From: Camelus dromedarius
Lineage: Eukaryota
Reading direction: 5' to 3'
NCBI RefSeq assembly: GCF_036321535.1
Contig: NC_087436.1
Coordinates: forward strand, 48,672,001 to 48,736,000
DNA length: 64,000 nt
In this document: piece after piece, positions 1-64,000 of the stretch
Numbering within the stretch: position 1 is the first letter of the stretch
Layout of the letters: each line of letters begins with the position of its first letter
The notes under the pieces: generated by a model
Databases searched by the model: none
Seen by the model: the letters and a program-made list of their open reading frames with translations, nothing else
What the model was told of the DNA's origin: nothing
Translations under genes and position numbers: made by a program

Positions 1-959
1 TAGAGAAAAACTTGTGCAGTTTAAAGTCAGGTTGATAAACGCTTTTAGCAGGCTGAGGCTTAGGAGCTCCTGCTGTAGGCTGAGGCCTGCAGCTTGAACA
101 ACAGGATACAAGGAAACTGCAAGAGGTCAAAACAATTGCAGACATACATAGTTGAGGCAAGTTATAAACAACAAGAGGCACAAAACACCCAACTGCTGTT
201 TCTGAGGTGTCAGGCTCAAGGGGAGGGCACTGGGGTCAGGAGCAGGGAACTGAGGGCAAAAGCAGGGCACTGAGCATGCTCCCCTCCTGCAGCACCGTGA
301 GGGGTTTGGGTGGGCCATCCAAGCATCCCTCCTCTCCAGCCCAACCCTGGTCAGCAAAAGCATGAGGAAAACCCTGTAAACCATCATACAGCTAAACAGT
401 TCCAAACACCAACACAGATATCAGATGGTCACCAATGACAATAGGGTCCTGCTTGGTTGCATTTTCTCAAAGAATTCTTAATATGACAGTTCTTTAAAGG
501 GAAAAAAAATCCATCAAATAAATAAAAACTCACAGCTTTCTCTGAAAGTCTCCAATACTGTTGTGAGGACCAAAACCATTCCAGTTTATGGTAACATGAT
601 ACAGCTCACAAATCGTACTTTCATTACCTGCTCTCTAAGGGCAACATTCAGTGTGTATTAGAAAACTGTAACTATTTTCGGCCTTAACGTGGCAGATTAG
701 TGCACAGGTCTAGCTATGAAAAATGTTTGTGTGTCAAGGAAAGCTATAAGCACCACAGCAACACAGGCTGCTTTCACAGATGCACTGAGTGATAAATAAT
801 GAAGTACTTCTATTTTGCAACAGTGTTTTTGCACCTAGTCTGAGCAAAGCACAGTGTTAGCGGGTGTGGAGGAAGCACAGACAAATGAGTCATGGAAGCA
901 GTCTTCAAGGACAGGAGCACAGCCCTCTGTGTTACAGGGACAGATAACTGGCTTAGACT

Positions 960-1530
960 ACAGAGAGACTTGCCTGGCTCACATAACTCAAAGGCCAAGA
1001 GAAAAGCTAGCTTCAGGGAAGGCTTGATTTAGTGACTCAGCCATGTCTCCAAGGACCCAGGTTCTCTCTGTATTTCTTTCTGTTTTCTACAGGCTCAAGT
1101 TTATCCTCAGACTCTAAAGTTCTTGTGGCCACTCCAGATGGTCCCCTGATGGTGGCAAGTGGCTGCCACTGCCACAAGATTGTCACCCTCTCACCACGTT
1201 GTCTAGGGATGGAAGAGTCTCTGTGTTTGTTTTCTCAGCAATAACTGGGAGAGCTCCTTGGTTATGACCAGTGTGGGTATAAGGCCCATATTTAAACCCA
1301 TCACTAGAGCAAGGGGAGTACTCTGTTCAGCCCAGGTCTGTGTTACTGGTCAGTGCCTGAACCACTTCCTGCTAACTGATCAGCCTAAGTGATCAGGTCT
1401 ATCCTGGTGCTTGGGTGTGGTTGACTCCACTCAAAGCACTTGTCAAGAATGAGAAAAGAGCATTTTCACCTATTTAGCATCAGGCTTTCATTGTCTAAAA
1501 AGGGGAAAGGAAAGTAGGGAAGCAACCAAC
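960..1530. mobile_element. Old MaLR (MLT1-type) LTR remnant
   Basis: gcttcagggaaggcttgatttag...ccaaggacccaggttctct resembles old MLT1 LTRs; boundaries approximate. Confidence 0.4.
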
Positions 1531-2089
1531 AAATGCCCAAGGGTAAACTTGAGGGAGGCAGATGTGGTGATGCTCTGACCAGGAGCTGTTTGTTGCCCCT
1601 TCAGTGATGCTCTCACTGCCACTGTGCAGACAACCATCTGTGCCACATGAGCTGTGGGATTCCCTTGGGAGAGGACTGCTGCAGCTTTCAGCTAGAGGAT
1701 CGATTTTGCAGGAAGGTGGTTGTGATACAGAAGACGTGTTTCACTCTAGCTGAAGTGTTAGAGGCTAGGAACTAAAAAGCATGCATGATCAGAGCCATCT
1801 GAAGAAAATCAGATTTGGAGCTGTTACTGGGGTTAGAACCCAATGGTTCTATGTCCCACAGCAGCTCCCTTGGTGACCACTTCTTCAGCACATACAAATA
1901 ACATACTCACAATGTTTGCACAGAGGTATATAAGGAGGTGACATGATGTTCAGTTCATCCCAGGGAGGGAAGCAGTATAGTGACTGGAAAGGGCTTTGGA
2001 ATGGATGATGAAAGTCTTGGTTTCTAGTCTGGCCTGTGCTACTAATTCACTCAAGACCATGTCAACACATGGGCAGTGGAGTCAGTCTG

Positions 2090-2200
2090 TCAGTCAGCAC
2101 AGTTCCTAACTGTGTGCCCTTGGGCAAATTACTTAACCTCTCTGATCCCAAATTTTCTCCTATGTAAAATAAGGATACTAATAATCCTTATTGTTACTGT
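2090..2200 (+). mobile_element. MIR SINE
   Basis: Core tgtgtgcccttgggcaaattacttaacctctctga...tgtaaaataagga. Confidence 0.7.
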
Positions 2201-3073
2201 GGAATCTTGCTATGCCCCAGTTTGCTCCCATGTAAACAAATGAAGGAATGATTTACACAGTAGTTATTAATCACTGGTGGATATAGAGGGTTGGTATTAT
2301 ATATGTGGAATGGAAAAAGATTGAGAAATAAATGTAGTTAATTGAAAATCACACAGAAAAAATTTGGAAGTGAACTCAGACCTCTTAATTCCATGTGCAG
2401 GAGACCTGGCTGCTGTGCTGTTCCTGGGAGGACAGGGCAGCCTGTGGTGCGAGGCCACGCACCAGTCAGACAGGACCCAGGGCTGGCAGGGTAAACCGAG
2501 GGGTCCCCTTATTTACAACTGAAGATTTCCTGCTTTACTAATTAATAACCACTGTTTCTACTCAAAGAGTGTGGAAGGCAGATGCACCAGACCCTATGTG
2601 GAGTGAAACCTTTTCAAACACTCACAGGGGCTATGCTCCCAGGCCCCTGTCTACTCTGCTGCAGGCTTTTGCCCCACCTAGGGGTGTACCTCCACCTTCT
2701 AAACGAAGTCCAGCAGTGCAGCCAGCCCTGCGGAACCCACGGTTTGGGTTGGAATTCTGGTTCCACCTCGTGACTTTGGACAAGTTATTAAAACACTCTG
2801 AGTATCGGTTCATTTCCTCATCTATACCAGAGGGTGTGGGTAGCAATGTCTTGCAGGATGGTTGTGGGATCAGTTCAATGCAGAGTACTTTGCTCCACTC
2901 CCATGGGGTCACATGGGGTCAGGGAGTCGGGCTTTATTTGCTGAAGCCCTGAGGGGTTAGGTGTTTAAGTGGAGACGTATTTCAGACATATGGAATCATT
3001 GCTATATTTTAGAATTTGGGCTCTGAAAATTATACTATCTTTTAAGTAAGAAATTTATTGAAAATGAGAAGTA

Positions 3074-3378
3074 CCGTTGGCCCTCCGTGTCTGTAAGTTC
3101 TGTATTCATGGACTCAAAAATATTTATTCAAAAATGTTTTTTAAAATTTCAGAAAGTTCCAAAAAAGCAAAACTTGAATTTGCTGCGCAGTAGCCACTGT
3201 AATTGTATTTAAATTGTATTAGGTATTATAAGTAATCTAGAGATGATATAAAGTATATGGGAGGATGTATGTTATATGCAAATATTATGACATTTGATAT
3301 AAGGGACTTGAGCATCCTTGGATTTTATATCGGGAAGGATTCTGGAACCAATCTCCCTCAGATACTGAGGGATGACTG
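3074..3378 (-). mobile_element. MER2-like TcMar-Tigger MITE
   Basis: TA-flanked inverted ends (ccgttggccctccgtgtctg ... cagatactgagggatgactg); internal ataagggacttgagcatcc. Confidence 0.75.
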
Positions 3379-4399
3379 TATTTAGTGTTATTGTTGCTTT
3401 AAAAGTGTCAGCTTTTGAAGTGTCTAGGTATTATTTTGAAACATGGCTGATGGATTGGTGGTGAACAAGACACAAATGCTAATAGAAAACATGGCTCAGG
3501 AACCCATCACAGGATTTCTAAGAGGGGAGAATCCCAAGGAGTCATTTGAATTCCCTGTGTATGTGCCCCCATCTCCACCCCTCCCACTCTAATCGTCTCA
3601 ATTTCCGGGCTTTAAAATGGCACTGACTGTACACAGTACAACCGACTAGAGTAGTAACTGTCTAATACAATAAACAGCAAAGCAGCATGTGGTTTATTTG
3701 AAAAAATGTAAACTTCAGAGCCCCACTGCCACCTACTAACCAGTGTGACTTTAGGAGGGTTGTTTAAACTCCCTGGACCCCTGTTTCCTCATCTATAGAA
3801 TGGGGGCAATAATACTTCTTTAAAATTTGTTGTGAAGTTTAAATAAAACATACATCTCAGCAGCTTAGCCCATAGTGAACAATCAATTAACAGTTTTTAT
3901 TCTTTTTGTGTGTGTGTGTGGTTTTGAGGCTAATTTTTCTCTAGTTCTTTACCAGTGTTGGTGCATTCCTGTTGTCCCTACATTACCTTTTCTAGAGTCA
4001 CACAACATGAAAAATGTGTAACTCATTTCTAGCACTGTCTTTCCCTGTTGGTTAATTAATAATTTTAGTTACTTTGGATGCCAAAGGATTACACTCTTTA
4101 GGAATCTGAGTCTTTTGGCCCACATGGGATTTGAATTCCCCATGCCTTTTGATTCATGGGAATTCTAAGATGACTGATACTCAAAAGTAAATAATCATGT
4201 TCTCATAACCACTAGCCAGTGGGTTTTTTTTTGTTTGTTTGTTTGTTTTTTTGTTTTTTTTTTTTGCCCTAGATCTATTTCCTGAAGAGAATGCATCACA
4301 CAATGGTATTTCTACGTTTGTTGCTTTCTCCATCACGGAGAACACCCAAATCCTTTGCTGGGCTGATCTATATCCAGGTTAGAGACAGCTGAACATGCC

Positions 4400-4730
4400 T
4401 GGCATGGACAGAATTATGTTCCCCTAAAAGCCATATATTGAAGTCCTAACTACCCCCCCATGTGATTATATTTGGAGATAATTAGGTTAGATGAGGTCAG
4501 GAGGGTGGGACCCTCATGATGGGATTTGTGCCCTTATAAGAAGAGGCACCAGAGAACTTTGCCATGAGAGGATGTAGTAAGAAGGTGGTGGGCTAGAAGC
4601 CAGGAAGCAGGACCTCTTCAGGGAACCCTGTTGGCTGGAACCTTGACTGGGGCCTTCTATCCTCCATAGGTGTGAGAAACAAGTTCGTGTGTTTAAGCCA
4701 CTCACTCTATGGTATTTCGTTAGATTAGAT
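4400..4730 (+). mobile_element. MLT1A/B-like MaLR solo LTR
   Basis: gaattatgttccc..ttgaagtcctaac..ttaggttagatgaggtca..gggtgggaccctcatgatgggatt..cccttataagaagagg..tgtttaagccactca. Confidence 0.75.
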
Positions 4731-4965
4731 TAAGATAATGACCATCCATATTGCTCCCCAAGCCGACTGTACAGTGAAAATGGGGAATTAAAACCCAAAT
4801 ACTGCTCTTTTATTCGAAAACTAGCTATAGGGATGAAATTTCATTGTATGTTGATCTGTTGTTCTGAAAATAACTGATATATTGTATACATAAAATATGT
4901 ATGCTATGCCTCATAATACAAGTGCTAGTCATTCAAAGATCTAAGTGTTTGGAGGCAGGGTCTGG

Positions 4966-5009
4966 TATATATGGATATGTGTATATATATATATATATGT
5001 ATGTATGTA

Positions 5010-5056
<47 letters not shown>

Positions 5057-5082
5057 ATGTGTATATATATATATATATATAT
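4966..5082. repeat. Compound microsatellite (TA)n(TATG)n(TG)n(TATG)n(TA)n
   Basis: Directly visible. Confidence 0.95.
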
Positions 5083-5301
5083 CGCAGACCCTTGAATAAC
5101 GTGGGATTAGGGACACTGACCCTCCCCGCAGTCGAGAATCTGAGTATAACTTCACAGTTGGCCCTCTGTATCTGCGGTTCTACAACATGGACTCGAACCA
5201 CCACAGGTCATGCAGTACTGTAGTATATATATTTAATGAAAAAGCATCTGCATTTAAGTGGACCAACACAATTCAAGCCCATGTTATCCAAGGGCCCTCT
5301 G
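5083..5301 (+). mobile_element. MER8-like Tigger2-family MITE
   Basis: gacccttgaataac...gcagtcgagaatctgagtataact...gtggacc..ttcaagcccatgtt..caaggg; similar copy at 19490. Confidence 0.75.
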
Positions 5302-7447
5302 TATATGCATAGAGGTGTATATAACAAACAAATTAACATAGGCAATCCAAATAAGCCACCAGTAATAAGAATAAGAGTGCTAATGATAATACTACTAATA
5401 AAAATGACTTCCTACCTATTGAATGCCTCATATGGCCAGATGTTGTGTTAAGTGCTATACAAATATTATACTATTCAAATTAATATGCACGAATCCTGAC
5501 GAAAGTATTGTACTCTTTCTTTCAGATAAGGAAACTGAGGATCAGAGAGGCTGACTAATTTGCCCGATATCACACAGCTGGTAACAGACAGAGATGCATG
5601 TTATCAGTGTGAAAACGGCCTTGACGTTGATGATAATGAGAGGCCTCCTGGGCCCATGAGCCAGGAGACCTGGGCTGCAGGCTGAGGATGAAGCACCTTC
5701 AGGCAGAGGTGAGCAAGTGCACAGTTAGCGCGGAGGGGGCGGGCAACCCTCAGCCCCTTATTGCCCACTCCGTGTACCCCACCCTTTCTGAGGCAAGCAC
5801 AGACCAACAGGAGAAAGCAGGGGGCTACAGCCACTGCTTTTGGTGACATTGTCATGGTGACAGGGCCCTGTGATTCCACCGTTACTCCAGGGACTTATAG
5901 AGGCCTCACTGAAGCTCCCAGGGGCAGGCACTTCATTTCCTGTGAGGTATCTCATTCAATAAACTTGCACCCATCACCAAAGAGGTAATAATAAATATCT
6001 TCCTTTCCCTCCCCTCCTTTCTAGGCCAAATCCTTGGCCAGTGCTAACAGGAGGTTGGGGGAAGTTTTTGACGAGGCGCCCCTCTGGGAAAGCAGGACAT
6101 TTTAGCTGTTTTATGTCCCTTCTCTACATCCTGCATTGGCCACACCACTTTCCTAGTCATATAGGGCCCACTCCCCTCTTTGTAATAGAGTCCTTGAGTT
6201 CACATCACTGAAGTCTGGGTTGGTCAAAGTCATGGTTCTTAATTTGGAGGGTAGCAATTTGGGGCCACATTGTTTCTCCTGTCTCAGATACCCTGGGAAT
6301 CACTAGGAGCTGAGAGCCAGCTTGCTTCCCTCAGGACCGCGGCCAGCTGATCCTTCTCTGTCAGCACGACTCACGGAGGATGTCCACCTTTTGGGTCTCA
6401 GAGCTGGGCCCTGGGCTCTCGCCAGGCATGTTTTTAGCAGGTTTCTGGAGCCTGGCTTCCTGCCCAGAGTTTCCACTGAAACTCTGGCACCCCTGCTGGG
6501 ATTTGGCTGGAACCAGGAAGAACTAAACTTGGCTTGATGGCCCATATCCCAAATGTCCTCATTTCACAGGACATCCGGCTTTTTTCCTGCTTTCCTGAGC
6601 AGGTCCCATGAAGTTGCTCACAAGCTCTGCTGCCCACCATCTCTCCCTGTGAGGCCGATCCAGGCTGACAGCACTTGATTGGTAATTGAGGATATCCATT
6701 TCTAGCGCCCCTCTCTCCGCTAGACAAAGAACAAACTAAAAAGACCCAGTTGTCAAATAGAGTCCAAAACACTAGTTGTATCGCTGCTGAGCAAGATTTA
6801 AAAAGGCAGCTTGGATCTGTTGGCTGGCACCATTGTCCCCTCCAGGGGCAAGGTCTCCCCCGGGGGGCTTACAAGATTGAGGAAAATGTGGAAACGACAA
6901 GGGGGCAAAGAGAGACAGAAGTGAGGCCCCGTTAGCCCCACCCAACAGGGAACCGGGGACCAAGATTCTGGCTGGACAACAGTCACTGCTCCTGGGGGCG
7001 GACGGAAGGGAGGGGAAAGAAAGGAAAGTGCGGTGACTTCCCTGCTAATTCTGAAAAGGGAAAGTTTCTAAATTTGTGGGTTGGCAGGGACCCAGGGAAG
7101 GGGGAACAGCAAACACCACCCACCCTACTCTGAACTCCGTTCCCTACACACATCCGAGAGTTGTATGGACAAGCAGCTAAAAAAGGACACAGGTAAGAAT
7201 AACAAGGAAGAAAAAACGTATAAGGATAGAAGGAAATATGAGAAATATGAAACATCCTGAAGAATAATTCAAGGACCTAAACGCTTCCTATCTTTTAGAC
7301 AGTTTTAAAGTTACCAAACATTGCTGAGATGCAAATACACTGAGGCTACAGAAGAAGGAGTGGAGGAGGATGGTTGACATTCTCAGGTAAACTGTACACT
7401 CAAAGATATCCCTTTCATGAGTTTTGCTGATGCTGAAGTTAAAGAAG

Positions 7448-7538
7448 TTTTTTTTTTAAATGGAGGTACTAGGAATTGAACCCAGGACCTTGTGCATGTT
7501 AAGCATACACTCTACCACTGAGCTATAATCTACCCCCC
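7448..7538 (-). mobile_element. tRNA-Ala-derived SINE (camelid Vic-1-like)
   Basis: Reverse strand: gggggg..tatagctcagtggtagagtgtatgcttaacatgcacaaggtcctgggttcaattcctagtacctcca plus A tail. Confidence 0.8.
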
Positions 7539-8519
7539 TGAAATTTTTTTTAATGAATGATATTTTTTAGTAAAGCAGTTAAGAACCTCATAAAGCACGA
7601 TTATATCTTCATTATTCAGTTAGTTCAGGATTTTAAATTACTAAACTAACCAGATTAATCTATTTTCCAATATAGCACTTTTCATCTACTCTGAAAATGT
7701 TTAGAAGTGGCATTGCCAGGTCAAAGGGAAATCTTGTACCTTGGACAGAATAGGCAGTGATCTCATATCAGGAGCTGCCAACCACTCCCACCAATGGGAG
7801 GATTTCCTTCATGCCCAAAGAAATCACAGATTTTGTATAGTAGGAGATCAGGAGGGCAGGAATCGAGCCAGTTTTCCCAGTGAGCGCTGCTAGTAGGCCT
7901 CCCCAGGGGTGTTCTAATATGGCCACACAAACTGCAGCAGCAAACCCCCCCCCAAAACAAAAAACACTTGTTTAGGACAGCTGGCTAATCCTGGATGAAT
8001 CAAATTGCAACCAACTTGAAAAGATGTAGACTTGGTAAGAATAGCAGTGCACACTTGACAGAATTGCCCATTAATACTGTTTTTAAAAATACCTAAAGAC
8101 TTAACACTTTTATAAAAATAACTTGGTATTCTTTGCATACAAGTGCAACCCATTACAGGAGAAATTTATGGCCACTCCATTGCTCAGTGATCTCATAAAA
8201 AATATGAATAGAGAGACGTTTGCTTTTGAATATAGGGTAAAAGCTAGCACATCAAAGTGGAAACAATATTTTGCAAAGTTTCCCTCCCAGGATTAGCGCA
8301 GCTCTTTGAAAGTTTGTTGTCTGCAGAGGAACTTTCTTCTGATCTTGGAGGAACGAGAGGAAGAATTCTAGGGTTTTGATTTTCATGCAGGAATTGTAGA
8401 CACAAATCACTTTTAAGCATATTATAGGGCAGGATTTAGGATAATCTTTATGGATTACAAATCAGATGTATTTAAATGGAGCATTGGTTGATTACATGTA
8501 CGTGATTACATTGTGTAAT

Positions 8520-8910
8520 ACTTTAGGAACCATCTTGCTGGGCTCTCCCGCTCCTATGCTGGCTTTGAAGAAGCCCCATGGAGCCCCATGTGGGAAGAAA
8601 CCATGGAATGCCTCAAGGACTTAAGGGCAGTTTACAGCCTTCATCCAGCAAGAAAATGAGGCAGATGCAAGGAGCTGAATTCTGCCAACAACTACATGAG
8701 CTTGGAAGTGGATCCTTCCATAGTCAAGTCTTGAATGATGCTGCATCTCTGACTGACATCTTGATTGCAGTCTTGTAAGACCCTGAGGCAGAGAACCCAC
8801 TTACACCATGCGTAGACCCCTAACTCATAGAAACTGTGAGAAAACACATGTGTATAGTTTAACCTTCTAAGTTTGTGGAAATATTGTTAGACAGTAATAG
8901 AAAACTAATG
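8520..8910 (+). mobile_element. MLT1D/E-like MaLR LTR
   Basis: ctggctttgaaga..cagcaagaaaatg..gaattctgccaacaac..gagcttggaagtgga..agaaactgtgaga..taatagaaaactaat. Confidence 0.7.
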
Positions 8911-11900
8911 TAATCTATTTGCTATAGTGGAATGACTGTCAGTCATTGGTGTCAGAGGATATCTTTAAGGAAGCCCATGAAAAAGTCAAATGGGCAGGTG
9001 GCGGTATAAATACCTCAAGTTAAAATGATGCCAAGTATGTAACTCAACCCAGGACCTATTCCCCATATAGGCTGTAGGAGCGTTGGGGCATTTACTGGGG
9101 CTTCATACTCTTGCAGTAACTCATCCATACTTTGGAGATACAGAATTCTATACTCCCCAAAAGACCAGAAAATTGACGCTCTGCAGTATGTTCTCATCAC
9201 GCTGTGAAAGGACATTGGGAAAACTCCATTTCCCACATACTTCTTATTAGACCAAAAAGATACCTTTAAAAATTAACTAAAATGCAAATGCAGAAACAGC
9301 AGGTACATCTTTCTCATTCCTTAAAGCAAAGAACAGACTTCTTCAAAACAGAGGTTCAAAGGTCACTATTTTTCTTCTTTGTTAGCAACATAACATGGTG
9401 TGGGCTGAAGAAACTAGAGAAGAAAAAACTGCTTACAGCAAATTTTCTTCACCCTATTTTGTTTTGTGCTTCTGGAGCAGGACTCCTCCAGGTTAATGGT
9501 GCTGCCAGATCCAAAAGGTCCTTTGGAGCAATTCAATACAGCTGGAAACTGCTCTGACAGCCGCCCGTGACAATGAGAGAGGAAGAGGCCCACGGAGACT
9601 GTAATCTCACATTCCCCTGTGGCTGAACAGATAGTCGAGCTTTTCTCCTAACCTCAGGGTAGATATGTTACAAAGCTTGACTCCATTCGACTTCCAGATG
9701 GGAACCAGGACCTTTGATTTGTAAAGAGGCATCTACTCTGCTTGGAGAAGATCAAACTGTATGTAATATGAGGGAGGATTGTGTGAACTGACCAGATTAC
9801 CCTGCATCAGAGGTAATGCTGGAAGTTGGAATGAGGACTCCTAGCTCTGAAAGCCACGTAACCATTTAGAGCGTTGTTTGGAAATCAAAGTACAAACCAG
9901 CTCTAGGATGGCTGATAGGTCTCAGGGTTTGAATCTAGTCTGAACTGATTGGGAAGGACTTCCTGAAAGTGGACTAGAGAAGGAGCTCGAAGGTGAATCC
10001 ACTGGGACGGAAGAGTGATGTGGGCCATGTGTGCTTGGAAGTCAAAGAGCAGTGAGCCGGAGGCCCGGAGGGCTGGCACTTCGAGATCGCACAGGATAGC
10101 TCGCTAAAGGAGCCCTACAGGAAGCTATAGACTACCTCCCGAATAATTCTAACCTCTGTTGAAAAAAAATCTTTCTTTTGTTCAATGAACACAGTCAAGG
10201 CAAACAAATCAACACCTTTTAAAGCAGAATAAGGCAAGGTGTTACTTGTTTTTGTGTTTGTTTATTTGTTTTGTTTTCAGCTATCATCCAGCAGTCCCTG
10301 GACTTGGGGAGTTTTTATGAAGCATTTAATCCTAAGCAATGCAATTTGGGCTAACATCCTGCAGTTTAAGTAGCTGTTGAAGTAAGATGCCATTTTAAAG
10401 CAAACCAATATAGAAAATAATACACTGTTCTTTGCTGATCAGAAGGGCTCCACAGTCATTTAGAGATTCGACTGAAAGTTATTTTTCCAACACTGGCACT
10501 GGGCTGGCCACAAATTTACCAGATTTTCTATCTCCCATATGGCTCATAGGCATTTTGCCTTCTGTGGTAAACTCTCAGAATGAAGCTGTTATCCGCAAAG
10601 GCATCTAGTTAGGGTCCTCACTATTATCATGCTTTAATTACCCAAGACTTTGCAGAATAACCCACTGAGCTCAACTGCAGAAGCTTCGAACCTACAAATT
10701 TCCACAACTGTCTATTGCTAATTGCCCTGCAAGTGTCCAGCAGAGCAGCTGGGAGGGAACAGCAAATTTTTTTCCCTTTTTTTAATATTGTTTTTCAATG
10801 AAAAGTTTTTGGATCTAAAAAGAAAGATTCCTATTAGCTTGTTTCTTCCCTAGTTCTGTTTCTAAAGGACTCCCAACTATGAAGGCCTGGCTGTTCTGGG
10901 AATCTAAACTACTGTACTACAGCCCAGGCCTCCAGGGAATGTTTCCATGGTTCACTGGAGCAAATGAAGGAAAGAGGCCAGCAATTACGAACAGATTGTG
11001 AATCATTTTCTACAGCATAATTAGGCTTCTGGAATCCCTAGAGGGCCCGTCCACGGAAGCAGTCCAAAGTCCTGGAGAAACAACTCAATGTTTATGGTTC
11101 ATCCATTCAATAGAATATGATGCAGCCATTCAAACTAGGGGGCAGAGGCATGTCCAACTTCAGGGAAAGCTGTCCACAAAGATTCATAGGTTTAAATAAA
11201 AAAGTCTGAGAGAATATATACCCAAGTAGCAGCCATGGCAATTTCCAGATTGAGGTGTAATGTCTTCCTTCTTTCCTTCCCTCCCTACCTCCTTCCTTCT
11301 TTCCTTTCTTCCTTTTTCTTTTTTTTTTTTTTTTTTTTTGAATTTTATCAATATTCTATAGTAAGCATTTATGACTTCTGAAATTTTCAGAAATGTTCCC
11401 TGGGTTCTCTGGGTACCATTGAGTGGATATTCAGACCTCAAAGCCTCTTCCTGCTCTGGCTTTGCCCCACAGCCCTGCAGGACCCCTCTGATTTGTACTG
11501 TGGCTCTGCAGTAGATAAGAACATTTTGAAAATCAGACCTGGTAGCTACTGTCCAAGTGACCTTGGCAAATTTGGTTACTCAGTGACCCTCCGATTTCTT
11601 GTCTATGAAATAAGGAACTTAATACTACCTACACTCAAGCACTGCGGTCACATGAGGGAATTGTGTATTATCAAATGAGGCCAAACGAGATAGTACATGG
11701 AAAAGCATTTATGAACTGTAAACAGTGTGCAATTTTTAGCTCTTATCATGATTTCCTTGCTGTCCACACAGGGGCAGGAGAGGTCAAGAGGGCCCAAGCC
11801 CAGGGTGGCAGGACTGCCTCTTACAAGAGGCTCAGTGTGGTATTGTCATCATTCCTTTCCGACAGAAATGCTGTTATCCAAATCAGTTTCCCTAGTTGTC

Positions 11901-13149
11901 TCAATAATGCATTTCTATTTTCTCCCAATTCAGTATTTATTCAAAAAGGCTTTTAGAAACACTAGCTGTGAAACGCGAGGAAAGTGGTATACAAGTAGAA
12001 CAGCTTATGAAAGGTCCCGAGATGTTACCAAATGTGCACAGTGGCTGCGGTGTTTGAGAATTACAGTGCCAGGGCCACAGCGTTCAAAAGCCTATTCTCT
12101 AAAGATGCCCTGGACTTCTCTGTGTGCCTGGTCCTCTGCCTGTGGTTAGACTGAAAACAACCATATTAATAAAAGTTGCAACTCAAAATTGCCCTTTTGA
12201 CAGTAAATTGTTGGCCCCATGAAGAATATTAGCCTAAATGAATAAGCTTCACTGCAAAAGAGAAAAATGCAGGTGCATCTTGCTTGTTATTCAACTGTCT
12301 ACTCTCGGCTTCCTCACAATGCAGGCATAGATAAATTCTTTTACACTTAGAAGCTATTTGATTGAAATTCTAAAAATATGTGCAATGATAGATAAGAAAT
12401 ATAGTGTATCAACGACTCCAGCACACAGGCATACGTTAAAGCCCTGTGCATTTTATTTTTCAAAGAAAAATCGCAGATTGTGCAATGAAAACTCACAAAT
12501 CCTTCACTTTGATTTACCAAATATTAACATTTTGCCTCATTTGCTTTATTTTTCTCCCTCTATATTCACATTGTTGCTGTTGTTGTTGAACCTTTAGAGA
12601 GGAAGTCGTGAATCTTAGTTCTTATGGGTCTTCCTCTATTAATTTCAATGCCTGAAATTTGTTTCCCAAACATAAAAATATTTTGGAGTTTTCCGCTGCA
12701 TCCAAAACTCCTCCTCCATTTAACTTTTCAAGAGGATAATATGCCTCTTTGCAGCTGAGCTTTTGGGTTCCAAGACCAGCCCTGCCCCTTCACAGCAACA
12801 TGCCCTTTAAAAAGTCGCTTAATATTCCTCCAGCTCAGTTTTCATACCTGTTGTGGGAGGTGATTACGTATATGTCCTTGTATTGCAGTGAAGATTAAAT
12901 TAAATAGCATGGAAAGCACTTTGTAAACTGTAACTTTTCTGTGTATCTCCAAAGTGTTGTTATTCACAGTCCCAATGAAACAGAATTGACTCAGGTTCTC
13001 CTAATTATGAATTGGCCTGAAAACCACTTTTCAGGTATTTGGCAGTGCCTGCAGCAGTGTGGGTGTTTGCAGGCACTCACAAAGCCATTAGGAAAGGCAC
13101 GGAGCTTCCCTGGGGGTTACGTCCCTGCCTAGGGTTACTGCCGACCCTC

Positions 13150-13452
13150 GGGCAGTGGTTCTCTAGTATTAGCATCACAATTACTGCAGGGCTGTTACCA
13201 CCCAGACCGCTGGGCCCCCACCATTAAATTTGGTGAAGTGGTGATCAGGTTTATTTATTTGTTAATGGAGGAACTGAGGCCTGAACCCAGGACCTTGTGC
13301 ATGCTAAGCATGCTCTCTACCGCTGAGCTAAACCCTCCCCCCTGGATTTTGATTCAGTAGGTCTGGGATGCGCCTGAGACGCTGCATTTCAGACACTTCC
13401 CTGGTGATGCCGACGCTGCTGTTCCAGGACCACACTGTGAGAACCCACTGTT
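13150..13452. mobile_element. MER5A-like hAT-Charlie MITE (interrupted by SINE)
   Basis: cagtggttctc ... gattcagtaggtctggg ... ggaccacactgtgagaacccactg (inverted termini). Confidence 0.7.
13250..13342 (-). mobile_element. tRNA-Ala-derived SINE (Vic-1-like) nested in a MER5A-like element
   Basis: A box (tagctcagcggtagag), B-box-like gggttcagg, AAAT tail; MER5A-like sequence on both sides. Confidence 0.8.
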
Positions 13453-14859
13453 CTAAACTGTGGTAAGCCTGGGTAGGTTATTCTCACAGGTACTCCTATG
13501 TGGGAAAGGCTAAGGTCTGTAGAAAAGCTTTACACTCTGAAGTGGTGCCTCGCAAACCTTAATAGGCATACAAATCACCTAAGGATGCTTGGTATCTGTG
13601 GCTTTTGCTTCATTAGGTTTAAGGTGGGCACGTGAGTCTGTTTCTAAAAGCACTCAGGTGATGCTTATGTGGCTCGTTCACTGACCATACTTGGACTAAC
13701 AAGGGTGAAAGGTACAGCTCATGGCTAATCATTTGATCTCTATTAAAAAGAAAAAGAAAAGGCTGTTTCCTGTTTATTCCTAAATATCCCAAGCTTCCTG
13801 CTGTCAGTCTCCAGCTCTTCAGATTACTTGGACGGCGCATTCAACCCTGCAGGAACCAAGGTATGTTCTGTTTTGTTTTACTTATCGTATTTAATAACAT
13901 ATTAGAAAGAGCTTATAAAAGTACATACAATTAAAAAAGATAACTAAAAAAGTTCTGCTTTGCATCCATGGCTCTTGACTGCCAAAGAAACAAAACTAGT
14001 TCACGAGAGGGGTCAGACTACTGACCTGTCATTTAAAATGCCTTGTGAATTAAATCATCACTCTCCCTCTCAACCTCAAATTAAAAAGTCATCTCAAATA
14101 TTTTGCATTTTTGATTTGTGTGAGACAGAGTCAGAAGAACTGTTTCAGAGGCAGAACTATTAGAATTCATTAATGATTTGAATAAATAGAAATAAAAATA
14201 AGTATTAAAAAAACAGTATCAGATTTCAAGGATTAATGACCTTGATAAAAGATTGCTTTTATTCAGAGAAGGGTGGGATTGACAAGGGTAGGGGGAAGGT
14301 TTGGGGGAAAGGCAAAGGCAGAGGAATAATAATAAACTGTATTCATACAGTTTGGGACTTAGCAAGTCCGGGGCAACTTGGATTTTTCCAGTGATTGGTT
14401 GGAAGTGTAGGAGTGCAGTTTATGGAGGCCAGAGAAGAAGAGGATTTTAAGGAAGTGGGTTCAGGGATCACCACTGTCCAGTGCTGCTGGTATGATGGTG
14501 GATGTGGGTTGAACGGTGGAACCATAAACAAGATAACAAACAGCCTTCGAAGAAGCAGTTTTGGTAGAACGGTGATGTTAAAGTTCAGAGTGAAGTGGTA
14601 GTAGGAGAGCACTGAAGAGGTGGGGAGAGGGGGAGTGGAACGAGTTTGTGAAGAAATTTAACCTCAAACCAACACTTTCCTGAGTCAGCAGGGGAGCTCA
14701 TTAAAACACAGATTGCTGGGCTTCACCTCCAGAGTTTCTGACTCTGCAAGTCAGGTATGGAGCCTGAGGATGCACGATTCTAATACATTCTCAGTATGGG
14801 CACTGCAAGGTTTGAAACCACTCTTTGGAAATCATTGGTTTAGAATCATTGATTAAGAT

Positions 14860-15070
14860 CAGGCTTTTGCAACCTTGGCACTACTGACATTTTAGGCCAG
14901 ATAATTCTTCGTTGTGTGGAGCTGTCCTGTGCTTTATAGGATGGTTAACAACTTATCCGACCTTTACCCACTGATGCCAGTAACACCTCCAAGTTGTGAC
15001 ATCTAAAAATATCTCTAGTCATTACCAACTGTCCCCGAGGGTCAAAATTACCCCCAGTTGGGACCCACAA
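14860..15070 (+). mobile_element. MER20-like hAT-Charlie element
   Basis: caaccttggcactactgacattttaggccagataattctt..gatgccagtaacacc..caaaattacccccagttg. Confidence 0.75.
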
Positions 15071-16480
15071 TGTTAACGAATTCAACACATCCTGAAAAGA
15101 CTGTCTGTGAGCAGAATCAGAACACCTGCGGGGGCTTGGTCTGGAAAATGAAGGTAGGCATGGAAGTAGAGTAGCAATCTATGCTCTCAGAAGTTAAACT
15201 ACCTGATTATGAGTGAGGGCTCAATTTTTGGCTTTTAGTGAATGAGCCCCAAATAATCAACTTGGAATTAACCTCCACTGTTAACTCCAAGCTGCTTTCA
15301 GGTTTCTACATCCTGGAGCCCTGAAAGGCATTTCTAGTAAATTATCCCCAGTTCATGAATGTCCCTTTGTCTTCTAAAATGTGGGCTTCCTGGATCACTG
15401 CCTCATTTATATTTGTGTCTTCAGTTATGACTTTCTTATTCTGAAAGGCCCTGCCATTTGTCAGACAAAGCAATGTTCTGTACCGGGTTAGCAAATTTAA
15501 GTATGCCGTGAGCAAAAGTTTTGTTTTTTATTATTTGTGTCTTCTAGGCAGCGTTTAGTTCAATCTTGCTTTTCTCATCTAATCTGACAGTCTCTTGAAT
15601 TAGAATGTTTAGACTATTTATACATTATATGATTACTGGTAGAGCTGGGTTTAAATCTACCCACTTGCTCTTTGTTTTCTACTTGTCATCATCTGTTTAT
15701 TTTTTCTCCTTTTTTTCTGCTACATGATTTGAAAATTTTAAAAATATTTTATAAGATGAAACACATCTGACATAAAATTACCCATTTTGAAGCAAACAAT
15801 TCAGTGGCATGTCCTATACTTGAAGGGTGTTGAAACCACGACATATATTTGGTTCCAGAATATTTTAATCACCCCAAATAAATCCCTTACCCATTAAGCA
15901 GTTACTCTCCATTCTCCCTCTGGCATCCACCAATTTACTTTCTGTTCCTTTTGATTTATCTATTCTGGATATTTCATATAAGTGGAGTAATAGAATGTGA
16001 CCTTTGTGTTTGACCCCTTTCACTTTGCATAATGCTTTTGAGGTTAATCCGCATTGCAGTACATAAACAGGGCTTCATTCCATCTTGTGGCTGAATAGTA
16101 TTCTGTCATTAGATGCACCATAATTCGCTTATCTATTCATCTGTTAATAGAGATGTGGTTATTTCCACCTTTTGCTTGTTATGAATAGTGCTTTTATGAA
16201 AATTTGCGGACAAGTATTTGTTTAAGTGCTTGTCTTAAAAACCTCGGGTATAGACCTAGGAGTGAAACTTCTGGGTCTTAGGGTAACTGTTTAACTTTTT
16301 GAGAAATTACCAAACTGTTTTCCACAGTGGTTGCTCCATTTGATAGTCCCACGAGCAATATTCAATTTCTCTACATCGTCACCAACACTTGTTACGTTCC
16401 ATTCTCTTGATTATCACCTACTTAGAGGATGTGAAGTGATATCATATTGTCGTTTTAATTTGCATTTCCCTAATGACAAT

Positions 16481-17322
16481 TGTGATATTGTGATTTATAA
16501 TGAGAAATATATATTCAGTCTTCGTTCCTGTTTCTAGCACAGAACTCCTAAAACCCTTGAAATTTCTTAAGTGAGGTGAGCAATAATGATTCTTCTGTTA
16601 TGTTAATGGAGTGACTTTTGAACCACACCTAAGGATGGGGGCTGGTTGCCATGAGATCTAACTGTGATTAGAGGGTTGGAACTTTCAGCCCTACCTCTGG
16701 ACCTCTGGGGAGGGGAGAAGGGGATGGAGGTTAAAACAGCCACCAATCACCAATGATTTAATCAATTATATCTGTCTAGTGAAGCCTCTGTAAAACGCCA
16801 AAAGATCAGGGTTTGAAGAGCGTCTGGGTTGGTGAACACGTGGAGGTTCTGGGATAGGCGTCTGGAGAAGGCCTGGAAGCTCTGCACCCCTTCCCCGTAC
16901 CTTGTCCTGTGCATTTCTTCTATCTGGCTGTTCCTTTTATAATAAATCAGTAAATTAATAAGTAAAATGTCTCTGAGTTCAGTGAGCCACTCTAGCAAAT
17001 TATATGAACCCAAGAAGGGGGTCATAGGAAACCTCCAATCTGTAGCTGGTCAGTCGTAAGCACGGGTAACAGACTGAGCGTGCGACTGGGGTCAGAAGTG
17101 TGGGCACTGGGGACAATCTCGTAACACTGAATCCTTACCTGTGAAATCTGTTGCTATCTCCGGGTAGAAAATGTGGATAGATAATGTCAGAATTGAGTTA
17201 AAATCTTGGACACCTCACTGGTGTCCAAGAATTGTTTGTTAGCATTGGGAATCCACTGTCTCCCTGCACTCACACGCGCGCACACACACACTCACACACT
17301 CTGGAAACTGAGTCTCAGAACA
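16481..17322. mobile_element. MER21-like solo LTR inserted in L1
   Basis: Starts tgtgatattgtgatttataat, ends ..gaaca (TG..CA); L1 sequence breaks at ccctaatgac and resumes gactaattatgatgag. Confidence 0.7.
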
Positions 17323-18200
17323 CCGAAAGACTAATTATGATGAGTATTTTTTCATGTGCTTATAGACCATTTGTATAGATGTTTCCTTTTTTTTTTTTTG
17401 AGTAATGTCTGTTCAGATTCTTTACCTGTGTTTTAATTGGGTTGTTTGGTGAGTTGTAAAAGTTCTTTATGCATTCTGTATACTAGGTCCTTATGAGATA
17501 TACATTTCACAAATATTTTTTCTGATTTGATGGGTAGTCTTTTCACTCTCTTGATTGTGTCCTTTTGCAAAATATGTTTTAATTTTCATAAAATACATTC
17601 TATTTTTTTGTTTTGTTACTCATGCTTTTGGTGCCATAGCTAAGAATCCTTTGCCAAATCTGAAGGTCTTGAAAATTCACCTGTATATTTTATTCTCCGA
17701 GTTTTGTATTAGCTCTTACATTCAAGTCACTGATTAATTTTGAATTAATTTTTGTCTGTCGTGTGAGGTATGGGTCCAATGTCATTCTTTTACATATGGA
17801 TATCTAGTTGTCCCAGCACCATTTGTTGGAGAGGCTGTTCTTTCCCCAGTGAATGCTCTTGGAACCCTGGTCAAAAGGTAATTGACCATATTATGGGTTT
17901 ATTTCTGAACTCTTAATTTTATTCCACTGGTCCATGTCTTTCCTTATGCCCATGCCCCACTGTTCTGATGACCACACTTTGCAGTAAGTTTTGAAAATGG
18001 AAATTGTGAATCCCATTATTTTGCTTATTTGAGGTTCTTTGAAATACCGTATCAGTTTGAACACTGGTGTTCCAATTTTTTCAAAACATGTACTGAATAT
18101 GTAGATCACTTTCGTTAGTATTAACATCTTAACAATATTATGTCTTTTAATCCATAAATACAGAATGTCTTTCCATTTATTTAGATCTTCTTATATTTAT

Positions 18201-18644
18201 AGATGAAAAATTAATCAATAGTGGATCTAAGAAAGAAAATTTTATTCAAGCCAACCTGAGGATTTATAACCTAGGAGACAATCTTTTAGAAAGCTCTGAG
18301 GACTGTTCTGCCTGGTAGAAGTCAAAGCACAGTTATATATGTTTTTGACACAAAGGGTCATATATCAAATGATGTATTATTGACTGTTAACACAATCCAG
18401 ATCTACACATACAAGCAATAGTGGATGATGGGTCTTCATAGCCCCTTACAAGATTAAGAAAGAAGGTTATCACCTAAGGAGTTTTAACCCTCAATTAGAT
18501 TAAGGAGGGATGTTACCTCCTAAGGAAGTCTAGTTAATGCAGGCGTACAATACACACTAAAGGGAAGGGAGGAGGCCCAAGTGGGCAAAGAATTTTGTTT
18601 AAATTTTTTTCATCTTACCATGAAATATGAATTTTATTTCATCA
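18201..18644. mobile_element. Probable ERV solo LTR inserted in L1
   Basis: Short inverted ends agatgaaa/tttcatca, AATAAA on the minus strand near 18241, non-L1 sequence interrupting colinear L1 ORF2. Confidence 0.55.
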
Positions 18645-19489
18645 CATAATTTTAGCAATGTTTTTAGTTTCCCATATACAAGTCTTTCAACTTCTTGGTC
18701 ATACGTATTTTTTTAACACCTTTATTGTGGTATGGTTCCTATACAGTAAACTACACATTTCAAATATTACAATTTGATGAATTTTGACAGATGTATATAT
18801 ACCCTCATGAAACCACTACAACAATCAGGATAGCTCACATTTCCATCACTCCCCAAGAGGTGCAATTTTCGAATTACATATTTATCCCTTCTCACCTCCT
18901 TTACACTCTGGTCACCATAAGTTTTTTCTCTCTGTCTGTGAGTCTGTTTCTGTTATGTAGATAGGTTCATTTGTGTTCTCTTTTTTGAGATTCCACATAT
19001 AAGTGATATCATATGGCATTTCTCTTTCTCTTTCTGGCTTAAATGTATTCTTAGTTATTCTTTTGGATGCTGCTGTAAATGAAACTGTCTTCTCAGTTTT
19101 CATGTTGCTCAATGCTGGTGCAAAGAAAAACTGAGTTTTTACTGTTTATTTTATTGCCTGCAACTTGGCTCAATTTGGTTTCTAACTCTAATAGCTTTTC
19201 TGTGGATTCATTGGGATTTTCTATATGTAGGATCATGCCATCTGCAAACAGAGATAGTTTTACTTCTTCCTTTCCAATACATATTACTTCTTCTTCTGGT
19301 CTAATTGCTTTAATGTTGAATGATCGATTTTCTTGTTTTGAACCACCTTTGCCTTCTTGGCATAAATCCTTGCCTTTCTGGCATAAGACCTGCATGATGT
19401 ATAACCTTTTTAATGTGCTATTAGATTCAGTTTGCCAGTATTTTGTTGAGGATGTTTGTACCTATATTCATAAAGGATACTGATCTGCA

Positions 19490-19712
19490 TAGTTGACCCT
19501 TGAACAATGCAGGGGTTAATGCTACTGACCCCCTAGGGAAATTGAAAATCTGAGTGTAACTTGATAGTTGGCATTCCATGTCTGTGATTCTGTATCTGTA
19601 GATTCAACCAATCTCAGATCATGGAGTACTGTAGTATGTATTTATTGAAAAAACAAATCCATATATAAGTGGACCCAAACTGTTCAAATCTGTGTTGTTT
19701 AAGGGTCAACTG
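19490..19712 (+). mobile_element. MER8-like Tigger MITE inserted in L1
   Basis: TIRs agttgacccttgaacaa / ttgtttaagggtcaact followed by TA. Confidence 0.8.
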
Positions 19713-21829
19713 TATTTTCTTTTCTTGTGATACCTTTATCTAGCTTTGGTATTTGTAATATTGTCTTCATAGAATGAGGAAGTGTTCCCTCATCTATTTC
19801 TTGGTAGAGTTTGAAGAATTGATATTAATTCTTTAAGTTTTGGTAGAATTCATCATGACAATGGTCTGGAGTTTTCTTTTTGAGGGGGGGTTTGATTACT
19901 GCTTCACTCTTTTTACTTGTGATAGGTCTTCTGGGATTTTCTTTGTCTTCTTGAGGTTATAGTTTTTTGTGTGTGTGTGTGTGTGTGGTAATTTGTAGAA
20001 ATTTGTCCTTTCATCTAGAATGTCTAATTTGTTGGCACATAATTGTTCATAGTGTTCTCTTACAATCCCTTTATTTCTGTAAGCTTAGTGGTAACATCTC
20101 CACTTTCATTTCTGATTTTAGTTATTTGGGTCTTTTTGTTGTTGTTAGTCTAGCTAAAGATTTAAAATTTTGTTGATCCTTTCAGAAAACCAATTTTTCC
20201 CTTTGTTGAGTGTATGTGTTGTTTTTCTTTTCTCTCTTTCATTTATCTTCATTTATATCTTTATTATTTTCTTCCTTCCACTAGCTTTGAGTTTAATTTG
20301 CACCTGTTTTTCTAGTTCCTTAACATAAATTTAGGGTACTGACCTGAGATCTTTTTTTTCACTATTTACTGGTGTTTACTGCTGTAAGTCCCTGAGCACT
20401 GTCTTTGCTGCATCCCACGTTCATGAAATGAAAGACAATATTCTTAAAGACAGCAGTAATCTCCAAACGAACTCTATTTACTGGTCTCATGGAAGGAGAT
20501 GGGAAGTGCATCGTCCTCCATAATATTAAAAACTTTATGAATACTTGGTATTAATTCTTAAATACTTTTTTACTTCACCATTTTAAGTATTGCTATTTGA
20601 GAGTTGGCTTTCCAGTGTGGAAAGTTTTTGATTATTAGCTCAATCTATTTACTTGCAATTGGTCTATTCAGGTTTCTATTTCTTCCTGATTCAGATTCAA
20701 TAGTTTGTATCTAAGACTCTGTGCTTGTCATCTAAGTTATCTTATTTTGTTGACATTAGGTTGTTTATAGTATTCCCTTATAATCCTTTGTATTCCTGTA
20801 AGGTCAGTGATGTCCCCTCTTTCATTCCTAATCTTACCATCTTTCTTCCTTTTTCAGTCTAGCTAAATGTTCATACATTTTGTTAATCTTTTCAAAGAAC
20901 CAGCTTTTATTTTCACTGATTTTTTTCTATATTGGTATTTCATTTTTTCCTACTATCATCTTTATTTCATTCCTTCTGCTGTGATTTTGCTTACTGTGAT
21001 TTAATTTGTTCTAATTTTATAAGGTTGAAGTTTAGATTATTGATTTGAGATCTTCTTTTTTAATATAGGCACTTACAAATACAAATTTCCTTATAAGCAA
21101 TGCTTTAGTTGTATCCCATAAGTTTGGGCCTGTTGTGTTTTCATTTTTATTAATCTCAAAATATTTGTTAATTTCCTTGGGAGTTCTTCTTTCAGTTATT
21201 GGCTAGAAGCCTGTTTAATTTCCACAAATTTCTCAAATTTCCGTTATTGACTTCTAATTTCATCCAGTGTGGTAGAACATATTTAGTATAATTTCAATCC
21301 TTTTAAATTGGAGGTAATGTTATATGGCCTAATTTATGGTCTGTCAGCATCTCTGTGCATTTTAGAAAAATGTATAGTCTTGTGTTCAGTGGAGTGTTAT
21401 ATAGATGTTAGGGCTGGTTGGTTTATAGAATTTTTCAAGTCTTTGATTTCCTTGTTGACTGCAAGTCTAGTTGTTTATCCTTGAAGTTTATCTTTCTGTT
21501 CCTCAAATTGGATAATCTCAACTGACCTATCTTCAAGCTCACTGATTCTTTCTCCTGGCAGCTTAAATCTGTTACCTTGGTCAGTTTTTCATTTTTGCAA
21601 TCCTACTATTATAACCAGAATTTCTGTTCTTTTAAACTAATACTTGTCTATTTGTTAGTAGTCTGTATGTTGAGCCAAAAGTTTTTTAAAGGAAAAAATG
21701 CACCAAAACTTAGTGAATATTTGTGAATGTAGATCTTGCAACCATGTACCTTTAGGCCTTCCAACAACAGCGAACGTTAACAGAGGTGAAGGCCCCAGTC
21801 CCCTCCATGTATTATCACTAAGGGTTTGT

Positions 21830-21992
21830 AATACAAATTGGGCCCCAACACCAACAGCACAGGCATCACCTGGGAGCTGGTTAGAAATGCGGACTCTCAA
21901 GCCCTACTCCAGATCCACTGAATCAGAAGCTGAATTTTAACATCTCCAGGTGATTCCCACCCACATGCACATCTGAGTTTGAAAAGCAGTGG
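21830..21992. mobile_element. MER5-like hAT MITE
   Basis: ggcatcacctgggagctggttagaaatgcggactctca..actgaatcagaa..caggtgatt..gtttgaaaagcagtg. Confidence 0.65.
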
Positions 21993-22958
21993 GCCAAAAG
22001 TCCTGGAACCCACCATACTTTCAGAGCCTTAACGGTATACCACTTTTCAGAACAGCAATTTTGCATTTATTTATATGATTTTGATAAATACCCATCTTCT
22101 TCTCTAGTTTGAAACCTCACAAAGGGGAGTGTGCTTACTGTTGTACCCAAGAGCCGTGCCTGTAGTAAGTGCTGTAAAATCTATCAGGTAAATCAATGAA
22201 CTGGAGTCTGGAACCTCTTACTGAACTGCTTCCTCCCACCTACAACCTCAGTTTCACAAGAGGTTTAACTTCTGGAAAACCTCAGCTTTCTCAGGTCTCC
22301 TGGGGATGATTAGGAAGGATCTCTGAGATAAAGAAACAACTCTGAGATAAGGAGGCTGCAGTTTTTCTTTACCTTTTGCTTAAAGTATGTATCCAAAACT
22401 TGAGTCTCCTAGCCACTAAGGGTTCCCTGAGTATCAGAAAGAAGCCATTAAGCATAGTCTCTACTGAGGACTAATTTTTGATATTGAATGATACCGTTAG
22501 TTTTATTTCCTTATAGTTATTTTCTCCATCAGGAAAGATTATGAGTAAAATGTCATAAATTAACAATACAGTACTAGTAAAAAAGACTTTGTGCTTCTAA
22601 TTCATATATATTTATATCTTTACTTATAGCTTATCCTGCCTTTACCTAAAAGGGTTTGAGGCAAATGTTTACAACTAAATGAGATACAAGAAGTCATACC
22701 TTAGCAAATTGCTCTAGTTATGTTACAGTGATCCTTTAATCTCTTGTGCACGTGAACAAAAAGTGCCTCATATTTTATAACCCAGAGGCATAATAATATG
22801 GGCAATATCTTTGTCCCCAATCTTCCAAGTAGTAGAGAGGTTCTACTATAGATGGCTTTTATAAAAAATCAAATTACCCTGATAATTCTTCTCCTAGTTA
22901 AAAAAAAAAACCAAAAACTCAAAACAAGAAATAGACAACTGGTATTATTAACAGTGTT

Positions 22959-22984
22959 TTTATTTACAAAGAATTATTTTTATT
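22959..22984 (-). terminator. Tandem polyadenylation signals (AATAAA at 22979-22984 and 22959-22964)
   Basis: Minus strand reads ...ccaAATAAAaataattctttgtaAATAAAaacactgtt..., then T/GT-rich downstream element (ttgtctatttcttgttttgagttttt). Confidence 0.75.
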
Positions 22985-24010
22985 TGGCTGTCTGGAAAAC
23001 CACAAACATTTTTCACTTTAGAAAACATTAAATAATAAACAAGATGTTATACAGTACTTTGGATAACTTCTTCCATCAGTGTAGTGCAATGTATTATTGG
23101 CACCTAAAAGTGAAATTTTCTATTCTCCCCTTTCATCTTCAGTTGTATAGTTACGTGACCAAAAAGGAAATGAATCATTAAAAACGGATCTAAAGCCATA
23201 TTTTCTGGCTTTGACTCAAAGGCTTACTGATTTATAGTCCCCCTCTGGCCTTGCCTCCACCAAGTTAAATGATGAAAGACATTCTACTGTACCAATTGTT
23301 CCAAAACATTACCATTTTGTGGAACTTGGGAGGTTCCAACTGACAAGAGAAACTTACACCATCAGGTGAAGGAAAGGTCCTGGCAGTGGTGTTGGGCATG
23401 GCACTCTATCAGTAGCCTGGTTAGGTTGTCACACACCTTGCAGAGAGAATGCACCAGATAAAAATCTCTCTAAATTGTTTTCTTTGCTATGATCTCTTTA
23501 AAAATTTGTAATATCCATTAAGCAAGGGAAAGGGCAATACCTTTACTAAGAAAAAAGAAATATATACTACCACATTAGAACATTATTGAGATACTAAAAT
23601 GTCTGTCCATCAGACTCTTTTGGAATAAATAGATTTTAAACTTTTTTTTTTTTTTTTTTTTTTGCTTTTGTTTCATTTTAATACTGCTAGGTTTGACATA
23701 AAGGGAGAGACATTTAGTGAGCTCAGCAGTTGGTGGGCTTTTCCCCTTTTTGATTCCTTTCCATTAGGAGGCCAAGAAAAAAATACCTAAATTAGACCTT
23801 AGCCTAGTTCAAGTTATTTAGTTCTGGAGATTTTCACTGCATAGTAATAGGATTAAAACATCTTTAGGGAGATTCTGTTATTGTTACTCTGCCTTGAGGG
23901 AAGAACATCTTTAACCATCTTAAATAGAAAAAAAAAAAAAAAAAACCTTATCTAATTTTTTAAAAGCCTCAAAAAATTCACACTTTTTTGGTTTAAACAA
24001 AGGTTTCTAA

Positions 24011-24256
24011 TTAACAACTGTCCCTGCCAGGAAATGGCCCCTCACACTCCAGCCTAAGCCTGCTTCCTCTTGTTCTGTTCTGAGTGCATGTGGAGGACAG
24101 CTGGTCACCGTCCTCTCTGTACCAACCCTTCATATACTTGAAAACCAGCAATGGTTTGCCCCTCAGTCTTCTCTTCTCCACGCTGAATAATCCCAGTTCC
24201 TTTAATTTTTCATCATAGATCTCTTTTTCCAACCCTTTAATCATCTTTGTGATTCC
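24011..24256 (-). mobile_element. CR1/L3-type LINE remnant (ORF2 C-terminal region) inside NPNT 3'UTR
   Basis: Translates TKMIKGLEKEIYDEKLKELGLFSVEKRRLRG...FKYMKG, matching the typical CR1 ORF2 tail (TKMIKGLE..SYEERL.ELGLFSLEKRRLRGDL..YK..KG). Confidence 0.85.
24241..24255 (-). CDS. NPNT: Putative alternative terminal coding segment (ESQR*) using a 3' splice site inside the 3'UTR
   Basis: ttttctgctgtttttgccag|GAA TCA CAA AGA TGA; in frame with the phase-0 exon 11 donor; I recall a human NPNT cDNA ending GADIKSESQR. Confidence 0.6.
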   Translation of the reverse strand, partial: ESQR

Positions 24257-25625
24257 TGGCAAAAACAGCAGAAAATATTTTGATTACTTAATCAGAAATA
24301 ATGAAAAGCCTCAGGAATAAGTTGCCTTTTAAAAGTTATGTATATTTTCAATATAAAGGTAAAATTTACAGGGAGGAAACAGAGTTGGGGGTTCATAGAT
24401 CTTAGAATTCCAATCTTGTCCTGTTGCTTGAGTGTGTGTGTGAATCCCATTCTGACACATCCAGTGCCTCAAAGCATGGGACTTGCTCCCCATCCCATCC
24501 TGACACAGCAGCGCATAAGTTATGATCTAGGCCCCCCTAAATTTAAACTGATTTAAAAATGAGTGGGAGAATCTGTTTCAACAGAGCTTCCCCCCATGCT
24601 TTCCCTCACCCTGTTTCCATAAACAGAACCTTTTTTCTGAAACAACCAGAACTTTCATAAAGCTTCTTAAGATCACCAGAAAGGGCCATTATTGTTAGGG
24701 TAAAAGCTGTTGGTTTTAAAGTGGAGCCTGAAACAGTGAAGGTTTTATGGGTTAACTGCAGTTTCCTGTCAACCTGAATGGTCACTATCCTTTGTTGTGA
24801 TCAAACTCAAGGCCATTAAGAAATTCATCCCCTCACTACCACAAACTGACACCTCTTCCAATTTTCTCTGGCTGCCAATATAAGGTCATGGAACTAAATG
24901 ACATTCCACCGTGCATTTTTTAACTCAAGAGATCACAAGCTGCCTTTCCCTTGCAACTAGAGTCTGTAAATATTGGGAACACGTCACTACTTAATATCAA
25001 TAGCACATTTACACAAAACACAATACTACTAACAAGAGATTACGTGCCCACTCTACATAATCGTCTTTAAAAAGAAAAATACAGATAACAAGAATAAATG
25101 CATCTTGATATGTTATACACCCTTCTTTTATAAAATGAATGGCAGTAAAAGTCAGAGTTCAGGCCAGACCAGAACTAATAAGTGGAGAGGATAAACCAAT
25201 TTCACAAGCACATTGTACAACGTATCTTAGCAGAAGTCAATACTACTCGTGGTACAACACTGAACAGATAACAGAATGGCCATTTGCAGATTTCTTTTGA
25301 AAACTTCACCCATAATTTGCTGCAAGGAACAACACCTTGTAACTAGGATGAAGGGGGTATAGGTCACACTTGCCGAAGGCCTTCTTAAAAAGAGACATCG
25401 GCTGGAAGGTAACACCCAAAGATGGCTTTGGATGCTTCTACAGATGCCCCCTGTATTTCAAGGGGGGGTGTCACTGTTCATTGGGATTGCACAAAAGCAG
25501 GCCAGCAAGATGTGGGTCACCAAGCAGACTTTCTCCTGACCCACTCTTCTAGGCCTGATAAGAGGGAGGAGAGGACAGGTGGTGAAGATTGGAAAAAGAA
25601 GAGGGAGCAACATGGGGGTTCATGG

Positions 25626-25736
25626 CTAGTTCTGGAGTTGCTCGCGTTCTTCAGAGCACTGGCCTTTTTTCAAGCTCACATCATCCAATCCAATCTCCCC
25701 CGTGTGACCACGCCTTTTTTCACCTTTGAAGATGAC
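25626..25736 (-). CDS. NPNT: NPNT exon 12 coding part (MAM C-terminus and stop)
   Basis: ctctccctag|GTC ATC TTC AAA GGT ...; [36 protein letters not shown]. Confidence 0.95.
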   Translation of the reverse strand, partial: VIFKGEKRRGHTGEIGLDDVSLKKGQCSEEREQLQN

Positions 25737-28700
25737 CTAGGGAGAGAACGCACACACCAGTCAAGCCTCCTCTACCCCTTCCCAATGCCCGCTCATTTAG
25801 CAAAACAAACGCAAACTTTCCCCAAAACTGAACAGTAAACTTACTTAACAGAAGGAAAGACTAGAACAGAGGTGCCAGTGTCACCTGAGGCTTGCCTTTT
25901 GGTAGAAATTTTAGTCATCAGTAAATTGTTAACTGGACCACATTACCCAAAATCAGTTACACTTTAAAAAGCTATTCTAAATGATAGACTGCCTCCATTT
26001 AGGAATGATTAGGAACTGGACACTTCTGTCAAAGATTTCCCAAAGACAGAAGAGTGTGATGGGTCATAAAAGGCAAGAAATTAGGAGCCAAAGATCTGAA
26101 AGATCATAATCATGCAGCCTCTTAGAGGTTTTCTAGTCCCTCCTCCGGGTTAATTTAATTTAGCTTTGATGCCTAAAATGGAATAGAACCAAACACCCCA
26201 GTTCCATTTGTTTCACTTATGTAAAGAGCAAAACCTTTCTTGTATTTTATCTTCTGTACAGCATCCTTGCTCCTTTGAGAACAGAAACCTATGTTATGCT
26301 GTGAAACAATGTTTTGTTTCTCCAAATGATATAAATATTAAGAAAAATTTTAAGAGAAAAACAGTAAAACAAAATCCAAGACTCTGATAAAAGCTGTCTT
26401 AATGGAGTCTAACCTTTCTTTTACCTATACCTATACCAGTTTTGTAAGTATTGACATAAAGAAAACAGTTTTTCCAAATATATTCACTATTTCAGTGGGT
26501 TGTTATAGATCATTTTACTTCTACCTATGACTAATTAGTTAAGATAAAGTTTATATATTCAATCAAAGTTTTCCCCACATCCTGTCCTGAATAGAATAAT
26601 ATTTTCCAAACATACTGTTCTGGTTCCCACCCAAGGCTGCTTAACTATGATCTCTGAGGCAAAGGGGGGAAAAAAAAGACTTTAAAGAAACATTTCAGAA
26701 AAGAAAGAAAAAACACTTGAGGGTAACTCATGGTGGTCAAAGTTTGAAGTATAAGCAGTTTAAGGAAAAGCAGGTAGTTAAGCCCACCGTCGCCCTTCGA
26801 CGTTTCTTCTGATTAACTTTTCCACCTTTTCAACCGCTAAAATTTGTCATTAAAAAGAGGGGATTTTCACCAGGGTGGGGAGAGCGGAGGTGGTCCTGGT
26901 TGCGATGGAGAACGGACGAAGGAGAAAAGGGACTACAGAAAGAGGCAACGCACAGGGTCCCCACGCCCACAAAAAGCACGAGCTGAGCTTTGGGCCTGAA
27001 CGAACGGACAGCAAAGGCTTCCGACGCCGACCCCAGAGCCGTCCTCGGAAAGGAAACCTCCCAGGTCCTGCCTCCTCGGCGGGTCTACTTACGCTCTTGA
27101 CGTCTGCCCCTCGCAAGGTGATGTGCGTTTGCCTCCAGCCATGGCCACCATTTCTTCCCCACAGGGCTGCTCCGTGGGCCCCGTGTTTCCGCACAAACAC
27201 CTGGAGCGTGCCGGAGCGCAGCCCCGCCACCTTGTGCCTGAACGACAGGCATAGGTCCCCTGAGTGCAGGCGGTGGCCGAGAGGGAGCACCAAGCGCGCG
27301 GCTTTCCCCGCGGGGCCCTTGGCTGCCGAGACTGTCAGATACTGTCCACCTGCAGGGGGAAGAGCAGGGCCTGTGTGGGCGAGCCCCGCGGCCCGGCCCC
27401 GCCGGCCGGCCGCGGCTTCTCCTTCTCTTGTTTCCACAGACTGTGCCGGCCATTTGTAAAGAATTCCAGATTTTTGAAGGAGAAACACAGGACTTATATC
27501 TATGGCTGTCTTAAATTCTATGGTTTTATATTTACAGAAAACACTCACTCCCTTTGCTCAGGGGGAATACAGATTCTGCCAAGGACACACAATGATTAGC
27601 GGTCCTAACACTATGCCTGTTACCAGCTACATACGATCAGACACACCCAGGCGTGCACACAGTCGCTGCCTCTGGATCCTCACGCATCTGTGATTGCCCT
27701 GTCGCGCTGGCTGGCTGGTAGGGTGGTTGGCTTAAGTTGCCAGGGAGACGTTTCTAGGTGGATTTCCTACCTCCAGACAGTAGGGCAGATGATGATTTAA
27801 AGGAGGCACTAGACCTGTTTATTCTCTCCCCTCCCCACTTAAAAAAAAAAATCTCTAAAGAGAAACGAGTCCTTTAAAAATGAGTTGGCTGTGCTTCTCA
27901 CACCTAACTCCAAGATGCAGAAATGCTCTGGAAACCCATCACATCTTCCCTGCAGCATCCATTTGCTTTGAAAGTAGTTTAAAACGTTTTATATAAAAAC
28001 AAATCCATAACAATATAATGAAAGTAATATATCAATTTTCTATTACATATACATGAACACAAAAAGTTAATAAAAACTGTCCCTTTGGGAAGGTCACTTT
28101 GATAATGCCTTAGATTCCTAGGGCTATAGACTTGCTTCCCTCAATTGTTAGAGGAACTGCAGTTAAGGGGGAAAAAAGTTTGAGCAGCAGTGAAGTGGGG
28201 GGTGCTGCTTCTCAGGAGAGGGCAAGTGGCAAGTTGTATTTTGAAGCTCAATTCATGTACAAAGGCTGTGCCCCTCAGCCTGTTTTATTGCAGCCAACTG
28301 AAAAACACAGTTTCAACACTGACTTAGCTAAAGGAAAATGTGGTTGGAATGCTCAACACGTGTATCTGTTTTGGTAGAAAACCTGCCTATTTTTCATTGG
28401 AAAGATAAACCATCATTTCTTGTGCTTAATCTGTACTGGACATGACAAGGTTTGGGATGTCCTACTCTTCAAGTGACTTCTCCTCTACCAAGTCCCCTCT
28501 GAGTCTTCAAAGGACCAGTCAGATGGTATGTGTATCTGTGATGCACCAGGTTCTATGCGAGTGCTCTGCGGGGAGCGTCTCATTTAGCCCTACTAACAAG
28601 CCTTTGAAGTGAACACTTGTTAGCTTCTGCATCTGCAAAACAAGACTAAGGCTTTGAGAGGTGAAGTCACCCAAGGTGTCACCCGGCCAGTGAGTGGCAG

Positions 28701-31700
28701 AGTAACAATTTGAGTTCAGAACTGCCTGAACCCCTATTCAGCACAAGAATCACTGGTTTACACGTCTCTCCCCCAGAAGACTGTCAACTCTTTGATATCA
28801 GAACCAAAGTTTCCTCCAAACCACCCCATTACATCCTAGTATATGGTAGGAGTTTAATGCCATTTGTTGAATAAATGATGTTCCAAGAATACAATAAAAA
28901 CTACAGAGAAATAATTCCCTGAGTCATGTACTTGATTCATCAAAAACACATTTTTTTAACATTCCTTCTGCCCCCGTGTTCCCCATATTAATCCAAAGGA
29001 TATTTTGAGCCAAAATATTTACATGGCTTTTAAATGTCTTCCCACAAGTCAGCTTTTGAATCATCATAGGTATTTTGGTTAAGACTAAGATATAAGGCCA
29101 TTATAGTTAACCTGCAAATTTTAAGGAAACAAGGATTACCTTAAGTCCCCATGGAATGTATACTAACATCACTATGCAGATGCTGCTTGCAAACAAGACA
29201 ACCTAACAAAAACCAAGGCATCCTAATAAAGGAGTCAATAGACTCTTGTGTAGATATTTAAAATTCTATAAATGAGGCTACAATTATTTTTCCCCTATAG
29301 AGCTACTCTGTGGCCATCAAGGTTTTTGTTGTTTTACCCTGAAGAACTCCTTCCATTTTTAATAAATGGAAATATTACAAAGTGGGAACAGTAGCTAAGC
29401 GAAAAACTGATCTACCACTCCAAACAAATCATCTGTTAAAGAAAAATTTCACTTCTGATTCCAAAATACTGCTTAAATATAAAATTACATGAAATATTTT
29501 CATGGTTTCAGTTTAAAACATCATAATATTTAAAGCTTTGGGGGGGGGGCAGTTTGGGTAAATAATAAATGCTGCAAACCTGCCAGAAACATAGATGATA
29601 AAATTTTAATTTCCTTATTTTTAATTCTATACTTGTTCATGCCTTTACAATTTCAATTTACAAATATTACCATCCATTACTTTTCCTATTACCTGTATGG
29701 TCAAAAAGTGAGAGGAAATGGTTTTATTTATATACATATTTTTTGCCTAGCTGAGAAACCCATCCAGGTAGAACTAAGATAATTATGGTTTGCTGAGATT
29801 TATCCCTAAAATACAAATAGCTTCATTTTTTTCTAATAAAAGAAGCAGTGGATGCCTATTGCAGAAAATATATCTATAAGAGCATAAAGAAAATTTAAAC
29901 ATAATGCTAAACCCGAAGAGAGATACTAACATTTTGACTTCTGGACTTTTCTTATATTCTTATGTAAATACATGCACACAAATGCACATGAATATGAACG
30001 TTTTTGCAGCTTTTATATTCAATGAAAAAAGCAAGTTATATTACAGCCATTTTTTATGTCAACAAATATTTTTCATAGATGCAAGTGTATCAATAATTTG
30101 GCCAATTTCTTATTGAAGAACATTTAAGTTGCTTCTAAATGTTCATCTTAAGATAAAAATATCATAAAATATTAAGATAAGCAAAAAATTAAATATCGGC
30201 AACGTCAAAAAAGGCTGAGTTTCCTTTTTACATAAGGACCTTTTACAAATCAAGAATAAGAACACAAAGGAAAAATAAAGGGCATTACAGGAAAATAAAG
30301 ACTTAAATAAATGAAAAGATGGTTAACTTTTCTCACTGAAAGAAATGCAAATTAAAAGTGAGATGCCTTGTCACCTATAAGCTTGACAAAGATGAAAAAA
30401 AAAAAGATCTGTGTTAGGGATGGTTCTAAATATTGTTGGTGTGAGCATAAACTGCTTCACTCCTTTTGAAGGGCATTTTAGTAAAATCTACCCAAATTCA
30501 AACTGCAAATTCCCTTTGACCCAGAAAATTTACATGTAGAAATTTATCCTAACGATACATTCAAACATACATGAAATGACATCTGTACAAAGTTACTTAC
30601 TACAGCATTGTATGAACTACCAGAAGACTGGAAACAACTGAAATGTTCCTCAGTGGACGGCAGGTTAAACACATGGAAGGAGTGAGGGAGTAACTAACTG
30701 CCATTAGTAAGAATGAGGGTGTTCTGCGCATACTGATACACGGCAGTCTTCAACCACAATAACTAATACTATTCTGATGGTAACTCTGGGCCCAGGACTG
30801 CTTTAAATGCTTTACATATGTAGACACTACTGATTACCCCATTTAAGTAAACCTGCTCGAGATCAAAGCTCATCAGTGGTGGTGCCGGGTTTCAGCCCAG
30901 GCATCCTGGCTTCAGAGTCCACACTCACATTAACTCTTAAGATAATGTGGTTAAGTGACAGAAGGTACTGAAGGGGGGGCTGGTGTGTGGAAAAATCTAA
31001 CTCCAGAAAGATAACCAAGAAGCTGGTTGCATCCGGGTAGGATGACTGGGAGCCAGGGTTGGGAGGGAGCTTTCATTTTCCCTGTTGATTTATTTGTCCA
31101 TTTACATGTATTCGAAAGTGATGTATTTTAATGCTGCAGTGGACATACTTGTAGGTACATGCTGGCATACTTGTCTTATATTTAAATGAATTGCTTGTGG
31201 CTATGGGTAGCAGAAAGAGTGCTGAGTCAGTTGCCTTTAACTCTTGATCCCCAGGGATTAGGGTTCCAGGAAAAGGGTCTCAACTTTGGCCTCGAAGCTG
31301 CAGGAGAAGGGCGTGTGTTCAGGGCCACAGTTGTAAGCCTGTAGCACACACCACATCTGTCTGCAGCACAACTTTCCATTCCCTAGAGGATGGATTAATT
31401 TCACCTTCTCACAATTAAGTTCAAGACTGAATGTGATGATAAACAAAACCTAACGAGCACCAGGAAGGAGGGAGAGCAAATGCACTTGTTTCTCCAAATT
31501 GTAAGTTTGTTTAACTGAGAGTTTTCTTAGAGGTATTAGCATATAAGAATATTTGCAAATCTGGATCTTAGATAAGAAATGCACAACATAAAAATCAATC
31601 AGAATCGTGGAAATCCAAACATACATTCCTTTACAAATGGTATAATCTAGAGAGAAACAAGCAATTAGTTTGGTCACTAGAATAATATGCAAAAATAATT

Positions 31701-34700
31701 TATTACATGGCTTATAGTCTTCCCTGGCCTTCATATGTGATACACATACACAACCCCACCTGAACTCCCTAGAAGAAAAACAGGCACGGAAAAGTAAGCT
31801 TCATCAGCACTTCCCATCTGTATGTGTTAGAATCTGTATATGGTTAGAATTTCCTGACATATTCTAAAAAGCCCACCTGCAGTTCCACCTTGACATATGC
31901 TATGCTGTGCCCCTCCTCCTATCCCTTCTTCCAACTCTCTGCCATATTTGGTCTTTCCACCCATTTTCTAAGCCAGAACCCTGCTGCCTGATCTCCTCGG
32001 ATTACCTGGGACATTTCATTCTGAATCATAGGCTCCCAGAGCCAGTGTAAGAGATCTGTTAATCTGACTTTTGTCTAATTCTCAAAACAGCACCTTGTCA
32101 TGTCGTCCAGTCAAACGGCTCCACCGAGCCCCGTGCTCCTCTATCAGCCTGATTTCTCTCTAGACAGCTCTATGGAGATGTTCTAAGAGTGACAAAAATC
32201 CATCCCCCTGTAGTTTTCACCTACTGAACCAACTTCTCATCCCCTGGTAGTGACAGAACAACTGAGATAGATTTGTTGGCCATGCATCTGAAAAGCTGCC
32301 CTGCTCCAATATTTCTTCTCCAGGTTGAAACTGCTGGGCTCCTCACTCGTTTTCTACAGGCTTTGAGATACCTCTCCAGCCAGAGCATTTTATTCCTAGT
32401 GCCTATAATTACTTTTATTCTTCTCAGACAGTAAAGAACACCCCAAAGGGTATTTTCCATTCTTGAAAAACATATCTATTTCTATTTAAATGTCCCAACT
32501 TTTTGGCTGCAACAACACAGGGTTGATTTCATGACCCACTAAAACGCTGAAGTCTTTCACACTTAACTGCTGAATCACATCTTTGACCTCCCACGGTTGT
32601 GTAGGTGGTTTCTAGACCACGAGCTACACCTTGTATTCATCCCCATTAGATTTCAGCCTGTTAAGTGTGACCTACTGATCTAATCTTCTGGTTGCTGGCT
32701 GTATCAGCACACACAGCCACTGTCTCCTCTGCCTTAAGTCATCCGCAGACTGGTTAGTATGCCTCCAATATCCAGTTCATCCAAGTTGTTAGTAAAGACC
32801 TGGAGCAACCCCAGAAGAGCATCCTGGGAACCAGAGCCAATCACCAGGAGCTGCCCTATCACCCAAGCAGCCACCACTTCCTTTCAGCTTGTTCTGTATT
32901 ATCACAGCCAGACGACCATTTCAAACCTTTTTTTGTCAACCATTCTAATTGCCAGTCCTCTTCTCATTTTTCTATCAGAGGGCAAGTGGATTTGGGGTCA
33001 CAACAAATTTCAACATTTACATATGTGATGAATAATAAAAAGTGTTGAAAATTACTAAAAAATGGTATTTAAATTCTAAAAATCAATTGTTTTACATAGA
33101 CTGTCCACATAGAAGTGCAATGAATTCTTCTGAGCTTAGCATGAGTCACTCTCCCCAGTGTGCCTCACCTGAAAGAATGATTCATTATGACCACGAACAT
33201 TATTCCCCACTGCATTACACAGGGTTGCTACAGGACCTCCCTCCCCTAGTGAGCTGCTCCAGGTCAGCCGTCACTCAACTCCACAGGCCTGAGATCTGCT
33301 AATCGGATCGTGCACACCGCCCCCGGACGTGGGGGCCAGATGGTGAGTGCGGAAAACCCCAGAATAAGGCTGCAGCTGTCTGGGTATTGAACCGCCAAGG
33401 TGGCTGCGCGGGCAGCGCAGAGAGGCCTGGACGCGAAGTCCATTCTTTAGCTGTGCGGCCTCAGGAAGCTGATGTAAGTTCTGGGCCTTTGTGAAATGAA
33501 AACAGTATTACCTGTTTCACAGGGTGAATAAGAAGATTAAATAAAACTGAGATAATGAATGAGTCATAACTATAGTAGCTATTAAACAACTATTCACAGA
33601 TATCGGTGACATTTATAATAATGTCCTGCTCGGAGTTAATTTTAAGTAAGTGAGAAGGTAAACACGAAAGTGAGAATGAGAGGGACTGTCCCGGCGTGTG
33701 TGTGGCGTGAAAAATCATTTTCTAGCTCAAAGAAATCTAAAACCCCATTTGAATTTATTGGATATTCATTTTTTAAAAGCTTACCTCCCATTTTCATTTT
33801 TTAATATCTCTAACAGTTCAATCTTAGGGGATCTAATAAATACATTTTTGCACTAATCCTTTAATACCTTGCTACTCAAAATGTGCATCAGGGAGTAATA
33901 CCAAAATTATCCCCCAGGAACGTGTGAGAAACACATCAAGATGTCCATTTCAACAAGGCCCCGGCTGGTCTGTACGCGCCCGGGAAGTTGAGAAGAACTG
34001 GCTTAGAGCACATCCTCTCTCAGGTTAACTGTACGTGCTCTGTGCTCGCTGTGCCTGGGATGGCACTTAGGAACTAGGCTTTTGAAACAAGTAACATACT
34101 TCTTCTTCATGTCTTGTATCTTTCATCCTTGAGTCTAGAATCAGGAGTATAGAAAGGCAAAAAAAAAAGAAACCAAACTCCTCAGCTGTCCATTAAGTTG
34201 GCCTCACCCATAAAAGATTTAACTACTAAAGGGAGGGAAAAAAAAAACAAACCAACAGCAGTATGTAGCTTTGCTTCCTGAAACAAGACAATAAAATGTC
34301 TTAAAAGCCCTGAAAACTTTGGATTAATAGGATGTGTGCAATTTAAGTCTGTTAATTTTCCAAGGGCCTATATTTAAATCTACCTCTCTAATAACATTCT
34401 CGTGTGGAATAAGTGGTGGTAATTTGTAACTAATTTCTCCAGCATCCAAATCAGACTGGTTTTTTTCAGAGAGATTCACAATCTCACAGAAATTTCCACT
34501 GTCTCCTTCTACTGACTGCATCTTAAAAAAATAAAAACGACATCATCGAGAAAACAAGGGGCTACTGTGATGGCTGCTGTCCTACTGTATTACTTCTTCG
34601 ACACCTGGGAATGGGGCACTGCAAATAACTTGAAGATTATATGTTAGGATGAATCTATACATTTTATGTTCACCAAAGTTTTTTTTTTTGAAAGAAATTA

Positions 34701-37700
34701 GCTGGACTTTTAATAAACTGCTTGTCATCTTATAATTCTAATTGATAGCTAACAAATTCAGTTTTCCCTGAAAAAATGGAAGATGGATGCTGGACAAGCT
34801 GTCTTTACCCTCTTATTAAGTCGACATAGAGCTGTGTCCCAGTATACCTGATCAGCAGAACTGGGGGCCTCAGATGGGCTCCAACTGAAATATGTTGGGT
34901 GAGATGAATGGTCTTACCTGCTGGATCCCTCACTGGTTCCCAGTGCAGGTCACTGTCTTTTTCCCGGATCCATCCACAAAGCCCATGGTCAAAATTACAA
35001 CTGTGTATCAAAACACCTGCAAGGAAGTGACCAGAAAGATAAGTAGACCATTGACCCGACAGCTAACAACAAAAATGAATTTGTGAACCAGAGCTGTCTG
35101 TACAGCAAGTGCTCTCTCCTATCCACACTCAGCAATCCTGCCAGAACACCTCCGTGAGGTCAGAAGGAAATCACAATACCTTCTCTCAGCACAATTGTGC
35201 ACATGTGCTCAGCTGTAATAACAGAACACATGAATGGTGCCAAATGATGACCTTGTTACATCATCACTTATACAATATGATTTCCTCCTCAGTTTAAATG
35301 CTGCTTTAATATTTTTTTTAAAAAAAGAATATAGTGATGAGTCACCATTTTTCCTCAACTGACTTAACTATAGAGGAAATTAAGTTGTAAAAAAATGTAT
35401 AATTTTCCCAGCTGTAATCAAACAATCTACAAAGTTTTTTTCATGAAATAAAGGGAAAAAATAAAATGTCATTAAAACGGCACTACGAATGCAGGTATCT
35501 ACCTGGATCATCCTTTGCTTCATCATCTGCACTGACTCCTCTTTCAATTTCAAATATTTCAAACAAGTCATTTGAAGGCTGCCGTGGGACTGCAAGAGAG
35601 AGAGGAGTTTTGTTTTGCTGTGATGAGGTATTGACAACAAGGCATTGCCTTTAACAGTGGGGCAGGGGCAAGACCTAGGCATTTCACTCATCTTGGAAGA
35701 ATCCAAAACATTCAATTACAGTTCACATGAAAATTCATGAAGTTTGTTCTGCAGAGATGTACACTGTAACATTTATCTGGGTAAAATTTTTTAAAAATGA
35801 TTTTCAAAAGTTTCTAAAATTCAACATAAAATACATTCAAAATTCTATCTGGAAAATACATTTTTAAACAGCTTCCAATTTCTAGCAAGATATCTCTATG
35901 AAATTCTAAAATGTGTTTCTATGGAAGATACATTATGAACTCTGAGGCTGTTTTATTGGAAAAATGCTTCAATTGCAGTGAATAGTTCGATTTTCTAACC
36001 ACAGCATCCACCCTCTCCAGTGAACTCTTGTCTGTCCCTGTCACACTCTAAGCTGTATTTCCTACCATAGCCTCTTGGGGCTCAAGCAGGTTCCCTGGCT
36101 CCTTTACAGTCAGATCCAGGTGGGTGTAGAGCTCAGTGGCAGAGCACATGCTTAGCATGCACAAGGTCCTGGGTTCAATTCCCTGTACCTCCATTAACAA
36201 CAACAACAAAGAACTAAATAAATAAATAAAAGCTTAAAAAAAAATCAAATCCAAACTCCTAGACACAGCCTTCACAATCCAACCCCCAAAACACACAGGA
36301 CTGTCCAAACATGCCATTCATTTTTCACATCTCTGACCCCATCCCCAGCTTGGGATGCTCTTGTTCCTGCTAATTAACCTGCTAAACTTCCTCTCCCCAT
36401 TCAAGGCTCAGCATAAATAGCACTCCCAGGGCAGAAATGTTCATGTTCCAGGCGAATTAAATTCTTCCCCACTTCCAAGGCTCATGTTTACATGCCTCTA
36501 TTACACTCATTCATAAAGAATTACAGTTACTTACACGTATGCGTGTCTGTCCCTCTGCTGGCCTGCAAGGTCTCAGAGGGCATCAGTCATGCCTTATTCA
36601 TGGGGCGTTTCCAGCGCCTGACCTAGTGACAGGCACTCACTAAGTGTTTACTAAACAAGTGGGAAGAGCTTGTCAGAAACCCATGTACTTTGTCAACCCT
36701 TTTCCTCAAATGAAACAAGTGGCACAGAGCTTTAGAATACACTTTAAAAGAAAATGGATTCACATGAATCTACAGTTAGTTACTCATTCAAAGCAGATCT
36801 GATTGCCACCCTACACCAAGTGCTGGGGTAGGTCCCGAGGAGAGAGGGTGAAAGCGTGAACAAGACCAGCAAGGACCTGGTCCTGTGAACACCACACCTC
36901 TAAATTCTGATGTGGGCTAGGACGGAAAAACACCAGATGATGTCAGGGAGAGTGACTGGGTTGGAGGTGGGGAGTGTGTGAAAATGTTGCTGGTGGGGAG
37001 GGGAATTCTTGGCCCATGACCAGGGAATCCTCCCTTTTCTTTGCCAGAACTTAATTAGCTCTATTTTTATAAGGCAGGGAGTAAAAGATGTGGAACACCA
37101 AGGAACAGACATTGGCCAAAAGGGTTCCTTTTCAACCATGTTCCAATTATTTTTAGCAAGAATTTTTTACATTAGGTAACAATCCTATAGTATTTGCACT
37201 GATTTATTTTTAGCTTACTACTTTAAAATTTCTTTCCTTTTTGTTTCCAAAGTCCGAACAGTGATGCCCCTTCTTCTCCTACCACCTCCCGCTACCCCTG
37301 CCACTCACATTTACACATACACACAGCCTGAGACAAGGGAAGAAAAGCTGGTCAGTGGACGAGATCTGGGGACGCTACCTGATCACAGGTGCCCTGGGGG
37401 AGGCAACTGGCCACTCTCTTTTACACCCAGATAACTGACAACCATCACATCTAATTCCAGCTCTCCTTTTCCCATTTGGGCCTCTGAGGGGTAGACTGCC
37501 TCTTGTTCATTAGAAATATAAAGTTGCAGGCAAGCATGCTTCATTTCTCATGACGAAGAGGAAGTTTAAAAGAAAAAAACAAAACCGCAAACCTAAAGAA
37601 CAATCACTTTTTTACTCCCTTCTCTTGGGGTAACTTACACAAATTATCTCTGGATTGGAATAGCTCAAGTCTTACAGTGCCCTATTTTAGGGGCATTAGG

Positions 37701-40700
37701 ACACTTTGTCAGCCCCCTTTTTTCCAGATGAAGGATGGTTAAATGGTAAATAGAGTCTTGGTGTAGAGGGGCAGGGTGGGTACAAAGGTTTGCTGGCACA
37801 GGGCCTGTCTTAAAGAGGGAGATCAGGGAGGTCTTCTCTGAAGAAGCGCCATTCAGACTGAGAGGGGAAGAGCATGGAACCTTCCAGGCAAAAAGCAAAG
37901 TGCTGGAGTCGGGGAGGAGAGGCTGCTTCAGGCAGCAAGCACAAAGAAAGTGCTCCGAACCTCTGGAGAAAGGAGTTCCCCGGGTCTGGAGGATGCTGAG
38001 AAATGAAGAAAGCAGGATGGGATGAGGTTGAAAGGAAGCGATGAGAACACACATTTGGAAAACAGAAACCCAAGGAATTTGCCAACTAACAACTTGCAAA
38101 ACGCCAGATGGTTCATGAGTATTTTAGGCACTTGGTTTCCAAGAACCATTTGATTTAGCAGCAGATGACCAGGCACACCTTCATCACTTCACTGGGAAAC
38201 ATTCCAAGGGATTTAGAGACCTGAAATGCTCAGCAGCTCTGAGTTCTTACAGGTTTGTGAGCTCCAGTCTGTGGCTCTGCCCAGTTACTGAACTAACTCT
38301 CCTTCCTCACACATAGCAGAAGGGTGGGGGAGAGCATCCCACTGAAGTGTCAAGAGAAAATCCCCTACCTGCTCCCTGGAATAGTAAGTGAAATAAGTAG
38401 CAGGGAAAAAAATCATTCAAGTAGCATGATTTCAACTACGCACAAGAAAAGTGAACAAACAAAAAACAGACTAGAAAAAACAGTCAGAGGAAATACACAC
38501 TTATGTAATCAATTAATTTATGACAAAAGAACCAAGAATATACAACGGGGAAAGGAGAGTCTTCTCAATAAATATTGTTAGAAAAGCTGGACAGCCACAT
38601 GCAAAAGGATGAAACTGACCGCTATCTTACTCCACACACAGAAATTAATTCAGAATGGACTGAAGACTCGAAATGTTGAGACCTGAGACCATAAAACTCC
38701 TAGAAGGAAACAGAGGCAGTAGGCTCCTTGACAGCAGTCTCAGTGATGGTTTTTTTGGATCTGACACCAAAAGCCCAGGCAACAAAAACAAAAGGGGGAT
38801 TCCATCAGACTAAAAAGCCTCTGCACACCAAAGGAGACCATTAACAAAACAAAAAGCCAAATTACTGAATTGGAGAAAATATTTGTAAATCGTATATCTG
38901 ATAAAGGGGTTAATACTCATACAACTGAGTAGCAAAAAAGAATAATAAACAATCTGTTAAAAAAATGAGAAGATCTGAATAAACATTTTTTATAAAAAAA
39001 GATATACTAATGGCTAATGGGTATATGAAAAGGTATTCAACATCAGTAATCATCAGGGAAATGCAAATCAAAACCACAATGAGACAGCCACTTTCATGGG
39101 ATCCACATTCTAGAGGTAAAGACAGACATCTAACAGTCTCCCACGGAACAAATGATTTAAAGGAGAAGCAGAGGATGCTATGTGAGATTTAGGTGAGGGA
39201 CAGGGCACGGGGCGGGGGGTGGGGGGAGGGAATAGCCTAGGGGGACACATGCATGAAAATCTCTGAAAGGCGATCCTTCCACTACGACGTGAAGGATGAG
39301 TTACTGCGAGCTAGTGCCCTAGAGAATGAACGGGGTGAACTAACATCATTATAGGTGCAGAGCGCACAGGGCGAGAGGCAGGGTGCAGGAGAGGCAGGCA
39401 GACTCTGCCAGGCCTTTTAAAGCTCTGAAAGGTTGTGCTCCTAATTCTGGTGAAAACTGGAAGCCTCAGAAATTTTAACAGAGGAGCACCCAGGTCAGGT
39501 ACACCATTCTGGCTGTAGCATAGAGAACAAACAGGGAGAGGGGAGAGGATGTCCAGGGGCAGTTATGACCAAAATTAACATAAACTAAAGAATGTTCATA
39601 TACTCTTTAAAAGATTTATTTTCTAGAAATTTTCCTATCATTGGTCAATGCTTCACCCACCAAAATAAACTTCTCTCCCATTGCGTCTTACAACCTTCTG
39701 CATGAACTGAGACGAAGGGAGAGTATGGGCACCAAAGCAAGCAGGCAGCCGGATGAACACGTGGCCGCACGGGGCTTAGGGGCCCAGGACGTTCCTAAGG
39801 GCCGGGGAACCCGAGAGCCCTGCAGCCTGTGAGGAGCCGCACAGATAAGCAGGAAGCTTCTTAAAAGGAACTCTCGCCCAGCGCTTTCTAGTAAATATAT
39901 TTTCCCAAGGGGTAAATTAATATATAACCTGCATCCATAAATGAGGTTTCCCAAAGAGTCAACTGCTTATTTTTACCAAGAAGCATTACAAGTCAGCACA
40001 GTGAAGTACCTGTAAATATTATCATACACACCTCCCACTGCCAGACCTCTTCCAAAGAGCAACTACTAGAGCAAAATGTAAGCACAGTTTATTAAAGGTA
40101 GGTTTGCAAATTCTGTTTCTGTTCTAGGGTGGCTCCCCTGACATTACCCAGGCCAGTTCTGGCATTTGTTGTAGGACTAAAAGATTAAAGATAACACTGT
40201 CTTAAATTCTTTCTCTGCTTAGGGGTTTAGTTCATCTGACGAGAATGGTACATATGTAGCTTTCCCAATATCCTGAAGGCTCTTTCCCGTGGCAAAACCT
40301 GGGGATCTTTAGGGATGACAGAGTGGGGGTGAATGACAAGGGTTTTAAGAAGCCATCTCTTGCCTTTCTCTCCTCCTCCCCTTCTCCCCGTCCCCACCCT
40401 CCCCTGCCCCTTTCTTTCCCTCTCCAGATAAGGAACACATGCATTATGGCTTTAAATCACCAGAAAAGTAAATAAAAAGATTGGAAAAGAGATTCCAGAG
40501 ATTTCCAAAGATCGGAAAAGACTGGAAATTTCCTTAAGTACATCAGAGAACATTCTTAGCCATCTACTTATTACTTGCAAAAAGCTAAGTGTTGCTGGGC
40601 TCCACAGAAAAAATCCTTGTTTGCCAAAGCTTTCACTGCATAGGAAAAATCTAGAAAGTTGAAAAGACTCCTTTGGGCTGAGAGTAAAGAGCAGAACTTG

Positions 40701-43700
40701 GTAAAGTCAAGTGTCTGGGGAAAGGTGGACACAGCTACTCAAAAATGAGCCCAAGTTTTGTGACTCCCCTATTTCTCCTCTAATGAAGTTTCAGAACGAC
40801 TTGAAGCACTTCCTGGAGCAATCCCAGGAGAATAGAGTATCTAAAAGATGGCTCTTATCTGCGTGCGACCATAACAGTGATGACTCAGCTCTTCCAGATC
40901 TAGAGAGATCTCTGACAGGGAACGAGGAGGGAGAGAAGGAAGGAAGGAGAGGGAAGAGGAGAGGAGGGGGAGAGCGGCAAGGGACTACCTCTTAGAGCCC
41001 CTGTCTTTCATCCCCACTCTGCCATCTCTAAAGACCCCCAGGTTTTACCACCAGAGCGGTTTTGTTCCCTTGCCCTCTCTAAGCCAAAGGAAGCCAGGAA
41101 GGTTAGGCGCTGTCAGGACTGAGTCTGAGCACTGGCACAGAAGGCAGGTGGTGCCACAGCGAGCCCCCTGACAGGGCTGCTTGCTGCTTGGATGAGGGCA
41201 GCACACACACCTGGGGAGGCCCAGAAGCCCACCTGCTGTGGGGGATAGGCGGCAATGCACTCAGCCAAAGGAGTCACTTCAAAGGAAGAAAGGAAGCTTT
41301 TATTTCTGGTATTTATTAGACACATCATGTAAGTTTCCCACCTAGATAGATTCACCTCTGAAAAGGCTGTTATCACTATTTGCATGGTAAAGAATTTGAG
41401 GTGATACCGTCTCTGTTTTAACATCACAGCTGTTCAATTAGGTACCACAAACACCTAAACAAAATAGATCATTCCAATTATTTGGTCATAAGTAAAGGAT
41501 CTATAAGGTTACAGTTTGCTATTTTCAGTTTTCTCTGCTCCCCTGATAGCTCACACTTGCAAAACAATTTGTTTTGAAAGGATCTGGTTAGCCAAAAATA
41601 ACATTTAAAATGTTGTGAACATTAAAATTGTAATAAAGCATAATAAAAAGCATCAGAAAAATATAAACTCAAAACTAGAACACAAAATAGGGCTATGTTT
41701 TTAAGTAAGAAGTGTTATCATTACCATATAAATATGGTTGCTACATCATCACAGAAGTAGTATAGCTATTGTGTATTGAGTTCTCATTATATGCCCAGCA
41801 CTATGGTTAGAGTTTTACAAACATTCCCTCACCTAATTTTCATAGCAGCCCAACAAGGGAGATACTGTTGTTATGCCTACTTAAGGATGAGGAAACAAAG
41901 GCACAGGAAGATCTGGTAACATACCCCAAATCACAGAGCGGCTATGAGCACGATACTCTTCATTACAGCTCTGTAGACAAATGTGCATACAACTTCACAA
42001 AATACCTGATTTCTGACTGTGGTCACATTCACCAAGAACTCAATTTATATCTTCCAGAGAGAACTTTTTTTTTTCTCCTTACCAGTCATCATAGGATCCA
42101 ATTAAAATATAAATAAAAAGTCTTGAAAACTTTCAGGATTCACAGCACCAGAACCTGACCTACTAGCAGTCCTTCAGAACACTCGCTGAAATTTCATCTT
42201 CAGGGAGATGTCAGGCATCTTCTCAGGGTCTCTCTAGGCCTTACTGTTTACTAGAAAGCAAACTAGTTTGAAGACCTTTTCACCCCTCAGTAGAAACAAT
42301 CTTTTTACTCATCACCACACAGAATCAGAAAAGAGATGATATTCCACAACTAAGAACAATGTGATCACACCAGCCACAGACTGTAAAAATCTGGAGAAGG
42401 GAAATGAGAGAAAAAAACCTACAGACAGTATGCAGCAAAACGCAATCCCTAAAATGCAAACAATTTTGCTCTCACTGGTGGCGCGTGGAATTTCAGCATA
42501 TTCGCATGACCTAGAATAGCACAGCAACCATCAGTCTGGTTCTGTGATGTGGCCACCACTCACAGGAGCATCTGATCCATATTACATCATGTTCTATAAC
42601 TGACCCAGATGTTATGTGCTACATTTTAGGCACAATTGCTACATTTTAAACAATCCAAATCTGGCTAATTCTGCCCTCATTCAAGACATAGTTCTGCTGG
42701 ATTGGAGCTGCCATTATGGTTGAGAGCCCTACTATTCAGTGTGGTTAGATCAGCAATATTACTTGTGAGCTTGTTGAAAATGCAGAATCTCAGGTCCTAA
42801 CCTAGACCCACTGAACTGAAGCTTTCATTTTAACAAAGTCCCTGTGTGACTTCTACACACACTCAAGGCTGAGCAGCGTTTCCCTAGAAAGTCCAATTCA
42901 GTCGATGTGTGGTAGGGATTAGGAAACTCCATCTAAGTGAGCACCTTAGGTCTCTGGTTCAGCTGGGATTCTGATGTAAAAAGGCTATTATAACTATTCC
43001 ATCTGGACCACTTACTTGAAGTTTAAATAACTTTCTGCTGTTTTGAACCTTTTTTTTTTTTTTTTTTTTTTTTTTTTGCGGGAGTAATGAAAGGACAAAA
43101 ACTCCAGCTTCAATAGTATTTTGTTTCTTCCTAGAGGAAACACTGTTCTAAGGGGTGGCTTCTTAAATCTCTCTTACATTAAAAAACTTGTGTACTTTCA
43201 CAAAGGCCAACTTCCAATTACTAAAAGTATAATGGAAAAATTATCTGAGTTAGTTTCAGGAGCGAGGAAATATATACATTGAAACATTATCTCTAAGTTA
43301 ACATCATTTCCCTTCTCACTAATATTGAATTTTCAGATTTAATAATCCACTGAATAGAATACCAATTTCCATAAAGAAGGGAAGGAGGGGAGAAAGAGAA
43401 AAAATAGGGTGGAAGTACAATTTTTAAAGTCCCTTATACTATAAAAATAAGTAACAATCAGGAAAGAATATTTTTAAATTCTTAGATTAAATGTGTTATA
43501 TTAAACTAGATTTTGGATGGAAAATGTGATTACATGATGATGATTATTTTATTTTAAGATGGTATGAGCAATTGACCTATTTATTCACATCTATGTTCCA
43601 CAATAGTATTCAGTTGCCTATTATGTGCCAGGCATTAATCCAGGTTCCTGAGATATACCAATGAGCAAAACAGACAAAGATCTCTGTCCTCCAAAGGTGT

Positions 43701-46700
43701 ATATTCTAATAAGAGGCAAAAATAGACCTTATATGTAAGTAAACAAGGTAGTATACAGAAGGTGATGAATGCTATTTTAAAAAGACTGTAGAGAGCTGTG
43801 AGCTCAGGTATGGTGGTGGTGGTTGGTAGAGGTCACATTACTGAATAGGGGGGTCGAGGCAGCCTCACTGGTAAGTTGGGATTTGCATGATATGGTGAGA
43901 AAGTGAGATAAGCTAGTAGCTGGGGGAAGAGTGTTCCAGAAAGAGGAAACAGTTGGAACAAAAATCCTCAGATGGGAGAAGTGTGAGGAACAGCAAGGAG
44001 GCTGGAATGAAGTGAAAGAGGGCCAGCGTGCTCGGAGATGCAATCATTTAGGGCTCTGTAAGATGCTGGGAGGGCATAAGTCCTTACTGAAGGAAGCGAG
44101 TGCTAGTGCAGAGCTTTGAACGATGGTGTTTTATTTAAGATTTAAGATATGAATGGCTGCTGGGTTGAGAAGAGACCACAGAGGGACAAGGGTCGAAGAA
44201 GGGAGACTGGCTGGGAGGCTCCTGCAATCCAGGTCCACAGTTCCTCAGCCACAATGCTGAAATCCAAAACCTAGCCTAAATAGTGTTAGTAGCCAAGTCA
44301 GTGTCAATACTCATATGTTTCCTAGAAACACTAATATGCTTCAGTGTGCCATATACAGCATATTCACCTTATTACTTTTCTAAAATCTGAAAAATGCTGC
44401 ATTCCACAACTGTATCATCTGGATACAGGATTCTGGACCTGTACTCCAGGGGAAGGATGGCTGGGGCCAGAGTGGCAGCACTGGAGATACTGAGCAGTAG
44501 CCACACTTCAGATGTGATGTGAAGGCAGGGCTAACAGGATTCCTGCATACACTGGATGTGGGTATGAATAGCAATTTAAGGTGACTCCAAGTTCTTTGGT
44601 CATAGAAATTGGTAGGATGGAGGGGCCATCTCCTGTGGTGGGAAAAGCTGTGGGTAGAATGTGTTTGGGGTGTTGATCAGAGACCATTAGAAATGGAGTT
44701 TGAGACCTGTATCTTCATCCAGCTGGAGAGCTTAAACCTGCAGGTAAGTCTAGAGTTTGGGGAAAAGTCTGGGCTAGAGATGTATTTGTGTTATAATTTT
44801 TTTTTAGTCTTTTCTTGGGGGGCACACACACATAGACACACACACATTATAAAGAAAAGCAATGTTTAACAACCTCTTCCATTAAACCAATATATATCTT
44901 TCAATGTAATGAAAAATACAACTGAAGTGTGGGGCTATTTGAAGATGGCCCAACAGTGGCTGTAGTTGACACTCCCTGAAAATTCATAAAATGAAGAGAG
45001 CCAAAGTCCGATCAGCAGAGAATAAGGATGGCTTAAGAAACGATTATACTGGAAGCGAAGAAAATATTCGATGAATAAATGGTCTTGAACTAAAAGAATG
45101 TTAACGTTCCTTTCTGTTCTCACAATGAATAAATACCAGTTATTTGTTCTGAATTAAAAACTTAGAACTTCTCCCTTATTTGGAACATATGCTATAATTG
45201 CCAGACAGCAAATTAAGAAGTGTCCAGAATATCCTCATCCGTGCTAACATTAACCAGCAGCCATGGCTGAAGATGAAATGAGAGTGGAATTTAATTTTTG
45301 GCAGCAGTGTCCAAAGGCAGCAGTGCTATCTGTGGCATGCAACAGCCCTGGCGCAGGATCAAGGCAATTCTTTCCCAGGGCACGTCTTTAAGATCACACT
45401 CTCTTAGAATGAGTGCTCTCAAACTTCGTCAGAACTCCGTGCCTCCCTAGTTTGAGCCTGCTAAATTCTGTTAGTGAACTTCAATGTTATTTTTAATTCA
45501 CATGTGTGTTGGGATAGAGAGGGATAATGGGAAGAAAGAGAGACTTTTAAACAAGAGAACACATTAAAAGGCTCAGGAAGAGGTTGAAAAATTGCCAATT
45601 TCAGTCTGGTAGTAAGGGAAAAATCTCTTCTTCCTTCAAAACTTCTTTACCTCTAACTCCATTGGTGGGACCACCCTTTACCAAGTGACTGATTAAAAAT
45701 CTGGAGTCTTTAATTCAACCTGACTCCAGTTTAGATCAAACCACCAGTTTACAGCAAATACAAGGGGTAGCTGTTCAGGTTTTCTCATCAATCCTTAGCT
45801 CAACCCTCCAGCCTGCTGGCAATCTGTTGCATATGCTACGCTGCTTCTTACCCTTGTGTCTTTGTTGTGTTGTTCCCATAAACTATAATGCTTTCTTTTT
45901 TTTCACTCAAGAAGCCTCTCCACCCCACAACTGCCCCTGCCCAAAGATGGGTTAGATACCTCTTCGCTCTACTCCCACAGTGTGCCACACAAATCTCTTT
46001 CACTAGCATAGTCCCACAGTTATCTTCTGGGCAACTGTCTTTTCCACCAGATTATAAGCTTTTCTGTTTTACCTTTGTAAGCCCAATGCCTGCTACAGGG
46101 CCTGGCATTCTAAAACATGCTGACAAGGTTTACTGACTGAATGAATGAACACTTAGATTAAAAGTAAAATGGCACACGTTATATTAAGTTCCCCACCTCT
46201 GAGAGTTTTCAAATAAATCTGAATATGTCAGGAGAAATCTCACACTGGATAGGAGCTGTGATCTACTATATGACTTTGCTATGCCTTCCATTTCAATTCA
46301 CAATCTTATTTGCCCAGTTGGCTGACTTTTATATATAGCTGTTTATAGTATTTAACAATAGGGATGTATGACTTACACTCTGTATACCTAATTCTTTTTA
46401 TGAATTTTATTCTTATTCAAGACATGGCCTGTGTTTGAAATGCCATCATAAAAAAAGCTAATTAAAAATACGCTAACACAAAAGATCCCAAATAGCCAAA
46501 GCAATCCTGAGAAAGAACAAAGCAGGAGGCACCATACTTCCTAATTTCAAGCTACACTATAAAGGCCCAGTAATCAAACAGTATGGTACTGGCAATAAAA
46601 ACAGACATACAGACCAATGGAACAGAATCAAGAGCCCAGAAATAAACCCAAACACATAAGGAAGGTCAAATAATATTTGACAAGGGAGCCAGGAATACTC

Positions 46701-49700
46701 AATGGAGGAAAGACAGTCTTTTCAATTAATGGTGCTGGGAAAATTGGACAGTCACATGCAAAGGAATGAATCTAGATCTCCACTCACAAAAGTTAACTTG
46801 AAATGAATTAAAGACTTGAACATAAGACCCAAAACCATAAACCTCTAGAATGAAACACAGGAATAAAGCTCCTTGACATGGGTCTTGGCAATGATTTTTT
46901 TTAGCTACAACACCTAAAGCACAAGCAACAAAATAAAAAATAAATAAGATGACATCAAACTAAAAAGCTTCTGCACAGCAAAAGAAACCATCAACAAAGT
47001 GAAAAGACAACCGATGGAATAGGAAAAAAATTTGCAAATCATATATCTTTCAAGGGGTTAATATCTAAAATATACAGAGAACTCATACCACTTGAGAGCA
47101 AAAAACCAAATAATCAAATTAAAAGTGGACAAAGGACCTGAATACACATTTGTCCAAAGAAGATATACTAAATGGTCAATAGGTACATGAAAAGATGCTC
47201 ATCATCACTAATTATCAGGGAAACGCAAGTCACAACCACAGTAAGATATCACCTCACACCAGTTAGAATGGCCATTATCAAAAAGACAAGAAATAACAAG
47301 TGTTGGGGAGGATGTGGAGATAAGGGAACCCTTGTGCACTGTTGGTGGGATTGTAAATTGGTGCAGCCACTATGGTAAACAGTATGAAGTTTCCTCAAAA
47401 AATTAAAAATAGAACTACCATATGATCCAGCAATACTAGCTCTGGGAATATATCCAGAGGAAATAAAAATAAGTCAAAGAGGTATCTGCACCCTCATGTT
47501 CATAGCATTATTTACAATAGCCAAGACATTGAAACAACCTACGTGTCCACTGATAGATGAATTAATGAAGAAGATGTATGTGTATATGCACACACACATA
47601 TATATAGGGAATACTACTGAGTCATAAAAATGAGAAAATCCTGCCATTTGAGACAACATGAAAGGACCTTGAGGATATTATGCTAAGTGAAATAAGCCAG
47701 ACAGAGAAAGGCAAATACCATATGACCTCACTTACATGTAGAATCTTAAAACAAAATAAAACAAACTTACAGAAAAAGAGATATATTTGTGGTTACTAGA
47801 GGTAGGAAGTGAGGGAAGGGGGAACTGGATAAAAGTGGTCAAAAGGTACAACTTTAGTTATAAGATTAAATAGGATAAACTAGGGATGTAATGTACAACT
47901 TTAATGACTGTAGTTAAAACTGCTGTATGACACATGGAAGTTGTTAATCAAGTAAATTCTAAGATTTCTCATTCCAAGGAAAAAACATTTTTTCCCTTTC
48001 GTTGATTTTATGTCTATATGAGATGATGGACATTAACTAAAGTTACGCATATCATGAAATGATTACCACAGTAAGTTAAACCATTATGCTGTACTCTTTA
48101 AACTCATACAGTGCTATATGTCAATTACATCTCAGTAAGACTGGGGAAAAAAACCCCTCAAAATATGTGCCAACAATTATAACTTACTAAACACGTCTCC
48201 TCTGGGTTTCTGAGGCTCTGTCTGTATTCTGTTGTCAACTGTAATCCCCCTTGGAGAGGTAGTGGTAACTGGTGCTACAGTTGTCAGTCTGCTGGTTGGT
48301 CTTTCTGGGGTTGTTGCTGGTGGAGGTGTTCCGGGTTCTGTGGGTGGCGGTGGAGGTGGGGTAGGCTGTGGCATCGGCTCTGGTGTAGGTCTTGTTGTTG
48401 GCTTAGAAGTGGGCCTGTTAGTAATGACAGGAGGTATATATGGTGTCTTCAGAGGCCACCTAGTACTTCTGACATCAGGAATCCAATTACTGTGTCCTCC
48501 ATCACCCTTTGAAATAGTACCATTTCCCCTTGGTACATGAATTGGACCCGAAGGCTCAATCATGACTTTTGGAATATCTAGAATAGTAAATATATTTAAA
48601 TTAGTGTGTAACCATCTCTCCTTAAAAAGTAAAATATCAAATTGTAAAAAACACACATATCAGAATACCTCATGCCAACTAGGCTTACTTTTCTCGTTTA
48701 GAATACTCCCCTACTGTAAGTCATATCGTTTTCCAAAAAAATAAATATGTGTGTATATATAATATATACATATATATTCATACACACATATATCCATCCT
48801 ATGGATGTATGCAAAAATGACCAGTATTGCTGTAATGAATATGTACCATTTGAAACAAAAAGTTTCAAGTATTTGTAAAGTAGAAAAAGACAAGAATGAG
48901 ATTTTTTTTAAAATGCAGAGACATTCTAAGTTTTTTAAAATATGAGGAACATATATTTAGAGTCTGTGTTAAGTGTCTGCATGGTACATGTATATTATAA
49001 AGTCATGTTGAAAACCGTCTAAAGACTTAATACTCTTCCCTCTTCCACACTTTATATAAATTGAATTCATACATTTTCATTCAATGTTCTACGTATTGTT
49101 TTATAGTTGGTTTACTTTCCCCTTGCTAATTTTATACAACTGCTTTGTAAAAAGAAGTTTCACAGGTCCCCAAGACTATCTGTGGAAGCTTTGTCCTTGA
49201 TCACATTCACCAAAAGGAATTAATATTTAATCTTTCTGGAATGATATACTTTAGACTGGCAGTATGACTACAAGACCCATCAAAATCCTTTAACCTTCAT
49301 GATTTTATGCCCCATGCCTTTCAGTCAATATTTTACTCCAGAAATTTAAAAAATTATCTACTGTTGCAATGAAATGTATGCTCAATGATGGCCTTTGGTC
49401 TGTGAAACTTTCACCTTGGAGGGTATTTTTTTTTTCATGTTTATCTACTAACAAATAGAGCTTGTAAAAATTTAAATAGCAGAACAGTTCAAAATGTAGA
49501 AAACTACGGAAATGATTTTTTAATAGTAGAACTGGAGGCATAAAACAGGAACAAAAATGTAGAATTCATTCAGATTATCCCACCATTATAACCTAATGCT
49601 AATGACAAACATACATTTATTTCTGATTATAATGAAATCAAGTTCTCAGGGAGGGCTCAGTAATTTCTTGCCAGCTAAAGGGAAGCTACTGGGAGATTTT

Positions 49701-52700
49701 AGTCAAGGAACTAAATGCTTTTAAGATTAGAATGTATTACTGAGTCTTTAATTTTTAAAAATACCTGAGCAACTGATTTTATTGTTTGTAGAAAGCACAG
49801 ACTAGTATTAGTATGAAAATTATATGTCTTTGATAATTAATCTTGTTCCTTATCTTCCCTGGTAATGGCCTTTGTGTAATCTTGTACTTTCTGCTGGAAT
49901 TTAAGAGCTGGGAGACAAGCGTTACTCACACACACAATTCAGTCCATCACCCTGGTATCCGTCTTTACATTTACACTTGTAGGACCCGTGTACGTTGTAA
50001 CATCGGGCAAAGCTGCTGCACTGATACTGACCAAGGGAGCATTCATCTATATCTGCATCAGGAAGGAGGAAAAGAAGAGGTTTATGTGCGAGATAAATAT
50101 GATGGCACAAAAAGATACACCATTTCAAAAAAAAATTTTTTTTTGCAATGTGAAGGTCCATGTAAAATCTGCAGATAATCAGAAGAAAAAAGTCCACGTG
50201 CATCCAGAACTACTAGCGTTTGAATTTCACTTCTGTTTGTTTCATTTAAAGCCAGTGCCCTCCCCTGCCCTTGACAACCCAGTCACCACCATAATTAAGA
50301 GACCTTTCCGCTCTGCAGGAAAAAACAACACAGAGCAATGGTTGGAGTTTATTACCGTGACATTGGTATTTGCCTCCAATGTACATGAGGTCGAAGCCTT
50401 TATGACATTTGCAGATGTAACTCCCAAAAGTGTTGACACACTGCCTGAATCTGGGGCAGGAGGCTCTTCCGGTGGCACATTCATCAATATCTAGAAACAA
50501 GGGTCAACTGTATCTTAGGAAGAGCAACAGCATGTTCAGGTGGAGTAAATTTTAAAATAAACAATTGTCTGCAAATGGTTGCCTGGCACACAGTGGCTCA
50601 TCATAAATGTTATCCAGCTGGTCGCCCTGACAGGCAACATAAACTGCGTACCTCCAGATTTCAGCTCATCTTCTAACCCAAGCTGCCCTCCTCTTGCACT
50701 GTATCTCAGCACTTACGGCACCTGTATCCCCCTGGTTGCTCCAACTAGGGTCATGAGTCATCCTTGACAATTCTATTTCCCTTAACCCCCAAATCATCAA
50801 GCCCAGCTGATTCTACCTCTGACACATTCTTTGAACTTGTTCACTCTGCATTTCACCCAACGCCATGACCCTAGTCCAAGCCACTATCTCCTGGGATAGA
50901 CTATTACAAGAGCCTCCAAACTGGCGTCTTCCCCACCAATCTTCCTCCCTCCAAAGCATCTCCACACAATTGCAAACAGAGAATTTTATAAGACATAAGA
51001 TGGGATTATTACCATGCCTAAAATTCTTAACTGTTTCTGTTTGCTTTCTGAATTAATTCTTCATTCTTCACCACATCTTTGAAGGCCCTGCAATGAACAG
51101 TCCTCACCTACCTCACCGGTTGTGTATCAAGCCATCACCTCTGTACTTAAGGATAACGCCTTCTTTCTTTCAAAACCTCAAACAGGCCAACCTCTCTTTC
51201 ACTGCAGGGCTCTGCAATGTTTTCACCTGCTTGACTGATTCTTCACATGGCCAATGGTCCATCTCTCACTTTATGGCTTTCCCTGACCATCATTTTCTAA
51301 AATAGACCCTTTCTGTCCCTCTTTCTTAGTACCTCATATTAACACTTGGTAATGTTTGTAATTTTATTGGATAGCTCTTTCTTTTCTGTCTCTCCCATCA
51401 GAACATCAGCTTTGGGAGGATTAAAAAGTGTCTGTTTTGTCCACTACTACATATTCTAGCACTTAGCATAGTACGTGGCATATGGAAAGTCCTCAATAAA
51501 TATCTCCTGAGTCCCCAAACACCTCCACCCATTCAGTGCTTACTACATGCTAGATACTGTGCAAAGCATTTTGCATACATGGTTTCATTTGATCCTCACA
51601 AGGGTTCTATGTGGCATTACTCCCATTTTAAAGATGAGAACAATCAGCTCAAAGAAAGGAAATCTCTTACCTAAGGTCACATATCAAGTATATGGCAAAG
51701 CCAGGTTTGAAATCAAAGCCCAGACTCTTAAGCACAATCCTTTACTGCCTTCCTAATTTACAGGGAAAAAATCTAACTCTTTAGTGCAATACATACCATC
51801 TAGCCCTGTCCACCTGTTCAGCTTTGACACTCATTGCCTGTTACATTCTAGCAATACTGACCTCTACTTGTTTCCCTGAACATTGTGCTCCTTTAAACTC
51901 CAGTGCCTTTGCTCATGTGGTTTCCTCTGCCTGAAGCTTCATCTTGTCCCTCATTTTTTAGGGAAACAAGGTTTCCATGGTCCTTTCACAGAGAGGGGTC
52001 CCCTTCCAAGATAAGTATAGCTCATCACCTGATGTAAGTAACTGTCCTTTTTCCTTCTATCCCTCACATTTCACTTTCTTCCTTATCCCAGAGAGGCTGC
52101 TGACAGAGAGGCTTCACTTTACAACTCACCCACACAGGTCCTCCCATCAGGAGCCAGCTGCAGGCCAGGAGAGGGGCACTGGCACCGAATCTGCCCCTTG
52201 ACAACATCACAGCCATACTGACAGTTTGCCATGGAGCACGTCAGGGCACCTGGAAAGAGAGTGACCGTCTGACTCAGGGAGTTGGTCAGCATACTCTGGA
52301 CCCAACGTAACTATGTTTTCTATCTGTCCTGAAATCAATGACCCTGAATTAACAATGGAGATGAAAAGGTCTTAACTCTCCAACAGTCTATAAAGAAACT
52401 CAAAAACAGGGGGAAGGACAGAAAGACCTTCCTCCTCCAGGGATGATGCAGAAGTGATCCAGCTCTATTGTCACCAGGGGAAGCTCTTTAATGCATTTAA
52501 AGAATAAAGGCAAATGTAAAACTTTATCTCACAGAGAGAACCTGGAAATTTTTCCAATGGCCAAGGAAAATGCAGAATTGAGGTATTTTTCCAGATTACT
52601 CGAGCTAAGTGCTGGTCAACTAAAACATGCAAGTAACTGCCTCAGCCGCCCATTATCTTTCTCAAGGCACAGCAGGAGACTTCTCACTGAGCTGTCAATG

Positions 52701-55700
52701 TTAGAGGATTCTAGAGGATCACTTCCAAATGTTAATAAACATGAACTCACCTCGTTGCAAAAAGTTCCATGCTAAATATGCCATGATGAATAAAAGTAGC
52801 TAAGCTTTTTTCTGTTATAAAATGCAACCAGTTAACTGACTGATAATTATTTAACTGATAGTTTAGTAAAAATAAAAATCAAGCCATCAATTGTTGGAAA
52901 TCATATAACTACAACCTCAATTGAATGTTCAGCCTGCAGAGAATTTGGGGGCATTGTCCAACTTATAAACACATCCAAATGATAGTAGGAAACACCACCC
53001 ATTTCTTTCTTCTAAAGGCACACAAAATCTATTTTTGTTATTATAATCATTTTTTTTCATTTGAAGTAGGTCTTTTTTTTTTTTTTTTAGGAAAGAGATA
53101 TAACTTAGTCTCTAGACTATTATAAAGAAATGTAAAAATAAAGTGAGGAGATACTTATGGATGGTTCACACTCAGTCACCAGACTGGATTCTCTACCAGC
53201 TAACAGTTTAGGGGCCCTCATTACAGACGGCACAGCAGTCCTCAAATAGTCACTAATGTTGTTTTTCTACCTGGAATCGTTCTATGCCCAGATAGAAGAC
53301 GGGGAGAAAAGTGCTAAGAAAAACATTAGAAAATACACTAGTTTTGTGATTCTTGTTCTAAATACAATTTCCAAATCAATTTACCATTGGCACCCAGGGT
53401 AAAAGAATGCCAGTTATCTAAAACGGGCAACCCTTGTTTTGATGTTCCATTCCTCAGGCCCACATACAAACACGCGCTCACATCCTGTTGAGGAGGAGGG
53501 CTGGGAGGCCACTTCCACACTCTGACAGAGCACAGCATGAAAGCAAGCCCAAAGCACTCAGGAAGCAGTTAAGATTCTTCACATACCCGAGCAGGACCCG
53601 TCCGGCAGGAGCATGTACCCGCTCAGACAGTAGCACTTGTAGCTGCCGTACGTGTTCATGCACCTGTGCTTGCAGGGCCGTGGCTTCAGGCCACACTCGT
53701 TCAGGTCTGAAAAGAATGGAGTTGACGCAGAAAGATGACAAAGCCGCAAGCTAACGCACATCACTGAGATACTTCTCTATGTTGAAGAACGAAAGAGAAG
53801 TCAGTCAAGCTATTGTCACCAGTCATGTACAAAAGAGATAGCGCCTGTTCACAACGTCTGCATTTCAATGCAGGTGACACTGAAATGAAGGCGACCAGGA
53901 GTCTTCAACCAGAGGTGCCATGTGAATTTCTGGAGCTTAAATAATATAAAGGGCAGTTAGGAAGATTCTCCTCACAGACACGTAGCGTACCATCCCTAGA
54001 AAGAGCAGCGTGCAAACCATCTATCTGACTCCAATATCCTCACAATCTCTGGGTTACACTGCTAGATTCACTCCTGATAATGGGAGCTTCCTCTTTCAAT
54101 TTCTTCCTGTCTCTGTTTAAAGAAGACACTGTGTGAACCTATTTTAGCTTACAAGAAAGCACATAGATTTTTAACATTAGACTTGCTTTGACCTTCCCAA
54201 AGAAAAGCTCGTTTTTCAGAGGACAAGAAAAAATGCGGAAAAAAAAAATGCAAGTGGGGCTGTGATAAATTGATTAGAGTGATCACTATTGTGGTTCTTC
54301 TTGTTCAATTTTATAGAACCTATACTGATCTCAGATTTTGGGGGGGGGTAATTAGACTTTGATCTCAGATTAAACAAGAAACTTCAGTTTTCTACTATAG
54401 TAAAGCACTCAAGTCACAAAATGAACTAAAAAAAAGACCCGCTAACATATTTTCATCATTCTGCAGTTAAGGGCACATGGAAATACTAATGGACAATACC
54501 TGATGGACTATCATTATATATCTCAGGTTTAAATATCAATATGAAATGAATTAATAAACTTCGCATTATGAGAGTTTTCTAACCCAAGTTGAACACTGCC
54601 TCTAGTGAACATAAAACTCATGACAAATAAACACTGAAACAGTAGTGCCCAAAATACAGACTTCATTAAAAAGAAATATGACCACATGTTTATTTTGTCT
54701 GGACTTGCCAGCATAGGCATCTGATTAGCACAATTTAATTATCTATTAAGCCATGTCTTCAAATTAGAAATATAGATGTTATCGAGTTACAAGTTGTTTT
54801 CAGTCTAACCAAATTTAAACCTGCTCAATTATTAAAAAGCTGTACATATTAATATATATACTTAATGTAACCACCAAATTACATTTTTTTAAACCATCAA
54901 ATAATTATTTCACCTAAATTTTAAAAAATATTTTACTGACTTCTCAACTTGGCCTTTTTGTTTACCATAAGCACAACTGTAAGCAGGTCCCCAGCTGGAT
55001 GAAGCCTCGAAAAGGTTAAATAAATAAACCAGATACCTTTGTCATCTCCTATGTATTCTTCAATTTTTAACTTCAGATTCTCTTGCCCAGTCAAGGATAT
55101 TCAAAACAGAATCACTTTTTAAAATATTTTTAAAAAATTTCCTTGAAGAATGTACTTTGCAAGTTATAGTACCAACAAAAATTTGATTTCTCCTTCATTT
55201 AAAATGAAGTAAAATTTTTCAATCAATGAGGAAAGACAGAGAAAGAAATTCATTCCACTTGTCATATTCTTCTACCTTGTATTTCAATATGGGGATCTTT
55301 TCTCATGTTTGAAGAGGAGTTAATTATCATTCCTAATATGTCCCGGCAGAGGCACACCTGGCTTTGATAAATCTCAGATTAATATTATAGAAAATAGTAT
55401 TTAAATATGAATACATTATTAAAGAAAGGCTTTGGGTCCTAAATATTTTTCTGTACAAAGCAGAAATATAGCAGAATAGTACAATAAAGTAGCAGAGTGA
55501 CTGAATTCTATGTCTCAAGGGAAGGCAATGCATGGATATAAAATGTGTCATTAAGAACCCTTACATTTATTTTTCATTTTATTCTATTCTATTTTATTTT
55601 TATTGAAGTGTAGTCAGTTCTTTAGGTTTATTTTTAAAGAGCCACAGGAACTTCTGTGGCTTCCTGATGAGGACTGGTTAGATGTTTATAGTTCCAGGCA

Positions 55701-58700
55701 GCTCATACACAAGGTGTATTTCTGCTGATGGAATATGGCCATGAACTAAAGTGGAGACCCAGCTGAGGCAGCTCCAGTCTCGGCTGAAAAAGGGCCCCTT
55801 AGGGTTGCTATGAGAAGCTTCACGATACAGACTGGGGCTGCTGGGGGTCTTCAAACCAAGTTTATCTTTCTCTTTCCATAAGAAAAAGCACTTTAGGGTT
55901 AAGAATCACGAAACTGAAAGGAAATGAAAAATCAATAAGATGCTGTAATTCCAAAAACAAACAAAAAAACCCCTGGAATCACCTATGAATATGGGAAAGG
56001 AAATAAACACACAGCATCCAGTGGGTAAATGTAGAGACATTTGCTGGCTATTTTACTATTATTAAATTGAGACATAAGGATCCAAAGACATTGAAAGCAA
56101 TTTGAGAAAGTTGTACGCTAGCAGCTGGTGATGGGCGGGATGACACTCCCTGACAGTTGGCTGGTATGGATGTCCCCAGTGACGGCCATCACTGCCCCAT
56201 CTGCCACAGGCATGTGTCTCGTAAAAAATTCCCACCAACCCTTACAAATACCACTGCAGAAATGATGAAATAGAATTCCCCAGTAATCCATGATTATCAA
56301 AATTTACCAATCAAACTTTCACTAAAGCAGGGAGCGCAAAAGATTAGAAGCCTCCGGTACCCTGCTGATGAACTTCATTGTCTTCAATCTTCTTTAGGGT
56401 TTCTAGTCTATGATTATTATACCTTATTTTCTTATTGACCTAATGCTTTATGAAGTTGCATTAACGCATGCTGCTTTCAAAATCTCCTTGACTATAGACC
56501 TAGTAATACTTGTGTTACTATCAAATTAAGTCAGAAATTAAAAAATGACACCTCCAATTTATAGTAAATGCTCCTATAATAATGAGCAGAATATAAAGAA
56601 CAAGAATATTCTTTTTGATCACACTTTCTCAAATCAATCTTAAAAGTTGATCCAAGAACCCAGGAAAGAAAACTTTAGTGTCTTTATTTTAAATTTACTT
56701 AAATCTTGCTCTTTCTCTAGAAGTTTATAATGTAATATACATTATAAGGAAAAGACACAAAAAATTAATTAATTCTATCATGTACTTATCTTACCACATC
56801 AAAGGACAGAACTTTACAATTAAACCACTTATATTCAAATGCTTAAATTGTCATATATACAATTCTTAAAGAGCATCTATTACAGTCAGGTGTATATTTA
56901 AGCAAGTTGGTGAATTCAGCAGCTTGGGTAAGGGGAGAAGGGGAAGGAGCTGGTCCAGAACAAAAATGCAGGCTGCATAGCATTATAATTACACTTCAGG
57001 GGAAAAAAAGAATCAGAAATTTTATTAGCATGCAGACATTGAAAAGTAGTTTGAAAATCTGAAGAGATTTATTGAGTAAGATAACCCAGCAGATTTTTAA
57101 GGAAAATAACCTTGCATTCATTTAATGAATTTGGACCTTTTTTTTTTTTTTTCCTTTGAGGCTTAAACTAAGCAATGTCACAGAAGTCTGAGCGTTTATA
57201 TCTTACCTGACTAAAGTGAAGGTAACAGACAAACAGATATTAATATGTCAACTGCCGTAACTTTTACTTTTTAAATTATCAGTGACCCTGAAATTAATCT
57301 CATTGCCCTAATTCTTTGTGCCTTAATTTCTTGATCCAAATGCATCAGGTTCCCTATTAGCAGAGAGACAGTAATTAATAATTATTGAGTTTAATTCAGT
57401 CATTCTAAGTTCCAAAATCTACGAGTGGGTGAGAAACAAAAATCTTTTAGAAGAAGTACTGTAAAGGCATGCTGCCACCTAACTTTGCTACAGAATTTTC
57501 CAGCATAGTGAAGACATCCATATTTTTGGTATTTCTGTTCTCACACCAGCCTTGCTGCTGAAGACAGCCGGCATTACTCTCCTCCATTACTAACTGGTTT
57601 GCTAAGACCCAGATACATTCAGTGACTTGCTCACAATCGTACAGCTGCATAAGGGCTGTGCTGGAACCAGAACTCAGTCTTCCTAATATTACAAAATGTT
57701 CACCCAAGGAAGGAAACTAATCTATGGTTTGATTTGCAGGTGACCTAAAACCCTACACCCCAAATGTGGTGGCGGGGAGAGGACCTGAGCACTTCTAAAA
57801 TCTACTAAACAAAGCCATCAGAACCCCAATCACAGTTGCTTTCGAATTCCTGACTTCACCTCCAGAGGAAAACAAAAGTTATTTTGTCATCTGATTTATA
57901 GAAAACATTCTGAAACCCAGAAAAGAGTAAGAAAAGCAACGGATACTCGATGCAGGGAAAGGACAGTGGAGGCTCCAGGCTTCTAGAGCACAGAGAAGCG
58001 GCACCAGGTGACAGTTCCTGCCCCTTGCTTCACATGCTCAGGATGCTGAAGACTGGGCACTCCGGGGGTGAGTCTTCAGAACATTGGCAAGAGTGACAAC
58101 ACTGCAGGAAGCCGTGCAGGTGGGAGGAGCAGCCACCTGAGATGACGCACGCTCACCCCTTGAAGGCAAACTGGTGGCTTGATGATCCGGGGGTTGTAAA
58201 AGAGGCTGTTCACGGCCTTGGTCAAGAGGAGTTGGGAAGAAGCGTTCGTCTTCACACCAGGAAGAAGGTAATAAGAGTCAACTTTCAACTGATGTCATTT
58301 TTAGCCCTAAAAATCTTTATAAGTATATATTAAACAATTACAAAAAGTTGGTGGAGTTTGAAAAGAATGCTTTAGATACTTCACAAAAAATTAGTTTCTA
58401 GTTCTCCCAGTTTCTCTCTTTTTTAATTTTAATTTCTATTTTCCTTAAAATTTATCACTGCCATCTTGCTCCCCGAGAACACATACATACATTATAAGTT
58501 AACAATCCATCATCCCCATACCAATTTTTTCTAAGGCACCAAAAAAGATATGGCTATTTTTAAAAACATGACTTTAGTCATCAACGGAGAAAACTAAAAA
58601 AATAGATTATAAAAATATTGGTTATGATCAATCTTCTCTGTTTAGAAATACCTAGGTCTTAAATGACCAACTTAAAACCTTTTCCTATATTATGGTGCTG

Positions 58701-61700
58701 TAAAAAATACTCCAGAATTATGCATAAATTTATGATTTTCATAAAGATCTTATTTAAGTAAATAACAGGCTATGTTTTCATTCAAATGTAAGAACTTACG
58801 TCATATTTAGACGTAATTAGACGTTTAATTAGACTATACATAAGACACCCCACCAGGACACAGATAAGATTGAGATGTCTGGGACTGGGGGGAAAAAGAA
58901 GGATAAAGAGAGAGGCTTTTGGCAAAAAATGGCTAACTGTTGCCATTAGTAGCTTACCCAAAATATTATAAAATGGATGAGACCCAAAGTAGAATCAAAA
59001 AGGCAATCATATCCTGTTTCAAGACTATCATATTAGTAATAGTCAGTTAAACTTCCAAATTAAATGAACATTGGTTTCTGGGGCTGAAACCACACATCCT
59101 TCAAAGAGTAAGGCCTTAGCTACCTTCATGTTAGGGTCAAGGCACTCAGACTGCTGTGCTCAGGAAAGCAATCAACTGAGACTTCACCGTCTGGTTCTGT
59201 GCTACAAGATCCCAGTTCTTTTCTTGGGATAAGGAATTCAACATATGAAGCATAAACCATGGCAAAACATCAGTAATTGAAATTTATAAACTGTTTCTTC
59301 TGAAGCCGTTACAAAGCACACTGTAAATTCAAAAGAATATCTTTCGTTCCTAGAATTATGCAACAATAGGATACATTACATGCCAAAAATTATTCCCTAA
59401 TGGGAAAGTTATGAAAAAGATTATTTTCTATAATAGTATCCCTTTTTGGCTGAGGGGAAAGGGGATTTGTACAGGTACAGAAACTCAAGGAGGGGGAAAT
59501 CTACATGAATAAAATTACCCAAGAAAGTAAGGTGGAAAAAAGCCAATCTTGCCAGAGTTCAGGTTAGAATTTCATCTACTGTGGAAGGCACTGTGCCTTA
59601 CGGAACAGGCTTGTGGTCAGCCCAAGTGCACGATTTTGTATGTGACCTGGCTCCAGCAAACCCAGGGGATGATTCGCAGGGAGGCACGAGCCACCAGCAG
59701 CAGATTCACACTAATCTTGTGACGAGGCTGTGGAGTGAAGCCAGTTCCAAAGTGGGCTTGCCCTGCCACTCCTGCTGCTCCCAGGCAGCCCTGGAAGCAC
59801 TCATTAGGTGCCTGTCATCTACTCAAGCTGTTCACTCAGCCAAGCAAGTTTCCAGGGAGTGATTTCCTAAAGTACACAGCCTGCAACACAGTTTACAGCG
59901 GATACTTACTGGATGCCAAAACCTACTTTTAATCAAAAGTTAATTTCCAGTTCTGTGGAAATTATCTCAACTGTATCTCTTCTTGATATTTCTATCCTCA
60001 AGAAAAAAGAGACCTGCCTGATTTCCCATATCTCTGAGGCACGTTTTCCACTTTATTAAAATGTATGGTCTGGGGGTGGGGGGGTATAGCTCAGTGGTAG
60101 AGTGTGTGCTTAGCATGCTTGAGGTCCTGGGTTCAACCCCTAGTACATCCATTTAAAAAAGAATAAAAATAAAAAACGAAAAAAAAAGTATGGTCTGGAC
60201 AAAAATAGTCCAAGTTAATTTTTCTATGTAGCAGATATGGACAATTTGCTCTAATGATGTTTCCGGGGGTCTCTGGACAGCTCTCCCCCACCTTCGCGCA
60301 GCCTCTCTCCCCGTGACAGTCCACGGAGTCAGAGATGAAGCAGCTGTACCAGATGCCTCCATGGGACTTTTTCAAGTTCCTATGGGGTTCAGGACCAAGA
60401 ACTGTTACACAAAAACACTCACTAAACAAGTATTTAATGTGCACTTCTCCTGTGCTAGTCATTTAAATAACAGTTTTCAGGAAAACCAAGAAATCAAAAG
60501 GGTGCCTGCTCTCAAGGAACAGAAACCTTCCCATCGGGAACTTGCCACAGCTGCTTTTTTGGAAAGGAAGGAAAAGAGACAGATGATTAAAACACCTAAG
60601 TTTACTGTGGGCTGGAGTTTTATACTCAAGATTGAACGTGAAATTACATTTTCAGTGGCAGCACTCTTTCTGCAAGTGTAAAATCCATTTTGCCACTAAT
60701 GAAATCTTCTTCCCCCTAACTATATTTAGTTTTGGGAGACAAGATTTCAACTCTGTGTATTTCAATCTTCCTTTAGAGAAACAGGTATGAAATTATAGGG
60801 AAAAGTACATGGTAAACTGGTTTTCTGAAAATGAGATACCCAGAGATGCATCTGTGTTCCGATGACGGTTTTAGTGTCTCTGCAGCTTATTAAAGTTGAT
60901 GTAGCTCCTGCAAATAAATTTAAACGAATTTCTCTGCAATCTCAACAGTGGCTTCTTTTAGTAATTGCCTTTGTATAAATTCCTGGCATCAGGACAACCA
61001 AGTTTTATGGTGCTGACATATTAATGAAAGCTCTGATGGTTTATGTTCAGTACTTTAAAAAAAAAAAAAAGAAGCACGCTGGCACGCTCAGATTAACACT
61101 GACAACTCAATAATCAGAACTGAACATGCTGCTACTTGTGAACATACACTGCAGAAGGAAAATCAAATAGGTTTTTAAAAGAGTAAACTGAGATAATAAG
61201 AATTTCAAAAATACTACTCATGTATGTTAGGTAAATTCCAAGTTTAAAAAATGAGTTTTTAAGATAGAGAAGCAGCTTTAGGGGAAAAGGTAGTCAACCA
61301 AGTAGAAGATAAAAAAGAACAGACTTTAGAATAACAGTTAGTCCTCCCAATGGCCATGTCACACTTCACTAACAGATTTCACCTGGTAGTTCCGGAACAA
61401 TTACATACACTTTCAAATATCAGTGTTCCTGATTCTTGTGAAAACCTGTGGATCACGAGTTTACATGACACACTTTGAGGACTATCAGATATTGAAGAAC
61501 AAGAGCATTTCAACAAGATCATTTCTGTATCAGATGAAGTTAAGTAAGTGCCGATAGGACAGTGAGACCCTATGCAGCTGTGTCATTTGACACTTAAAAT
61601 GACAGGGATTATTACTCTAAGAAATAAGTGAAATGTTTGACTTTTTCATCCTTGCATCTCTCTAGTGAAATCTAACCCTAGCTTTTCTTTCCTTCTGTTT

Positions 61701-62892
61701 TCTTTTTCAATACCTAACGGTAGAAAATTTTGGTTGAGATTAATTGAAAAGACAAGACTTGACAGCATGGTTATGCAGCCTGAATTAGAAGATCACACTT
61801 CCAATGATACTTTCCGCATCCAAAACTGTATTGGTAGAAAGAACATGAGTTATACAGGCAATAGCTCTACGTTGACACAGTAGATCTTTTACCAACAAAT
61901 TTGGTAAACTTGGACAAGACACTTAATATTCCTGATATCTCTTCAAATGAAAAATCAAATAACAATATTATTTATAGCTTAATTGTAACATACAGCGCTC
62001 AACCTCCTAATGTTGTTGTAGTGTTGAAAATAGAGAATATATATAAAATACCTGGGCATTGTGAGAGCTAAATAAATATTTGCTTTTATAAGCAACTGAT
62101 GCCAATGAAAAATAACTTGCTAAGTTAATCAAAATCTATCTTTCTCAGAGCGCATTACAAACTGGTCAAGGGATGAAGGGAATTCAATCACAAAGATCAA
62201 AGAGCTCAGAGTTGGAAGGGACCTCAAAACTTCAAGCCAAACCTCCTACCGGGCTTTGAGTCTTAAAGTGTTTTCATTTAGCTGAGATCCAAGGGGGCTA
62301 ACAATTTGCAAAAGCTTCCCAACCAGTTAGAGGAAGATCGAGGAGGAGCAGAATGTAAGGCTTCTAACATTTAACATGTTACTAATGATGCAATTCTCTT
62401 TCTCAAAAAGCATTTTCATTATTAATAGTGAATAAGAGGATGAAATTCTTTTAATTGTCCTCCAATTAAATAGATTTTAAAAGATTTACCATTCTTGGGG
62501 TGAGAGTATAGCTTAGTGGTAGAGCGCATGCTTGGCGTGCACAAGGTCCTGGGTTTAATCCCCAGTGCCTCCGTTAAGGGCGTTAAAAAAAAAAAAGGCA
62601 AAACAAAACATAATGAAAATAAATAAATACAACTAAAAAAAAAAGTCACCACTCTTATATTTTTATCTTTCAGCCAAATTGCATCTCATATATTTGGGGA
62701 TAATAGTCACGGAAAAGTGATTTGCATGAGAACTTAAATTCTTTTATCAGACAGTAGAGGAGGCTTATGATTGTTTACTGTGTCACACGGCTTCCCTACC
62801 TTGATTGCAGGTTTTCCCAGCATATCCAGGATGACACTTGCACTTGTTAGGTCCGATACATTCACCATGTTTGCACTGTGGCTGGCATACAG
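25626..62892 (-). CDS. NPNT: Nephronectin, 5'-partial multi-exon CDS (exons 3-12; exons 1-2 outside window). Join: 62800-62892, 53587-53706, 52130-52249, 50356-50490, 49930-50052, 48188-48577, 35503-35589, 34918-35016, 27093-27349, 25626-25736
   Basis: Ten GT-AG exons totalling 1535 nt splice in frame: five EGF-like repeats, Pro/Thr-rich linker, [18 protein letters not shown] domain, TAG stop at 25626-25628. Domain order and peptides match nephronectin; the LFEIFEIER motif distinguishes it from EGFL6. Confidence 0.98.
26780..27450. promoter_or_regulatory. Intragenic CpG-rich island over exon 11
   Basis: About 30 CpG by hand count in 27061-27420, against a CpG-depleted background; GC-rich intronic tract gagccccgcggcccggccccgccggccggccgcgg. 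Confidence 0.6.
27093..27349 (-). CDS. NPNT: NPNT exon 11 (MAM domain core), 257 nt
   Basis: cccctgcag|GT GGA CAG TAT ... AAG AGC|gtaagt; [24 protein letters not shown]...[11 protein letters not shown]...[15 protein letters not shown]. Confidence 0.97.
30190..30750 (+). mobile_element. Old L1ME-like 3' fragment
   Basis: gaaatgcaaattaaaa..ttgttggtgtgag..tttgacccag..gaatttatccta..ctggaaacaact..aaatgt. Confidence 0.6.
32250..32830 (-). mobile_element. Degraded CR1/L3 LINE remnant in intron 10
   Basis: gtcatccgcagactggttagtatg..ttcatccaagttgttagtaaa resembles the antisense of the CR1 RT (F)ADD region; cttctccaggttgaa resembles the CR1 tail. Confidence 0.5.
34918..35016 (-). CDS. NPNT: NPNT exon 10 (MAM domain start), 99 nt
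   Basis: ccttgcag|GT GTT TTG ATA ... GCA G|gtaaga; [32 protein letters not shown]. Confidence 0.97.
35503..35589 (-). CDS. NPNT: NPNT exon 9 (integrin alpha8beta1 synergy motif LFEIFEIER at 35540-35566), 87 nt
   Basis: ctcttgcag|TC CCA CGG CAG ... GAT CCA G|gtagat; [29 protein letters not shown]. Confidence 0.96.
36119..36244 (+). mobile_element. tRNA-Ala-derived SINE (Vic-1-like)
   Basis: gctcagtggcagagcacatgcttagcatgcacaaggtcctgggttcaattccctgtacctcca plus (CAA)n/(AAAT)n tail. Confidence 0.8.
38440..39085 (+). mobile_element. L1 ORF2 3' fragment
   Basis: Translates [22 protein letters not shown] and [20 protein letters not shown]. Confidence 0.85.
43590..44780. mobile_element. L2 remnant with a probable nested Tigger-like MITE (~44230-44443)
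   Basis: cctattatgtgccaggca..gtgttccagaaagaggaaacag..; inverted caggtcca / tggacctg-ta ends inside. Confidence 0.55.
46475..48153 (+). mobile_element. 5'-truncated L1 (L1MA-type; ORF2 C-terminus plus 3'UTR), antisense to NPNT
   Basis: ORF 47172-47378 [41 protein letters not shown]; 3' end tgtcaattacatctcagtaagactggggaaaaaaa. Confidence 0.92.
48188..48577 (-). CDS. NPNT: NPNT exon 8 (Pro/Thr-rich mucin-like linker with RGD at 48195-48203), 390 nt
   Basis: attctag|AT ATT CCA AAA ... GAC GTG TTT A|gtaagt; [11 protein letters not shown]...[10 protein letters not shown]...[12 protein letters not shown]-glycosylation sequon. Confidence 0.97.
49930..50052 (-). CDS. NPNT: NPNT exon 7 (Ca-binding EGF-like 5), 123 nt
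   Basis: gatgcag|AT ATA GAT GAA ... GTG T|gtgagt; [41 protein letters not shown]. Confidence 0.97.
50356..50490 (-). CDS. NPNT: NPNT exon 6 (Ca-binding EGF-like 4), 135 nt
   Basis: tttctag|AT ATT GAT GAA ... CAC G|gtaata; [45 protein letters not shown]. Confidence 0.97.
50570..51500. mobile_element. L2 remnant(s)
   Basis: ccctagtccaagccactatctc..agcctccaaactgg..; 3' end ctagcacttagcatagtacgtggcata..ctcaataaat. Confidence 0.6.
51530..51755 (-). mobile_element. MIR SINE
   Basis: tgcttactacatgctagatactgtgc..cccattttaaagatgagaa..cctaaggtcaca..gccaggtttgaa. Confidence 0.7.
52130..52249 (-). CDS. NPNT: NPNT exon 5 (EGF-like 3), 120 nt
   Basis: tttccag|GT GCC CTG ACG ... GTG G|gtgagt; [39 protein letters not shown] (not in the ORF track, read manually). 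Confidence 0.97.
53587..53706 (-). CDS. NPNT: NPNT exon 4 (Ca-binding EGF-like 2), 120 nt
   Basis: ttttcag|AC CTG AAC GAG ... TCG G|gtatgt; [40 protein letters not shown]. Confidence 0.97.
58157..58249 (-). CDS. NPNT: NPNT alternative cassette exon between exons 3 and 4, 93 nt, phase 1/1
   Basis: cttcttcctggtgtgaag|AC GAA CGC ... TCA AGG G|gtgagc; encodes [31 protein letters not shown], resembling the insert I recall from long human/mouse NPNT isoforms. Confidence 0.85.
60072..60187 (+). mobile_element. tRNA-Ala-derived SINE (Vic-1-like) with target-site duplication
   Basis: tatagctcagtggtagagtgtgtgcttagcatgcttgaggtcctgggttcaacccc; A-rich tail; GTATGGTCTGG repeated at 60063-60073 and 60188-60198. 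Confidence 0.85.
62497..62644 (+). mobile_element. tRNA-Ala-derived SINE (Vic-1-like)
   Basis: tatagcttagtggtagagcgcatgcttggcgtgcacaaggtcctgggtttaatccccagtgcctcc; A-rich tail; degenerate TSD accattctt/accactctt. Confidence 0.8.
62800..62892 (-). CDS. NPNT: NPNT exon 3 (EGF-like 1), 93 nt
   Basis: ttttcacag|CT GTA TGC ... AAT CAA G|gtaggg; encodes [30 protein letters not shown]. Confidence 0.97.
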
Positions 62893-63678
62893 CTGTGAAA
62901 AGAGGATAGCAGGCATTATTTCTAGGTCAGCAGCACATCAACCATATGGTATATACGTCAGGTTCTCGTTTGACAATAAAAGAAAAAACTAAGAATTTAC
63001 AATAGAGTAATAGAAATATACAAAATCACTGTGTCTTGGAGCAGTAAGCACTGTCTAGACTACACACTCTCACACACTTGTGTTACATACGTGTGTCTGT
63101 GTGGGTGTTGCTTGGGGCTGGAAATTTTGCTAACTTGAGAACAATACTCAAATAGTCAAAAAAGAAAAAAAAAGCTGGAAAACTACACATACACACAACT
63201 GGTATTTTTCAATAGTTACAATTTCATAATAATCTGCACCCATAACTTCAAACTCATTTTCTCAAATATGCTTCAAAACATAGTTCTTAATCTAAAGATA
63301 GTGGTTAAGTATGAACTCAGATAAATTTCCAATTAAATAATAAAATATTTATTTTATTGGAAATGGTATTTCTAAGTATGCAATGGTTCAAAATGAATTA
63401 AAACCAAAGCTCAATATTTTAGGAACTTCAACTTAAGGATACTTCTGTCATTTGCCCTTTCTTAACCTAAAGTTGCACTGTAATTGCTCATCAATCTATA
63501 GCCTATAGATATAAAGTCTGCAGCCTACACAGAAACTAGAAAGTTCTATTTAACATGTCCAGTCTTCCATAATTGAGTTTATCGTCCCTAAAGACCCTAA
63601 AATGCTGTAAATCATCACTCATATCATCATAGTCTTCAATCCCTGCCAAGATACTGGTAAGAATTTATTCCATTTATA

Positions 63679-63890
63679 CAGTGATTCTCAGCTGGGGGTA
63701 CTTTTGCTCCCTGTGGGGCATTTAGCACAAATGGACACATTTTTTATTGTCGCACTGGGAAGAGGGTGCTCCTGGCATCTAGCGGGTAGAATACAGGGGT
63801 GCCGCTAAACATCCTATAAAGCTCAGATAACCCCCAACAAAAACAAATTATCCAGCCCAACATGGGATGGTGCCAGATGGAGGAATCTTT
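63679..63890 (-). mobile_element. MER20-like element
   Basis: cagtgattctcagctggggg..ttttgctccc..ctcctggcatctagcgggtaga..gctaaacatccta..aattatccagccca. Confidence 0.7.
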
Positions 63891-64000
63891 TTCTACAGCA
63901 AGTATGTGTATAGTGCTATGGCAGATACTGAAATAGATGAAAAATCACTATATAGTACAGTCATTGGTCTCAAAGAGCTTACAATCTAGACCAAGAGACA

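Follow-up and report, generated by a model that had tools for sequence, protein, structure and literature searches.

A 3' splice site at the edge of a LINE remnant in the nephronectin terminal exon, a possible conserved route to MAM-defective nephronectin in placental mammals

Background

Is a 3' splice site at the edge of the LINE remnant in the 3'UTR of the nephronectin gene (NPNT) used, and if so, what kind of nephronectin would come from it? The 64-kb stretch of Camelus dromedarius DNA analysed here, called the window below, contains the 3' part of NPNT on the minus strand, and the C-terminus that it encodes matches that of a Camelus ferus record. The accessible parts of two papers describe how, in kidney and lung, the MAM domain holds nephronectin in basement membranes and the RGD is presented there to integrin alpha8beta1 (PMC3365501, PMC7956348). 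Exons from CR1 elements are rare according to the accessible part of a survey that counts 12 in human protein-coding genes, 4 of them sense-oriented and 3 giving just the 3' site, and that counts six orthologous human-mouse exons from transposable elements, four of which are MIR (PMC2394776). A sequence-only reading of the window had put forward a strong acceptor at the edge of a CR1 remnant and a MAM-truncated isoform ending in ESQR. We followed this up in database records, by homology searches, by structure prediction and by comparison of the remnant among mammals.

Results and discussion

The distal 3' splice site lies within the normal terminal exon

All features given here are on the minus strand. 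Exon 10 (34918..35016, boundaries from sequence) encodes the start of MAM with its first two Cys and ends in a phase-1 donor, and exon 11 (27093..27349) ends in a phase-0 donor, GTAAGT. The normal intron 11 (25737..27092, 1,356 nt) is followed by the coding part of the normal last exon (25626..25736), which has 36 codons and the stop and encodes the last MAM strands and the fourth Cys, and then by 1,370 nt of proximal 3'UTR (24256..25625). The distal 3' splice site (24256..24295) is present as described from the sequence, with CAG at 24258-24256, a pyrimidine tract (13 of 16 positions from -20 to -5) and a TAAT-type branch candidate at -29; a second branch candidate at -37 fits YTRAY better, and the AG-free zone is 29 nt long. 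Among the 274 AGs from 27050 to 22950, the distal site ranks first and the normal exon-12 acceptor (25736) tenth by a crude ad hoc score (pyrimidines, T count, the -3 and +1 bases and the AG-free zone) that is not MaxEntScan. A second good-looking acceptor, rank 2 of the 274, is at 25554, about 70 nt below the normal stop, and no collected record was assigned to it. Both GC and CpG are abundant in exon 11 and its flanks (27050-27420), where a short GC tandem lies at 27383-27411.

The distal exon begins at 24255. Exon 11 ends at 27093 in phase 0, as had been claimed, and its join to the distal exon reads ESQR and stop (24241..24255) both in the sequence and in records. This join loses 111 coding nt (36 codons and the stop) as well as the 1,370 nt of UTR that are lost in every distal-acceptor join, close to the 1.4 kb estimated beforehand. 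In phase 1 the exon is open for 80 codons up to a stop (24011..24253), and the first 63-72 of these codons align to ORF2-like LINE proteins. A run of 22 A on the transcript strand (23642..23663), about 600 nt below the acceptor, is a possible internal oligo-dT priming site.

The sequence-only reading had taken the distal exon for an alternative last exon, and the join does alter the C-terminus and place the stop in the final exon. From 27500 down to 22985 there is no AATAAA; the first two lie at 22984 and 22964 (22959..22984), in what is likely a poly(A) region shared by both forms, the putative cleavage site and normal mRNA end being placed there. The distal acceptor is therefore a distal 3' splice site 1,481 nt within the normal terminal exon, upstream of poly(A) signals common to both forms, and the notion of a separate last exon was rejected.

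Six donors are joined to the distal site in database records

The human 509-aa record P0155 (EAX06194.1, 'CRA_a'; KAI2535452.1; KAI4026551.1) has the same exon-11 join and ends in GADIKSESQR, exactly the C-terminus that the sequence-only reading had named for a human NPNT cDNA. The human records are silent on a LINE origin, on other donors and on a phase-1 tail. We take this isoform to be also the PRO334/UNQ295 cDNA. A search that had exon 11 as its query and did not target the tail gave 120 records. Five of these use the distal site: three end in ESQR and two read VIFKG directly into the LINE frame. Cluster look-ups brought the exon-11 ESQR records to 11 from 10 species (human, chimpanzee, drill, rabbit, pig, yak, vaquita, common dolphin and two bats), a count from which four LQR-ending records with exon 10-12 joins (P0163, P0169, P0171, P0351) were excluded.

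The ESQR end is just one outcome. Six donors are joined to the distal acceptor in the records, a hub that had been missed in the first reading, and in the window each of these donors has a GT or a GC. Four of them are internal donors within the last coding exon, at 25724 (GT, phase 1), 25680 (GT, phase 0), 25664 (GC, phase 1) and 25646 (GC, phase 1). From phase-1 donors the LINE's own ORF2 frame is read as an 80-residue tail, which is found in 26 records (four rodent tail records included) from 18 species of four placental superorders. The commonest route, in 11 species, is from the exon-10 donor (34918), with DPAG joined to the tail, and its users include deer, sheep, two whales, two hyenas, a fruit bat, squirrel monkey and armadillo. 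Three dolphins and two rodents have the donor after VIFK, alpaca and dugong that after SLKK, and wapiti that after EE. The donor after LDD leads to ESQR in P0186, an assembly-derived protein from a sequencing-run contig that spans exons 8-12, and this junction is in no named record collected. Altogether 38 of 297 NPNT-like records use the site, 26 with the LINE frame against 11 with exon-11 ESQR and the one assembly-derived LDD-ESQR protein, in a sample that a search with the LINE frame had enriched for the tail. Thus, although the ESQR isoform is indeed annotated, the view that ESQR is the only product was rejected, as phase-1 donors yield the tail in more records. No LINE-frame record from human was found among the NPNT-like records collected.

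The 37 named records come from 28 species in all four placental superorders, so that the acceptor, guessed to be common to primates and the camelid lineage, is more widely shared than that. For the species of the window, putative use rests on the alpaca RefSeq model P0196, which uses the site and whose tail has 79 of the 80 residues of the window's tail. RefSeq models are two of the 11 ESQR records, and the other nine are from Ensembl/UniProt or GenBank annotation sets. The pipelines behind these sets can project human models onto other genomes, and many of the ESQR records may have arisen in this way from the human transcript. The five donors beyond exon 11 are not explicable by projection of one human ESQR transcript, and we infer that real junction reads underlie the gene models of placental mammals.

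The exon edge coincides with the start of LINE homology

In the 64 kb there is one strong match of ORF2-like homology. Thirteen ORF2-like proteins of other genomes align to it, from starts at 24253-24238 to ends at 24065-24032, with 48-60% identity and E values of 1e-13 to 1e-21, and several of these alignments are gapless over 63-67 codons. The homology is thus exonic and runs from the first codons of the distal exon. Five of the 13 proteins extend upstream of the matching residue and yet none aligns past the acceptor, which shows that the homology begins at the exon edge; on this protein-level comparison the AG itself may lie within the LINE or just outside it. We take the family of the remnant to be CR1, as in the sequence-only reading. 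Its claim that homology starts at the acceptor holds for an ORF2-like LINE, whereas the CR1 label has no support from Pfam, which gave no family for three ORF2-like proteins or for the tail. Neither tail nor ESQR was found in 149 new cluster representatives, non-mammal-like NPNT included, a weak result with one protein per 50% cluster.

Other observations were made on the remnant and on repeats. P0233, a hypothetical protein labelled Klebsiella pneumoniae on a 289-nt contig, is ORF2-like with 60% identity to the remnant and is probably vertebrate DNA in a bacterial assembly. An ATG at 24242-24244 in the remnant opens a 77-codon ORF that has been called as a stand-alone protein in many mammal assemblies (P0150-P0153, P0204-P0226), and in the normal NPNT mRNA it would be a possible downstream ORF. 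Elsewhere in the window a dispersed repeat of 80-110 nt at 36114-36231 has copies at 7447-7527, 13259-13347, 60080-60186 and 62499-62577 that are 75-85% alike. It resembles a camelid tRNA-derived SINE, presumably Vic-1.

Every modelled product loses part or most of MAM

Pfam MAM profile positions 1-158 are covered by the normal protein, 1-124 by the ESQR form and 1-138 by the VIFKG form, and the exon-10 form has no MAM match. The model of the normal domain (P0001, mean pLDDT 77) matches the MAM domains of neuropilin-1 and meprin. On this model the ESQR cut at residue 151 would split strand 148-157 and remove strand 165-174 and Cys177, so that the predicted loss of the last MAM strands and the final Cys amounts to half a strand, one whole strand and the fourth Cys. 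The usual partner of Cys177 in MAM is, we assume, Cys98, which would then be unpaired in the ESQR form. With two strands missing and Cys98 unpaired, the MAM sandwich may fail to fold and may stay in the cell, which counts against the favoured explanation given below. Upstream of the joins, and kept, are the EGF repeats, RGD and the LFEIFEIER exon. Deletion of MAM lowers the binding of nephronectin to QBRICK, Fras1 and Frem2, as given in the accessible part of PMC3365501, and frees it from cells into the medium, as given in that of a review (PMC7956348). The engineered MAM-less nephronectins in the accessible parts of these two papers are like the natural forms in that EGF repeats, RGD and LFEIFEIER are kept and MAM function is lost, but they are clean MAM deletions, whereas in the natural forms part of the domain is left or a foreign tail takes its place.

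Other C-terminal variants were seen in the records. When exon 11 is skipped, exon 10 (34918) is joined to 25736, and a frameshift leads to a stop after four residues in the last exon. This skip is annotated in human (X12, X13), occurs in one assembly-derived protein and is the join of the four LQR-ending records named above; as read from these joins, it is predicted to be a second route to MAM-less nephronectin. Seven records (P0138-P0140, P0168, P0276, P0317, P0337) end a few residues past RGD by intron read-in at about 48180-48195, possibly an intronic-polyadenylation form without LFEIFEIER and MAM. The normal C-terminus of the window (25626-25640) extends five residues (EQLQN) beyond the primate end SEER, and records of pig, ruminants, whale, bat and seal share this longer end, while mouse-like rodents end right after the last Cys.

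A conserved minor route or splicing noise

The explanation that we favour, and to which we give about an even chance, is that the acceptor at the first base of the LINE remnant, joined to six donors, is a conserved minor route to a MAM-broken nephronectin that is secreted with its integrin sites intact and is poorly anchored. The strong conserved acceptor would divert a small share of NPNT transcripts to the distal exon, and the diverted mRNAs would have a shorter 3'UTR and a MAM-defective product and, with the stop in the last exon, would likely escape NMD. If secreted, such a nephronectin would keep EGF repeats, RGD and LFEIFEIER as a poorly anchored alpha8beta1 ligand, and the deletion experiments in the literature predict that it would bind QBRICK, Fras1, Frem2 and heparan sulfate less well. 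The outcome would be a more diffusible alpha8beta1 ligand or competitor.

Of 76 assembly-derived proteins, 12 fall short of the region and were excluded. The remaining 64 have the exon 11-12 join in 50 cases (1,525 contigs), intron read-in in 12, the exon 10-12 join in one and the distal site in one; the distal site is thus in a single contig against 1,525, although assemblers drop minor paths and one in 64 gives no precise bound. It is likely from these assemblies that the distal-site forms are minor. Their rarity also fits splicing noise, a possible if somewhat unlikely explanation, by which the remnant is kept for some other reason, such as an RNA-binding or enhancer sequence, its edge makes a good acceptor by chance, and what is spliced there gives rare, misfolded proteins that have no function. 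The six donors, none of which is dominant, agree with this, and so many donors, two of them GC in the window, look like leaky splicing to a strong acceptor. What speaks against noise is that the acceptor can be used in 28 species, in four superorders, to judge by their records. It also speaks against noise that, in what is an ascertained sample, ESQR is identical in all 10 species for which there is an exon-11 record, so that three third positions in the other frame are fixed; rodent records alter the first residues, so that the ESQR peptide is not universal.

Conservation of the remnant and the LINE-frame tail

The tail is 72-90% identical among 11 named species, and the EGF repeats are 92-96% identical. 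Intron 11, translated from eight of eight read-through records, is 27-43% identical, a rough control in which one of the eight records is from a named species and the window is GC-rich at that place. Constraint is greatest beside the acceptor, with 1.28 against 2.38 distinct substitutions per codon, and this peak is a further point against noise. Conservation also continues past the stop of the tail, where nine of 10 residues match in another frame at 23976-23947 (E 0.71 alone, colinear), which fits the favoured explanation as well as noise around a remnant kept for another reason. By these comparisons, the remnant evolves slowly.

Is the tail itself then a protein sequence under selection? 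By this explanation, which we think improbable, the remnant is a domesticated LINE coding exon whose phase-1 frame is under protein selection, and most of MAM is swapped for a basic 80-residue module of the ORF2 C-terminal region. Its full form, equally doubtful, is that the ORF2 tail has been domesticated since the placental ancestor and that regulated splicing swaps MAM for the tail or ESQR, by which an alpha8beta1 ligand is switched between anchored and diffusible or differently anchored. The gapless alignments over 63-67 codons, the 18 K/R among the 80 residues of the tail and the use of the phase-1 frame by the commonest route, from exon 10, are in its favour. The same stop closes the frame in 17 of 18 named species, of which one has a 2-residue deletion. 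It does so too in 23 of 33 mammal-type ORF clusters, after 10 of 43 ORF-search matches had been set aside as non-orthologous ORF2-like copies, but a protein search finds open frames only and biases these counts toward open, and an unselected frame at the observed divergence would be stop-free in 44-51% of pairs with substitutions only. A Kogia record has a stop after nine tail residues. The 10 short or shifted clusters are three of ruminant type, which are probably assembly errors, two that look cut, one with an internal-Met start and four that are possibly real, and the last also speak against domestication.

A two-frame comparison with a sheep-type record gave six silent and five replacement changes in 38 codons and a dN/dS of 0.30-0.37, which would favour domestication, but this is one pair with P=0.04-0.09. 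A metagenome scan for orthologous DNA for dN/dS gave 589 pattern matches and none was confirmed. The 113 single-base substitutions of the tail have a mean BLOSUM62 of -0.56 against -0.47 expected under random change (P=0.72), whereas exons 11 and 12 depart from the random spectrum (P=0.001 and 0.008). This neutral look supports noise and counts against domestication, but the coding linker does not depart from random either (P=0.66), and therefore the test is weak for unfolded regions. The fold prediction for a cetacean-type orthologue with a 30-row alignment gave pLDDT 49.9 and pTM 0.17, so that the tail has no confident fold, which agrees with noise and not with a stable module. We infer that the constraint is mainly on the RNA or DNA sequence and less on the tail peptide.

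Very unlikely, finally, is an annotation artefact, by which a single human cDNA would have been carried over to other genomes by projection and the open LINE frame would have attracted gene finders. Nine of the 11 ESQR records are from annotation sets able to project in this way, and the A run at 23642-23663 could bias cDNA capture. Against an artefact, the five further donors are for the most part in RefSeq X isoforms, for which NCBI relies on aligned evidence, and the P0186 junction is absent from the named records collected.

Comparison with known systems

One of the closest known systems is ZRANB2. In the accessible part of PMC3384923 the Plat_L3 element of ZRANB2, of the CR1 family, is an ancient remnant near the 3' end of the gene that gives a splice site and changes the C-terminus, and, like the element in NPNT, it is better conserved than its flanks. 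The ZRANB2 element is intronic and adds about 11 residues, whereas that of NPNT is in the normal 3'UTR, is joined to six donors, removes the last strands of a folded domain and has an ORF2 frame readable for 80 codons. Links of NPNT splicing to lung disease are described in the accessible parts of PMC10550956 and PMC13094348 for the NAGNAG variant rs34712979, by which a single serine is gained close to the N-terminus and which has no relation to the distal site.

No paper on the distal site, its LINE origin or the tail was found in a literature search whose coverage excluded most subscription papers, and the long-read Saferali 2025 study of NPNT in lung may list these isoforms. There is no mention of NPNT in PMC9004415 (text and supplement), in the text of PMC2203978 or in the one searchable supplement of PMC2394776, and the accessible parts of PMC8916771 and PMC2760121 have nothing on the distal site. 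What is already known is thus the annotated ESQR isoform, and the LINE origin, the donor hub and the conserved tail are unreported in the literature searched.

Conclusions

If the distal site is noise, caution is called for, as the LINE-derived tail in the gene models of at least 18 species may not exist as protein. If, on the other hand, the tail is under protein selection, a fragment of LINE ORF2 has been grafted onto an extracellular protein. If the favoured explanation is true, this would be a rare case of a sense-oriented CR1 remnant in use as an exon across all four placental superorders, and a placental-wide splice route that removes MAM, and drops the proximal 3'UTR too, would be a testable source of unanchored nephronectin.
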